Source: an uncultured Planctomycetaceae bacterium (lineage in GTDB: Bacteria > Planctomycetota > Phycisphaerae > SM23-33). From it: a DNA stretch of 64,000 nucleotides. The DNA lies in NCBI GenBank assembly GCA_964531695.1, contig CAZHEH010000001.1:195546-259545 (forward strand), written 5' to 3'. The notes under the pieces are model-generated. The model was given only the letters and a program-made list of their open reading frames with translations. It was not told where the DNA came from and searched no databases. Below are positions 1 through 64,000 of this stretch, in pieces (the first letter of the stretch is position 1; each line of letters opens with the position of its first letter). The translations under genes and the position numbers were made by a program.

Positions 1-1087
1 GGACGGCGGATCGGGGCTCATCCGGCAGAGCGAGTTTTTCCTCTATTCGAAGAAGGACCGCGAGGCCGTGGACCGCTGCCGGGAGTTGGGCTTCGACTAC
101 CCGCAGGTGACCGGCTGGATCCGCGCGGTCAAGGCCGACTTCAAGCTCGTCAAGGACATGAACCTGGAGGAGACGGGCATCCTGACGAGCTGCAGCGACT
201 ACCACATCTTCCTGAAGCTCAAGAAGACCCGCCGCCAGGCGATGGAGATGTACCTCGACATCGCGCGGTCGGCGCTGGACGCGGGCATCACGCCCCGGTG
301 CCACTTCGAGGACCTGACGCGTGCGGACGTGCCGGGCTTCGTGGTGCCCTTCGCCGCGGAGCTGATGAAGCTGCGCGAGGAGTACGGGCGGGACGTGAAG
401 ATCCGCCTGTGCGACACGATGGGCTTCGGAGTCCCGTGGCCGAACGCGAAGCTGCCGCGATCGGTGCCGAAGATCGTCCACGCGATGATCCACGACGCCG
501 GCGTGCCGGGCCACCTGCTCTCGTGGCACGGGCACAACGACTTCCACAAGGTGCTGGCCAACCCGGCCACGGCGTGGCTCTACGGCTGCTCGGCGTGCAA
601 CGGCTCGCTGCTGGGTCTCGGCGAGCGGACCGGCAACACGCCCATCGAGGGCATGGTCATCGAGGCGGGCCAGATGCGCGGGCAGGACGAACGCGTCGAC
701 TACAAGGTCATCACCGAGATCGCCCGCTACTACCGCGACGAGATCGGCGAGGGCATCCCCCACGGCTACCCGCTGGTCGGGCGCGACTTCAACACGACGC
801 GGGCCGGCATCCACGCCGACGGCCTGCTCAAGAGCGAGGAAATCTACAGCCCGTTCAACACGCTGAAGGTTCTCGACCGCCCCATGGGCGTGGCGATCAC
901 CGACAAGTCCGGCGCCGCGGGCATTAAGCACTGGATCGAGGGCTACTACGGCGGGAACGTCGCCAAGGATGACCCCCGGCTGATCAAGATCCGCGACCGC
1001 GTCGAGCAGGAGTATGAGGACGGCCGGACGACCGCCATAAGCGACGAGGAGATGCACGCCTGGTACGCCGAGGCGTTCGGCGAGTAG
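1..1087 (+). CDS. HMGL-like (DRE-TIM metallolyase) family protein, 2-isopropylmalate/homocitrate/citramalate synthase-like; 5' end truncated by window edge
   Basis: Reading frame is open from nt 2 with no upstream stop, so the gene begins before the window. Motifs 'HGHNDFHKVLAN' and 'GLGERTGN' match the LeuA/NifV/CimA catalytic TIM barrel, followed by a C-terminal roughly 100-aa domain. Confidence 0.7.
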   Translation, partial: DGGSGLIRQSEFFLYSKKDREAVDRCRELGFDYPQVTGWIRAVKADFKLVKDMNLEETGILTSCSDYHIFLKLKKTRRQAMEMYLDIARSALDAGITPRCHFEDLTRADVPGFVVPFAAELMKLREEYGRDVKIRLCDTMGFGVPWPNAKLPRSVPKIVHAMIHDAGVPGHLLSWHGHNDFHKVLANPATAWLYGCSACNGSLLGLGERTGNTPIEGMVIEAGQMRGQDERVDYKVITEIARYYRDEIGEGIPHGYPLVGRDFNTTRAGIHADGLLKSEEIYSPFNTLKVLDRPMGVAITDKSGAAGIKHWIEGYYGGNVAKDDPRLIKIRDRVEQEYEDGRTTAISDEEMHAWYAEAFGE

Positions 1088-1281
1088 TCGCTCGTGGCGC
1101 GGCGTTGGTGGGTTCTGGTCGGCAGCCGGTAGCCGGTGACAGTGGCGGCATACGTCGCGCTGGGTGATCCCTGCCGGCTGAGGGCTCGCCGGGATTCCCG
1201 CGATACGGGCGTCTTGGTTGCGTTTTGCATGGGGTGTGAGTCCGCGCCGATCCGTAGAATAGGTGCGAGCGAGGGCCGCCC

Positions 1282-4200
1282 ATGACCACGCTACCAATGC
1301 AGATCGGGCCCAGCGGCGCCGAGTCGGTCTTCCACAAGCTGACGGCCGTGCAGACGCGCCGCTGGACGCTCCGCGTATTGACCGCGGCCGCCGTCACCGC
1401 CACCCTCTTCGTTTCCGCCCTGCTAGTCGTCTCGGCCGTGGCGGGCTACGCGCCCGGCGTAGCCGCGCTGCGGTGGTCCCTGCGTCTGGCCTTGGTGGCG
1501 ATCGCGGGCTTCGCCGTGGTGTGGTTCCTCGGGCGGGCGGTCATCTGGCGACAGAACCCCGCCCAAACCGCACGCTTCGTCGAGCAGCACCTGCCCGAAC
1601 TGCACAACGAGTTGATCAACGTGGTCCTGCTGGCGGGAGACCGCGAGCAGGCCGACGGCGCGTTCGTGGAGGAAGCCATCCGCGAGGCCGTGCGGCGAAC
1701 CGGCACGGTCGATCTGGAGGCGAGCATCTCGACGCGTCCTTTGCGTAAGGCGGGGCTGGCGCTCGCGCTGGCGGGGACGCTGCTGGCGGCCTTCGCGGCG
1801 CTGCAGCCGGGACCGTTCCGGCACGGGCTGCGGGCCGTCGTGCTCGGCCCGGAAGCGAAGGCCGGGCTCGGTGCCGCCCAGGCGGCGAACATCGACCTCC
1901 AAGGCGTCGCGCCGGGCGACGCGGCCGTGTTCCCCGGCGACCGCGTGCAGGTCGATCTGCTCGTAGGCGGGCCGGACGTCGAGGGTCTCACCGGCGCCAC
2001 CGACGCGGAGCCGCGCATCGCCGAGCTGGCCGGCCGGCTGGACGCCCACATCGAGACGCCCGACGGGCGGACGATCCCGCTCGGCAACCCGCGCCTACGG
2101 CCAGGCGGCGTCCTGAAGCTCTCGGGGCTGCTGGCCGAGCACGCGAAGGCGGACGTCGAGTATGCCGTCACTGCCGGCGGGCAACGGCTGCCCGCACGGC
2201 CGGGGGCGTTCTATCGGCTCAGCGTGGTCCGCATCGAAGGACTGGACATCACCACGACCTATCCGGAGTACCTCGCCGAGGGCGACGAGCCGGAGACCCT
2301 CCGCGACGCTTCCGAGGAGCAGCGCAACCTGCGCCTGCCGGTCGGCACGGGCGTGGCACTGTCGCTGCGCGTCTCGGCGCCGGTACCGTCCGCGGCGCTC
2401 CGACTGAACGAGGAGCGGCTCGTCATGCGTCCTACGCCCGGCCGGCGGGCTTTGCGAGCGTCCTTCCCCGTCACGGAGGACGCCACGTATCGAATCGAGG
2501 TTCACGATTCGGACGGCGACGTGCGCCTTACAGCGCCGAGCCACGGCGGCGCGTACACCGTCACCGCCGTGGCGGACGAGCCGCCGCGGATTGCCTTCCA
2601 AGCCCCCGCCAAGGACGTTCCGGTCGCCCCGGGGGACGCGTTGGAGACCATCATCGCCGCGTCGGACGACCACGGGCTGACGGAAGTCGTCTTCCACGCC
2701 GGGCCGAAAGGCGGCGAGATGCGGCCCGTGGAGACCTTCCGCCTCAACGGCCGGGCGTCACGCCGGATCGAGTACGCCTTCCCCCTGCCGCCCGCGGCGA
2801 AGATGGGCGACGTGTACGTCTACTACGCCACGGCCACGGACAATCGCCGCCTGCGGGGCATGGGCCCGCAGACAAGGCGGACGGATGACTTCGAGATCCA
2901 CGTCCAGGACGCCGACCGTCTCGCCGCCCGGAAGGCCGCACGTTACGACGAGCTGCGCAGGCGGCTGCTGGCGATCCTGCGGCAGCAACAGACCCAGCGG
3001 CTCAGCACGGCCCTGTGCCTGCGGGGCGAGGCCAAGCTGGCGGAGGTGACGCGGCTCGGCGGCGAGATCGTCCGCGGGCAGGAACGGATCAAGTCCGCCT
3101 TGCGCGAGCTGGCGGTGGACTTCCCGTTCGACAGCGAGATGGTCGCGATTCGCCAGGCCGTGGCCGACCTGGCCGTGGACGAGGCCCAGCTCGCCATCGA
3201 CCAGGCCAAGGTCGTCGAGGGGCTGGACGCCCTGACCGGCCGGGCCGACGCCTGCGGCCCGCTCGCACAAACGCAGGACGACATCATCGACGCGATCGAG
3301 CGGCTTCTGGCCGTCATGCCCTCGATGGCCGGCAGGAAGGAGCACCCCGACGCGCCCGGCGGCGACCTGCCGCCCGAGGTGCAGGATAAGCTCCGGGAGC
3401 TCAAGGCGGCGCTCGAGCAGTTCGTGGAGGAGGAGGCCAAGGTCCTTGAAGCGACCGACCGCCTGGCCAAGACGCCCGTCGACGACTTCACCGATGAGGA
3501 ACGGGAACTTCTCGAGGCCCTCAAGGCCGTGCAGGACAAGTGGGAGGAGTTCCTCAACGAGCAGCTCACGGACTTCTCCAAGCTCGCCGAGCAGGATTTT
3601 TCCAACCCGGCGATGCTCGAGGAACTGATGTCCGTTCGGAACGATGTAACGATGGCGAAGGATGCGCTGGAGAAGCAGGCCGCGGAGATCGCCACGGCCT
3701 TCGAGGACAACGGCATCGAGAACGCCGAGGAACTGACGGCGAACCTCGAGAAGTGGCTGCCCGACGAGCCGGACCGGGAGAAATGGACCATGGAGGCCCC
3801 GCCCGAGGGCCAGGAGATGATCGAGCAGCCCGAGTTGCCGACGGAGCTGGAGGACCTCGTCGGCGAGCTGCTGGAGCAGGAGGAAGAGCTGTTCGAGGAG
3901 ATGGAGGACGTAACCAGCACGTACTTGGCCAGCTTCGACAAGGGCGCCGGCTGGGACGCAATGGACGGTCCGATCTCGAACATGAACGCCCAAGGTGTCA
4001 CGGGCAACCAGCTCCCGAACGACAACGAACTTACCGGCCGGAGCGGCGAGGGCCGCAGCGGACGCAGCAGCGGCGAGTTCGTGCAGGATGAGGCCGTCGG
4101 CAAGGGCGGGCGGCGCACGCCGACTCGACTGACGGATGACCCGTTCCAGCAGGGACAGGTCAAGGACAGCTCCACCGACTCGCCCGGCGGCGCGACGGGC

Positions 4201-4638
4201 GGCGGCAAGGTCTCCGGCGCCGGTGCCGAGGGGCTGGAGGGTTCCGTTCCGGCCCCGCTTCAGCGCGAGCTGGAGCGCCTGGCCGGCAAGCAGGCGAGCA
4301 TCCTGAGCCGGGCCGAGCGGCTGGAGGCGCGCTTCTCGGTCGGCGACTACTCGCACTTCCGGTTCCTCGAGGCGATCACGCTGATGAACCGCGTCCGCGA
4401 CGACCTGGAGCAATACCGCTACCGCAACGCCCTGCGGACTCGCGGGCGGGCCATCGGCGTACTGCGGCAGACGCACCTGATGCTCTCCGGCGAGGCGGAC
4501 GTCACCGTCGACGCCTCCCGCACGATGCCGAAGCGATCGCCGGACGACATCGCCGACGCCGAGGCGGCCGAGCTGCCCGCGGCCTACCGTGACGCGCTGC
4601 AGGAGTACTACCGCCGCCTGAGCGAATCGGCCGAGTAG
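1282..4638 (+). CDS. large membrane-anchored hypothetical protein (1118 aa) with extremely acidic coiled-coil C-terminal half
   Basis: Long ORF with GC3-rich codon usage. Two N-terminal hydrophobic helices (about aa 30-90) resemble the double-TM anchor of BatA-type proteins. The central region is beta-rich; the C-terminal part is Glu/Asp/Leu-rich with heptad-like segments (e.g. 'EELFEEMEDV'). No catalytic motif recognised. Confidence 0.7.
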   Translation: MTTLPMQIGPSGAESVFHKLTAVQTRRWTLRVLTAAAVTATLFVSALLVVSAVAGYAPGVAALRWSLRLALVAIAGFAVVWFLGRAVIWRQNPAQTARFVEQHLPELHNELINVVLLAGDREQADGAFVEEAIREAVRRTGTVDLEASISTRPLRKAGLALALAGTLLAAFAALQPGPFRHGLRAVVLGPEAKAGLGAAQAANIDLQGVAPGDAAVFPGDRVQVDLLVGGPDVEGLTGATDAEPRIAELAGRLDAHIETPDGRTIPLGNPRLRPGGVLKLSGLLAEHAKADVEYAVTAGGQRLPARPGAFYRLSVVRIEGLDITTTYPEYLAEGDEPETLRDASEEQRNLRLPVGTGVALSLRVSAPVPSAALRLNEERLVMRPTPGRRALRASFPVTEDATYRIEVHDSDGDVRLTAPSHGGAYTVTAVADEPPRIAFQAPAKDVPVAPGDALETIIAASDDHGLTEVVFHAGPKGGEMRPVETFRLNGRASRRIEYAFPLPPAAKMGDVYVYYATATDNRRLRGMGPQTRRTDDFEIHVQDADRLAARKAARYDELRRRLLAILRQQQTQRLSTALCLRGEAKLAEVTRLGGEIVRGQERIKSALRELAVDFPFDSEMVAIRQAVADLAVDEAQLAIDQAKVVEGLDALTGRADACGPLAQTQDDIIDAIERLLAVMPSMAGRKEHPDAPGGDLPPEVQDKLRELKAALEQFVEEEAKVLEATDRLAKTPVDDFTDEERELLEALKAVQDKWEEFLNEQLTDFSKLAEQDFSNPAMLEELMSVRNDVTMAKDALEKQAAEIATAFEDNGIENAEELTANLEKWLPDEPDREKWTMEAPPEGQEMIEQPELPTELEDLVGELLEQEEELFEEMEDVTSTYLASFDKGAGWDAMDGPISNMNAQGVTGNQLPNDNELTGRSGEGRSGRSSGEFVQDEAVGKGGRRTPTRLTDDPFQQGQVKDSSTDSPGGATGGGKVSGAGAEGLEGSVPAPLQRELERLAGKQASILSRAERLEARFSVGDYSHFRFLEAITLMNRVRDDLEQYRYRNALRTRGRAIGVLRQTHLMLSGEADVTVDASRTMPKRSPDDIADAEAAELPAAYRDALQEYYRRLSESAE

Positions 4639-4722
4639 CAACCCGGCCCGATGTGTCCATTTCCGGCCGGGGCTGCTACACTTCCGTCGAGCCGACGCCG
4701 CCCTTGCACCGTGAGGTGAGCC

Positions 4723-7011
4723 ATGCCCGAACGCTATATCGAAGCCATCCTCCGCTATCTCGCCGACCGGAACAGCCAGCCGGTCAAGCCCAAGCGGCTT
4801 GCCCGCATCCTGGGCGTAGCGGAGGAGGACTACGGCACGTTCCGCCAGGCGGTCAAGCAGCTCCGCGACTCCGGGCGGGTCGTCCTCGGCGAGGCCAACG
4901 CCATCACGCTGCCCGAGATGGGCAAGCGGATCATCGGCACGTACCGCGGCAAGCCCAAGGGCTTCGGCTTCGTCGTGCCGGAGCAGCCCACCGCCCATGG
5001 CGACCTGTACGTTCCCGAGGAGGGCCGCGGCGGAGCCATGACCGGCGACCGCGTGCTGGCCCGCGTCCGCTCACGCGGCAAGCGCGGCGGGCAGCAGATG
5101 TACGCCGGCCAGATCGTACAGATCCTCCGCCGCGGCCGGAGCCGCTTCGTCGGCGAGCTGCAGGAATCGCAGAACATGTGGTTCGTCGTGCCGGACGGCA
5201 GCGGCTTCACCACGCCCATCGTGATCCAGGACGTCCCGCGCGCCCGAGCCGGCACCGCCGGGCCGGGCAAGGGCTCCAAGGTCGTCGTCGAGATCACCCG
5301 CTACCCCGAACCCGGACGCCTGCCGGAGGGCGTCATCGTCGAGACCCTCGGCGACTCCGGCCCGGCCGAGGTCGAGACGAAGGCCGTCATCCGTGCCTAT
5401 GGCCTCGCCGAGGAGTTCGGCCGGGAGGCCCTTGACGAGGCCCGACGCGCGGTCCAGGAGTTCGACCCCGACGACCAGGAAGGGCGCGAGGATCTCAGCG
5501 ACCTGACGATCGCTACCATCGACCCGCCGGACGCCCGTGACTTCGACGACGCGATCAGCATCCAGGCCAACGGCGACGGCGAGGTGACACTCGGCATCCA
5601 CATCGCGGACGTGTCGCACTTCGTGCCCGAAGGCGGACCGCTGGACGAGGAGGCCCGCGAGCGAGGCACCAGCGCCTACTTCCCCACGATGGTCCTGCCC
5701 ATGCTGCCTGAGGTGCTCTCCAACGGCGTCTGCTCGCTCCAGGAGGGCCGCCCGCGACTGGCCAAGAGCGTCTTCATCACCTACGGCAAGGACGCAATGC
5801 CGGCGCGCACCCGCTTCGCCGAGACGATCATCCGCTCGGCCAAGCGGCTGACGTACCTTCAGGCGCAGGGCATCTGCGATGGCAAGACCGGCGGCCATGA
5901 CCAGGCCGTGGTCGACCTCGTGCGGCAGATGGACAAGCTCGCCCGGCGGATCGAAGCCCGTCGCCGGCAAGCCGGTATGCTGCACCTCGACCTGCCGGAC
6001 GTCGAGTTGGTGCTGGACGAGCATCAGCGCGTCACGGGCGTCGAGCCGGAGGATGAGTCCTACACGCACACGATCATCGAGATGTTCATGGTCGAGGCCA
6101 ACGAGGCCGTGGCGCGCCTGTTCGACCGCCTGGATCGGCCGGTCCTGCGGCGCGTGCACCCGCAGCCCGACCCCGCCGGGGAGGGGCAACTCCGCTCGTT
6201 CATCCGGGCCGCGGGGCACACGCTGCCGCGGGACATGGACCGCAAGGACATCCAGGCCCTGCTCGAATCGGTCAAGGGCAAGCCGGAGAGCTTCCCCGTC
6301 AACCTCGCGGTATTGAAGATGTTCCAGCAGGCCGAGTACTCGCCGATGCGGATCGGACACTACGCTCTGGCCAGCGAGGCCTACTGCCATTTCACGAGCC
6401 CCATCCGCCGCTATCCGGACCTGACCGTGCATCGTCTGCTGGCCGAGTACTGCCGGGGGACGATCGACACCCGCCCGCCGGAGGACGTCTCGGCGCTGGT
6501 CAAGCTCGGCGAGGACTGCACCGCCTGCGAGAAGCGGGCCGAGGACGCCGAGAACGAGGTCCGCGAGGTCCTCATGCTGCGCTACCTGGAGGACAAGGTC
6601 GGCCAAGAATACCCCGGCGCGGTCACGGGCGTGACGAACTTCGGCGTATTCGTGCGGCTGCATCCGTACGGCGTCGAGGGGCTGATCCGCCTGGAGGACC
6701 TCGGCGACGACTGGTGGGAGGTCGAGGCCCGCACGGGCACCGTCCGCGGCGAGCGGAGCGGGCGGAAGTACCGCATCGGCGACCCGCTGAAGGTCGTCAT
6801 CGCCAATGTGGACGTCTCGCGGCGCGAGCTGGACCTCACGCCCGCGCGGGACCAGGGCAAGGGCCGCGGCAAGAAGGCCTCGCAAAGGAAGAAATCCTCC
6901 GGCGGCAAGCCGCCCAGCAAGGCCAAGAGCCGCAAGTCGCGCAAGAAGTCCGGCGGACCCAAGAAGAAGAAGCCCAAGCGCCCGGCCGGCAAGAACCGCG
7001 ACAAGAAGTGA
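4723..7011 (+). CDS. rnr: ribonuclease R (3'-5' exoribonuclease, RNB family)
   Basis: RNB catalytic motifs 'DPPDARDFDDAIS' and 'HFTSPIRRYPDLTVHR'. N-terminal HTH/cold-shock-like region, C-terminal S1 domain and a Lys/Arg-rich tail typical of RNase R. Confidence 0.92.
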   Translation: MPERYIEAILRYLADRNSQPVKPKRLARILGVAEEDYGTFRQAVKQLRDSGRVVLGEANAITLPEMGKRIIGTYRGKPKGFGFVVPEQPTAHGDLYVPEEGRGGAMTGDRVLARVRSRGKRGGQQMYAGQIVQILRRGRSRFVGELQESQNMWFVVPDGSGFTTPIVIQDVPRARAGTAGPGKGSKVVVEITRYPEPGRLPEGVIVETLGDSGPAEVETKAVIRAYGLAEEFGREALDEARRAVQEFDPDDQEGREDLSDLTIATIDPPDARDFDDAISIQANGDGEVTLGIHIADVSHFVPEGGPLDEEARERGTSAYFPTMVLPMLPEVLSNGVCSLQEGRPRLAKSVFITYGKDAMPARTRFAETIIRSAKRLTYLQAQGICDGKTGGHDQAVVDLVRQMDKLARRIEARRRQAGMLHLDLPDVELVLDEHQRVTGVEPEDESYTHTIIEMFMVEANEAVARLFDRLDRPVLRRVHPQPDPAGEGQLRSFIRAAGHTLPRDMDRKDIQALLESVKGKPESFPVNLAVLKMFQQAEYSPMRIGHYALASEAYCHFTSPIRRYPDLTVHRLLAEYCRGTIDTRPPEDVSALVKLGEDCTACEKRAEDAENEVREVLMLRYLEDKVGQEYPGAVTGVTNFGVFVRLHPYGVEGLIRLEDLGDDWWEVEARTGTVRGERSGRKYRIGDPLKVVIANVDVSRRELDLTPARDQGKGRGKKASQRKKSSGGKPPSKAKSRKSRKKSGGPKKKKPKRPAGKNRDKK

Positions 7012-7134
7012 GCCGCCGACCCCGGACGACTGCGACGCCCGTGCCGGACCCAATGTAAGCCGCCCGCGTTGACACCTCCAGCGCCGGCGCCTAGGGTTGT
7101 CTGACTCGATTCACCCGACCGGAGAGGACACGCC

Positions 7135-8217
7135 GTGACCGAGCCGCTCAAGACCCACCTGCACGACAAGCACGTTGCGATGGAAGCCAACATGGCCGAG
7201 GAGGCCGGCTGGCTCGTGCCGCTGAGCTATGGCGACCCGCTGGCCGAGGTCTCCCACATCCGCGGCCGCGCGGGCGTGGCGGACCTGTCGCACATCGGCC
7301 GCATCCGCATCCGCGGCGATGAATCGCTCGACCTGCTGGAGCGGGCCTGCACGCACGACGTGGCCCACATGGAGGATGATACCGCGGCCGACACGCTCCT
7401 GCTGACCGAGCAGGCGGGCATCCTCGATCTCGCCCGGCTGATCCGCCTGGGGAGCTTCTGGGTGCTGCTGACCAGCCCGTCTCAGCGCACGGCCGTGCTG
7501 GAGCACTTGCAGCGTCTCGCGGAGGGCTTTTCCGCGAAGGTCGACGACCAGACGACCAAAACCAGCATGCTCGGCGTGGCCGGGCCGGAGGCGCCGGGCC
7601 TTCTCGACGCCGTGCTGCCCTTCCGCGCCAGCGGGCTGGCACCGGGGCAGGTGCTGTTCGGCACGCTGATGGTCGCCCGCTACATCGCACAGCGGGACGA
7701 CTTCGCCGGCGAGTGGGGCGTGCAGGTGCAGGTACCGGGCATGCTGGCCGGGCAGGCATGGCGGTTCATCACGGACAAGGCGGGCGACAACGCCCTTCCG
7801 CCGGTCGGCACGGCCGCGCTGGACGTGCTGCGCATCGAGACCGGCCGACTCCGCTACGGGCATGAGATCAACCAGACGATCGACCCGTTGACCGCCGGGC
7901 TGGAGCCGCTCATCGACTGGGAGCACGAATTCGTCGGGCACGACTCGCTGGCCGCGATGCGCGATAAGCGCCCTTCCCGCCGGCTCGCGGGCCTCGTGCT
8001 GGACGTCGGACCGGCCGGGCCGATCCCCCGCATGGGAGACACTGTCGCCACCCCCGACGGCCGGGAGATCGGCACCGTCACCAGCGGAACGTTCTCCCCG
8101 CGGCTCGCAGCCCCTATCGCCATGGCGTACGTCGCAGCCGACACGGCCGAGGGCGCTGAGGTTCGGGTCGGCGAGGCGCAGACGCCCGCCCGTGTACGCG
8201 GGCTGCCGTTCGCTTAG
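7135..8217 (+). CDS. aminomethyltransferase (glycine cleavage system T protein) family folate-binding protein
   Basis: N-terminal pattern 'GWLVPLSY...EVSHIRGRAGVADLSHIGRIRIRG' matches the GcvT signature (FDVSHMGK..G). GGAGAGG RBS lies 7 nt upstream of the GTG start. No gcvH or gcvP is adjacent, so a YgfZ-like role is possible. Confidence 0.65.
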   Translation: MTEPLKTHLHDKHVAMEANMAEEAGWLVPLSYGDPLAEVSHIRGRAGVADLSHIGRIRIRGDESLDLLERACTHDVAHMEDDTAADTLLLTEQAGILDLARLIRLGSFWVLLTSPSQRTAVLEHLQRLAEGFSAKVDDQTTKTSMLGVAGPEAPGLLDAVLPFRASGLAPGQVLFGTLMVARYIAQRDDFAGEWGVQVQVPGMLAGQAWRFITDKAGDNALPPVGTAALDVLRIETGRLRYGHEINQTIDPLTAGLEPLIDWEHEFVGHDSLAAMRDKRPSRRLAGLVLDVGPAGPIPRMGDTVATPDGREIGTVTSGTFSPRLAAPIAMAYVAADTAEGAEVRVGEAQTPARVRGLPFA

Positions 8218-8520
8218 CAGTCCGTTGAAGACTGGTTTCCGTCGCGAGATCGAGCGGAACGGGCGAGCACCCAGGAGCGGAAATGCAGGTTCCGCCGGGG
8301 TCGAATTTCCGCGTCACAGACGCGCAGGCCGTTCGGACGATCGCAGCAGGAACAGCGTCTTCAACGAGCTGCTAGCCAAGCTGGGGGCAAGTACCCTCCT
8401 GCTCCGCGCGGGGTGACTAGGTACGCCTGCAATCCGTGGCCGGGGGACAGGTCCGGGCAAGCCGGCCGTGCCGGAATGCCATCCCCAGGCGGCTCGCAGC
8501 GCTTGACTTGCCCCCGCCCC

Positions 8521-10260
8521 ATGCCGAAGATCATCCGTTCCACTCCAGCTAAGGCGGCGTACGTGCTCGAGAAAGTCCAGGAAGACCGGCAGAAGAAGCT
8601 CCAAGCGATTCGCGAGCTCGGCATCGACCCATACGGCGGTCGATACGACACGGCCGAGCCGATCGCCGAGATCGTCGCGCGCTACGAGCGATGGGAAGCC
8701 GAGCAAGGCGGCCCGGAAGCGGCCCAGGAGGCCGAGGGCGGCCCGCGCGGCGACGCGGCCGGGCGGATTGTGCTGATGCGCAAGATGGGCAAGCTGATCT
8801 TCGCCCACCTGCGCGACCAGACCGGCCAGATGCAGATCGCCCTCCGCAAGAACGCATTCGACGGGACGACCTGGGCGCTGGGCAAGGAACTGCTCGACCT
8901 CGGCGACCTCGTCGCGGTCGAAGGGCCCGTCCGGCGGACCAAGACCGGCGAGGTGACGATCTGGGCCGAGCGGCTCGTGCTGCTGTGCAAGTCGCTCAAC
9001 CCCATGCCGGAGAAGTTCCACGGGCTGACGGACACGGAGGCCCGCTACCGGCAGCGATACCTCGACCTGATGACGAACCCCGAGTCGATGCGCCGCTTCC
9101 GGCAGCGGAGCGAGATCATCGCCCACTTCCGGCGCGTGCTGGCCGACCGCGGCTTCGACGAGGTCGAGACGCCCGCGCTCCAACCGATCTACGGCGGCGG
9201 GGCCGCGCTGCCCTTCACCACGCACTACAACGCGCTGGACGCGGATTTCTACCTGCGGATCAGCCCCGAGCTGTACCTCAAGCGGCTGCTCGTCGGCGGA
9301 ATGGAGAAAGTGTACGAGTTCGCCCGCGTCTTCCGCAACGAAGGCATCGACTCGACCCACTCGCCCGAGTACACGCTCTTCGAGTTGTACCAGGCCGGCG
9401 CCGACTACCACGTGATGATGGACATCACGGAGGAGTTGATCGCCGGTGCGGCCCGCACGGTCCTGGCCAACCTGAGAACTCAGCAAGAAGCAGATGTTAT
9501 CGACAATACCTCGCAAGCGTTCGAGTTGCTCGCCCTGGAGAAGAGTAGCTCCCCGGCAGTCTGGGATGCGATTCGCCCTGCCATTGAGCAACTAGAGGAA
9601 CGCTGGAGGAACCAAGGCAGGCGCCTTGCGACCCGGGCCCAAGCCATCACGCAATCGCAGGCGGGCAAGGTAACAGTTCTTCCCTACGGCGAGGCGAAGC
9701 TCGACTACACCCCCCCCTGGCCGCGAGAGAAGTACGCGGACCTGCTCGCCAAGCACGCGGGCGTGGACATGCGGGACGCCGCGGCCGTGCGGGCCAAGGC
9801 GCGCGAGCTGGGCATCGAGGAATCGAACAAGGACGACGCCGTCGTCGTCAACGAGGTGTTCGAGGAGACGGTCGAGCCGGCACTCGCGGAGTCGGACCGG
9901 CCGGTGTTCGTGATGGACTACCCCGCCGCCCTGTGCCCGCTGACGCGCCGCAAGGCGGACGACCCGGAGATCGCCGAGCGGTTCGAGCTCTACATCGCGG
10001 GCATGGAGATCGCCAACGCCTACACGGAGCTGAACGACCCGGCCGTGCAGGAGGCGAACCTGCGGGGCCAGCTCCGCGGCGAGGCCGAGGGCGAGACGAT
10101 GCGGGTAATGGACAAGGACTTCATCACGGCCCTGCGGCACGGCATGCCACCGGCCGGCGGGCTGGGCATCGGCATCGACCGCGTGGTCATGCTACTCACG
10201 AATACACCGAGCATCCGGGATGCCGTATTGTTCCCGACCCTGCGGCCGGGAGACCGGTAA
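8521..10260 (+). CDS. lysS: lysine--tRNA ligase, class II
   Basis: Matches LysRS start ('MPKIIRST...'), the anticodon-binding OB fold, and class II motifs ('FELYIAGMEIANAYTELNDP', 'GMPPAGGLGIGIDRVVMLLT'). Start chosen at the internal ATG 8521 rather than the upstream in-frame ATG 8413. Contains an in-frame insertion (see findings). Confidence 0.9.
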   Translation: MPKIIRSTPAKAAYVLEKVQEDRQKKLQAIRELGIDPYGGRYDTAEPIAEIVARYERWEAEQGGPEAAQEAEGGPRGDAAGRIVLMRKMGKLIFAHLRDQTGQMQIALRKNAFDGTTWALGKELLDLGDLVAVEGPVRRTKTGEVTIWAERLVLLCKSLNPMPEKFHGLTDTEARYRQRYLDLMTNPESMRRFRQRSEIIAHFRRVLADRGFDEVETPALQPIYGGGAALPFTTHYNALDADFYLRISPELYLKRLLVGGMEKVYEFARVFRNEGIDSTHSPEYTLFELYQAGADYHVMMDITEELIAGAARTVLANLRTQQEADVIDNTSQAFELLALEKSSSPAVWDAIRPAIEQLEERWRNQGRRLATRAQAITQSQAGKVTVLPYGEAKLDYTPPWPREKYADLLAKHAGVDMRDAAAVRAKARELGIEESNKDDAVVVNEVFEETVEPALAESDRPVFVMDYPAALCPLTRRKADDPEIAERFELYIAGMEIANAYTELNDPAVQEANLRGQLRGEAEGETMRVMDKDFITALRHGMPPAGGLGIGIDRVVMLLTNTPSIRDAVLFPTLRPGDR

Positions 10261-10407
10261 CCCGTTGATTCGTTGACTCGTTGACTCGGGACTCCGGCGG
10301 CTCGCCGGGCGAGTGGATTCCACAAGCCGTTCGGAGCAGCAAACGCACTGGACTTGCGCGCCATCGAGAAGCCCGAACACGATTCAACGAGTTAGCGAAG
10401 AGAACGA

Positions 10408-12508
10408 ATGTACAAACTCTTCCTTTGTTTTCGATACCTGAAGAGCCGCGTAATCGCGTACTTCGCGGTCCTCGGCGTGGCGCTGTGCGTGGCGATGGTG
10501 CTCATCGTCATCAGCGTCTTGAACGGCTTTCTCGACAAGATCGAGAACGCCACGCGCGGACTCTTCGGCGACGTGGTCATTTCCGCGACCAGTCGCGGCG
10601 GGCTGGCCCGCTACGAGGAGCTGATCGTCCGCATCAAGGAGGAGGTGCCCGGCGCCAAGGCCACGCCGTTCGTGCTCACCTACGGGCTGATCCGCGTGCC
10701 CGAGCAGGACTACCGCAAGGACGTGCAGCTTGCGGGCATTCGCCTGCCGGGCCCCGGCGGGCCGGACGGCGGCCCGATGGACTACTATACGGACGTGTCG
10801 GACTTCGAGCGCGGCCTGTTCGTCCAGGAGGGCCACGCCTATCCGAGCTTCTTCCCGTCCAACGAGCTGGTTCTCCAGCACCTTGAGCGGGACATGGACT
10901 ACATCCGCGCGCTCAGCGCCGAGTACGCCGAAACCCCCAGCGTGCAGGACGCGACCGAGACGGCCGAGCACTTTCACATCGACGCCGCCAGGACCATTCA
11001 GCAGCGCGGCTTCGTGCAACGGCAGATCGCCCAGGTCGAGGCGCTCCAGCAGGAGGCCGATACCAGCGACGGAGCGCCCGAGGGCGTGGAGCGGCTCCAA
11101 AATGCCGTCCGCGACCGGCTCGATGAGATCAGGCCCCGGTTCCCCGATCTCGACCGCACCCTCGGACAGCGGTATTACCGGATCCCCTGGGGAGAGGACC
11201 GCGACGACCCCACGGCCGAAAAGGACATCGAGAAGCTCCGCCGCTTCATCGCCGACATGCTGCAATCGCTGCGGACCAAGCTGTGGCGACGCGGCACGGA
11301 CGCGGAGCTTCGCCGGCAGGAGGCCATCCGTGACCTGATCGGCCGGTTCGAGGAATTGGCCCGCTCGGCCCGGCCGCCTGAGGCGGACATCCAGGCCTTG
11401 CGGCAGGCCACGGCCGAGCGCATGGCGGAGTTGCGGGACCGCCTGCCGGCTCACGCCGAGCTGCACGACCGATACGCGAGCATCGAGTGGACGGACGAGC
11501 CGGCGGCGGACCGGGCCACGCTGCTGAGCTTCCTGCGGGATGCGACGGAGGAACTCCGCCGCGCCAAGTCGCTGCCGGACATGGTGATCCTGGGCATGGG
11601 CATTCCGGGCATGAGCACGCGGACGCCGGAGGGCGAGACAATCCGGAAGATCGTGCCGGGAAACACGGTCGGCATCATGCTCGTGCCGCTGGGGCGGAAG
11701 TACGTCTCGGGCACGAGCATTACGCCGGTGTCGTCGCTGTTCAGCGTGGCGGACGACTGCCGCACGGACGTTTCGTCGATCGATCAGTCCTTCGTGTACC
11801 TTCCGTTCGAGACGCTCCAGGAACTCAACCAGATGGGCGAGGAGCGAGCGCCCGACGGGAGCGTGGTCCGTCCCGCGCGTTGCAGCCAGATCTTCGTCAA
11901 GCTGCCCCCCGCCCATGCCGAGGGCAAGGACCTCCTGGCGGCGACCGCCCGAATCCGCCGCCTGCTGCACGAGTTCGAGAAGGAGCACCCCGACTTCGTC
12001 GAGACGGGCGGCGGCGCGGTGGCCGAGACGTGGCGCCAGCGGCATGCGCAGGTCATCGGGCCGATCCAGAAGCAGCGCACGCTGGCCGTGATCATGTTCA
12101 GCATCATCTCGATGGTCTCGGTCGTACTCGTGTTCGTGATCTTCTACATGATCGTCGTGCAGAAAACCCGCGACATCGGCGTAGTCAAGGCCATAGGCGG
12201 CTCCAACGCGGGCGTGGCTTGCATCTTCCTGTCTTACGGGGCCGCCATCGGGCTGATCGGCTCCGTGCTCGGCACCGTCGGCGGATATCTGTTCGTGCGC
12301 AACATCAACCCCATCCAGGACGCCATCGCGCGATGGTACGGCTTCCAGGTGTGGGACCCGGAGGTATTCCTGTTCGAGAAGATCCCGAATCAGGTGGACC
12401 CGCGCACGGCCGCCGCCATCATCGTGGCCGCGATCGCCGCGGGGATCCTCGGTGCGGTGATTCCGGCGTTCCGCGCGGCGCGGATGCAGCCGGTGGAGGC
12501 GTTGCGCT

Positions 12509-12516
<8 letters not shown>
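10408..12516 (+). CDS. FtsX-family ABC transporter permease (LolC/E- or MacB-like) with enlarged periplasmic domain
   Basis: N-terminal TM1 ('AYFAVLGVALCVAMVLIVISVL') and a C-terminal FtsX 3-TM bundle ('TLAVIMFSIISMVSVVLVFVIFYMIVVQKTRDIGVVKAIGG'). A roughly 480-aa hydrophilic region sits between TM1 and TM2. Overlaps the downstream ABC ATPase by 8 nt. Confidence 0.75.
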
Positions 12517-13216
<700 letters not shown>

Positions 13217-13300
13217 AGGCGCTTCGGCCCTTTCCGCTCGGCCCGCCGCGGGCGATAATGGTCGGCGAACTTACGCCGCGAACCCGCAGCGACACGAGAC

Positions 13301-14389
13301 ATGGCCCAACCCAGCCAACCCAAGCAGATGACGCTTGCCGAACTCGCCGGGACCGTCGGCGGGACGCTAGAAGGCGACGACGAGCGCGTCGTCCGCGGCC
13401 CGGCCGCACTGGACGCCGCCGGCCCGGAGGAGTTCAGCTTCCTGGCCAACGAGCGATACGTCAAGCAGGTGGCCGAGACGCGAGCCGCCGCGGTCATCGT
13501 CGCGGCCGACTTCGATGCCCCCGCGGCCGAGGGCGTCGCCCTGATCCGCTGCGAGGATCCGTACTTCGCCTACCGCCAGGCGATGGTCGCCTTCTGCGGC
13601 TTCCGCGAGCCGCCGTTCGAGGGCGTCGACGCCCGTGCGTGCATTCACGGCGCCGCCGAACTGGCCGAGGACATCACCGTCGGGCCGTTCGCCACGGTCG
13701 AGCGCGGCGCGCGGATCGGCCCGCGAACCGTCCTGTATCCGGGAGCGTACGTCGGGCCGGACTGCCGCGTCGGCGCCGATTGCACGCTCTACCCGAACGT
13801 TGTGCTCTACGACCACACGGTCCTCGGCGACCGCGTGACGGTACACGCCGGCTCATCTGTCGGGCAGGACGGCTTCGGCTACGCCACGCACGCCGGCGGC
13901 GACGGCGTCGTTCGGCACGAGAAGATTCCGCAGGCCGGCTGGGTCGAACTGGAGGACGACGTCGAGATCGGCGCGAACTGCGCGATCGACCGGGCCACGA
14001 TGGGGCCGACGGTCGTCGGCGCCGGCACGAAGTTCTCGAACCTGGTGGCCATCGGCCACGGCACCAAGCTCGGCCGGCACTGTCTGCTGGTGGCCCAGGC
14101 CGGCCTGGCTGGGTCGGTCACGGTGGGCGACTACTGCGCCTTCGCGGGCCAGTGCGGGGTTGTGGGGCACATCCGCATCGGCTCCGGGGCCCGGATCGGC
14201 GCCCAGGCGGGCGTGACAAACGACGTCCCGCCCGGCCAGGAGATGCTCTCCAGCCCCGCCATTCCGCTGGCCGACGCCCGCCGTTCCATGGTCGCCTTCG
14301 CCAAGCTGCCCGAGCTGCGACGGGCCGTCAAGGCGCTCACCGACGAGGTCGAGCGGCTCAAGCGCCTCCTGTACGAGAAGGACCGGTAG
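13301..14389 (+). CDS. lpxD: UDP-3-O-acylglucosamine N-acyltransferase
   Basis: LpxD N-terminal pattern ('MTLAELAG...GG.LEGD') and a long left-handed beta-helix of hexapeptide repeats with a C-terminal helix. True start may be the ATG at 13328. Confidence 0.85.
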   Translation: MAQPSQPKQMTLAELAGTVGGTLEGDDERVVRGPAALDAAGPEEFSFLANERYVKQVAETRAAAVIVAADFDAPAAEGVALIRCEDPYFAYRQAMVAFCGFREPPFEGVDARACIHGAAELAEDITVGPFATVERGARIGPRTVLYPGAYVGPDCRVGADCTLYPNVVLYDHTVLGDRVTVHAGSSVGQDGFGYATHAGGDGVVRHEKIPQAGWVELEDDVEIGANCAIDRATMGPTVVGAGTKFSNLVAIGHGTKLGRHCLLVAQAGLAGSVTVGDYCAFAGQCGVVGHIRIGSGARIGAQAGVTNDVPPGQEMLSSPAIPLADARRSMVAFAKLPELRRAVKALTDEVERLKRLLYEKDR

Positions 14390-14397
14390 GACTGACA

Positions 14398-15258
14398 ATG
14401 GCCCCGAAAGCGCCTCAACCCGTGGGGCTGATCGCCGGCTCCGGCCGGCTGCCCTTCCTGGTGGCCCGTGGCGTGCTGAACGAGCGCCGTCCGTTGGTTG
14501 TCGTCGGCCTGCGCGGGCTCGCCTCGGTGCGGCTGCAGGACCTGGCGACGGAGTTCATCCCCGGCAACATCACGCGGATCGGGGCGTGGTTGCGGGCGCT
14601 GAACCGCCGCAACGTCCACGAAGCCGTGATGATCGGCGGCGTCCGCAAGAAGGAAATCTACTCGCCCCTGCGGCTGCTGCGGTATATTCCGGACTTCCGG
14701 ACCGCCTGGCTGTGGTACTTCCGCGTCCGAAAGGACAAGCGGGACAACGCGATTCTGCTGGCCGTGGCGGATGAGTTGCGACGGGAAGGGATCGAGCTGG
14801 TGTCGAGCGTCAAGTACTGCGAGGAGCACCTGGCCGACGAAGGGCTGATGACCGCCACACCCGTCCCGCGCGGGGCGGAGGGCGACGTGGACTTCGGCTG
14901 GCGAATCGCCCGAGCCAGCGCGGCCCTGGACATCGGTCAATCCATCGCGGTCAAGGAGCGGGACATCGTCGCGGTCGAGGCGATGGAAGGCACGGACGCG
15001 ATGATCCGCCGGGCCGGGCGGGTCTGTCGTGTGGGCGGCTGGACGCTGGTGAAGGTCGCCCGCCCCAAGCAGGACATGCGCTTCGACGTGCCCACCGTCG
15101 GGCCCGGTACGATTCGAAATCTCAAGGACGCTAAGTGTGCCTGCCTCGTGGTCGAGGCCGGGCGGACGCTGATCGTGGACAAGCCCGCCACGCTGGCGCT
15201 GGCGGACCGCGTCGGCATTGCGGTGGTCGGCAAGCGGGCCTCGGGCGACGAGGCGTGA
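14398..15258 (+). CDS. lpxI: UDP-2,3-diacylglucosamine hydrolase LpxI (DUF1009 family)
   Basis: N-terminal 'GLIAGSGRLP' pattern and overall LpxI-like organisation. Lies immediately downstream of lpxD. In frame with, but only the 3' part of, the 797-aa track ORF 12865..15258. Confidence 0.7.
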   Translation: MAPKAPQPVGLIAGSGRLPFLVARGVLNERRPLVVVGLRGLASVRLQDLATEFIPGNITRIGAWLRALNRRNVHEAVMIGGVRKKEIYSPLRLLRYIPDFRTAWLWYFRVRKDKRDNAILLAVADELRREGIELVSSVKYCEEHLADEGLMTATPVPRGAEGDVDFGWRIARASAALDIGQSIAVKERDIVAVEAMEGTDAMIRRAGRVCRVGGWTLVKVARPKQDMRFDVPTVGPGTIRNLKDAKCACLVVEAGRTLIVDKPATLALADRVGIAVVGKRASGDEA

Positions 15259-15262
15259 CGGC

Positions 15263-15445
15263 TCAGGCCCGGGCCCCGCGCTGGTGTAGCCCGGCCGCAA
15301 GGACGATGTGACGCAGCCGATCCACGCTCATGGACTCCAGGTACTCCCGGCTGAAATCCACCGGGAAGTTGCAGTCCATACTGAGCAACATGCGGGTGAG
15401 TTCGCCCCGCTCCATGCGGGCGATGCGTGCGGCGAGGTCTTCCAT
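15263..15445 (-). CDS. possible small protein (60 aa) of unknown function
   Basis: Internal ATG of a minus-strand ORF. Product 'MEDLAARIARMERGELTRMLLSMDCNFPVDFSREYLESMSVDRLRHIVLAAGL...' has protein-like amphipathic composition. No clear RBS. Convergent with lpxI. Confidence 0.3.
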   Translation of the reverse strand: MEDLAARIARMERGELTRMLLSMDCNFPVDFSREYLESMSVDRLRHIVLAAGLHQRGARA

Positions 15446-15738
15446 CGGGCAAGTCCCGTCCCGTTGCGGGCCGGCCCGGTGGGCTGGCGTGCCCGGCAAC
15501 GCTTTTAGTATCGGCTCGGGTCGGCGCGCTCTTCGGCCGAAAACCCCCCGTGGACGTTTTGAATCCCTCCCCGGCGGCCCGCGGCCATGCAATTACCGGA
15601 CCCGCCGGTTGTTGATAACCTGTGGATAGACGTTGCAGCAGAGACATAAGCATATGGCAAACGTCGCTTTATTTCTTCGCGCAGAACGCCCGTGTGTGTG
15701 CAAGCCCCGCGGGCGGGTGTGAAGCGGCTTTTTGCACA

Positions 15739-16803
15739 ATGACGCTGACGACGGACGATTTCGACTACCCGCTTGACCCGTCACTCATCGCCCAGCGGCC
15801 CCTGGAGCGGCGGGACGCCTCCCGCCTGATGCGTCTGGACCGCCCTACCGGCCGGGTCGAGCACCACATGTTCGCTTCGCTGCCGCGTATCTTACGCCCC
15901 GGCGACCTGCTCGTGCTGAACGACACCCGCGTCGTGCCGGCCAAGTTCGCCCTCCGCCGGGCCACGGGCGGACGCATCGAGGGGCTCTTCCTGCGGGAGG
16001 CCGGACTTGGGCAATGGGAGGTCCTCCTGCGTGGGGCGAGCCGCTGTCAGCCGGGCGAGGAACTCACCTTCGAGCCGGACGCCGGAGCCGTGCTGCGACC
16101 CGTGGAGAACCTCTGCGAGGGCCGCTACCGCGTGGCGGTTTCGCCCGAGCAGCCGGCCGAGCCGCTGCTGGGTCGCGTGGGGGCGACACCCCTGCCGCCT
16201 TACATCCGGCGCAACGGGCCGGAGCGCGAGCCAGCCGACCGAAAGCAGTACCAGACGGTCTACGCCGAGCGGCCTGGCGCGGTGGCAGCGCCGACGGCCG
16301 GGCTGCACTTCACGCCACGGTTGCTGGCCAAGCTGGAGCAAGTGGGCGTGAGCACGGCCGCGGTCACGCTGCACGTGGGCCTGGGCACGTTTGCCCCCGT
16401 CAAGACAAGCCGGCTCGACGAGCATGACATGCACTCGGAATGGTACGACCTCCCCGTCGGCGCGGCCCGGCGGATCGCGGCGGCCCGCAGCGCGGGCGGG
16501 CGAGTGGTGGCGGTCGGCACGACCTCGGTGCGTGTGCTGGAGACGGTGGTCGCCCGCCGCGGCGAGCTGAAGTCCGACAGCGGCTGGACAAACCTGTTCC
16601 TACGCCCGCCGGCGGATTTCGGGGCGGTCGACGCACTGATCACCAACTTCCACCTGCCGCGCAGCACATTGCTGATGCTGGTGGCCGCGTTTTGCGAGCC
16701 GGGAAGCACGGGCGGCGTGGATACGATCCGTCGCGCCTACGCCGAGGCGCAGCAAGAGAGATACCGCTTCTACTCGTATGGCGACGCGATGCTGATCGAG
16801 TGA
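15739..16803 (+). CDS. queA: S-adenosylmethionine:tRNA ribosyltransferase-isomerase
   Basis: QueA N-terminal hallmark 'FDYPLDPSLIAQRPLERRDASRLM', C-terminal 'TNFHLPRSTLLMLVAAF'. Start placed at the internal ATG 15739 matching the family N-terminus. Confidence 0.88.
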   Translation: MTLTTDDFDYPLDPSLIAQRPLERRDASRLMRLDRPTGRVEHHMFASLPRILRPGDLLVLNDTRVVPAKFALRRATGGRIEGLFLREAGLGQWEVLLRGASRCQPGEELTFEPDAGAVLRPVENLCEGRYRVAVSPEQPAEPLLGRVGATPLPPYIRRNGPEREPADRKQYQTVYAERPGAVAAPTAGLHFTPRLLAKLEQVGVSTAAVTLHVGLGTFAPVKTSRLDEHDMHSEWYDLPVGAARRIAAARSAGGRVVAVGTTSVRVLETVVARRGELKSDSGWTNLFLRPPADFGAVDALITNFHLPRSTLLMLVAAFCEPGSTGGVDTIRRAYAEAQQERYRFYSYGDAMLIE

Positions 16804-16815
16804 GGGGCCGAAGCG

Positions 16816-17379
16816 CTACCGCGAGATCGTCAGCAGGGCCGATTCCAGCGCCTCGCGGAAGGCCGGGGCCGGCCGCCTGCGATTCGTGAAGGTGGAGTGG
16901 AAGTACACGTAGCCCCGGTCGATGCGGCACCCCTCCTGGAGGGCCGCGACCAGTCGCTTCAGATCGTCCAGTCGGTGCTGGGATACGCCGCCGTCGCGCG
17001 TGTAGTCCGCACGGACGCAGATGCCTATGCTGTCGGCGTCGTAGTCGCGCCCGCCTCGGTAGGCCACGTGATCCGGCGAGCTTTGCCGCCGCCAGTGGTC
17101 CTGGGGCGTGATGCCGCGGTCGTCAATCACGAAGTGGCACCGTTCGGCGATCCCGTCGCCCTCGCGGTCCGTATGGATCACAATCCGCTGCCAGCGCTCC
17201 TCTTGCAGTTCGACGTCCGTGGCGAGCAGGGCGTCGGGCGCAGGGCTCTCGGCGCGGGCCGCAAGTTCGGGGGCCTTCGGATCGATCGGTTGGGTCTCCA
17301 ACGCCAGCAGCACGAACGTGCCGAGGGTCATGGAGACGACCAGAGCGGTCAGCGTCTTCACCGTCCTTGACTTGGCCAT
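16816..17379 (-). CDS. N-acetylmuramoyl-L-alanine amidase family 2 (PGRP/AmpD-like) domain protein with N-terminal membrane anchor or signal
   Basis: Hydrophobic N-terminus ('LTALVVSMTLGTFVLLAL'). Amidase_2-like motifs 'RIVIHTD' and 'HFVID...GI', and a late 'YVYFHS'. Confidence 0.6.
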   Translation of the reverse strand: MAKSRTVKTLTALVVSMTLGTFVLLALETQPIDPKAPELAARAESPAPDALLATDVELQEERWQRIVIHTDREGDGIAERCHFVIDDRGITPQDHWRRQSSPDHVAYRGGRDYDADSIGICVRADYTRDGGVSQHRLDDLKRLVAALQEGCRIDRGYVYFHSTFTNRRRPAPAFREALESALLTISR

Positions 17380-17536
17380 AGCAGTTATCCCCGCGGGCTC
17401 CGAACCCGCTAGAGTCTCCGTACTCTACTAGACGCTATCGGCTAACTACAGGACATTCGCGCATTCATTTGTGAATTTCCAGCCAAAAATGCGGGTAAAT
17501 TCACCCATCAGGCCTGGCGCGGCACGGCCGTCGGAC

Positions 17537-18319
17537 TCACGAGTCCTCGGAGCGTCGCCGGGGCACGATCTGCAACTCCCCCAGTGCCTCCAAGGCGGCC
17601 TGTTGCTCGGCCTCTTTCTTGCTGTTACCCCACGCGCTCGAGAAATGCCGCCCGTTGACCGAGACCCCGACCTCGAAGCACTTGCTGTGGTCCGGGCCCT
17701 TCTCGTCCAGCAGGTGGTATTCCGGGGTGCCGCCGAGGTGCTTCTGGGCGTGCTGCTGTAGCAACGACTTGTAGTTACGCTGATGGCTGGATTCCAGCGC
17801 TTGCTCGATCCACCCGCGCATGTGGCACAGCACGAACTCCCGCGCGGCCTCCCAGCCGCCATCGACGTAGATCGCCCCGATGATGGCCTCAAAGACCGCG
17901 GCCGCCACAGAAAGCGGCAACTGCCCGCCCTGTGTCATGCCTTTGCCGGTCTCGAGCAGCTCGCAGATGCCGCTGTCGCGCGCGATTTCCGCGCAGGTGC
18001 GGCGGGACACCACGGACGACTTGATCTTCGTCATATCCCCCTCGAGCAGGTCCGGATGGGCCTTGTAGAGTTCGTCGCACACCGTAACGCCCAGCACGGC
18101 GTCGCCCAGGAACTCCAGCCGCTCGTTGCTTTCCAGACGGGTCGCGGCGACGGATGCGTGCGTCAGGGCCGTTTCCAGCAACTCCGCGTCGCTGAACCTA
18201 TACCCCAGCAGATCCTGGCACCGGTTGACAGTGAGCTCATCCACGTGAACGTCCGCATCGCACAGCCCCTCGCGAGAGCCGCCGCCCGGCCGACACAGCC
18301 GGGAGGCGCCTGTCGCCAA
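17537..18319 (-). CDS. rnc: ribonuclease III
   Basis: RNase III signature 'ERLEFLGDAVLG', catalytic 'EAIIGAIYVDGG', C-terminal dsRBD ('GPDHSKCFEVGVSVNG...AWGNSKKEAEQQAA'). N-terminal roughly 25 aa of the ORF may not be translated. Confidence 0.88.
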   Translation of the reverse strand: MATGASRLCRPGGGSREGLCDADVHVDELTVNRCQDLLGYRFSDAELLETALTHASVAATRLESNERLEFLGDAVLGVTVCDELYKAHPDLLEGDMTKIKSSVVSRRTCAEIARDSGICELLETGKGMTQGGQLPLSVAAAVFEAIIGAIYVDGGWEAAREFVLCHMRGWIEQALESSHQRNYKSLLQQHAQKHLGGTPEYHLLDEKGPDHSKCFEVGVSVNGRHFSSAWGNSKKEAEQQAALEALGELQIVPRRRSEDS

Positions 18320-18509
18320 GGGCCCGGGGCTTCACGACAATGGACGCATTATACCCACCGCTCGCCCGAAGCCAAGGACTACCGGCCCGCACTCAGCGCT
18401 TGCCGCTTGCCAATCCGCGACCCGGCGCATAGGATACGGACCATCCCGCTCAGCGGCCGGCCTGAGATCGCGGACGCTCGGCCGCACGCCGGCCCAACGG
18501 AGCCCGCCG

Positions 18510-20174
18510 ATGGATTGGACATTCGCAACCGTGCCCGACCCGGGCGGATATTACTCACCCATCAAACTCGTGGTGATGTTCGTGCTGGTCGTGCCGTGGT
18601 TCTACGCCGCGGCCTGGGCCAGCCGGGACGCCGGCGCGTTGCGGCACGTGGATCGCACCGTCTGGTCGCTTGTGGTTCTCGCCACGGGCGCCCTCGGGAT
18701 CCTGCTGTGGCTGGTCGTGCCGATGTTCGTCATCGGCCTGGTCCTCTACCTCATCCTCGGCGGCGGCGGCCTCATCACTTACGTAATGGTCCGCAACGGG
18801 CAAGTCGAGGCATCGCAACGGGTACTGACCGGCTCGCATCTGTCCGGCCTGTTCGGCGGCGGAGGCGGCGGGCGTCGCAAGAAGGCGACCCCCGAGGTCG
18901 AGAACAAGGTAAAGGTCTACGGCGCCAACCATCGCGTCGTGCTGCCTCCCGAGCCGCCCACCGCCACGCCGGAGCAGGTCCACGCGTACAACCTCGCACA
19001 GGACCTGCTCTACAAGATTCTCTGGCGCCGCGCCAGCGACGCCGACCTCTCCCCCTCCCAGGGCGGCGTCGGCCGGCTGCTGCTGGTCATCGACGGCGTG
19101 CCGACCCAGGGCGGCGAATGGAGCGTCCGTGACAGCGAGACCGTCATACAGTTTCTTAAGCAGCACGGCGGCATGGACACGGAGGATCGCCGCCGCCCGC
19201 AGCAGGGCCGCATCTCCGCGGAAATCGTCGGCACGGAGCAATCCGACATCGTCCTGGCCTCGAAGGGCACGACCAGCGGGCAGCGGATACAGTTCCGCGT
19301 CGAGCAGGAGACGGCCAAGACGGTCCTCAACGACCTGGGCATGGCCGAGGACCAGCTCGCCCGCGTGCGGCAGATCCTGGCCGAGCCGGGCCTCGTCATC
19401 GTCGCCGGGCCGCCCAAGAGCGGCGTGACCAGCACGCTCTACTCGTTCATGCGGGATTACGACGCCTTCACCAAGCTGCTGATGACGGTGGAGAACAAGC
19501 CGGCCGTCGAGCTGGAGAACATCACCCAGCATACGTACGACGAGGATGCCGAGCGGGCCGAACGGCTCGCCAACGCCCTCCGGCGCGACCCGAACGTCGT
19601 CGGCGTCGACCGCTGCACCGATCCGAAGACCGCCGCCGTCATCGCCGACGCAACCAACGACAAGACCATCATCCTGGGCATGCAGGCGGGCGACACCGTC
19701 ACCGCGCTGGCCAAGTGGGTGAAGATCTGCTCCGATGCCGAAACCGCGATGCGGCACCTGCGTCTGGTCACATGCCAGACTTTGCTTCGCAAGCTCTGCC
19801 CGAGCTGCAAGGAGGCCTACCCCCCGGATCCGGCGATGCTGGCCAAGGCCAACCTGAAGTCCCAGAAGATCGACCGCTTCTACCACCCGCCCAAGCAGCA
19901 GCCCCGTGACGAGAACGGCGCCCCCATCGTCTGCGGAACGTGCCAAGGCAGCGGCTACTTCGGCCGCACAGCCGCCTACGAGATGCTCGAGGTCACCGAG
20001 GACATCCGCAATCTGGTGCTGTCCGGGGCGACCGTCTCGGAGATCAAGGCCGAGTGCCGCAGGGCCGGCATGCTCTACCTTCAAGAGCAGGCCCTGCGGA
20101 AGGTCATCGCCGGCGAGACGAGCATCGCCGAAGTCATCCGCGTCACGCAGGACGCCAAGAAGAAGAAAAAGTAG
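18510..20174 (+). CDS. membrane-anchored GspE/PilB-like protein with degenerate (non-catalytic) ATPase motifs
   Basis: 2-3 N-terminal TM helices. GspE-like P-loop region 'GLVIVAGPPKSGVTSTLYSF' lacks the Walker A Lys (canonical 'GPTGSGKTTTLY'). Walker B/Asp-box region 'DPNVVGVDRCTD' lacks the catalytic Glu, and the His-box is degenerate. The tetracysteine zinc motif 'CPSCK...CGTCQGSGYFGRTAAYEMLE' is conserved. Confidence 0.7.
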   Translation: MDWTFATVPDPGGYYSPIKLVVMFVLVVPWFYAAAWASRDAGALRHVDRTVWSLVVLATGALGILLWLVVPMFVIGLVLYLILGGGGLITYVMVRNGQVEASQRVLTGSHLSGLFGGGGGGRRKKATPEVENKVKVYGANHRVVLPPEPPTATPEQVHAYNLAQDLLYKILWRRASDADLSPSQGGVGRLLLVIDGVPTQGGEWSVRDSETVIQFLKQHGGMDTEDRRRPQQGRISAEIVGTEQSDIVLASKGTTSGQRIQFRVEQETAKTVLNDLGMAEDQLARVRQILAEPGLVIVAGPPKSGVTSTLYSFMRDYDAFTKLLMTVENKPAVELENITQHTYDEDAERAERLANALRRDPNVVGVDRCTDPKTAAVIADATNDKTIILGMQAGDTVTALAKWVKICSDAETAMRHLRLVTCQTLLRKLCPSCKEAYPPDPAMLAKANLKSQKIDRFYHPPKQQPRDENGAPIVCGTCQGSGYFGRTAAYEMLEVTEDIRNLVLSGATVSEIKAECRRAGMLYLQEQALRKVIAGETSIAEVIRVTQDAKKKKK

Positions 20175-20189
20175 CCGGAGGACCCGCCG

Positions 20190-21491
20190 ATGATCCTGGC
20201 CGTCGTCGCCACGCTGCTGATCCTGGGTATTGCCGCATTCCAGGCCTACCAGGGCATGTTCAGCGCGCTGATCACGCTGTTCCTGACCATGCTCTGCCTC
20301 GTGATCGCGTTCAACTGGTACGAGCCGATGGCCGGGGCGCTGCACGGCACGCAGCCGGCCTACGCCGACGCCATCTCTCTGCTGGCCCTCTTCGTCTTGC
20401 CGCTGATCGTGCTGCGCAACCTTGCCGACTGGCTCATCCGCGGCAACGTCGCCACCGGGGCCGATCTGACCGGCGTGTGGATTGACCGAGCCATTGCCGG
20501 CATCTTCGGACTCCTCACCGGCATCCTGCTGGTCGGCGTGCTCACCATCGCCACCCAGCTCCTGCCCTGGGGCCGCAGCGCCCTCGGCTACACGCCGTTC
20601 GGCCCATCCCTCCAGCGGACCGGCGCTCTGTGGCCCTTCTGTCCGGACCAGCTCACCCTGGGCATCGCCCGCGGGCTCTCCGGCGGGTCGCTCAGCGGCG
20701 AGCAGGCCTACGGACAGGTCCACGACAACCTCCTGCTGGAGGCCTACTGCCGTCGCAACATGGCCGAGATGAACGGGCGCACCGAGGCGCCGCCGGACTC
20801 CCTCGACATCGACGGCGCCGTCGACATCACCACGCGAATGGACGCCTACATCGCGGAGGCAGTCGACATCGCCAAGCGTTTCGAAGAGGACGAGCAGGCC
20901 CTGCCCGATCCGATCCTCATCGGCCAAGACCCCCAGCAAGGCGTGCCCCACGGGCTGTTCGACCCGGAACGGCACCCGGTCCTCGCCGAATTGGATGACG
21001 GGGCGTACGTGGTGGTCTTCGCTGCCGTGGACAAGTCCGCGCGCGGCCCGACGGAGGCCAACTACTGGCGGCTCGTGGGCACGCACTTCCGTCTCGTCGG
21101 CCAGAGCGGGCGAAGCTACTACCCCGTCGCCGGCGAGGCGGTGGGAATGACCGACGCGAGCGGCGACACGATCTTGGGCTACTTCCCGTTGCGGGACGAG
21201 GAGGACGCCGCCCGCAAGATGCCCGTGGAGCCATATCTCATGCGGGCCAAGATCGAGGAAGCCGAGGCGATCAAGGAGCAGCGCGGGCGCTTCGACCTGT
21301 CCGGCCTGGCCGTGCTGGCCCGCTTGCCGTCCGAACCCAAGCGAGGCCAAGATCGCGGGCCGGACATCGACTCCGTGCAGAACGTCCGCGTGGCTTGGCT
21401 CTACGTCATCGACACCGATGACAAGCCCAACCACGTGGTCTTCCGCGGCATCGCCAAGGATGCCGTGCCTGAGGTGCAGGAGATGGAGTAG
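20190..21491 (+). CDS. CvpA-domain membrane protein with roughly 300-aa C-terminal soluble extension
   Basis: N-terminal four-helix hydrophobic region with CvpA-like spacing ('AFQAYQGMFSALITLF', 'LLALFVLPLIVLRNLADW', 'IAGIFGLLTGILLVGVLTIA'). Lies 16 nt downstream of the GspE-like gene on the same strand. Confidence 0.5.
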   Translation: MILAVVATLLILGIAAFQAYQGMFSALITLFLTMLCLVIAFNWYEPMAGALHGTQPAYADAISLLALFVLPLIVLRNLADWLIRGNVATGADLTGVWIDRAIAGIFGLLTGILLVGVLTIATQLLPWGRSALGYTPFGPSLQRTGALWPFCPDQLTLGIARGLSGGSLSGEQAYGQVHDNLLLEAYCRRNMAEMNGRTEAPPDSLDIDGAVDITTRMDAYIAEAVDIAKRFEEDEQALPDPILIGQDPQQGVPHGLFDPERHPVLAELDDGAYVVVFAAVDKSARGPTEANYWRLVGTHFRLVGQSGRSYYPVAGEAVGMTDASGDTILGYFPLRDEEDAARKMPVEPYLMRAKIEEAEAIKEQRGRFDLSGLAVLARLPSEPKRGQDRGPDIDSVQNVRVAWLYVIDTDDKPNHVVFRGIAKDAVPEVQEME

Positions 21492-21624
21492 CTCCTTACG
21501 GAGCGATTCCGGACACCCGCGTTCAAGCACGCTCGCGGCATGGCCTCCCGGCCGCAGCCGCCGCAATCGCCGATGCACCGGCGACAACAGGCGGGCCTTC
21601 CGCGCCCTTGAGCGCCCCCTTGAC

Positions 21625-21710
<86 letters not shown>

Positions 21711-21725
21711 TCAAGCGCTTGGTCC

Positions 21726-21754
21726 AAAGTACGTTTGGCGGCGGCCCGTGTCAA
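21726..21754 (-). promoter_or_regulatory. putative sigma70-type promoter for tRNA-Leu (TTGACA-N17-TACTTT)
   Basis: Perfect -35 hexamer TTGACA on the minus strand, 17-nt spacer, weak -10 TACTTT ending about 15 nt upstream of the tRNA 5' end. Confidence 0.35.
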
Positions 21755-21790
21755 GCGCAGACGACCCGCCCCGCGGCGCGGTAGAATCCG

Positions 21791-23080
21791 TTGCGCCGGT
21801 CGCCTCAGGGAGCCCCCATGGCCGCAGACGCACCGAAATCCGGCCCGCATGCGCCGCCCGATCCACGGTCCGCCCAACGTCCGGGCCGCTATGTGCATGA
21901 CGCCTTCGGCCCGTCCGATCAGCCGCCGGCCGTGCCCGCCGACCTCGCCGCGGGCGGATACCTCACCGCACAGATTTCGGCCGGCGCCGTACGAGAGAAC
22001 CTGGCGGCGATCCGCCGGGCCATCGGGCCGCGAACCCGGCTTTGCGCCGTGGTCAAGTCGGACGCCTACGGGCACTCGCTCCGCTGCCTGCTCCCGACGA
22101 TCGCCGCGGCCGCCGACTGGCTGGCCGTGACCATCCCCGCCGAGGCGCTCCAACTCCGTGACATGGGCCACGATGGGCCGGTGCTGATGTTCTTCTCCCC
22201 ATGCGCGTACGGCGACACGGCCGAGCGCGCCCGGACGTTGCGAGAGCTGGTCGCGCGCGACGTGACGCTCACGGTGGTCTCCCCGGATGAGATCGGCCCC
22301 GTGGCCGAGGCGGCGAGGGCCGCCGGGCGCGAGGCCCGTGTGCATATCAAGATCGACTCCGGCATGAGCCGCTCCGGCGTGCAGTGCAACCAGGCCGGGG
22401 CGCTGGCCGACGCGATCCGCAGGGTCGGGGGCATCCGGCTGGACGGGCTCTACACGCACTTCGCCACGGCCGACGAGCCGGCAAGCAGCGTGCCCGGCGA
22501 CCAACTGCGGCGCTTCCGCGAGGCGGCCGAGGCCTGCGGCGGCCCGGCCGGGCTCACGCTGCACGCGGCCAACTCCGCCGCCACCCTCACGCGGCCCGAG
22601 ACGCACCTGGACATGGTCCGCCCCGGTATCGCGATCTACGGCTACCGGCCGGACGCTGCGCTGGACTTCCCGGCCGGCATCCGCCCCGCCCTGCGGCTGG
22701 TCGGCCCGCTGATGCAGGTCAAGCGCGTGCCGGCGGGCAGCCGCTGCGGCTACGGACTGACCTACACCTTCAAGCGGGACAGCCGGATCGGCCTCGTGCC
22801 CGTCGGCTACGCGGACGGCTTCGGGCGGGCGCTGTCCAACCGCGGCGTCATGCGCATCCGCGGGCAGGATGTGCTCGTCCGCGGGCGGATCTCAATGGAC
22901 CAGACGATCCTCGACCTGACGGACACCCCCGACGCGGCCGTGGGCGACGAGGTCGAGATCATCTCACCGGACCCATACGCCCCGAACAGCGTGGAGCACA
23001 TCGCCCGCCTCTGCGGGACGATCCCGTACGAGGTCACGTGCCGACTCGGCGGGAGGGTACGGAGGGTGCTGGCGGAGTAA
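21791..23080 (+). CDS. alr: alanine racemase
   Basis: PLP-lysine motif 'AVVKSDAYGHS' and C-terminal 'YEVTCRLG.RV'. The N-terminal roughly 35 aa of the ORF is Pro/Ala-rich and may be upstream of the true start (e.g. ATG 21818). Confidence 0.85.
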   Translation: MRRSPQGAPMAADAPKSGPHAPPDPRSAQRPGRYVHDAFGPSDQPPAVPADLAAGGYLTAQISAGAVRENLAAIRRAIGPRTRLCAVVKSDAYGHSLRCLLPTIAAAADWLAVTIPAEALQLRDMGHDGPVLMFFSPCAYGDTAERARTLRELVARDVTLTVVSPDEIGPVAEAARAAGREARVHIKIDSGMSRSGVQCNQAGALADAIRRVGGIRLDGLYTHFATADEPASSVPGDQLRRFREAAEACGGPAGLTLHAANSAATLTRPETHLDMVRPGIAIYGYRPDAALDFPAGIRPALRLVGPLMQVKRVPAGSRCGYGLTYTFKRDSRIGLVPVGYADGFGRALSNRGVMRIRGQDVLVRGRISMDQTILDLTDTPDAAVGDEVEIISPDPYAPNSVEHIARLCGTIPYEVTCRLGGRVRRVLAE

Positions 23081-23241
23081 CCGCGCGCAATTGCGCGGTC
23101 CGGCGCTCGGTGTTCCACGCCACCAGCGGTTGGGCATGTTGAAGTGCCCGTACATCTCGCCGACCGTTGAACATCGACCCGTTCGTGTCCTCTGCTTCCT
23201 CCGTTCCCTCTGCGGCTCCTGCCACTTCTTCGGATACCTCC

Positions 23242-24978
23242 CTAGAACATGCCGACGATGTTGCCGTCGTCATCGACATCCACGCCGAGGAAGGCCGGGC
23301 GGCTGGGCAGGCCGGGCATGGTGCGGATGCGTCCAAGCAGCGGGTAGAGGAACCCCGCCCCGGCCGAGAGGCGGACCTCGCGAACGGGCACGGTGAAACC
23401 CCGCGGCACGCCGACCAGAGACGGATCGTGGCTGATCGACAGGTGCGTCTTGGCCATGCAGATCGGCAGATGGCCGAAGCCGGCCCGCTCGTAGCGGTCG
23501 ATCTGCGCGTCGGCCTGTTCGGCGAACTCGACGGCGTCGGCGAGGTACACGTCGCGGGCGATCGTCGCGATCTTCTCCCGCACGGGCATCTCGTCGGGAT
23601 AGGTCAGCTTCGGCTCGGCCGGCTGGTCGCAGGCCGCCACCACCGCCTCGGCCAGCTCGACGGCTCCCTCGCCGCCTTGGGCGTGATGGTCGCACACCAC
23701 GGCCGCGACGGCACCGTTGGCCTCCGCGGCGCTTCGGATGCGCTCCAATTCGGACGGGGCGTCCGTCGGAAAGCGGTTGATCGCCACCACGACCGGCACG
23801 CCGAAGCCCCGCGCGATGTCGACGTGCCGCATCAGGTTGGCCAGGCCCGCCTCGACCAGCTCCAGATTCTCGCGCGTGTAGGCCTCGTCCAGCGGCACGC
23901 CGGGCGTGACCTTCGGCCCGCCGCCGTGGACCTTGATCGCACGGACCGTGGCGACCATCACGACGCAGTCCGGCCGTTTGCCGCTCGCGCGGCACTTGAT
24001 GTTGAAGAATTTCTCCATGCCCAGCTCGGAGCCGAAGCCGCTCTCCGTCACGACGTAGTCGGCGAGCTTCAGGGCCATGCGGTCCGCGATGATCGAGCTG
24101 TTGCCGTGGGCAATGCTCGCGAACGGCCCGGCGTGGATGAAGGCCGGCTGGCCCTCGAGCGTCTGCATGAGCGTCGGCTTGACGGCGTCTTTGAGCAGCA
24201 CGGCCATCGCGCCGGCACAGCCGATCTGCTCGGCGGTCACCGGCTCGCCGTCGCGGTCCATGCCCACCACGATCCGCCCCAGCCGCGCCCGAAAGTCCCG
24301 CTCGTCCCACGCCAGGGCGAGGATCGCCATGATCTCACTGGCCACCGCGATGTCGAAGCCCGTCAGCCGCCGCGGACCGTCGATCCAGCTCTCGCTCAGC
24401 CCGGTCTCGATATACCGCAGCGCCGCGTCGTTTACGTCCACGACGCGCCGCCAGGTGACCGTCTCCGGGTCGATGTTGAGCCGCGGCAGGCCGGTGCGGG
24501 CCCAGCGCTCGTCGTCTGCGTGCTGCTCGTGTTTGATGCGGGCGTCGATCGCCGCGGCGAGCAGGTTATTCGAGATGCTCACGGCATGGATGTCGCTGGT
24601 CAGGTGGAGGTTGAACTCCTCCATGGGAATGACCTGGCTGCGTCCGCCGCCGGCGGCACCGCCCTTGATGCCGAAGGTCGGCCCCATCGACGGCTGGCGG
24701 ATGCACAGGAACGTCCGCTTGCCGACCCGCCCCAGCGCTTGGGTCAGGCCGACGGAAGTCGTCGTCTTGCCCTCGCCGAGCGGCGTCGGCGTCAGGGCGG
24801 TCACGTCGATGTACTTGCCGTCCGGCTCGTCCTGCAGCCGCTCGCAGACCCCCAGCCGCACCTTGGCCTTGACGTGCCCGTACGGCTCGAACTCGTGCGG
24901 CCAGATGCCCGCCTCCGCCGCGACCTCGCTGATCGGCCGCGGACGAACGCTGCGAGAGATTTCGATGTCGGAAGCCAT
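23242..24978 (-). CDS. fhs: formate--tetrahydrofolate ligase
   Basis: P-loop 'PTPLGEGKTTTSVGL', full-length 578 aa, conserved 'MHGGG.K'-like region. Confidence 0.92.
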   Translation of the reverse strand: MASDIEISRSVRPRPISEVAAEAGIWPHEFEPYGHVKAKVRLGVCERLQDEPDGKYIDVTALTPTPLGEGKTTTSVGLTQALGRVGKRTFLCIRQPSMGPTFGIKGGAAGGGRSQVIPMEEFNLHLTSDIHAVSISNNLLAAAIDARIKHEQHADDERWARTGLPRLNIDPETVTWRRVVDVNDAALRYIETGLSESWIDGPRRLTGFDIAVASEIMAILALAWDERDFRARLGRIVVGMDRDGEPVTAEQIGCAGAMAVLLKDAVKPTLMQTLEGQPAFIHAGPFASIAHGNSSIIADRMALKLADYVVTESGFGSELGMEKFFNIKCRASGKRPDCVVMVATVRAIKVHGGGPKVTPGVPLDEAYTRENLELVEAGLANLMRHVDIARGFGVPVVVAINRFPTDAPSELERIRSAAEANGAVAAVVCDHHAQGGEGAVELAEAVVAACDQPAEPKLTYPDEMPVREKIATIARDVYLADAVEFAEQADAQIDRYERAGFGHLPICMAKTHLSISHDPSLVGVPRGFTVPVREVRLSAGAGFLYPLLGRIRTMPGLPSRPAFLGVDVDDDGNIVGMF

Positions 24979-25133
24979 GCAGTCTCCCGGAAGTTGGAGG
25001 CATGCATCGGCCGGTCTCGCGGATGCGGGCTATGGCCGGTCCGCGCCGGTCCCGTATAATGCCCTGACCGTCCGGCCGCGACGCGTCGCGGCCATGATAT
25101 CCGCTCTGCCCCGAAGTAACAGGAAAACCCAGC

Positions 25134-26228
25134 GTGCGACCCCTCTTCATCGTCGGGACCCAACGCGACATCGGCAAGACCACCACGTCGATCGGCCTGC
25201 TCAACGCCTTCCGCGAGCGAGGGCTGAGCGTCGGCTACAGCAAACCCCTGGGCCAGAGGATCAAGGGCTCCGCCGGGCATGTGCTCCACGACGACGCCAT
25301 GCTCATCGCCTCCTTCCTCGGGCGCGAGTTCAGCCAGGAGCTGGACATGGCGATCCCCCTGCCCTCCGGGCGCGTCGAGCGCGAGTTGGAGGACCTGGAC
25401 TCGGCCGACCTGCGTCAGCGCGTGCGGGACGTGTACGACAAGCTCGCGGCCGAATACGACGTGGTCGTGATGGAGAGCATGGGCCACGTCGCCGCGGGCT
25501 CGTGCCTGGGGGTGTCCTCCGCCGAGGTCGCCACGACGGTCGGCGCGCGGACGCTGCTGGTTTCCGGTGGCGGCATCGGCCGGGCGCTCGATGAGATCGC
25601 CCTGTGCTCGACCTTCCTGACCGCGCGGGGCGCGGACCTGGTCGGCGTGGTGATGAACAAGGTCTGGCGCGAGAAGTACGACCGTGTGAAGCACGCGGCC
25701 GGGCGCGGGCTGGACTACTTCGGCCTCGACTCGTTCGGCGTCGTGCCCTTCGAGGACGTGCTGGCCTCACCGACCGTCCACCAGGTGCACGGACACGTGG
25801 GCGGCAAGCTGATCGCCGGCGAGGAGTACCTGGAGAACCGCGTAAAGCACACGATCGTCGCGGCCATGGAGACCGAGAACATGGTCCGCTACATCAAGCA
25901 GGGCACGCTCGTCATCACGCCCGGTGACCGGAGCGACAACATCCACGCGGCCTTGAGCGCCCACATGCTGGAGGCCAAGGGCCCGGAGACCGTGGTGGGC
26001 CTCATTCTCACCGGCGGCATCGCCCCGACCGGCTCGGTACAGCGGCTGATCCAGGACGCCCGCATGCCCGTCATCCTCGCCCGCGAGGACACCTACCAGG
26101 TCGCCAGCACGCTGCGCCAGACCGTCTTCAAGATCACCCCCGAGGACCGAGAGCGGATCGAACGGGCCATCGGCATCATGGGCGAGTACGTGGACGTAGA
26201 CCGGCTGCTCGAGTTGATGCATTCATAG
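25134..26228 (+). CDS. stand-alone phosphotransacetylase N-terminal-like protein (BioD-like P-loop domain + DRTGG domain)
   Basis: N-terminal 'LFIVGTQRDIGKTTTSIGL' resembles the Pta N-terminal/BioD-like AAA domain. C-terminal 'TPGDRSDNIHAALSAHM...LILTGG' matches DRTGG domain. No acetyltransferase catalytic domain. GTG start with AGGAAAA RBS. Confidence 0.55.
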   Translation: MRPLFIVGTQRDIGKTTTSIGLLNAFRERGLSVGYSKPLGQRIKGSAGHVLHDDAMLIASFLGREFSQELDMAIPLPSGRVERELEDLDSADLRQRVRDVYDKLAAEYDVVVMESMGHVAAGSCLGVSSAEVATTVGARTLLVSGGGIGRALDEIALCSTFLTARGADLVGVVMNKVWREKYDRVKHAAGRGLDYFGLDSFGVVPFEDVLASPTVHQVHGHVGGKLIAGEEYLENRVKHTIVAAMETENMVRYIKQGTLVITPGDRSDNIHAALSAHMLEAKGPETVVGLILTGGIAPTGSVQRLIQDARMPVILAREDTYQVASTLRQTVFKITPEDRERIERAIGIMGEYVDVDRLLELMHS

Positions 26229-27126
26229 CGAAAGGTTCGTCTCGGGCGGCGTCCGTGGACCGCCAGGTGAGCATGCTGACGACCGGCCTGTGCGCCGAGC
26301 CCTCGGCCTCGACCACGCGGCTGCTGCGCGTACGCAGCTCGCCCGTCGTGTAGATCGCGTCCACGCGATACGCCGCGGGCCACTGGCCCGGCCGGGACCG
26401 CCAGGTGGCATGGCTCTCCGGATGGGATGTCACCGCCGCGAAGCTGTCCTGGAAGCCGTGCTCGGACAAGTGCTGCCGCGCCGGCATGTCGGCCGTGCCG
26501 CCGAAGTCCCCCAAGACTACGGCGGGCACGTCTTTCGAAAGCGCTTCCATCACGGCCCGCAATTCCTCCAACTGGCGCTGCTCGACCTTCTTCTTGCGCT
26601 CCAGGAGGTCCCACAAGCCCTCGCCCTCGCGGAAGCCGATGACCGCAAGATGCACGGCCGCGACCTCAAGCTCTCGCCCGCCCAGCCGCGTGCGCACAAC
26701 CCAGCCGCCGTACGGCCCTTGAGCGGTCGGCACGTGCCGGACCGTCTCGAACGGCGCCTGGGCGAGGATGGCCATGCCGCCCGTCGCGCCGTGATGCAGA
26801 AACCGCATGTGCGGATAGCGGTCCGCCAGGTGCAGCCGGTACACGTCCTCGAACTCCGGCGAGGTCTCCTGGCAGCAGATGAGATCGGCGTCCAGCTCGG
26901 CGAGCGTCTCGGCTGTCTGCCTGGCGTTGCCGAGCCATCCGTTGACGTTGTACGTCGCCAAGGCGAACGGCTCTGCGGCCGGGCGCGTGGCCGGCCGCAT
27001 GGCCGGCTCGGGCGAGGGGCCCTCCTCGCGGTCGGCAACGCCTTCGGACGGCGTGCAGGCCGTCACCGTGAAGATCGACACGACCGCGACCAGCCACCGC
27101 ACCAAGATGTGTCCGCGCCGCTTCAT
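26176..27126 (-). CDS. endonuclease/exonuclease/phosphatase (EEP) family lipoprotein
   Basis: Signal peptide with lipobox ('FTVTAC'). EEP-like motifs 'ATYNVNGW', 'LICCQET', 'AVHL', 'VVLGDFGG'. 3' end overlaps the convergent upstream gene by about 50 nt. Confidence 0.6.
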   Translation of the reverse strand: MKRRGHILVRWLVAVVSIFTVTACTPSEGVADREEGPSPEPAMRPATRPAAEPFALATYNVNGWLGNARQTAETLAELDADLICCQETSPEFEDVYRLHLADRYPHMRFLHHGATGGMAILAQAPFETVRHVPTAQGPYGGWVVRTRLGGRELEVAAVHLAVIGFREGEGLWDLLERKKKVEQRQLEELRAVMEALSKDVPAVVLGDFGGTADMPARQHLSEHGFQDSFAAVTSHPESHATWRSRPGQWPAAYRVDAIYTTGELRTRSSRVVEAEGSAHRPVVSMLTWRSTDAARDEPFAMNASTRAAGLRPRTRP

Positions 27127-27269
27127 TCGCGCACTAACACGATTCTAGGTGACTCCTCACGGCCGCGCCAACCGGCGGGCGACGGGCCGCGCCCTTCCAA
27201 CGCCCGCACACCCTCCATATACTTGCCGGGCGGCCGAGCTGCGCCGCGGCTTGGGGAAAGGATAATGCC

Positions 27270-28802
27270 ATGCATCGCACGAAGACGCCGCTATGCCTGC
27301 TCGCGGCCCTCTGCCTGCTTTCCGCCGGGGCCCGCGCCGAGGACCCGCCCGCCAGCCGCTTCGGGACCGCGGACGGGCCGGCCGGCATGCTCCAAAGAGA
27401 GAACCATTACCTGCCGACCGACGTGACGTTTCGAGCGAACGGAGAACCGTTGGCCGTGGGAATCTCGCGAGTATCCCTCGACGCGCCGGGCGGCATCGCC
27501 GAGGCCGAGCAGGCACGCGCCCCCGACGAGGCCTCGGACTGCCGGCATACCACATCGCTACACCTGGCCGACGGGCGGACGATACGCGTGCACGTGATGA
27601 CCTCCCCCGGCCGCATGGAGCTGCACGTCGAGGGAGGCCAGCACGATGACACCCTCATGCTGCACCTGTCCGGCTGCGATCGCGCCGTCTGGCCGGGCGG
27701 GTCGGGGTTCCGGGCGGCCCGTCTGGTCGCGGGCGATGGGCCGATCCTGTCCGGACGAGCGACTGCGTTGCAGGACCGCCGCAGCCAGGACGGCCTGGTG
27801 CTCGTCGGGCCATCCCGATCGCGCATCCGGCCGTCGCCGGACGGCGCCCGCGTGCGGCTGCCGCTGGGCAGCGCCGAGGGCGACGTGTTTGCCATCGCCC
27901 GGTTCCGAGGCGACGCGATGCTCGCCATCGAGCAGGCCGCTCCCGACGCCAAAGCCCAAGCCGGACGACGGCCGGCAAAGGACGCCGCCCGCGAGCCGCG
28001 CGACCCGTTGGACATACCCCGCGACGAATGGGCCGACGCGCCGCAGCCGCGGAACGAGTGGCAATGGTGGTCCGGCACGGAACGGGCCTTTCGACCGTTG
28101 CTGGCCGACCCGCGCGAGGCCCGCGTACGGCTGGGCTGGCTGTACGACGCGCACGCGGAGAAGTTCTTCACGGCCGGGCTGGGCGGCGAACTGGTGGTCG
28201 CCCGTCGGGAGCTGGGGCCGGAGGAGGAACTGACATTCGGCCTGCGCGGGCTGATCATCAGCCGGCTCAACTCCTGCCGGTCCAGCTTCCCCATGTACAA
28301 CACGGACTTCTTCGGCGGCGTCTCGGCCGGGTACCGCCGCGGCGACGACGCCTTCGAGCTGTACCTCTACCACGAGAGCTCGCACTTGGGCGACGATGTG
28401 CCCGAGATCTCGCCGGTGCGGAAGATCGAGTTCAGCCGGGAGGCGCTGCGCCTGCTCTGGTCGCACGACTTCGGCGACCTCCGGGTCTACGGCGGCCCCA
28501 CGCTCAACCTTCGGGCCGAGCCCGAGGAAATCGAATGCTCCCCCACGCTCCAGCTCGGCGGCGAGTACCGCTGGAGCGCGTTCGGCCGGCCGTTCTATGC
28601 GGCCGCGGACGCTCAGTCCCGCGAGCACAACGACTGGCGCGTCAACATCGCCGCGCAGCTCGGTATGGAACTGGGCAAAGACCTGCCCGAGCGCCATCGA
28701 CCGCGGGTGTTCGTCGAATTCTTCAACGGCTTCTCCGAGATGGGCCAGTTCTGGGACGAGCGCGAGACGTACTTCATGGTCGGCTTCGGCTATGATTTCT
28801 GA
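27270..28802 (+). CDS. secreted hypothetical protein, putative outer-membrane beta-barrel
   Basis: Signal peptide 'LCLLAALCLLSAGARA'. C-terminal half shows alternating hydrophobic pattern and terminal 'VGFGYDF' (aromatic C-terminus typical of OMPs). Confidence 0.55.
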   Translation: MHRTKTPLCLLAALCLLSAGARAEDPPASRFGTADGPAGMLQRENHYLPTDVTFRANGEPLAVGISRVSLDAPGGIAEAEQARAPDEASDCRHTTSLHLADGRTIRVHVMTSPGRMELHVEGGQHDDTLMLHLSGCDRAVWPGGSGFRAARLVAGDGPILSGRATALQDRRSQDGLVLVGPSRSRIRPSPDGARVRLPLGSAEGDVFAIARFRGDAMLAIEQAAPDAKAQAGRRPAKDAAREPRDPLDIPRDEWADAPQPRNEWQWWSGTERAFRPLLADPREARVRLGWLYDAHAEKFFTAGLGGELVVARRELGPEEELTFGLRGLIISRLNSCRSSFPMYNTDFFGGVSAGYRRGDDAFELYLYHESSHLGDDVPEISPVRKIEFSREALRLLWSHDFGDLRVYGGPTLNLRAEPEEIECSPTLQLGGEYRWSAFGRPFYAAADAQSREHNDWRVNIAAQLGMELGKDLPERHRPRVFVEFFNGFSEMGQFWDERETYFMVGFGYDF

Positions 28803-28835
28803 CGAACGCCGCGCCCGCGAAGGAGCCCCAAACGC

Positions 28836-30884
28836 ATGAACACGGGCACCGTCGAGTTGCATGGGGAATCGATCCCCCTCACGGCCGCCGACACGATCAT
28901 CGTCGGGGCGGGCGCCGCGGGCATGAGCTGCGCGGTGCAGCTCGTGCGCTTCCGCCGGGCCCGAGGCATGCCCGAGCCCGAGCGGGGCGTGCTGGTCGTC
29001 ACCGGCGGGCTCGCGCTGGGGGCCAGCCGCATGAGCGGCTCGGATAAGCAGACGTACTACAAAATGGGCTCGTCGCCGCGGGTTCCCGATTCCGCCGAGG
29101 ACTGTGCGGAGGCCCTGACGCGATCGGGCTGCTGCCACGGGGATACGGCTCTGGTCGAGGGCGTCTGCTCGCCGCGGGCCTTCTACAACCTGGTGGAGCT
29201 GGGCGTGCCGTTCCCGCACGACGCGGACGGAGCGTTCATCGGCTACAAGACCGACCACGACCCGCGCGAGCGCGCCACCTCCGCCGGCCCGAAGACCAGC
29301 CGAATCATGGCCGAGCGGCACCAGGAAGAGGCCGAGCGCCTCGGTGTACGGATCATCGACCGCCACCCGGTCATCGAGCTCATCACGTCCGGCGACGGCC
29401 CCGACCGGCGGATCGTCGGAATGCTCTGCTTCGACCTCGGCAGCGCAGACACGCGCTATGCCTGCTTCACGGCCCGGCATTGGGTGCTCGCCGCCGGCGG
29501 GCCGGGCGAGATCTACGAGCAGACGGTCTACCCCCGGGGGCAGATCGGCCTGATCGGCCCGGCGCTGCGGGCCGGCCTGACGGCCTGCAATCTCACGGAG
29601 AGCCAGTTCGGCCTGGCCAGCACGAAGTTCCGGTGGAACGTCTCCGGCACATACATGCAGGTGATCCCGCGGATCCTCTCGACGGCCGCGGACGGAGCGA
29701 GCGAGCCGCGCGATTTCCTTAACGAGTACTTCCCCGACCTGGCGACGATGGCGACGGACATCTTCCTGAAGGGCTACCAGTGGCCCTTCGACGCACGGCG
29801 GATCACGGGGCACGGCTCATCGCTGATCGACATGGCCGTGCACCGCGAGACGGTCGTCCGTGGTCGCCGCGTATGGATGGACTTCCTGAGCAATCCGGTC
29901 GGCGGCGAGGAGGCGGACGAGTTCCACATCTCCGGGCTTGGCGACGAGGCGGTCGAGTACCTGGAAGCGACCGGCGCTCTCCAGGGCACGCCGATCGAGC
30001 GGCTGGCGCACATGAACCCGCCCGCCATCGACATTTACGCCGAGAACGATATCGACCTGTGGAACGAGCCGCTGGAGATCGCCCTCTGCGCCCAGCACAT
30101 GAACGGCGGCTTCGCGGTGGACACTTGGTGGCGCAGCCGCATTCCCGGCACGTTCGTCATCGGCGAGATGGCCGGCACGCACGGCGTGAAGCGGCCGGGC
30201 GGGGCGGCGCTCAACGCCGGGCAGGTCGGCGCGATGCGCGCGGCTGAGTACATCGCGGGGGTATGCGAGCCGGACGAGCCCTCCGCAGCCGACGCGGCGC
30301 CGGTGCTTTCAGAGGCGATCGTCCGCACGCTGGAATGGATCGAGCAGCTCACGGCCGGGGCAGGCGGACCGACTCGGACGCCCGATGAGGCCATGGGCGA
30401 GATCGGCCGGCGGATGACCCGCTACGGCGCCCATCTTCGGTCACGGGACGGCGCCCGGCGCGCCCTCGACGAGGCGCTCCGGCTCGACCGGGAACTCGGG
30501 CAAACCGGCCTGAAGCTCTCCGAGCGGGGCGAGCTGCCCAAGGCCGTGGAGGCCGTACAGCAGTGCCTGGCGCACGTGGCGATCCTCAAGGCCATTTGCG
30601 CGATCCTGGAGCGCGATGCGGGCAGCCGCGGCAGCCACTGCATCCTCGACCCGTCGGGCGAGCCGATGCACCCGTACCTGACCGACCCGGAGACGGGCGC
30701 GCCGTACCGCTTCCTGCCCGAGAACGAATCGCTACGCGAGGAGATCCTGCACCTGGCTTACGATCCGTGCGCCGAGGACCTCTTTGGGACGTGGGTCGAG
30801 CCGCCGCGCCCGATGCCCCGGCGAGACGCCGCCTTCGAGACCGCGTGGCGCGATTACCGCGACGGGGCGATCTTCGATACCTAG
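28836..30884 (+). CDS. FAD-dependent oxidoreductase (succinate dehydrogenase/fumarate reductase/L-aspartate oxidase flavoprotein-like)
   Basis: N-terminal Rossmann 'IIVGAGAAGMSCA', FAD-binding flavoprotein fold features, 'GEMAGTHG' near the C-terminal FAD contact. Confidence 0.7.
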   Translation: MNTGTVELHGESIPLTAADTIIVGAGAAGMSCAVQLVRFRRARGMPEPERGVLVVTGGLALGASRMSGSDKQTYYKMGSSPRVPDSAEDCAEALTRSGCCHGDTALVEGVCSPRAFYNLVELGVPFPHDADGAFIGYKTDHDPRERATSAGPKTSRIMAERHQEEAERLGVRIIDRHPVIELITSGDGPDRRIVGMLCFDLGSADTRYACFTARHWVLAAGGPGEIYEQTVYPRGQIGLIGPALRAGLTACNLTESQFGLASTKFRWNVSGTYMQVIPRILSTAADGASEPRDFLNEYFPDLATMATDIFLKGYQWPFDARRITGHGSSLIDMAVHRETVVRGRRVWMDFLSNPVGGEEADEFHISGLGDEAVEYLEATGALQGTPIERLAHMNPPAIDIYAENDIDLWNEPLEIALCAQHMNGGFAVDTWWRSRIPGTFVIGEMAGTHGVKRPGGAALNAGQVGAMRAAEYIAGVCEPDEPSAADAAPVLSEAIVRTLEWIEQLTAGAGGPTRTPDEAMGEIGRRMTRYGAHLRSRDGARRALDEALRLDRELGQTGLKLSERGELPKAVEAVQQCLAHVAILKAICAILERDAGSRGSHCILDPSGEPMHPYLTDPETGAPYRFLPENESLREEILHLAYDPCAEDLFGTWVEPPRPMPRRDAAFETAWRDYRDGAIFDT

Positions 30885-30887
30885 TCC

Positions 30888-31472
30888 ATGCACCTCGGGC
30901 ACGTTCTGGCACTGGCCGTCGGGCTTGGCGCGGACGCCATGAGCGTTTCCGCCGCCATCGGCGTTCGCTGGCACGGCCACCGCAGAGCGCTGCGTCTGGC
31001 GTGGCATATGGGGCTGTTCCAATTCGGAATGCCGCTTGTCGGCTGGCTGTGCGGCCGGCAACTCGCGGGCGTCCTGTTGCGTGCGGGCCGGTATGTCGGG
31101 ACGGCTCTGCTGCTGGTGATCGGCGGGAAGATGCTCATCGAGGCGTGGCGGTCGAGACCGGGCTCCGTGGCGGAATCCGTGGAACACAGCGCCGAGCGAC
31201 ACATCCGGAAGGCCGACCCGACCCGCGGTTGGTCGCTGATCGGACTATCGGTGGCGGCCAGCGTCGACGCTCTCGTGGCGGGATTCTCGCTGGCAGTCGC
31301 GGGGAACGAATCCATCTGGCTCAACGCCCTGGTCATCGGTCTCACGGCCGGGGCGATGTCACTCGTGGGGGTTGCGATCGGCCGACGTGCGGGACGGGCC
31401 TTCGGCCGCGCCGCCGAGTTCGGCGGAGCGCTGGCCCTGATCTGCGTTGCTCTGAGCTTCCTCTGGCTGTGA
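30888..31472 (+). CDS. mntP: manganese efflux pump MntP (DUF204/YebN family)
   Basis: Duplicated DUF204 halves: 'LGADAMSVSAAIG' and 'LSVAASVDALVAGFSLA'. About 190 aa, 6 TM. Confidence 0.85.
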   Translation: MHLGHVLALAVGLGADAMSVSAAIGVRWHGHRRALRLAWHMGLFQFGMPLVGWLCGRQLAGVLLRAGRYVGTALLLVIGGKMLIEAWRSRPGSVAESVEHSAERHIRKADPTRGWSLIGLSVAASVDALVAGFSLAVAGNESIWLNALVIGLTAGAMSLVGVAIGRRAGRAFGRAAEFGGALALICVALSFLWL

Positions 31473-31475
31473 GGG

Positions 31476-32030
31476 CTACCTGCGCCTGAGCAACAGCAGC
31501 GCGCCGGTGCCGAGCAGCAGCAAGCTCGCCGGCTCCGGCACCGGGCTCGGGGCGGCCGGGCTGTCGCCCGCCGGTTCCGGTATGGGCAACGGCGTCGCGG
31601 GCTCGTACTCGCACAAGCCGAAGTCGGAATCCAGCCGCTCCCAGCGCCGGGGCGGCTCGCGCGGCGCCTCCGACGCGCCGATCCGGATCGGCGGCGCGTA
31701 GACCGCGATGTCGGTACTCAGCAAACCGCCGAAGCCGACCCGGACGTTATGCTCCCGTCGCGCAAAGTGCATCACGACGTAGCCCGTCGGGTTCACTTCG
31801 TCCGTGCGAACGTCCAGGAAGCCGTCCTTGTCAGAATCCGGCAAGAGCCCCGTGTGAGTAAGGAGTTCCGTCTCGGATTTGTCCGAGCTGAAGCGGCCCA
31901 GACTCGCCGCGACCCCGCCGGAGACCGTCATCGACGCGGGATCCGCATACTCGACGGGAAGCAAGTCGGCCGGCGCGGTGGCCGTCAGCGCGGCCGCCAC
32001 AACCGGCACGATGAGTATTCTGCAACGCAT
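31476..32030 (-). CDS. PEP-CTERM sorting-domain secreted protein
   Basis: Signal peptide. C-terminus 'VPEPASLLLLGTGALLLLRRR' is a PEP motif followed by a TM helix and Arg cluster. Confidence 0.75.
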   Translation of the reverse strand: MRCRILIVPVVAAALTATAPADLLPVEYADPASMTVSGGVAASLGRFSSDKSETELLTHTGLLPDSDKDGFLDVRTDEVNPTGYVVMHFARREHNVRVGFGGLLSTDIAVYAPPIRIGASEAPREPPRRWERLDSDFGLCEYEPATPLPIPEPAGDSPAAPSPVPEPASLLLLGTGALLLLRRR

Positions 32031-32213
32031 GGCTGGCTCCGCTCTCGCCCTCAGACGGCAACGGGCGGCTGGAATTACGGTCCGGCGCGCGGCGGCCCGC
32101 CGCCGATTCCGGCGTACCGGCCACCGCAGGGGAACCCTACGATTCCGCCGGAGCGCAAGCCAAGCGCCGAGGCAAGCGTGCGGCTTGAGATGAGTGAGGA
32201 CGCCGGCGCCCGT

Positions 32214-32873
32214 CTATCGGGCCGCCAGAAGTTGCGACATGCGCGCCGCGATGTCGGCGGCCAGGCGGGCCTCCAGCGCGTTATCACGGCCGAGAGGCGC
32301 GACGGAGGCGACCCTCGTCGGACGGGCGGGCAGGTCGCCAGCCACATCCTGAACCGGGTAAGCACGCAACTCGCGTTCGGCGCGACCCGTGTACAGATCG
32401 CGCGCCTGGGAGGTGCTCGTAACGGCCGGCACGGGGCGGTCCGACCGGGAGACCTCCACGCGAACCAATGCCTGGTACCCCGCCTCGTCGCCTTCCGCCG
32501 GGGAGATCTCCACGCGGGCGGTGCGGTAGAAGGTGTGCAGTGCCGACTCGGCCAATTGGTCAGAGGTGGTGACGTCCTTGCGCCAGAATTCCGCGGGGTA
32601 CATGGACGTCATGCGCTTCGTCTCGATCGTCCCGCTACGACGGTCCGACCAGTCCACTTCGAAACGGTACTCCCGAAGGACATCCATGGACGCCCGCCAC
32701 GCCGCCTCAAAGCGATACTCTTCCGCCGTCAACTCCCGGTCTTCCGTGGGGATTCCCGGTCGCTGACACCCCCCCACCGCGACCGCAACGGCTGCGACGC
32801 AGCCAAGCCAGACCCAGCCGATGGCGATCCGCGCCGGACGATAGTTCCGCTTGAGCCCTTGCATGGCGGGCAT
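32214..32873 (-). CDS. hypothetical lipoprotein
   Basis: Signal peptide with lipobox ('AVGGC'). No recognised domain. Confidence 0.5.
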   Translation of the reverse strand: MPAMQGLKRNYRPARIAIGWVWLGCVAAVAVAVGGCQRPGIPTEDRELTAEEYRFEAAWRASMDVLREYRFEVDWSDRRSGTIETKRMTSMYPAEFWRKDVTTSDQLAESALHTFYRTARVEISPAEGDEAGYQALVRVEVSRSDRPVPAVTSTSQARDLYTGRAERELRAYPVQDVAGDLPARPTRVASVAPLGRDNALEARLAADIAARMSQLLAAR

Positions 32874-33095
32874 TGTATCGTACGTTCCCGGTAGAACAAG
32901 CTACAACCTGGAGCCGGGCCTCCCCCTGCCCGGCGCCAATGCCCCCAGCCCCGGTGGCTCCCCGCCCGCCTCCGGGGCGTTCTTTTGCGCGGTTGCGCGG
33001 CCTTCCGCAACAGGGCGGCTCGGCGGTATCATGTCCAGCATTCGGCGTGGCGGCCCGGGGTCACCTGCACGGGCGACCGCGCCCGGAGGATCCCC

Positions 33096-33680
33096 ATGCG
33101 CATCGTGGCCGGAGCGTACAAGGGGCGGAACCTGCTCTCCCCGCCCAAGGGCGCCGTGACGCGTCCCATCACCGGCATGGCCAAGGAATCGCTGTTTCAG
33201 ATTCTCGCCCCGCGGATGCCGGATGCGGTGGTGGCGGACCTCTACAGCGGCACGGGCACGCTCGGGCTCGAAGCCCTCTCGCGCGGGGCCGCCCTGGCGT
33301 GCTTCGCCGAACGGGCCGCCGGGGTAGTGGCACGGCTGCGGCGGAACATCGAGCAACTCGGGGTGGAGGAGCGCTGCATCGTCTGGCGGGGGAACGTCGA
33401 GACGCAACTGGCCCGGTGGCTGTCGGAGCTGTCCCGACCGGTGGACGTGGCCTTCGTGGACCCGCCCTACGCGGCCGCACGCCGCTGGGACTGGGCCCAA
33501 GCCGAGCGGCGGCTCTTCGACCCGTTGGCGGCGGCGCTGTCGCCGGAAGGCACGGTGGCGCTGCGTCTTCCGGCCGACGTGGTAATCCCGGAGCGGGTCG
33601 GAGCTCTGGCCGTCGGCCGCATGAAGCAGTACGGTGACATGACGGTGGCACTGCTCCGCGCCGCGGAGGAAGGCGGCTGA
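33096..33680 (+). CDS. rsmD: 16S rRNA (guanine966-N2)-methyltransferase
   Basis: N-terminal 'MRIVAGAYKGRNL', SAM motif 'DLYSGTGTLGLEALSRGA', catalytic 'DPPY'. GGAGGA RBS 5 nt upstream of ATG 33096. Confidence 0.82.
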   Translation: MRIVAGAYKGRNLLSPPKGAVTRPITGMAKESLFQILAPRMPDAVVADLYSGTGTLGLEALSRGAALACFAERAAGVVARLRRNIEQLGVEERCIVWRGNVETQLARWLSELSRPVDVAFVDPPYAAARRWDWAQAERRLFDPLAAALSPEGTVALRLPADVVIPERVGALAVGRMKQYGDMTVALLRAAEEGG

Positions 33681-33683
33681 TCC

Positions 33684-34586
33684 ATGGCAAAATCGTCGTA
33701 CACGTACTTCGAGCCGGACAAGATCGCCCGGCTGCGGAACCTGAGCTTGGTCGCACGATCGGCCGTGGAGGGGTTCATCTCGGGCCTGCACCGGAGCCCC
33801 CACCGCGGCTTTTCGGTCGAGTTCACAGAGCACCGCGAGTACGCCCCCGGAGATGACATCCGCCACCTCGACTGGGTCGCCTGGGGACGCTCGGACCGCT
33901 ACTACATCAAGCAGTACGAGCAGGAGACGAACCTGCGAGCCCACATCCTGCTGGACGTCAGCGCCTCGATGAACTACCGCCATGAGACGGAGCTGACGAA
34001 GTTCGGCTACGGCTGCTTCCTGGCTGCCTGCCTGAGCTATCTCATGTGCCGGCAACAGGATGCGGTGGGGATGATCGCCTTCGACGAGACCACACGGTTC
34101 CACCTGTCCCCGGCCTCGACGCCGGCGCATCTGGACCGGATCTTCAAGCGGCTCGAGATGCTCCGCCCCGGCAATCGCACCGCCCTGGCAGGTACGTTCC
34201 ACCAGCTCGCCCAGCGGATCGCCAAGCGCGGGCTCGTGGTGGTCATCTCCGACCTATACGACGACCAGGACGAGATCCTCCGCGCCCTCCAGCACTTCGT
34301 CTACAAGAAGCATCAGATCATCGTATTCCACGTGCTCGACCCCGCCGAGCTGGCGTTCCCTTTCGAGCGGATGAAGTCGTTCGTGGACATGGAGACCGGC
34401 GAGCGCGTGCAGGCCGACCCGCGACAGGTCAGAGACGCCTACGTGGAGGAGATCAACGCCTTCATCGAGCGGTACCGGCGCGAGTGTTCCGAGCGGAACA
34501 TCGAGTACGTCGTCGCCCGGACGGATGAACCCTACGACCGCATGCTGCTGCGCTACCTGTCGCGGCGGAGGACGGCGCTGCGATGA
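33684..34586 (+). CDS. DUF58 domain protein (MoxR-associated vWA-like)
   Basis: Hallmark 'FTEHREYAPGDDIRHLDWVAWGRSDRYYIKQYEQE'. Starts 3 nt downstream of rsmD. Confidence 0.72.
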   Translation: MAKSSYTYFEPDKIARLRNLSLVARSAVEGFISGLHRSPHRGFSVEFTEHREYAPGDDIRHLDWVAWGRSDRYYIKQYEQETNLRAHILLDVSASMNYRHETELTKFGYGCFLAACLSYLMCRQQDAVGMIAFDETTRFHLSPASTPAHLDRIFKRLEMLRPGNRTALAGTFHQLAQRIAKRGLVVVISDLYDDQDEILRALQHFVYKKHQIIVFHVLDPAELAFPFERMKSFVDMETGERVQADPRQVRDAYVEEINAFIERYRRECSERNIEYVVARTDEPYDRMLLRYLSRRRTALR

Positions 34587-36829
34587 TGCTCGGACTCACG
34601 TTCACAACACCCGCACTGCTGATCGGCACAGTCGCCGCGCTGATCCCCGTGGCGCTGCACCTGCTCTCCAGCGCGCGGGCGCGGGAAGTGCCGTTCCCCA
34701 CCGTGCGATTCCTCCAACGAAGCATGCGGCGAACGGCGCGGCGCCGCCGCATACGCAACTGGCTGCTCCTGCTGCTGCGAGCCGCGCTCTTGGGGTTCCT
34801 CGCTTTCGCCGTCGCCGAGCCCAAGTCCGTGGTCCGGGCCGGGGCGCCCACCGGGCCGCGGCCCTACGCGGCAGTGCTGATCTTGGACAACAGCTTCTCG
34901 ATGGCGGCACGGGTCGATCCGGCCCGGCCGGACTCGGCGAGCTTGTTCGACCGCGCCCGCGCCACCGCGGCAAAGCTTCTCCGATCGGATGCCCCGCCCG
35001 CACAGGCCGCGATCCTGACAACCTGCCACCCGCCCGGCACCGACGCCGCGCCGCCGCAACGACTCCGCCGCCAAGTCGAAGAGCTGGAGGTGACCTTGGC
35101 GGGCATGGACGCGCCGAGCGGCGGGCCCGATCGGCTCCGCGCCCGACTGCGCGACGCGGCCGAGCTTCTGAGCCGCGCCGAGCACGAGGAGCGAATCGTC
35201 TACCTGTTCACTGACGCGCAAGCTACTTCCCATGATGGACTTACCAGCATCCCTGCCTTGGAGGCGGTCGGGGCGCGACTCGCGATAATCCGACCGTTCG
35301 ACGCGCCGCCGCCCAACGCAGCGGTGACCGACCTGGCCGCGTCCGGCGCGGCCGTGCCGGGCCGGCCGCTGGAGATTTCGGCGACGGTGCAAAACTTCTC
35401 GCCCATGCCCGTTCGCCTGACGGCGGAACTGTGGATAGACAATGCGTCCCAGCCGGCCGGGAGCCGGACCGTCCTGCTCCCGGCTGCCGGCAACGAGTCA
35501 GCGCGACAAGACGTGAAGTTCGCCTACATGCCGGAGACCGTCGGGCCGCTGACCGGCCGCGTGCGCATCGCCCCGGCCGGCACCGACACGCTCGACGCCT
35601 TACCTCTCGACGACGAGCTGGCCTTCAGCGTCGAGATTCGGGACCGTGCGCGAGTGGTCGTGGTGCATGGCCCGAGCGGGCGAACCGACCCGCCGCAGAA
35701 CGCGCCGTCCGCCCTCTTGCGCAGCGCGCTTGCCCCATTCGCGGGTACAGATCGCCCCTGGGCGGTCTCGCTCCTGCCGGCCGAGGGCATCAACGCGGCG
35801 GCCTTCGAGCCGCGGCACCTGGCCGGGATGGATGCCGCCTTCTTCGCCGATGTTCCCAGCTTCACGCCGGAGCAGGCGGAGGCCGTCGCCGACTTCGTGA
35901 AGCGCGGCGGGCGGGCCGCGTTCTTCCCCGGCCCGCGCGTGGACGTGGCCAACTACAACGCACTGCTCAGCCCCGAAGGCGCCGGCCTGCTGCCGGGCAT
36001 GATCCAACCGGCGACCGGCGCGGTCGGCCCAAGCGGAACGGGCCGGCTCTCCCGCCGCTCCGACGGCACCCATCCGCTGCTGACCGGACTGTACGACGAT
36101 GCCTCCCGCTATCCGCGCGTGGAGGTCATGCGGCACTACCCCATCGAGCTTCGCAAGCCCGAGGCGGACGTCGCACTTCGGCACGCGGCCGCGCGGGCGG
36201 GCGATGGCGGCGACCCGCTGATCGTCACCTGCCCGGCCGGGCGCGGGCATGTGCTGCTCAGCGCGATCCCCGCCACTCGCGTGTGGAGCAACCTGCCCGC
36301 CCGGCACATCTTCCTGCCGATGGTGGTACACCTGGCCATCGGGCGCGGGATCGAGTCGCTGTCCGTCGGCCTGTACGAGACCGGTGCGGCCGCCGTCCTG
36401 CCCGTCCCCTCGGCAACCGAGCGCGTGACCGTAACCCCGCCCGAAGGCCGTGCCGTCCCCGCCGAGCTGCGGGACGGGCGGGCCGTATTCGGCGAAACCT
36501 GGCGCCTCGGGCGATATGAATGGGCCGCGACGACCGAGGACGGCGCCCGAGTGGCAGGAGGAGCGTTCCACGTGCATCTGCCCGCGAGAGAGTCGGACCT
36601 CAGATCGGCGCCCGAGGAGGAGTTGGCCGCCGCGTTGGACGCGGCCGGCGTCCGGGCCGCGCATATCGGTGCGGCTCTGCCGGACTGGCCAAGCCGGCGG
36701 ACCGAAGCCGCCTCGCCCCCGCCGCGGCTGTGGTGGGACCTCGTGCTGATGGGCGTGATCCTGCTTCTGGTGACCGAGTCGATTGTGGCAAACCGCCGCC
36801 GCTCGGCCGCGCCGCGGCCCGCCGCGTGA
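34583..36829 (+). CDS. BatA-like membrane protein (N-terminal double-TM domain, large periplasmic/extracytoplasmic region, C-terminal TM)
   Basis: ATGA overlap with the DUF58 gene. N-terminal 'PALLIGTVAALIPVALHLL...FPTVRFLQ...LLLLLRAALLGFLAFAVAEP' typical of BatA-type anchors. C-terminal hydrophobic helix 'WWDLVLMGVILLLVTESIV'. Confidence 0.55.
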   Translation: MMLGLTFTTPALLIGTVAALIPVALHLLSSARAREVPFPTVRFLQRSMRRTARRRRIRNWLLLLLRAALLGFLAFAVAEPKSVVRAGAPTGPRPYAAVLILDNSFSMAARVDPARPDSASLFDRARATAAKLLRSDAPPAQAAILTTCHPPGTDAAPPQRLRRQVEELEVTLAGMDAPSGGPDRLRARLRDAAELLSRAEHEERIVYLFTDAQATSHDGLTSIPALEAVGARLAIIRPFDAPPPNAAVTDLAASGAAVPGRPLEISATVQNFSPMPVRLTAELWIDNASQPAGSRTVLLPAAGNESARQDVKFAYMPETVGPLTGRVRIAPAGTDTLDALPLDDELAFSVEIRDRARVVVVHGPSGRTDPPQNAPSALLRSALAPFAGTDRPWAVSLLPAEGINAAAFEPRHLAGMDAAFFADVPSFTPEQAEAVADFVKRGGRAAFFPGPRVDVANYNALLSPEGAGLLPGMIQPATGAVGPSGTGRLSRRSDGTHPLLTGLYDDASRYPRVEVMRHYPIELRKPEADVALRHAAARAGDGGDPLIVTCPAGRGHVLLSAIPATRVWSNLPARHIFLPMVVHLAIGRGIESLSVGLYETGAAAVLPVPSATERVTVTPPEGRAVPAELRDGRAVFGETWRLGRYEWAATTEDGARVAGGAFHVHLPARESDLRSAPEEELAAALDAAGVRAAHIGAALPDWPSRRTEAASPPPRLWWDLVLMGVILLLVTESIVANRRRSAAPRPAA

Positions 36830-36836
36830 GCGCCCC

Positions 36837-37469
36837 TCAGGCCGCAAGCCAAGTGCGCACGCCCTCATAGATGAACTTGCCGCCAAGCAGCGCCATCACG
36901 GCCGCACAGCCGGCCAGCACATATCGCTGGCTTTTCGGGCCCAGAACCCGCGTGCCGTGATAGCTTGCCACGGACAGCACCTCCAGCCAGACCAGATCGC
37001 ACAGCCAATGAATGACGGCGAACAGGGCGAACGCCACGACGCCCAGCTCCGCTGCCTGCGTTGCCAGCGCCAGTCCCACCGTCGCCCACCATAGCAGGTA
37101 GTACGGGTTGCCCATGGTAAGCATGATGCCCGTCATCAGCGGACCGCGCTTGGCGGCGAGCGGCTGGGCCTCAAGGGGGCGGCGGGCAGCCATGGCCATC
37201 TGCACGGCCATGAAAACCAACATCGCTCCGCCCACGAGCCCGATGCCGACCCGCACGGACGTGACCCGGAACACCGCCCCCGCGCCGAGCACGATTACGA
37301 CCATCAGCGGGAACTCGACGGCCCCATGCCCGGCCGCGATGAGAGCCCCCGCATGCGGACGCCGTGTGCCGGCACTGATGGTAGCAGCCGTGACCGGGCC
37401 CGGCGCCATCACGCCCGACAGGGAGATAAGCGCCGCCTGGGCCAGGAACAGTGCGATCTCGCCGGCCAT
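36837..37469 (-). CDS. LysE/RhtB family amino-acid exporter
   Basis: Six hydrophobic helices. N-terminal 'ISLSGVMAPGPVTAATIS' matches the RhtB/LysE 'PGP' signature. Confidence 0.7.
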   Translation of the reverse strand: MAGEIALFLAQAALISLSGVMAPGPVTAATISAGTRRPHAGALIAAGHGAVEFPLMVVIVLGAGAVFRVTSVRVGIGLVGGAMLVFMAVQMAMAARRPLEAQPLAAKRGPLMTGIMLTMGNPYYLLWWATVGLALATQAAELGVVAFALFAVIHWLCDLVWLEVLSVASYHGTRVLGPKSQRYVLAGCAAVMALLGGKFIYEGVRTWLAA

Positions 37470-37481
37470 GTCGGCTCCGCC

Positions 37482-38600
37482 TCAGTCCTGCTCCGCGGCC
37501 CGCTTTTCCCAGCGAGCGATCTCCTTGAGCCGCTCTACAATCGGCAGGTGCTGGGTGCAGGCCTCCTCACACTGGCCGCACTCGATGCACTCGTCCGCCT
37601 CGGCCTGCCGCCCGACGAGTATGCCCCAGTTGTGTTGCGTGCCGATCTCGTTGACCATCTCCTCCTCCGTCTTGCCGAACAGGAGCTTCGGGTTGTAGAA
37701 CTGCATGTAGGACGGGACGGGGATATTCTTGGGACAGCCCTCGCAGTAGCCGCAACCCGTGCAAAGCTCGTTCATATTCGCGCTGAGATGCGCACGGACG
37801 TCCTGAATGTCCGCCTGGGTAAACGGCTCCGCGCTGTCGGCGATGCGGCAGGCGAAGTCCACATGCTGGCGGTTCGTGAAGCCGACCAGCGTGACGGTGA
37901 TCTGCGGTGCGCCGACCAGGAACCGAAGCGCCGCTTCCGTCGGCGTCTCGTCGCCGCGGGCGAGGAAGGCCAGCTCCCTCTCGTTCTTGGGGATCTCGCC
38001 GCCGCCCAGCGGGTTCATCGCCACCACGCCAAGCCCCGCCTGGTGCGCCGCCTCGATGCCTTCCCAGCGATACGGGAAGTTCAGCAGATTCACCCCGAGC
38101 AGCACGCCCTGGAACTTACCGGACTCGACGATTCGCCGGATCTCCCCGCCCGGCTGGTGGCTGGAGAACACGATGTGCTCGATCAGCCCCTCGTCCCTAC
38201 AGGCCTCAAGCCCCTCATACATCCCACCGGGCCGCACGGCCAACTCGTAGTGATCCATCTTCCGCAGGCACCAGACGTGGAAGAAGTTGATGCGCTCGAT
38301 GCCCATGCGGTCCAGCGACTTGTGCACCGCCTCCCGGGCCGCCTCGGCCGTCTCGAAGCTCGTCGGCATCGCCTTGGTCGCGACGTAGTACTCGCCCGGC
38401 ATGTCGCGAAACGCGATGCCGAAGATGTCCTCGCTCTTGCCGTAGCCGGGGGCCGTGTCGAAGTAGTTGATGCCCTGCTCGCAAGCGTAGCGGACCAGCT
38501 CGGCGTTCTGCTCATCGGGCCGCTGCTGGTCGAACCGCATGCCGCCGAAGCCGACGACCGACACGCGCTTACCCGTATTGCCGTATTCCACGTATTTCAT
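37482..38600 (-). CDS. aldo/keto reductase fused to C-terminal 4Fe-4S ferredoxin domain
   Basis: AKR motifs 'GINYFDTAPGYGKSE'. C-terminal Cys clusters 'CTGCGYCEGCP' and 'CIECGQCEEAC'. GGAG RBS. Confidence 0.8.
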   Translation of the reverse strand: MKYVEYGNTGKRVSVVGFGGMRFDQQRPDEQNAELVRYACEQGINYFDTAPGYGKSEDIFGIAFRDMPGEYYVATKAMPTSFETAEAAREAVHKSLDRMGIERINFFHVWCLRKMDHYELAVRPGGMYEGLEACRDEGLIEHIVFSSHQPGGEIRRIVESGKFQGVLLGVNLLNFPYRWEGIEAAHQAGLGVVAMNPLGGGEIPKNERELAFLARGDETPTEAALRFLVGAPQITVTLVGFTNRQHVDFACRIADSAEPFTQADIQDVRAHLSANMNELCTGCGYCEGCPKNIPVPSYMQFYNPKLLFGKTEEEMVNEIGTQHNWGILVGRQAEADECIECGQCEEACTQHLPIVERLKEIARWEKRAAEQD

Positions 38601-38693
38601 GGTGCACTCCGTTGGCGCATGGGGATCGAGGAAGATCCTACCCTAGCAGGTCCCGGCCGGGACGTGCAAGGCGGCCGGGCAGCGCCGGCCGCG

Positions 38694-39116
38694 CTATAGC
38701 GCCCGGCGGATGCTCTCGGCCAGCTCGGCCATGCGGCCTTCGGGGTAGCTCCCGGCCGGCCAGTTGAACTGGAACGCGTCGCCCTTGTCGCGGGGGATCA
38801 CGTGGAAGTGCACGTGAGGGACCTCCTGGTGGGCAACCTTGCCGTTGTTCTGGAGCACGTTCACGCCCTCGCATCCGGTGGCGGCCTGCACCGCCTTGAC
38901 CAGCGAGGGCAGGTGCTTCAGCACGGCCGCGGCGGTATCCGAGGGCATCCGGTCCGTCGTCTCATAGTGCTCCCGCGGAATCAGCAGCGCGTGCCCCTCC
39001 GCCAGCGGCGCGATGTCCATGAAGGACATCGCGGCGTCATCCTCGATGAGCTTCTCACAGGGGATGTCGCCCGCCACGATCTTGCAGAAGATGCAGTCCG
39101 GGTCGGTATGTACCAT
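38694..39116 (-). CDS. HIT (histidine triad) family nucleotide hydrolase
   Basis: 'HVHFHVIPR' histidine triad, N-terminal 'CIFCKI'. GGGAGGTG RBS 6 nt upstream of the internal ATG 39116, which is therefore preferred. Confidence 0.85.
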   Translation of the reverse strand: MVHTDPDCIFCKIVAGDIPCEKLIEDDAAMSFMDIAPLAEGHALLIPREHYETTDRMPSDTAAAVLKHLPSLVKAVQAATGCEGVNVLQNNGKVAHQEVPHVHFHVIPRDKGDAFQFNWPAGSYPEGRMAELAESIRRAL

Positions 39117-39225
39117 GGCTTTCACCTCCCGAATCCATTCCACCCGCCGACCGCGCAGAAGTCAACGGCAGGCCGACGCTCGCCGACCTGCCGCTGTTGA
39201 GTTCTTCGGAACCCCTTGCTGCGGG

Positions 39226-39897
39226 CTACTCGTCCTTCTTCTCTTGCTCGCCGGCGTCGCCCTCGGTCTGCTCGGGCTCTTGCTCGACCGTTTCGGGCTG
39301 CTCGGCCGCGGCTTCGCTCTCCTCGGCAGGAGCTTCGGCGGCGGGCTCGGCCTCCGTCTTCGGTCCGGCCTCATCCTCGGCAGATTCCCGCGCGGGCTTA
39401 CGCGCCCCGGACGCCTTCTTCGCCGCGCGGAACGCCTCGCGCCGCTTGGCCGCACGGGCCCGCCGCTTGGAGGTCGCCGACGGCCCGCCTTCCTCGGCCG
39501 TGGATTCCTCGACAAGCTGGAGCACGACCTGCCGGCCCGCATCGCCGATGCGGCGGTCCGACAGATGGATGATCCGCGTGTATCCGCCGGGACGGTCAGC
39601 ATAGCGAGGGGCAATGTCGTCGAAGAGCGCCTGGACGACGGTCTTGTCCATCGGGTCACCGTCCTCGTCGTGCATCTTCGGGTCGCCCAGCTCGCGGATC
39701 ACCAGCCGCCGCGCGTGCAAGGTGTTGCGCCTCGCCCGCGTGATGAGCTTCTCGACGAATCGCCGCAATTCCTTGGCCTTCGCCTCCGTGGTGCGGATGG
39801 CCCCGTGCTGGAACAGGGCGGCCGCCATGTTCCGCCGGTCCGACACCCGGTGGGTCGGCGTACGGCTGAGTGTTCTTCCTGCCATTCGATGACGCAT
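39226..39897 (-). CDS. rplQ: 50S ribosomal protein L17 with roughly 95-aa acidic C-terminal extension
   Basis: 'MRHRMAGRTLSRTPTHR...LFQHGAIRTTEAKAKELRRFVEKLITRA' matches L17. The tail is Ala/Glu/Lys-rich. Confidence 0.9.
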   Translation of the reverse strand: MRHRMAGRTLSRTPTHRVSDRRNMAAALFQHGAIRTTEAKAKELRRFVEKLITRARRNTLHARRLVIRELGDPKMHDEDGDPMDKTVVQALFDDIAPRYADRPGGYTRIIHLSDRRIGDAGRQVVLQLVEESTAEEGGPSATSKRRARAAKRREAFRAAKKASGARKPARESAEDEAGPKTEAEPAAEAPAEESEAAAEQPETVEQEPEQTEGDAGEQEKKDE

Positions 39898-39936
39898 GGA
39901 TGCACCTTCCGCCTATCTCAGGGGCGGGCCGGCCTG

Positions 39937-40959
39937 TCAGCCGGCGCTCGCCTCGGCGTTCTCCTCCTCCGGCAACGGCACGTTCATGCCGAGCGACAGG
40001 CCTAGCTCATCGAGCTTCTTCTTGACCTCGCGGAGCGAGGTCTTGCCGAAGCTGCGAATCTTGAGCAGCTCGGCCTCGGCCATGTTGACCAACTGCCCGA
40101 CGGTGTCGATCTGTGCCGCCTCCAGGCAGTTGCTCGACCGCACCGAGAGATCCAACTCGTGGACGCTCATCGAGAGCTTGCCCTGAAGCTCCACGTCCAT
40201 ACTGGGACCTTCCTCGGTCTTGCCGGTCTCGGCGATCTGCTCGCCGAGTTCGAAATACTGCACGAACGGGTTGAGGTGCTTGCGGAGGATCTTGGCGGCC
40301 TCGACCATCGCCATTTCGGGCGTGATCGTGCCGTTGGTCCAGATCTCCAGCACCAGTCGGTCATAGTTCGTCCGCTGGCCGACGCGCGTCTCTTCCGTGT
40401 TGTAGCGGACGCGCTGGACCGGGGAGAAGGACGCGTCGACAAACAGGCGTCCGACCTCCTGCTCCTCGTCGGTTTCCGGGATCTCGTCGCCGGCGGCGAT
40501 GTACCCCCGGCCGGTCTCGACGACCAGCTCCATGTCGAAGGCGACGTTGTCGGTCAGCGTCGCCAGGACCATATCCCGGTTGATGATCTCAATGCTCGGG
40601 TCGGTCTCGATCATCTCGGCCTTCACGGGGCCCTTGACCTCGCTGTGGAGCCGCAAGGTGCGGGGCTCGTCCGTGTGGGACTTGATGACCAAGCTCTTGA
40701 CGTTCAGGACGATGTCCGTGACGTCCTCGAGGACGCCCGGCATCGAGGTGAACTCGTGCTCGGCGCCGGCGATCTTCACGCTGGTCACCGCGGCGCCTTC
40801 GAGACTGCTGAGCAGGATTCGCCGCAGCGAGTTCCCGACCGTCGTGCCGAACCCGCGCTCGAACGGCTCGACCGTGAACTTCCCGTACGTCGGGGTCGAA
40901 ACCGCCTGATCGCTGACTACCCTTGTGGGCAATTCCAGGCCGCGCCACCGTATTCGCAT
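39937..40959 (-). CDS. rpoA: DNA-directed RNA polymerase subunit alpha
   Basis: N-terminal domain 'GFGTTVGNSLRRILLSSLEGAAVTSVKI' and C-terminal alphaCTD 'LDLSVRSSNCLEAAQIDTVGQLV'. Confidence 0.93.
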   Translation of the reverse strand: MRIRWRGLELPTRVVSDQAVSTPTYGKFTVEPFERGFGTTVGNSLRRILLSSLEGAAVTSVKIAGAEHEFTSMPGVLEDVTDIVLNVKSLVIKSHTDEPRTLRLHSEVKGPVKAEMIETDPSIEIINRDMVLATLTDNVAFDMELVVETGRGYIAAGDEIPETDEEQEVGRLFVDASFSPVQRVRYNTEETRVGQRTNYDRLVLEIWTNGTITPEMAMVEAAKILRKHLNPFVQYFELGEQIAETGKTEEGPSMDVELQGKLSMSVHELDLSVRSSNCLEAAQIDTVGQLVNMAEAELLKIRSFGKTSLREVKKKLDELGLSLGMNVPLPEEENAEASAG

Positions 40960-41009
40960 TCCCTATGCCTCCCATCCGCTGGGGGTTCTGTTCGCTCGTC
41001 GACGGACCG

Positions 41010-41642
41010 TTACTGGCTGCACATCTCGACGATGAGCTGCTCTTCGACCGGGATCATCACGTCGTCCCGGCTGGGCATGGCCGTCACCTCGGCCTCGAGC
41101 TTGACCAGGTCGAGCTTGAGCCAATTCTGCAGGTGCGGCTCGCCGAGTTCTTCCAGGCGAGCGCGAACCATGTTCTTGGACCGGTCGGATTCCTTGATCG
41201 TGATCCTGTCCCCGACGCGGACCAGCCGGCTCGGCACCGTCACGCGGCGCCCGTTCACGTAAATGTGACCGTGGCCGATCGTCTGCCGCGCCGCGGCACG
41301 CGACGAGGCCAGGCCGAGCTTGTATACCACATTGTCCAGCCGCCGCTCCAGGATGCGAAGCAACTCGGAACCCGTGTTGCCACGGATTCGCTCCGCCTGC
41401 TGGAAGTACTTGCGGAACTGCTTCTCGAACACGCCGTAGTACCGCTTGACCTTCTGCTTCTCGCGAAGGCGCAGACGATACTCGCTGCCGCGCCCACGGC
41501 GCCAACTGTGCTGCCCGGGCGGCGCGTTGCGCCACTGGCGCTCCATCGGGCACTTGGCCGTCTCGCACCGGGTCCCCTTGAGCATCAGCTTGATGCCCTC
41601 CCGGCGGCACAACCTGCATGACGGTCCGGTGTAACGTCCCAT
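41010..41642 (-). CDS. rpsD: 30S ribosomal protein S4
   Basis: '[19 protein letters not shown]...' zinc-ribbon N-terminus and S4 domain. Confidence 0.93.
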
Positions 41643-41672
41643 GTCTTCCCGTTCTCCTGTCTGCCGCTTCCG

Positions 41673-42068
41673 CTAGACGCGACGCTTCTTGCGAGGACGA
41701 CACCCGTTGTGCGGAATCGGGGTGGCGTCCTGGATCGACACGATCTTCAATCCGGCGGCCTGAAGGGCCGTGGCGGCGCTTTCCCTGCCGCTACCGGGGC
41801 CCTTGACCATGATCTCGACCTCCCGCAGGCCGGCCTTGCGGGCCTCACGGGCGGCCGTCTCCGCGGCGCGCTGCGCGGCGAACGGCGTGCTCTTGCGCGA
41901 TCCCTTGAAGCCGATGTTGCCGGCCGAGGCGCTGGAGATCACGTCGCCCTGGGCGTCCGTGATCGTCACCAGGGTATTGTTGAAGGTCGCCTTGATGTGC
42001 GCCACGCCGCGTGCGGCGCTGGTGCGCTTGGCCTTCTTGGGTTTGCCTTTCTTTGCGGACTTCGCCAT
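41673..42068 (-). CDS. rpsK: 30S ribosomal protein S11
   Basis: '[21 protein letters not shown]...' S11 signature. Confidence 0.93.
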
Positions 42069-42071
42069 GGG

Positions 42072-42455
42072 CTATCGCATCTCCTTGACCGACTTCTTGC
42101 CGGCGACGGTCTTCTTCGAACCCTTCCGCGTGCGGGCGTTCGTCCGTGTCCGCTGTCCGTGCACGGGCAGCCCGCGGCGGTGCCGCAGGCCCCGGTAGCA
42201 ACCGATATCCCGCAACCGCGCGACGTTCTGTTGAAGCTGCCGACGAAGCTGACCCTCGATCACGAAATCGCTGTCCAAAATGCCCGCGATCCGCGAGAGG
42301 TCCTCTTCGCTGAGCTGCTTGGCTCGGACGTGCGGGTCGATCCGGGCCTTGTCGCAGATCTGCCTGGCCGCGGCCGGACCGATACCGTAGATATACCGCA
42401 GAGCGATCTCCGCGGGCTTGTTGTCCGGAATGTCCACACCTGCAATTCGGGGCAT
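42072..42455 (-). CDS. rpsM: 30S ribosomal protein S13
   Basis: '[13 protein letters not shown]...[29 protein letters not shown]'. Confidence 0.93.
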
Positions 42456-42473
42456 ACGTCCCTCTCCCGACGG

Positions 42474-42587
42474 CTACTTCTGCCGCTGCTTATGCTTCGG
42501 GTTCGTGCAGATCACGCGCACGACGCCCTTGCGCCGGATGACCTTGCAGTTCTCGCAGATTCTCTTGACCGAAGCTCTGACCTTCAT
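42474..42587 (-). CDS. rpmJ: 50S ribosomal protein L36
   Basis: Not in the ORF track (37 aa). Manual translation gives [37 protein letters not shown], with the L36 zinc-ribbon C-x2-C...C-x4-H. Confidence 0.85.
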
Positions 42588-42631
42588 GGCTGCACCTGTG
42601 TCTCGCGTCGCGGGCCGGGCCCGCGGCGTGT

Positions 42632-43405
42632 CTATCGCGTCAGCACCTCCACGCCGTCGGCCGTGACCGCCAGCGTGTTCTCAAAGTGCGCCGACGGCAA
42701 CCGGTCGCGCGTGCGTACCGTCCAGCCGTCCGGCGCGTATTCCACCGCCGCGGTGCCGAGGTTCACCATCGGCTCGACCGCGAGCGTCATGCCTTCCCGC
42801 AACTCGATGTCGTGCGCCAGCAACTCGCGCGACACGAAGTTCGGCACCTTCGGGTCTTCCCACATCTCCCGGCCGATGCCGTGCCCGACGAAGTCCCGCA
42901 CGACCGCCAGCCCTTCGCCCTCGACGTACGTCTGCATCGCGCCGGCCACCGTCGACCACATCTCGCCCGGCCGGATCATCTCCTGGGCGACGCCCAGCGC
43001 GTTTCGGGTCACGCTGACCAGACGGGCCGTCCGCTCGTCGACCTCGCCGACGATGAACGTCTCGGCCGCATCGCCGCACCAGCCGTCCAGCCGGACGCCG
43101 AAGTCGACGCTCAGCACGTCTCCGTCCCGGATCGCCCGGTCGGAGGGGATGCCGTGCACGACCTCGTCGTTGAACGAGGCGCAGATGCTGCCGGGAAACG
43201 GCCCCGCGCTGCCTCGACCGGGCACGCCCTTGAACAGGCAGGCGGCGCTTTCGGCCGCGCACATCCGCTCGGCCTCGTCGTTCAGTTCTTTGGTTGTCAC
43301 GCCCGGGGCGACCATCTCGCCCATTCGTTCCAGAACCGAACGCACGATCCGTCCGGCCCGGCGCATCCTGTCGATGTCTTGCGGCGTCTTGAGCTTGATC
43401 GCCAT
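42632..43405 (-). CDS. map: type I methionine aminopeptidase
   Basis: Metal-ligand regions '[11 protein letters not shown]', '[12 protein letters not shown]', 'LAVEPM'. Confidence 0.92.
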
Positions 43406-43412
43406 CCGGCCG

Positions 43413-44074
43413 CTATCCTTCCTGCTGAAGGGCCTGGAGGGCAGTAACCAAGTCCTGTGTCACCTCATCCGGGGTCTGGTCCCCGTTCACCTCGATCATC
43501 TTCACGCCGTCGCAGTTGCGGTAGTAGTCGATCACCGGTTCGGTCTGCTCGCGGTACGCCGCGAGCCGCTGGCGGACGACCGCTTCCGTGTCGTCGTCCC
43601 GCTGGGCCAACTCGACGCCGCAGGCGTCACACAGCATGTCGTTCTTCGGCGGCATGAATTTCATGTGGTACAGCTTGCCGCACTGCGGGCAGCTCCGCCG
43701 GCCCGTGATCCGCTCGACCACGGCGTCCTCGGAGGCCCGGATCATCACGACGGCATCCAGCGGCTTGCCGGCCGCGGCAAGCTGCCGGTCGAGCGCCTCG
43801 GCCTGGGCGACGGTCCGGGGGAAGCCGTCGAGCATCAGACCCGCGCCGCCATCGGCGCTGGTGATCGCCTTGGCCATGATCTCAACGACCAGGTCGTCCG
43901 GCACCAGCGCGCCGGCGTTCATGTACTCGGCGAGCTTGCTGCCCGTCTGCGAGCCGCTGGCCCGTTCGGCGCGGAAGATGTCCCCGCTCGACAGGTGCGT
44001 CATGCCGAACGCATCGACCAGCCGCTTGGCCTGGGTGCCCTTGCCGGCGCCCGGCGGTCCCATCAGGACGATTC

Positions 44075-44078
<4 letters not shown>
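43413..44078 (-). CDS. adk: adenylate kinase
   Basis: P-loop 'RIVLMGPPGAGKGTQA' and LID zinc motif 'CPQCGKLYH...CDACG'. TTG start with AAGGGAG RBS, overlaps secY stop by 4 nt. The upstream part of track ORF 43413..44531 is not coding. Confidence 0.88.
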
Positions 44079-45637
<1,559 letters not shown>

Positions 45638-45667
45638 CTCTGCGTCCTGCCGTCGGGAAAGCCCGGG

Positions 45668-46111
45668 CTACTCTTGCTCCGTTGAGCCGCCCGCGTCCGT
45701 GATCTTCTTGGCGGCCTGCGCGGTGAACTTCACCGCCGCGACCGTCAGCTTCCTGGTCAATTCGCCGTTGCCGAGGATCTTGAGCGGCGGGCCGTCGGGG
45801 TCGATCAGCCCGGCCGTCGCGAGGGCCTCGCGGTCAACGCGGGCGCCGTCCTCGAACGCGTTCAGCGCCGCCACGTTAATGATCTGGTATTCATTGCGGA
45901 AGCGGGCGTTAGAGAAGCCACGCTGCGGGGTCCGGGCGATGATCGGGTTCTGCCCGCCCTCGAAGCCGAACTGCCGCTTCGCGCCGGCTCGCTGCCCGTA
46001 GCCCTTGTGGCCGCGTCCCGAGGTCTTGCCATAGCCCGAGCCGTCGCCGCGTCCGATCCGCTTGCGCTTCTTGTACTTGCCGGCCGTGGTTAGGATTTCT
46101 TCCAGCTTCAT
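45668..46111 (-). CDS. rplO: 50S ribosomal protein L15
   Basis: 'GRGDGSGYGKTSGRGHKG' Gly-rich L15 signature. Confidence 0.92.
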   Translation of the reverse strand: MKLEEILTTAGKYKKRKRIGRGDGSGYGKTSGRGHKGYGQRAGAKRQFGFEGGQNPIIARTPQRGFSNARFRNEYQIINVAALNAFEDGARVDREALATAGLIDPDGPPLKILGNGELTRKLTVAAVKFTAQAAKKITDAGGSTEQE

Positions 46112-46635
46112 TTCACTTCCACTCCGCGCAGCTCGGCAATCCGGTCGGCGGAGCGAAGCTGCAGCAGCGCGTCCATGCCGGCCTTGATGAGATTCTTGGG
46201 CGAGGTCGAGCCGTACGCCTTGGTCAGCACGTCGTGGATGCCGGCCAGCTCCAGCAGCGGGCGAAGCTTCTTGCCGGCGATGACGCCGGTGCCCTCGGAG
46301 GCGGGCACCATCTTCACGCGGGAGGCCCCGCAGCGGCCCAACACCTCGTGCGGGATCGTTCTCCCGTCCAAGCTGACGGGCTTCATGCTCTTCTTGGCCT
46401 CGCCGATGCCCTTCTCCACCGCCAGCGGCACCTCATTGGCCTTGCCGTAGCCGATGCCGACCTTTCCGTTGCTGTCGCCGACCACCACCAGCGCGGCGAA
46501 GCTGAATCGACGGCCGCCCTTGACGACCTTCGCGCAGCGGTACACCTGCACGACGTTCTCCTGCAGGCCTTCGCTTTCGAGGGTATCCCTGGCTGAGGAC
46601 CCTCGTCTCTTGCCTCGTCCGCGTTGCATTGCCAC
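46108..46635 (-). CDS. rpsE: 30S ribosomal protein S5
   Basis: 'VVKGGRRFSFAALVVVGDSNGKVGIGYGKA' S5 dsRBD signature. Overlaps rplO start by 4 nt, so there is no rpmD. Confidence 0.93.
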   Translation of the reverse strand: MAMQRGRGKRRGSSARDTLESEGLQENVVQVYRCAKVVKGGRRFSFAALVVVGDSNGKVGIGYGKANEVPLAVEKGIGEAKKSMKPVSLDGRTIPHEVLGRCGASRVKMVPASEGTGVIAGKKLRPLLELAGIHDVLTKAYGSTSPKNLIKAGMDALLQLRSADRIAELRGVEVK

Positions 46636-46675
46636 GATGATCTACTCCCGCCGCCGGCGCTCGTCGTCGCCGGCG

Positions 46676-47038
46676 CTAAAACTCCAGTCCGCCCTCGCGC
46701 GCGGCCTCGGCCAGAACCTTGACGCGCCCGTGGTACGGGTATCCGTTTCGATCGAAGACGACCTTCTTGATTCCGGCCTCGCCGGCCTTGCTGGCCAGCG
46801 CGGCCCCGACGGCCTTGGCGGCCTCGACGTTCCCGCCGCCGGACTCGGCCAACTCGCCCTCCCGGCTCGACGCCGCCACGAGCGTCTGCCCGACGGTGTC
46901 GTCCACGAGCTGGGCGTAGATGTTCTTGTGGCTGCGGAAGACCGTCAGCCGCGGGCGGTCCGGCGTGCCGGCGATGTGCTTGCGCACACGTCGCTTGCGC
47001 CGCCGCCACCGCGTGTTCTTCTCCTTGGCTGCTTTCAT
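46676..47038 (-). CDS. rplR: 50S ribosomal protein L18
   Basis: 120 aa from the internal ATG: '[44 protein letters not shown]'. The remainder of track ORF 46676..47713 is rejected. Confidence 0.9.
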
Positions 47039-47073
47039 CTTTCTGGGCCTTGTTGGCTTCCGGAAGCTCTGGG

Positions 47074-47652
47074 TTAGCCGCCGGCGCCGGCGAGGGCCTT
47101 GCCCACCTTCCGGCGCACGTGCTCGTCCGCGTACCGCACGCCCTTGCCCTTGTACGGCTCCGGCGGCCGGGCACGCCGCACGCGCGCGGCGAACTCGCCG
47201 ACCGCCTGCTTGTCCGCGCCGCGGACGGTGAACTTGGCCGGCTGCGTGTCCCCGCGGGCCTGCGGGACCTCGACATCCACCTGGATGCCGTCCGGCACGT
47301 CGAACACGACCGGGTGACTTCGCCCGCAGGTCACCGTGAAGGTTTGGCCCTGGAGCTGCGCGCCGTAGCCGACGCCGTAGACCTCCATGGCCTTGGCGAA
47401 GCCCTTGGCGCAGCCCTCGACCATATTGGCGATGATGCTGCGGGTCATGCCGTGCAAGCTGCGCATCTCGCCGGTATCGTTGGGCCGCCGCACGGTGATC
47501 TGCTTGGCGGACTCGTCCACCTCGACCTGCATTTCCGGCCGGAACGTCCAACTCAACTGGCCGACCGGGCCTTGGACGGAAACGGTGTTCCCGTTGAGCG
47601 TGACCTTCACGCCGTCGAGGATGGGAATCGGTTTGGTTCCTATGCGGGACAT
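47074..47652 (-). CDS. rplF: 50S ribosomal protein L6
   Basis: '[15 protein letters not shown]' and duplicated L6 alpha-beta domains. Confidence 0.92.
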
Positions 47653-47664
47653 CGTCGCTCGCTC

Positions 47665-48063
47665 TCAGCACACGGTGCAGAGCACCTCTCCGCCGACATG
47701 CATCTCCCGGCACTTCCGGTCGCTCAGCACGCCGCTCGAAGTCGATACGATGGAAATCCCCAGTCCGTTCAGCGGGCGGGGGATGTCGTCCGCTCCGGCG
47801 TAGCGCCGGAGCCCCGGACGACTGAAACGCTTCACCTCGGTCACCACTTCCTCGCCGGCGGCCCCGTACTTCAGGTACACGCGAAGCATGCCCTGCGGGC
47901 CCTCCTCGACGCGGCGGTAGTCCTCGATGTAGCCCTCTTCCTTCAGCACCCGGCAGATGCCCTCGCAGATCTTGGAGGCCTTGACGTTGACGGCCTCCTC
48001 ACGGTTCCGCAGGGCGTTGCGGATGCGGGTCAGCATGTCGGCAATCGGGTCGGACAGACTCAT
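47665..48063 (-). CDS. rpsH: 30S ribosomal protein S8
   Basis: '[13 protein letters not shown]' S8 N-terminal signature. Confidence 0.93.
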
Positions 48064-48079
48064 CGCGGTCGTTTCCTTA

Positions 48080-48265
48080 CTACCAGCTCGCCTTGCGCAT
48101 GCCCGGGATCTTGCCCTCGTTGGCCAGCGTGCGGAGGCAGATGCGGCAGATGCGGAATTTTCGATACACGGCCCGCGAGCGGCCGCACAACTCGCAGCGG
48201 CGGACCGTGCGCGTCTGGAATTTCGGCGTCCTGCGGGCCTTGTGAACTTGCGCCTTGGTTGCCAT
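48080..48265 (-). CDS. rpsN: 30S ribosomal protein S14 type Z (zinc-binding)
   Basis: 61 aa with '[20 protein letters not shown]' CxxC...CxxC. Confidence 0.92.
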
Positions 48266-48281
48266 ATCTCTGTTCGGTCCT

Positions 48282-48827
48282 CTACTCGGTTCGGAACGGC
48301 ATGCCCATGAGGCGCAGCAACTCCCGGGCCTCTTCGTCCGTCTTGGCGCTCGTGGTGATGGCGATGTTCATTCCCTGGGTGTGCCCGATGGAGCTGGGGT
48401 CGATCTCCGGGAATACCGACTGCTCGACGAGGCCCAAGCTGTAGCTGCCGCGTCCGTCGAAGCTCGACGGCGACAGGCCGCGGAAGTCCTTCACGCGGGG
48501 GATCGCCAGCGAGACCAGCCGGTCGAGGAACTCGTACATCCGTGCCCGGCGGAGCGTGACCTTCACGCCCACGGGCATGCCGGCTCGGAGCTTGAAGTTG
48601 CTCACCGACTTGCGGGCCTTGCAGACGACCGGCTTCTGCCCGGTGATGTCGGCAAGCTGCTTCTGGGCCTGTTCGAGCTTGGCCGTCTCCGCGTGGGCGT
48701 CGCCGATGCCCATCGACACCGTGATCTTGCGCACCCGGGGCACCTGGAGCGGGTTCTTGTAGCCGAACCGCTCCCGAAGGGCGGGGACGATCTCTTGTTC
48801 GTACTGGTCCTGAAGTCGGGGAGTCAT
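48282..48827 (-). CDS. rplE: 50S ribosomal protein L5
   Basis: '[18 protein letters not shown]', '[20 protein letters not shown]'. Confidence 0.93.
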
Positions 48828-48848
48828 GACTGCCTGCTGCCTCGGGCG

Positions 48849-49172
48849 CTATACCTTGCCGAGCGACGCGCCGGACCGCTTGGCGTATCGCTCTTTCGTA
48901 CCGTCGTCCATCACGCGGACGCCCACGCGGGTCGGAAGGTTCGTCTTCGGGTCCACCGGCAGGACGTTCGACAGGTCGATCGGCATTTCCTTCTGGATCC
49001 GACCGCCCTGGGGGTGCTGCCGGCTGGGCCGCAAGTGCCGGTAGACCCGGCGGACGCCCTGGACGACCACCTTGCCCGTGCGCGTGTCGACCCGAAGAAC
49101 CTCGCCGGTAGCGCCCTTGTCGTTTCCGGCGATGACCATCACCGTGTCGCCTTTTCGTACGTGCCGTGCCAT
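48849..49172 (-). CDS. rplX: 50S ribosomal protein L24
   Basis: KOW motif '[21 protein letters not shown]'. Confidence 0.92.
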
Positions 49173-49200
49173 CGTTCTGCGCTGCCTTGGGTGCGCCGCC

Positions 49201-49587
49201 TCAGACCACTTCCGAGGCCAGCGACACGATCTTCATGAAGTTCTTCTCGCGGAGCTCGCGGGCGACGGCCCCGAAAATCCGCGTGCCGCGCGGGTTGTTG
49301 TCGTTGTCCAGGATGACGGCCGCGTTACTGTCAAAGCGGACGTAGCTTCCGTCCGACCGCCGCACCGGGAATCTGGTCCGGACGATCACGCACTTCACGA
49401 TCTCACCGGCCTTGACATCGCTGCCGGGCATGGCCCGCTTCACCGAGGCGACGACGATGTCGCCCAGATGGGCCACCCGCCGGGTCAGGCCCTGCCGCCG
49501 CGTCGAGCCGCCCAGCACCTTGATGCAGGCCAACTCGCGGGCGCCCGTGTTGTCCGCCACGTTGAGGCGCGTTTCCTGCTGAATCAC
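49201..49587 (-). CDS. rplN: 50S ribosomal protein L14
   Basis: '(M)[15 protein letters not shown]' aligns to the L14 start. GTG start at 49585-49587 overlaps the rpsQ stop. Upstream ORF residues rejected. Confidence 0.9.
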
Positions 49588-49871
49588 CGTTCGATCTCGC
49601 TCCGGCGGAGGATTCGCACCAGCCGCCACGACTTGGACTTACTCAGGGGCCGGCACGGCGCGATCTCGACGCGGTCGCCCTCACGGGCATCGTTGTTCGG
49701 ATCGTGCGCCGCCAGCTTCGTTCTTCGCCCGACGATCTTGCCGTACTGGGGGTGCTCGACGAGCGTCTGCACCTCCACGCGGGCGGTCTTGTCCTCCTTG
49801 GACGAGACCACCAGGCCCACGCGGGAGCCGCGGCTCTTGGGTTTCCGGTCTGTCTGGGTCGCTTCCGCCAT
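49584..49871 (-). CDS. rpsQ: 30S ribosomal protein S17
   Basis: '[29 protein letters not shown]' OB-fold S17. Confidence 0.92.
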
Positions 49872-49888
49872 CTTCGCCTACGCTTCCG

Positions 49889-50098
49889 CTAGCTTGCCTG
49901 CCGCCCGGCCGCGAGTTCCCGCTCGCGCTGAACGGTCAGGATGCGGGCAATGTCCCGCTTGGCCCCGACGAGCATGCTCGGATCCTCGAGCTTCTCCGTG
50001 ACGGCCTGGGCCCGAAGGTCGAACAAGTGCCGGCGCAGCCGGGCCAGTTCCGTGTCCAGTTCCTCGTCCGTCAGTTCTCGTACTTCGCTGATCTTCAT
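49889..50098 (-). CDS. rpmC: 50S ribosomal protein L29
   Basis: 69 aa from the internal ATG: 'MKISEVRELTDEELDTELARLRRHLFDLRAQ'. Confidence 0.9.
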   Translation of the reverse strand: MKISEVRELTDEELDTELARLRRHLFDLRAQAVTEKLEDPSMLVGAKRDIARILTVQRERELAAGRQAS

Positions 50099-50112
50099 CG
50101 CTGACGTTCCGC

Positions 50113-50532
50113 CTATATCGCCGGCCGACGATGCACCAGCCGGCACCGCAGCGGCATCTTGTGGGCAATCAGCCGGAGGGCGCTCTTGGCCGTCTCCTCG
50201 TCCACGCCGCCGATCTCGAACAGGACGGTGCCGGGCTTAACCACGGCCACCCAGTCCTTCGTCTCGCCCTTGCCCTTGCCCATTCGCGTCTCGAGCGGCG
50301 TGGCGCTGACGGGCTTGTCCGGGAAGACCCGGATGTACACCCGACCCTCGCGATGGAGGTAGTGCGTCGCCGCGACACGCCCGGCCTCCAGTTGTCGGGC
50401 CGTGATCCAGCCCTGCTGGGTCGTCTGAAGCCCGCAGTCGCCGAACGCGACCGTATGGCCGCGCGTCGCGTTGCCGCGAATCCGGCCGCGCTGCTGCTTG
50501 CGGTGCTTGATGCGTTTCGGCATTAAGGCCAT
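50113..50532 (-). CDS. rplP: 50S ribosomal protein L16
   Basis: 'MALMPKRIKHRKQQRGRIRG', 'RMGKGKG' motif. Confidence 0.93.
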   Translation of the reverse strand: MALMPKRIKHRKQQRGRIRGNATRGHTVAFGDCGLQTTQQGWITARQLEAGRVAATHYLHREGRVYIRVFPDKPVSATPLETRMGKGKGETKDWVAVVKPGTVLFEIGGVDEETAKSALRLIAHKMPLRCRLVHRRPAI

Positions 50533-50559
50533 GGGTCAAATCCTGCCTGATCCGTTCCG

Positions 50560-51426
50560 TTACGACTGATCCGGGCTCTGAGGAGCCCCGCCGGCGGGCG
50601 ACTCGCCCTCACCGCTCGGCGCCTGCGACTCGGGTGCCGACTGCGCCGGCGCGGCCGTCCTGCCGCCCGATCCGCCGCCGCGCCCGCCTCTGCGTCCACC
50701 GCCCGCCCGGGCGGGGCGCTGCTGCTCTCGACGCTGCCGCGCGCGGGTCTTGGCTTGGGCCTGCGCGGCGTCCTCTTCGGCCTTCTGCTCGGCGAACATG
50801 CCGCGGTACACCCATACTTTCACGCCGATCGATCCGTATTGGGTGAAGCACGGCACGAAGCCGTAGTCAACATCCGCCTCGAGCGTGTGCAGCGGGATGG
50901 AGCCCTTCAGTTGGGTCTCCTGCCGCCGCATCTCCGCCCCGCCGAGCCGGCCCGAGACCTGGATCTTGACGCCCTTGGCCCCGGCCTGCATGGCCGCGTC
51001 CACGCGTTGGCGGATCGTCCGCCGGAAGCTCGCCCGCCGCCGGAGCTGCTCGGCAATGCCCTCGGCGATGAGCTGCGCGTCCAGGTCCGGGTTCTTGACC
51101 TCGACGATATTGATGTTCACGCGGCGGTCGGTCAGCTCCTCCAACTCGGTGCGGAGCTTGTCGACCTCGGCGCCCTTCGGCCCGATGACCAGGCCGGGGC
51201 GGGCCGTCCGCAGGTGGACGCGCACGTCCTCGCGGGTCCGCTCGACGTCGATGCTGCTGATCGCGGCGAACGGCGGCTGTCGGTTCAGCTTTTGGTCGAT
51301 GAACCGGCGGATCTTCTCGTCCTCGACGAGAAACTCGCCGAAGTTGCTCTTCGGGGCGTACCAACGGCTCTTCCAGCCGAGGGTCACACCCGTCCGAAAC
51401 CCGATTGGCGATACCTTCTGACCCAT
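50560..51426 (-). CDS. rpsC: 30S ribosomal protein S3 with roughly 55-aa Gly/Arg-rich plus acidic C-terminal extension
   Basis: 'MGQKVSPIGFRTG' and KH domain. The tail 'GGGRRGGRGGGSGGRT...SPDQS' lies beyond the canonical length. Confidence 0.92.
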   Translation of the reverse strand: MGQKVSPIGFRTGVTLGWKSRWYAPKSNFGEFLVEDEKIRRFIDQKLNRQPPFAAISSIDVERTREDVRVHLRTARPGLVIGPKGAEVDKLRTELEELTDRRVNINIVEVKNPDLDAQLIAEGIAEQLRRRASFRRTIRQRVDAAMQAGAKGVKIQVSGRLGGAEMRRQETQLKGSIPLHTLEADVDYGFVPCFTQYGSIGVKVWVYRGMFAEQKAEEDAAQAQAKTRARQRREQQRPARAGGGRRGGRGGGSGGRTAAPAQSAPESQAPSGEGESPAGGAPQSPDQS

Positions 51427-51434
51427 GGGTTAGA

Positions 51435-51764
51435 TCACCCTTCCTCGACCGACACCAACAGGTGACTGGTCCGCTTGTTGATCGGGTGGGCGCGTCCGCG
51501 GTCCTTGGCGCGATACCGTTTGATCGTCGGCCCCTCGTCGGCGCGGGCGTCGACGACGAAGAGGATGTCCACGTCGGCCTCGCCCTCGTTGGCGTTCGCC
51601 ACGGCGCTGGTCAGCACCTTCGAGAACATCGACGCCGCCCGATTCGGCGTGAATTTCAGGATGTCCAGCGCGTCCTGGACGTCGCGCCCGCGGATCAAGT
51701 CCGCGATAAGCCGCGCCTTTCTCGCGCTGATGCGTGCATACTTGTGCGATGCTTGCCATGCCAT
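51435..51764 (-). CDS. rplV: 50S ribosomal protein L22
   Basis: 109 aa from the internal ATG: 'MAWQASHKYARISARKARLIADLIRGRDVQDAL'. The upstream part of the track ORF is rejected. Confidence 0.9.
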   Translation of the reverse strand: MAWQASHKYARISARKARLIADLIRGRDVQDALDILKFTPNRAASMFSKVLTSAVANANEGEADVDILFVVDARADEGPTIKRYRAKDRGRAHPINKRTSHLLVSVEEG

Positions 51765-51784
51765 GCCTGCCGACCTCGCGCGGA

Positions 51785-52051
51785 TTACCGCCTGCCGCTG
51801 TGGTGTCCGCGGAACGTCCGCGTCGGGCTGAATTCGCCCAGCTTGTGACCGACCATGTCCTCGGTCACCGTCACCCGGTTGAATGTCTTGCCGTTGTGGA
51901 CCATGAACGTGTAGCCGATGAACTCCGGCACGACCGTGCAGGAGCGGGCCCATGTCTGGATCGCCTCGCGGCGGCCCGCCTCCTCCATCCGCTGCACCTT
52001 CCGGTACAGCTTCTCGTCCACGTACGGTCCCTTTTTCGTGCTTCTGGTCAT
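51785..52051 (-). CDS. rpsS: 30S ribosomal protein S19
   Basis: '[12 protein letters not shown]..', '[16 protein letters not shown]'. Confidence 0.93.
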
Positions 52052-52075
52052 CGTCCGATGCCTCGCGCCCGGCCG

Positions 52076-52927
52076 CTATAGCGACAACTGCCCGTGGCGA
52101 ACGTTCCGCCGCCGCCTCAGGATCATCTTCTTGGACTGCTTCCGCTTCCGGCGTGTCCGGCCGCCCTTGGCCAGCTTGCCCGAGGGCGATACCGGGTGCC
52201 GCCCGCCGGCCCGGCGCCCCTCGCCGCCGCCCATCGGGTGGTCCACCGGATTCATGGCCGAGCCCCGCACGTGCGGGCGCCGGCCCAGGTAACGCTTGCG
52301 CCCGGCCTTACCCAGCCGCACGCTCTGATGGTCCGCATTGCTCAGCGTGCCGATGGTCGCCCGGCACTCGGCGTTGATCATGCGCATCTCGCCGGAGGGC
52401 AGCACGATCAGGGCGTTCCGCCCCTCGCGCCCGGACATCCGGGCGCTCTGCCCGGCCGAGCGGACCAACTTGCCGCCCTGGCCCGGGTTCAATTCCACGT
52501 TGTGGATGTCCATGCCGCCCGGGATCCGCCGCAGCGGAAGCGCGTTGCCCACGCGCGGCTCGGCGTCGGGGCCCGAGTAGAGCTTCTGGCCGATCTTCAG
52601 CCCGGCGGGGGCGAGGATGTAGCGCATCTCGCCGTCCTCGTACTGGACCAGCGCAATGTTGCAGGAGCGGTTCGGGTCGCGCTCGATCGTCTTGACCTCG
52701 CACGGCTGGTCGTCACGGTCGCGACGGAAGTCGATCACGCGGTACTTGCGCTTGTGCCCGCCGCCGCGGTGACGCGCGGTGATCTTGCCGCTGTGGTTCC
52801 GTCCGCCCTTCTTCTTGATCGGGCGGAGCAGCGACTTGGCCGGCTGCGTCTCCGTGACCTCCTCGCGCTGGATGACGGAGCTGTTCCGCCGTCCCGCCGA
52901 GGTTCGCTTGTATGTCTTGATCGCCAT
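52076..52927 (-). CDS. rplB: 50S ribosomal protein L2
   Basis: 'MAIKTYKRTSAGRR', 'NPVDHPMGGGEGR' signature. Confidence 0.94.
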   Translation of the reverse strand: MAIKTYKRTSAGRRNSSVIQREEVTETQPAKSLLRPIKKKGGRNHSGKITARHRGGGHKRKYRVIDFRRDRDDQPCEVKTIERDPNRSCNIALVQYEDGEMRYILAPAGLKIGQKLYSGPDAEPRVGNALPLRRIPGGMDIHNVELNPGQGGKLVRSAGQSARMSGREGRNALIVLPSGEMRMINAECRATIGTLSNADHQSVRLGKAGRKRYLGRRPHVRGSAMNPVDHPMGGGEGRRAGGRHPVSPSGKLAKGGRTRRKRKQSKKMILRRRRNVRHGQLSL

Positions 52928-52954
52928 CGACTGCGCCTCGTCCGGTGCTGCGTC

Positions 52955-53239
52955 CTAGAACAGGTCAATCCGGTCGTCCGGGTCCAGGATCACGACGGCC
53001 TTCTTCCAATGGCTCGTCGTGCCCCACTTCAGGCCGGTCCGGCGCGGCTTGCCCTTCCGGTTGGCCGTGCGCACCTTCATGACCTTCACGTCGTAGATCT
53101 TCTCGACCGCCTGCTTGATCTGGGCCTTGTTCGCCTTCGGATGCACCTCGAAGGCGTAGGCGTTGGCCGTCTCGGCCTGCCAGGTGCCCTTTTCCGTTAC
53201 GAGCGGGCGGACGACGATGTCGTAGATTTCGTCTCTCAC
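52955..53239 (-). CDS. rplW: 50S ribosomal protein L23
   Basis: 'IVVRPLVTEKGT', 'RTGLKWGTTSHWKKAVV'. Confidence 0.92.
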   Translation of the reverse strand: MRDEIYDIVVRPLVTEKGTWQAETANAYAFEVHPKANKAQIKQAVEKIYDVKVMKVRTANRKGKPRRTGLKWGTTSHWKKAVVILDPDDRIDLF

Positions 53240-53904
53240 GCCTCGGCCTCCTCCGCCACCGCGGCCGGGACTGCGGCCCGCTGGGCCTCACCGCGAATCA
53301 GGGCGTCCATCGCCGCGCGGGTCACCAGCATCTTGCGTCGCGTGGCGACCTCGTAGGCGTTCAGCTCCGCGGCGATCCGCACCGTCAGCGACGGGATGTT
53401 GCGGGAGCTGAGGTAGGTGTTCATGTCACGATCCGCGACGGCGAGCAGGCAGGAGCGCTCGATGCCGAGGTTGTCGAGGATCGCGGCGAGCTGCTTGGTC
53501 TTGGGAGCGTCCATCCGCACTTCCTCGATGACCAGCACGTCGCCGCCGAGCATCTTGGCCAGCAGGGCCGAGTTGAGCGCCGCCCGGCGCATCTTGCGGG
53601 GGAGCTTCTTGCCCAGGTCGCGCGATCGCTTGGCGAACGCGACACCGCCGCCGCGGAGGAGATTCGTGCGAATCGTGCCGCGGCGGGCCCGGCCGGTGCC
53701 CTTCTGGCGGAACAGCTTCTGGCTCGATCCGCGCACCAGGCCGCGCGACTTCGTGGCGGCGGTGCCGCGGCGCCGGTTCGCCTGGTAGGCGACGATCGCC
53801 TGCTTCAGCAGCGGCGCGTTGACCGTGCCGCCGAAGGCGGCCTCATCGACCTGCATCGTGTCGGTCTGCTCGCCGCTCGTGTTGTATACGGGAACTTCCA
53901 GCAT
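53236..53904 (-). CDS. rplD: 50S ribosomal protein L4
   Basis: 'KLFRQKGTGRARRGT' L4 signature. 4-nt overlap with rplW. Confidence 0.93.
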   Translation of the reverse strand: MLEVPVYNTSGEQTDTMQVDEAAFGGTVNAPLLKQAIVAYQANRRRGTAATKSRGLVRGSSQKLFRQKGTGRARRGTIRTNLLRGGGVAFAKRSRDLGKKLPRKMRRAALNSALLAKMLGGDVLVIEEVRMDAPKTKQLAAILDNLGIERSCLLAVADRDMNTYLSSRNIPSLTVRIAAELNAYEVATRRKMLVTRAAMDALIRGEAQRAAVPAAVAEEAEA

Positions 53905-53925
53905 CGTGTTTTGCGCCCCGGCCGG

Positions 53926-54582
53926 CTACGTCGCGACCTTCGCCGTCTTGGAGACACGCACCAGCACCGGGGATTCGTTGGCCCCCGGCACGGAGCCCTT
54001 GATGAGCAACAGGTTGTTTTCCTTGTCCACGCGGACCAGGTGGTGGTTGCGGCTCGTGCAGCGCTCGGAGCCCATGTGCCCGGCCATGCGCTTGCCCTTC
54101 TTCAGCTTCGGGCCCGTGCCCGCGTTCGACGCGTGCGACGCAATGGAGCCCGGCGCCCGGTGTACCCGCTTGACGCCGTGCGAGGCGCGCTGCCCGCGGA
54201 AGTTGTGCCGCTTCATGCCGCCGGCAAAACCCTTGCCCTTGCTGGTGCCGATCACGTCCACGGCCGAGACGCCGTCGAACAACTCCACGGTCAGCCGCTG
54301 TCCGACCTCGAGCTCCACCGGCTCCTCCAGGCGCACCTCGCGAACGAGGCGCTTCGGCCCGACGCCCGCGCGGGCGGCGTGCCCGATCTGCGGCCGCGTG
54401 GCCCGGTGCGGCTTGACGTCCTCGAAGCCGATCTGCACCGCGTCGTAGCCGTCCGTTTCGACCGTCTTGACCTGGAGCACGTCGCATGGGCCCGCCTGCA
54501 CGACGGTCACGGGCAGGAGGTTGCCTGCCTCGTCGTACACCTGCGTCATGCCGATCTTTCTTCCCAGCAGCGTGCCAAGCAT
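53926..54582 (-). CDS. rplC: 50S ribosomal protein L3
   Basis: 'LLGRKIGMTQVYDE', 'GTSKGKGFAGGMKRHNFRGQRASHG'. Confidence 0.93.
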   Translation of the reverse strand: MLGTLLGRKIGMTQVYDEAGNLLPVTVVQAGPCDVLQVKTVETDGYDAVQIGFEDVKPHRATRPQIGHAARAGVGPKRLVREVRLEEPVELEVGQRLTVELFDGVSAVDVIGTSKGKGFAGGMKRHNFRGQRASHGVKRVHRAPGSIASHASNAGTGPKLKKGKRMAGHMGSERCTSRNHHLVRVDKENNLLLIKGSVPGANESPVLVRVSKTAKVAT

Positions 54583-54592
54583 TGGTCGGGTC

Positions 54593-54901
54593 CTAGGCCT
54601 TGATCTTGATGAACACGCCGGCGGGCACGACCAGGCGGTTCAACGCCTCGATCGTTCGCACCGTCGGCTCGTGAATGTCGATGATTCGCTTGTGCGTCCG
54701 CATCTCGAACTGCTCGCGCGCCTTCTTGTCCACGTGCGGCCCGCGGAGAACGGTGTACTTCTCCACCCGCGTCGGCAGCGGGATCGGCCCGCAGACCCGC
54801 GCGCCGGTCCGCTCGGCGTGGTCCACGATCTCCCGGGCCGAGCCATCCAGCGACCGGTGGTCGTAGGCCTCCATACGAATACGTATCTTGTCATGCGCCA
54901 T
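54593..54901 (-). CDS. rpsJ: 30S ribosomal protein S10
   Basis: '[22 protein letters not shown]', 'GPIPLPT'. Confidence 0.93.
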
Positions 54902-54964
54902 GAAGTAATCTCCGGCCGCGCCGCGGAGGTATGATAACGCCAGCGCGAAATGCAGAGTTATTCA

Positions 54965-54992
54965 AAGATACGGATTTCCGCATCGCTGTCAA
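54965..54992 (-). promoter_or_regulatory. putative S10-operon promoter (TTGACA-N16-TATCTT) in AT-rich spacer upstream of rpsJ
   Basis: On the minus strand, a perfect -35 TTGACA (plus-strand coordinates 54987-54992), 16-nt spacer, and -10 TATCTT (54965-54970). Lies about 65 nt upstream of the rpsJ ATG and downstream of the fusA stop. Confidence 0.4.
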
Positions 54993-55026
54993 CGGCTTGG
55001 CACGCTTTTTTTCACGCTTTTCCCGC

Positions 55027-57105
55027 TCATACATGGCGCAGGATCTCCTCGGCCACCTGAGACGGGGCGGGGGCGTACTTGCACGGCTCCATTGTGCCCG
55101 TCGCGCGCCCTTGCGTGATGGACCGGAGCTGAGTCGTGTACCCGAACATCTCCGCCAGGGGAACTTCCGCGGTCAGCGACCGGAAGCGACCCCGGTTCTC
55201 CATGTGCTTGATCTCCGCCCGTCGCGCGTTCAGGTCGGCCGTGACCGCCCCGAGGTAGTCCTCCGGCGTCATCACGCGGACCCGCATGAGCGGCTCCAGG
55301 AAGACCGGATCCGCCCGCTTGCACGCCTCGGCGAACGCCAGGGCACCGGCTTGCTGGAAGGCGATGTCCGAACTGTCCACCGGATGGTGTTTGCCGTCCA
55401 CCGCCGCCGCCTTGACGTTCAGCATCGGGAAGCCCGCCAGCGGCCCGGAGCCGGCCGCGTCCTTGACGCCCTGCTCCACCGAACGCATGAATTCCTTGGG
55501 AATCACGCCGCCCTTGGTCTCGTCCGCGAAGACGATGTGCTCCTCGCCCTCTTCCGGCACATGGGGCTCGACGCGAAGCTGCACCACGCCGAACTGCCCG
55601 CGCCCGCCGGTCTGGCGGACGAAGCGCCCCTCCGCCTCGGCCGTTCCGCGGATCGTCTCCTTGTACGCCACGCGCGGGCGCCCCACCCGGACGTCCAGGC
55701 CCAGGTCGCGCACCAGCTTGTTCTGGATGATCTCCAGGTGCAGCTCCCCCATGCCCGAGATAACGGTCTGGCCCGTCTCCTCGTCGAAGGCGGCCCCGAA
55801 GCTCGGATCCTCGCGCCGAAGCACGTCCAGGGCCTCGGCGAGGCGCTGCTTGTCCGCATTCGTCCGCGGCTCGATCGACATGCTGATGACCGGGTCCGGG
55901 AACTGCACCGTCTCCAGCAGGACCGGGTCGTGCGGATCGCAGAGCGTGTCGCCGGTCAAGCTGTTCTTCAGCCCGACCACGGCCGCGATCTCCCCCGCCG
56001 ACAGCTCCTGCAGGGCGGTCCGGTCCTTGGCGTGCATCTGCCAGATCCGGTTGACCACCTCCTTCTTGTCCTGCGTGCTGTTCAGCAGGCGGGTGCCGGT
56101 GGTCAGCCGGCCGGAGTAGACGCGCACGTAGCTCAGGTCGCCGTGCTGATCCGAAGTGATCTTGAACACCAGCGCTGCGAGCGGGCCGTCCCTGTCGGCC
56201 GGGCGGTCGATGATCTCCTCGCTTCGCTTGCCGATGCCCCGGCCCCGCACCGGCGGCACCTCGACCGGACTCGGCAGGTAGTCCACCACGGCGTCCAGCA
56301 GCGGTCGCACGCCGATGTGGTTCAGCGCCGAGCCGCACAGCACCGGATGCAGCGTGCCGGCCAGCGTGCCCTTGCGGATCGCGGCACGAATCTCGTCCTC
56401 GCCGACCGGCTCGTCGTGGAGGTACTTGTCCATCAGTGCGTCGTCCTGCTCGGCCGCCCGTTCGAGCAGGTCGTGCCGCAGGATCTCCACCTGGTCGTGA
56501 TACGCCTCGGGCACGGGCTCCTCGCGCATGTCCGTGGCGATCTCGGCCGGGTCGTAGTAGATCGCGACGTTGCGGATCAGGTCGATCTGACCGACGAAAT
56601 CCTCGCCGGCGCCCATCGGGTACTGGAGAACGACCGGGTGGGCCCCGAGCCGACCGCGAATCTCGTCCACCGCTATCTCAAAGTCCGCGCCGGAGCGGTC
56701 CATCTTGTTCACGAAGCACAGCCGCGGCACGCGGTATCGCTCCGCCTGATGCCAGACGGTCTCGCTCTGGGCCTCCACGCCGCCGACGGCGCAGAAGACC
56801 GCCACCGCGCCGTCGAGCACCCGCAGCGACCGCTCGACCTCCGCCGTGAAGTCCACGTGACCCGGCGTGTCGATCAGGTTGATGCCGTGCTTGCGCCACT
56901 CCAGCGTCGTGGCGGCAGACGTGATGGTTATGCCGCGCTCCTGCTCCTCAGCGAGGTAGTCCATCACGGCCGTGCCGTCGTGCACCTCGCCGATCTTGTA
57001 CGTCCGTCCCGCGAAGTAGAGGATTCGCTCGGTAACGGTCGTCTTGCCGGCATCGATGTGGGCCATGATGCCGATGTTGCGGATTGTCCTGAGGTCCTTG
57101 GCCAT
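55027..57105 (-). CDS. fusA: elongation factor G
   Basis: G1 'AHIDAGKTT', G3 'DTPGH', G4 'NKMD', domains II-V present, 692 aa. Confidence 0.94.
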
Positions 57106-57428
57106 ACTTCAGTCGCGCCCATGGTGAGGATACGCACATCCCGGACGCGGCGCGGAGGCGCGCTGTCGTCGAGGGGAGGATATACCCGCCCGCGAGCTGG
57201 GAACCCGCGAGCACCGGCCTTGGTCCCGTCGGGACAGGCCGGCCCGGTTGTCTTATCTCAAGCGCCCTTCGGGCTTCTCTGAGTCCCGGCAGGTCCGCAG
57301 GCGGCGTCACCCGCCGGGATCGTCCCGCGTGGGACGATTCAACCATCACCGCTTGGAGACCGTCTGGGGTCTCGTATCGGCCAGCGATGTGGCCACGTTG
57401 TCTACGTCCACGTCTACGCCGGAACCGC

Positions 57429-57905
57429 CTACCAGGCAAAGTGCGCGAAGGCCTTGTTCGCCTCGGCCATCCGGTGCACGTTCTCCCGGGTCTGCATGGC
57501 GCTGCCCTCGCCGTTGTAGGCGGCCATCAGTTCCTGGGCCAGCCGGACCGGCGTGGGCTTGCCCTGGCGGTTCCGCACCGCCTCGCGAAGCCATCGGATC
57601 GCCAGCGAGAGCTGCCGCTTCTGGCTCACCTGCCGCGGCACCTGGTAGTTGGCGCCGCCGACCCGCTTCGACCGGACTTCGATGAGCGGCTTGACGTTGT
57701 CCACCGCCTTCTCGAAAACCTCGATCGGCGGCACATCCTTGATCTTCTCGCCGATGATGTCCAGGGCGTCGTAGAACACGCGCTGCATCACCGCCTTCTT
57801 GCCGTCGACCATGAAGCAGTTGATGAACTTCGCGGCCAACTTGCTGTTGTGCCGCGGGTCCGGGCGGAACTGCTTCTGCGATGCCGTAAATCTCTTGTAT
57901 CCCAT
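57429..57905 (-). CDS. rpsG: 30S ribosomal protein S7
   Basis: '[22 protein letters not shown]', '[14 protein letters not shown]'. Confidence 0.93.
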
Positions 57906-58023
57906 CGTTTGGCTCTCAGCGTTTCCTGGCGGCCTCGGAGCGGCGCTCCTCGCCGTTGTTTATCGTCTCACCAGTACTCTCGGCCCGCGCCGAGCGTGAG
58001 TCACTTCCTCGTTTCAACCGGTG

Positions 58024-58395
58024 CTACTTCGGCCGCTTCGCCCCGTAGCAACTGCGGCTTTGGCGGCGGGCCTCCACGCCCAGGGCGTCCAGCGTGCCCC
58101 GGACGATGTGGTACCGAACGCCCGGCAGGTCCCGCACCCGGCCGCCCCGCACGAGCACAATGCTGTGCTCCTGGAGGTTATGGTCGATGCCCGGGATGTA
58201 CGCGGTGACCTCCTTGCCGTTGCTCAGCCGCACGCGGGCCACCTTCCGCAGCGCGGAATTCGGCTTCTTGGGCGTCACGGCCTTGACGGAAAGGCACACG
58301 CCCCGCTTCTGCGGGCATTCCTCCAGGGCGACGTTCTTCTTCTTCGCCCGGACCTTCTTGCGGCCCTTACGCACCAGTTGGTTGATTGTCGGCAT
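58024..58395 (-). CDS. rpsL: 30S ribosomal protein S12
   Basis: '[12 protein letters not shown]', '[10 protein letters not shown]', 'HNLQEHS' signature. Confidence 0.94.
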
Positions 58396-58468
58396 ATTCG
58401 TCCTCGTTGCGCCGCACGCACCCCGGCGGCGCCGTTCGTTCGTTCATCAGCCAGTCCGGCCCCGAACC

Positions 58469-62788
<4,320 letters not shown>

Positions 62789-63142
62789 CGCTTCGCTCCG
62801 CTACGCGAGAATTCCGAATGAGGAAGCGCGAATGACGAACCAAGCCCGAAGCCCGAACCACGGCGTCCGTCGCCCTTCGCCTGCGCTCGTCATTTTCCGC
62901 CTTGTCCTCGTCACGGCTCCGTCAATCATCCTGCTTGCCGCATCCGCGGAAGATCCTCGAGAAGATCAGATTCAGTTCCGTGGCCTCACGCCAAAGACGC
63001 CTGGCATCCGGGGCAAGCCCCGCCCATCGCATCCGTCGCTGATGCCTCGTCCGTGCCCATTCCAGACTCGCCCCGCCGACACGCCGCCTTCGTTATTCGG
63101 GGTTCGTCATTGTTTCATCATTCGCGCTTCGTCATTCGGCGT

Positions 63143-64000
<858 letters not shown>

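Follow-up and report, generated by a model that had tools for sequence, protein, structure and literature searches.

In the window, by which we mean the whole 64-kb stretch of DNA analyzed here, rpoC and the 3′ end of rpoB lie on the minus strand, which is also the transcribed strand of the spacer between them (Table 1), and the RpoB C-termini of Phycisphaerae loci are 87–91% identical to the product of this rpoB 3′ end. A preliminary description, made from the letters alone, had singled out the spacer for its length, which is indeed 354 nt (62789–63142, between the rpoB stop and the rpoC ATG), and for an inverted repeat at its ends. The two exact pairings it gave hold up, one of 12 nt (62823–62834 with 63119–63130) and one of 11 nt (62831–62841 with 63101–63111), as does the presence of the inverted repeat itself, but the size of 12–19 nt was an underestimate: the arms are 54 nt long, 80% complementary and 228 nt apart, a length that no other inverted repeat within 1.5 kb reaches in the window. 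The spacer is less GC-rich than its surroundings, although the dip is mild and not marked (GC 0.56–0.63 versus 0.65–0.70), and the 136-aa plus-strand ORF, correctly set aside as non-coding, is antisense and irrelevant here.

Both arms are built on a 7-nt period. The motif TTCGTCATT has three exact copies, none of them outside the spacer, where 0.23 would be expected, a count reached in 0 of 100 shuffles, and the fourth copy that had been reported is CTCGTCATT at 62886–62894; with up to three mismatches allowed, the 17-mer TTCGTCATTCGCGCTTC occurs four times (0.29 expected). The tandem AAGCCCGAAGCCCGAA is present at 62842–62857, one of two arrays that TRF finds in the spacer (the other at 63088–63140), with a period of 7, and autocorrelation at lags 7 and 14 reaches 0.48 and 0.54 in the 5′ arm and 0.59 and 0.55 in the 3′ arm, over a background of ~0.25. 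The suggestion that the spacer folds into one long-range stem-loop agrees with the minimum-free-energy fold of the transcript, in which 53 long-range pairs close off the spacer. The arm-arm duplex is predicted at −87.5 kcal/mol versus −51.6 ± 5.3 kcal/mol for shuffles (z = −6.7), whereas the z-score of the whole-region fold is only −1.9, placing the signal in the arms and not in the spacer as a whole.

Known signals were sought across the same region. An Rfam scan of 62300–63700 at a permissive E-value, one of the checks that had been suggested, returned four matches, the best at 17.7 bits and all with E of at least 0.6, far under the gathering scores, and so gave no known RNA family. A scan for sigma-70 promoters and for terminators on either strand found no such site in the spacer; there is no GC-rich hairpin with a U-run of the kind that forms an intrinsic terminator or attenuator, no U-run follows the 3′ arm, and the spacer region has no rRNA match.

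Table 1. Features of the rpoB–rpoC spacer and its flanks in the window
Feature	Positions	Strand	Description	Basis
rpoB 3′ end	63143..64000	minus	last 285 codons and TGA stop (63143–63145); gene runs off the window	translation
5′ arm of cassette	63091..63144	minus	degenerate tandem 7-nt units, CGAATGA type; starts inside the rpoB stop codon	
N-terminal PF05635 ORF remnant	63017..63060	minus	MGTDEASATDAMGGA; ATG at 63060, alternative ATG at 63027	
Deletion junction	63017..63022		CGGGGC microhomology; 287 nt of contig L081 absent	pairwise alignment
C-terminal four-helix-bundle ORF remnant	62922..63016	minus	LAPDARRLWREATELNLIFSRIFRGCGKQDD; stop 62922–62924; in another frame than the N-terminal remnant	
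3′ untranslated stretch, ORF stop to 3′ arm	62863..62921	minus	contains CTCGTCATT (plus strand, 62886–62894)	collinear with L081
3′ arm of cassette	62809..62862	minus	complementary array of 7-nt units, TCATTCG / TTCGGGC type; identical in L081	
rpoC leader outside the stem	62789..62808	minus	GGAG Shine-Dalgarno-like motif at 62796–62799	
rpoC	58469..62788	minus	1439 aa; ATG 62788–62786	ORF list, translation, homologs with RNA polymerase beta′ Pfam domains

A four-helix-bundle gene occupies the spacer in relatives

The window comes from a member of the Planctomycetota, class Phycisphaerae. An identical protein to its RpoC was not on record, and relatives were reached by a homology search with the window RpoC. 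Their rpoB–rpoC spacers range from 4 to 584 nt, with a further one of 641 nt in L081, a metagenome contig whose RpoC is 99% identical to that of the window (rpoC dS 0.083, dN 0.003). The L081 spacer has the same arms as the window spacer and contains a 141-codon reading frame. When its stop is read as Arg, this ORF scores 38.7 bits against PF05635 (cut-off 33.8) and 50.8 bits against TIGR02436 (cut-off 24); the stop is a premature TGA in place of the Arg of its homologs, at the conserved FDLEER motif. PF05635 is the Pfam family 23S_rRNA_IVP (23S rRNA-intervening sequence protein) and TIGR02436 its NCBIfam counterpart (four helix bundle protein), and the family contains Avd of diversity-generating retroelements (DGRs).

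The L081 protein has 6305 homologs at E < 1e-5. Three of them, P0121, P0124 and P0144 (77%, 75% and 68% identical to it), are intact 123-aa genes that carry PF05635 and lie between rpoB and rpoC; P0121 and P0124 are those of the closest matches whose contigs were examined. The hosts of all three are Phycisphaerae with RpoC ~80% identical to that of the window. Two more rpoB–rpoC cassettes, in L092 and L093, have PF05635-type matches at E of 2e-11 and 1e-13, respectively, and the closest solved structure to an intact homolog is 2RLD (E 3.8e-11).

The intact layout is the same from L084 to L093: a heptamer array right after the rpoB stop, then the gene, then a complementary array that ends 20–45 nt ahead of the rpoC ATG. 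In these loci the inverted repeats span 46–59 nt at 78–87% complementarity, the number of heptamer units varies between orthologous spacers, and the minimum-free-energy folds hold 25–57 long-range pairs in each of seven orthologous spacers. As read from these sequences, the cassette consists of two inverted arrays of tandem 7-nt units and, between them, a gene of ~120 codons that looks promoterless and encodes a four-helix bundle. Between L087 and L091 the cassette gene has dN 0.067 and dS 0.467 (dN/dS 0.14), indicating that the intact gene evolves under purifying selection; dN/dS values for the L088 pairs and for the rpoB C-terminus of the window and L081 were dropped as invalid owing to indels and misregister. 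The GGAGCG ahead of the rpoC ATG is conserved in L081, L087 and L091.

Comparing spacer lengths, as the preliminary description had proposed, gave a span of 4 to 641 nt, other close relatives, without the element, having 41–118 nt and the closest species representatives 41–92 nt. In a neighbor-joining tree of the RpoB C-terminus and RpoC N-terminus, which is short and weakly resolved, all carriers fall in one clade, together with L001 and L083, which lack the cassette, and L082, which has array remnants only; L007 is an example of an array with no gene. From this tree we infer that the cassette was inserted once, long ago, and later decayed or was lost in some lineages. Comparison of the orthologous spacers shows that the ancestor of this Phycisphaerae group evidently had the cassette between rpoB and rpoC, where it is still intact in several lineages.

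Decay of the cassette in the window lineage

In the pairwise alignment of the two spacers, the window lacks a single internal stretch of 287 nt that L081 has, bounded by CGGGGC microhomology. The deletion takes about the first 85% of the homologous coding region and leaves the start-proximal codons before FDLEER and the last 32 codons, in different frames; an intact, translatable PF05635/TIGR02436 gene is not present in the window. The N-terminal remnant aligns base for base to L081:2132–2177, upstream of the 287-nt segment, and the C-terminal remnant, which is those last 32 codons, lies inside the listed 36-aa ORF at 62922..63032. In tblastn comparisons the window remnant matches P0121, P0124 and P0144 at E of 1.5e-10 to 4.5e-10, and the 36-aa remnant alone has no HMM match to PF05635 or TIGR02436.

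In L081, then, the cassette gene is no longer functional, and the window has lost still more of it. The order of decay in the window lineage can be read from the two contigs: the premature stop evidently came first, giving the state seen in L081, and the 287-nt microhomology deletion followed, with both arms kept. The preliminary description had looked upon a small conserved protein-coding gene as the kind of finding that would tell against its own reading; relatives have such a gene, of the PF05635/TIGR02436 family, in this very spacer, and the window holds its deleted remains.

Two observations made alongside concern other sequences. The RpoB of L081 has a 243-aa insertion, for which GIY-YIG was a guess by eye and in which a Pfam scan found no family. 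Elsewhere in the window, the ORF at 17783–19132 gave a weak four-helix-bundle match in tblastn and was rejected as a candidate, a Pfam scan returning nothing.

The cassette design beyond rpoB–rpoC and in a second phylum

When metagenomes were scanned with the intact protein, 80 further loci at 55–79% identity were recovered. Inverted arrays, scored in 300 nt on either side of the gene, reach z of at least 5 against shuffles in 61 of 70 distinct loci, and these arrays too are 7-nt periodic (lag 7), with heptamer units such as AATGACG, AATGACT, AATTTCT, AAATCCG and AATGACC; 4–8 units per array are common. Only the top matches of the scan lie between rpoB and rpoC. The other cassettes mostly sit between co-directional neighbors (upstream in 21/27, downstream in 24/27), and some operon pairs recur: DUF1549/DUF1553 with DUF1501, DUF1800 with DUF1501, and two subunits of 2-oxoacid:ferredoxin oxidoreductase. 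An rRNA context was found for none of the 40 short loci tested for it. Three loci have two copies inside 5 kb; contig ends near the gene, considered as a sign of multiple copies, were dropped as uninformative for contigs of 1–2 kb.

On plasmids of cultured cyanobacteria, six of the seven PF05635 genes inspected, which are 30–40% identical, are flanked by inverted heptamer arrays, with arms of 97–100% complementarity and quite different heptamers. Nostoc punctiforme PCC 73102 has (CAATTCG)5 / (CGAATTG)5 at 97% complementarity, N. flagelliforme and Aulosira have (AATTCAA)n / (TTGAATT)n at 100%, Nostoc ATCC 53789 has (CAAGTCG)n / (CGACTTG)n, and Anabaena cylindrica and Nostoc TCL26-01 have (AAAAGTA)n. 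The heptamer differs between cassettes and the two arms of each match, which means that the heptamer sequence is free and that covariation exists at the level of whole cassettes. Across these loci one cassette design recurs, at many sites apart from rpoB–rpoC and also in a second phylum.

Relation to known elements

In likening the spacer to the RNase III stems of rRNAs, the preliminary description was apt, the architecture being that of the S23p-type intervening sequences (IVSs) of 23S rRNA. The 23S IVS of Coxiella burnetii is 428 nt long and carries an S23p ORF of the same family; RNase III cuts its terminal stem of 28 bp in vitro, and the ends have been mapped by RACE; three to four tandem GACAGAT heptamers, variable in number between strains, stand just before the ORF, the first of them being the site of an RNase III cut, and the ORF is in reductive evolution (PMC4990558). 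IVSs of the S23p type also occur in Leptospira, Brucella and Xanthomonas, according to work cited in PMC4990558. The window element and the S23p IVS have in common a PF05635 ORF in sense inside the host transcript, complementary termini that form a long stem, tandem heptamers of variable number beside the ORF and an ORF prone to decay. They differ in that the window element lies in the rpoB–rpoC mRNA spacer and not in a 23S rRNA helix, so that it is no IVS in the strict sense, in that its arms are longer (~54 nt) and entirely of heptamers, and in that RNase III cleavage, known in Coxiella, is here proposed by analogy. Feature by feature, the window element has everything in the architecture of the Coxiella IVS except the location.

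Heptamer arrays are also known as features of intergenic DNA in their own right. PMC2670836 describes cyanobacterial STRR hairpins, for example at hupS-hupL, as unexplained heptamer arrays, PMC4692102 reports GGGAATC arrays in Xanthomonas with 70–75 convergent pairs, and PMC4679880 reports TAACTGA repeats in Beggiatoaceae, Cyanobacteria and Bacteroidetes. Like the arms studied here, these are 7-nt tandems of variable copy number between co-directional genes, some of them inverted pairs able to form hairpins; they differ in that most of those described in PMC2670836, PMC4692102 and PMC4679880 are direct or solo. Term searches of PMC4692102 and PMC4679880 turned up no four-helix-bundle or S23p gene.

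Avd of the DGRs, which has been studied more than any other member of the family, is of the same superfamily, an RNA-binding four-helix bundle forming a pentameric basic barrel. The setting is different from that of a DGR: the neighbors are rpoB, rpoC and genes for ribosomal proteins, and the flanks examined contain no called reverse-transcriptase gene. The rplL-rpoB spacer of E. coli has an attenuator/RNase III site. That site resembles the window element as a case of RNA processing inside the same large operon, but it belongs to another spacer and has no sequence or structural relation to the window element, which is lineage-specific.

The best explanation and its alternatives

Taken as a whole, the spacer is very probably a decayed copy of an IVS-type cassette. 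Such a cassette would be transcribed as part of the rpoBC message, in which its arms would pair into an imperfect stem of ~50 bp that starts in the rpoB stop codon and ends ~20 nt ahead of the rpoC ATG. On the model of the 23S rRNA IVSs, this stem is a likely substrate of RNase III, which by cutting it would release the cassette RNA and leave rpoB and rpoC on separate messages. That the cassette protein binds its own arrays is conceivable by comparison with Avd.

The RNA folding that had been recommended as a check gave long-range pairing of the arms in the window and its relatives, and covariation was absent. Among seven orthologous arm pairs, compensatory changes affect 3 of 34 consensus pairs (covariation term +0.86), the 34 pairs being nearly invariant, and a stem this invariant makes the covariation test uninformative for or against an RNA helix. 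Mismatches in the arms comprise 48 G:U and 60 A:C, with no enrichment of G:U; with no such bias, selection for a helix in the sense-strand RNA is not demonstrated, and the arms might just as well act at the DNA level.

In the window, what remains is most likely a relic that the host tolerates and not a device selected to regulate rpoC. The preliminary description had envisaged a processing or attenuation element, or an array of regulator-binding sites, that controls rpoC dosage. A device evolved for that end does not fit spacers that, in relatives, carry a conserved protein gene, nor the lack of the element in other close relatives, whose spacers are 41–118 nt long; the want of any terminator- or promoter-like site, Rfam match, stem covariation or G:U bias likewise speaks against it.

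Of the competing explanations, a mobile element acting at the DNA level survives best, and we regard it as possible but somewhat unlikely. The arrays would then be terminal repeats for insertion or excision, as hairpins, cruciforms or recombinase-binding sites, the RNA stem would be incidental, and the window copy would be dead and non-autonomous. The recurrence of one design at many unrelated sites in two phyla, with arms that match within cassettes and differ between them, is what such an element would leave behind, and the unbiased arm mismatches, the patchy distribution among close relatives and the paired copies at three loci agree with it; mobility of IVSs was proposed by Ralph and McClelland 1993 and by Burgin 1990, as related in PMC4990558. 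The cassette, however, has no transposase or recombinase, and the closest homologs of the rpoBC gene all lie between rpoB and rpoC, which fits vertical descent and not recent hopping. MITEs and REP/BIME palindromes are comparable in being short and intergenic with inverted termini able to form DNA or RNA hairpins; the window-type element differs from them by a conserved ORF and by arms of tandem heptamers in place of unique terminal repeats. As for MITE features, no target-site duplication was found at the arm ends and the 64-kb window holds a single copy with no second one, two observations that lean against a mobile element, and related genomes have copies at many sites. If the arms serve as DNA in insertion or excision, this would be compatible with the RNA reading given above, and such a role is a live rival.

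Exaptation is a second alternative, which we consider improbable: the gene would be dead and the stem kept as a cis-regulatory RNA for rpoBC expression, through processing, mRNA stabilization or the coupling or decoupling of rpoC translation. The divergence between the window and L081 speaks for it. Arm complementarity stands unchanged at 43/54 in both, though the ORF has been broken in two ways, and the spacers differ at 10 of 360 aligned sites, under the neutral proxy of 5.0% from third codon positions and other spacers (P = 0.025), with the last 87 nt ahead of rpoC identical (P = 0.011). The placement of the stem would suit such a role as well, its base taking in the rpoB stop codon and its end falling just ahead of the Shine-Dalgarno-like motif of rpoC. 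But the 5′ arm has changed at the neutral rate (4/54), the stemless spacers of 41–118 nt suffice in close relatives, which argues against an essential role, and covariation, a terminator-like feature and an Rfam family are all lacking, the lineage being represented by two genomes. The low spacer divergence, from two genomes only, hints at residual constraint near the rpoC leader, so that "pure relic" may be too strong a term for what is otherwise best described as a decayed cassette.

We also think it quite doubtful that the heptamers are primarily protein-binding sites, bound by the cassette's own pentameric four-helix-bundle protein or by a host factor for autoregulation or RNA protection, with complementarity secondary. 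The related protein Avd forms a pentameric barrel with positive charge and binds stem-loops of RNA (bioRxiv 10.1101/2023.10.23.563531), arrays are commonly of 4–8 units, and heptamers that differ by cassette would be expected of co-evolution with a cognate protein, yet variant units are mirrored between the arms, as in a true palindrome and not in two independent arrays of sites, and the arms of the window and L081 persist though the protein is gone. Simple repeats that arose by chance or slippage with no link to a cassette are effectively refuted, since the motif counts and inverted-repeat scores are far beyond shuffles and the arrays line up with the arms of the intact cassettes in relatives, even though many bacterial genomes have an excess of tandem heptamer repeats, credited to polymerase slippage (PMC4692102, PMC4679880).

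Implications for IVSs and heptamer repeats

IVSs with S23p ORFs are already known, as are heptamer arrays as unexplained features. In the literature searched (most subscription journals lay beyond its scope), we found no description of a cassette of gene and inverted heptamer arrays outside rRNA, or of a link between such a gene and heptamer repeats. A joint reading, which we put forward tentatively as one that could well prove wrong, is that four-helix-bundle (Avd/S23p) genes with inverted heptamer arrays form one widespread, undescribed class of selfish cassette, residing in transcribed spacers (rpoB–rpoC, DUF1553–DUF1501, cas2–cas1) and, as IVSs, in rRNA helices, and tolerated through excision by RNase III. 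Its relics would make up part of the cyanobacterial STRR hairpins and of the convergent GGGAATC pairs of Xanthomonas, and the arrays of a cassette would be the target of its own protein, whether for spreading or for handling RNA.

For the Planctomycetota, the cassette explains the range of rpoB–rpoC spacer lengths, from 4 to more than 600 nt, and it calls for caution in annotation, in that such hairpins should not be read as dedicated regulators. Tractable carriers are at hand in Nostoc punctiforme PCC 73102, on plasmid pNPUN02, and in Anabaena cylindrica PCC 7122. The nature of rRNA IVSs and the role of their S23p ORF have been questions since the early 1990s, and so have the abundant intergenic heptamer repeats of cyanobacteria, Xanthomonas and others. 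The copy in the window is a dead relic, and its interest lies in the family that it reveals: an arrangement of array, gene and complementary array that at least two phyla commonly have outside rRNA, also inside essential operons, and that ties both puzzles together.

Array units and cassette copy number

In some cassettes, as at two Phycisphaerae rpoB-rpoC loci (L088 and L092; table), the upstream array ends with an AATGACG unit whose ATG serves as the start codon of the four-helix-bundle gene. ATG and TGA each recur at 7-nt intervals in such an array and therefore fall in all three frames. At two other cassette loci (L144 and L166), the upstream arms are (TGACCAA)n arrays, a unit that is the reverse complement of TTGGTCA, the heptamer of the cyanobacterial intergenic repeat STRR2.

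A second four-helix-bundle gene lies within 5 kb at 3 of the 88 cassette loci (L130, L145, and L148), which suggests that genomes hold several cassette copies and that these cluster locally. Within the window, tblastn gave a weak match to the four-helix-bundle homolog P0134 (E = 0.002, 26% identity over 109 aa), enclosed by a 449-aa ORF with no Pfam match; this similarity is probably due to chance.

Cassettes beside cas genes in cyanobacteria

Two Nostocales plasmids carry a cassette between cas2 and cas1 (table). In Pseudanabaena (L178), a cas1 of unusual length (2094 nt) has a four-helix-bundle gene just upstream, and the repeats on either side of this gene are direct and ~35 nt long rather than heptamers.

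Coordinates of cassettes, spacers, and related features
Feature	Coordinates	Strand	Source
Cassette between cas2 and cas1	L172:1027-3118	opposite to cas genes	Anabaena cylindrica PCC 7122 plasmid
Cassette between cas2 and cas1	L175:817-2573	opposite to cas genes	Nostoc sp. TCL26-01 plasmid
Start codon in array unit	L088:2495-2503		Phycisphaerae
Start codon in array unit	L092: about 2486-2494		Phycisphaerae
rpoB-rpoC spacer, 130 nt	L007:2865-2994		Planctomycetaceae MAG
rpoB-rpoC spacer, 118 nt	L082:2883-3000		
rpoB-rpoC spacer, 584 nt	L004:2417-3000		Planctomycetota MAG
RpoB insertion	L081:835-1602		metagenome contig
Counterpart of RpoB insertion	about 63592-63630	minus	window
P0134 match	18161-18481	plus	window
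ORF enclosing P0134 match	17783-19132		window

Gene-less spacers and insertions at rpoB-rpoC

Two rpoB-rpoC spacers hold repeats and no cassette gene. That of L007 is a hairpin whose arms are inverted GGGATTA-type heptamer arrays, resembling arrays of GGGGATT and GGGAATC units described from Nostoc and Xanthomonas, and may be a "solo" relic of a cassette of the same kind. In L082, whose RpoC is 82% identical to that of the window, the spacer retains AATGACGAATGACGAATCC heptamers and, after them, six 8-nt units (CGARTYMA), with neither a gene nor a complementary arm, and looks like a later stage in the decay of the same cassette.

Comparing the window with its near-identical relative L081, we found an in-frame insertion of ~243 aa in the L081 RpoB; at this position, the RpoB of the window has ~12 aa of different sequence. 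This indicates a large indel polymorphism in rpoB itself, between genomes that share 99% RpoC identity. The insertion has no Pfam match; by eye, it contains a candidate GIY-YIG-like motif. In L004, the spacer between rpoB and rpoC holds a different small ORF of 161 aa, which weakly matches GNAT acetyltransferase (E = 3e-4, just above the cut-off), and the 500-nt spacer of L006 is GC-rich and unexplained. The rpoB-rpoC spacer seems to have accepted insertions repeatedly across the phylum.
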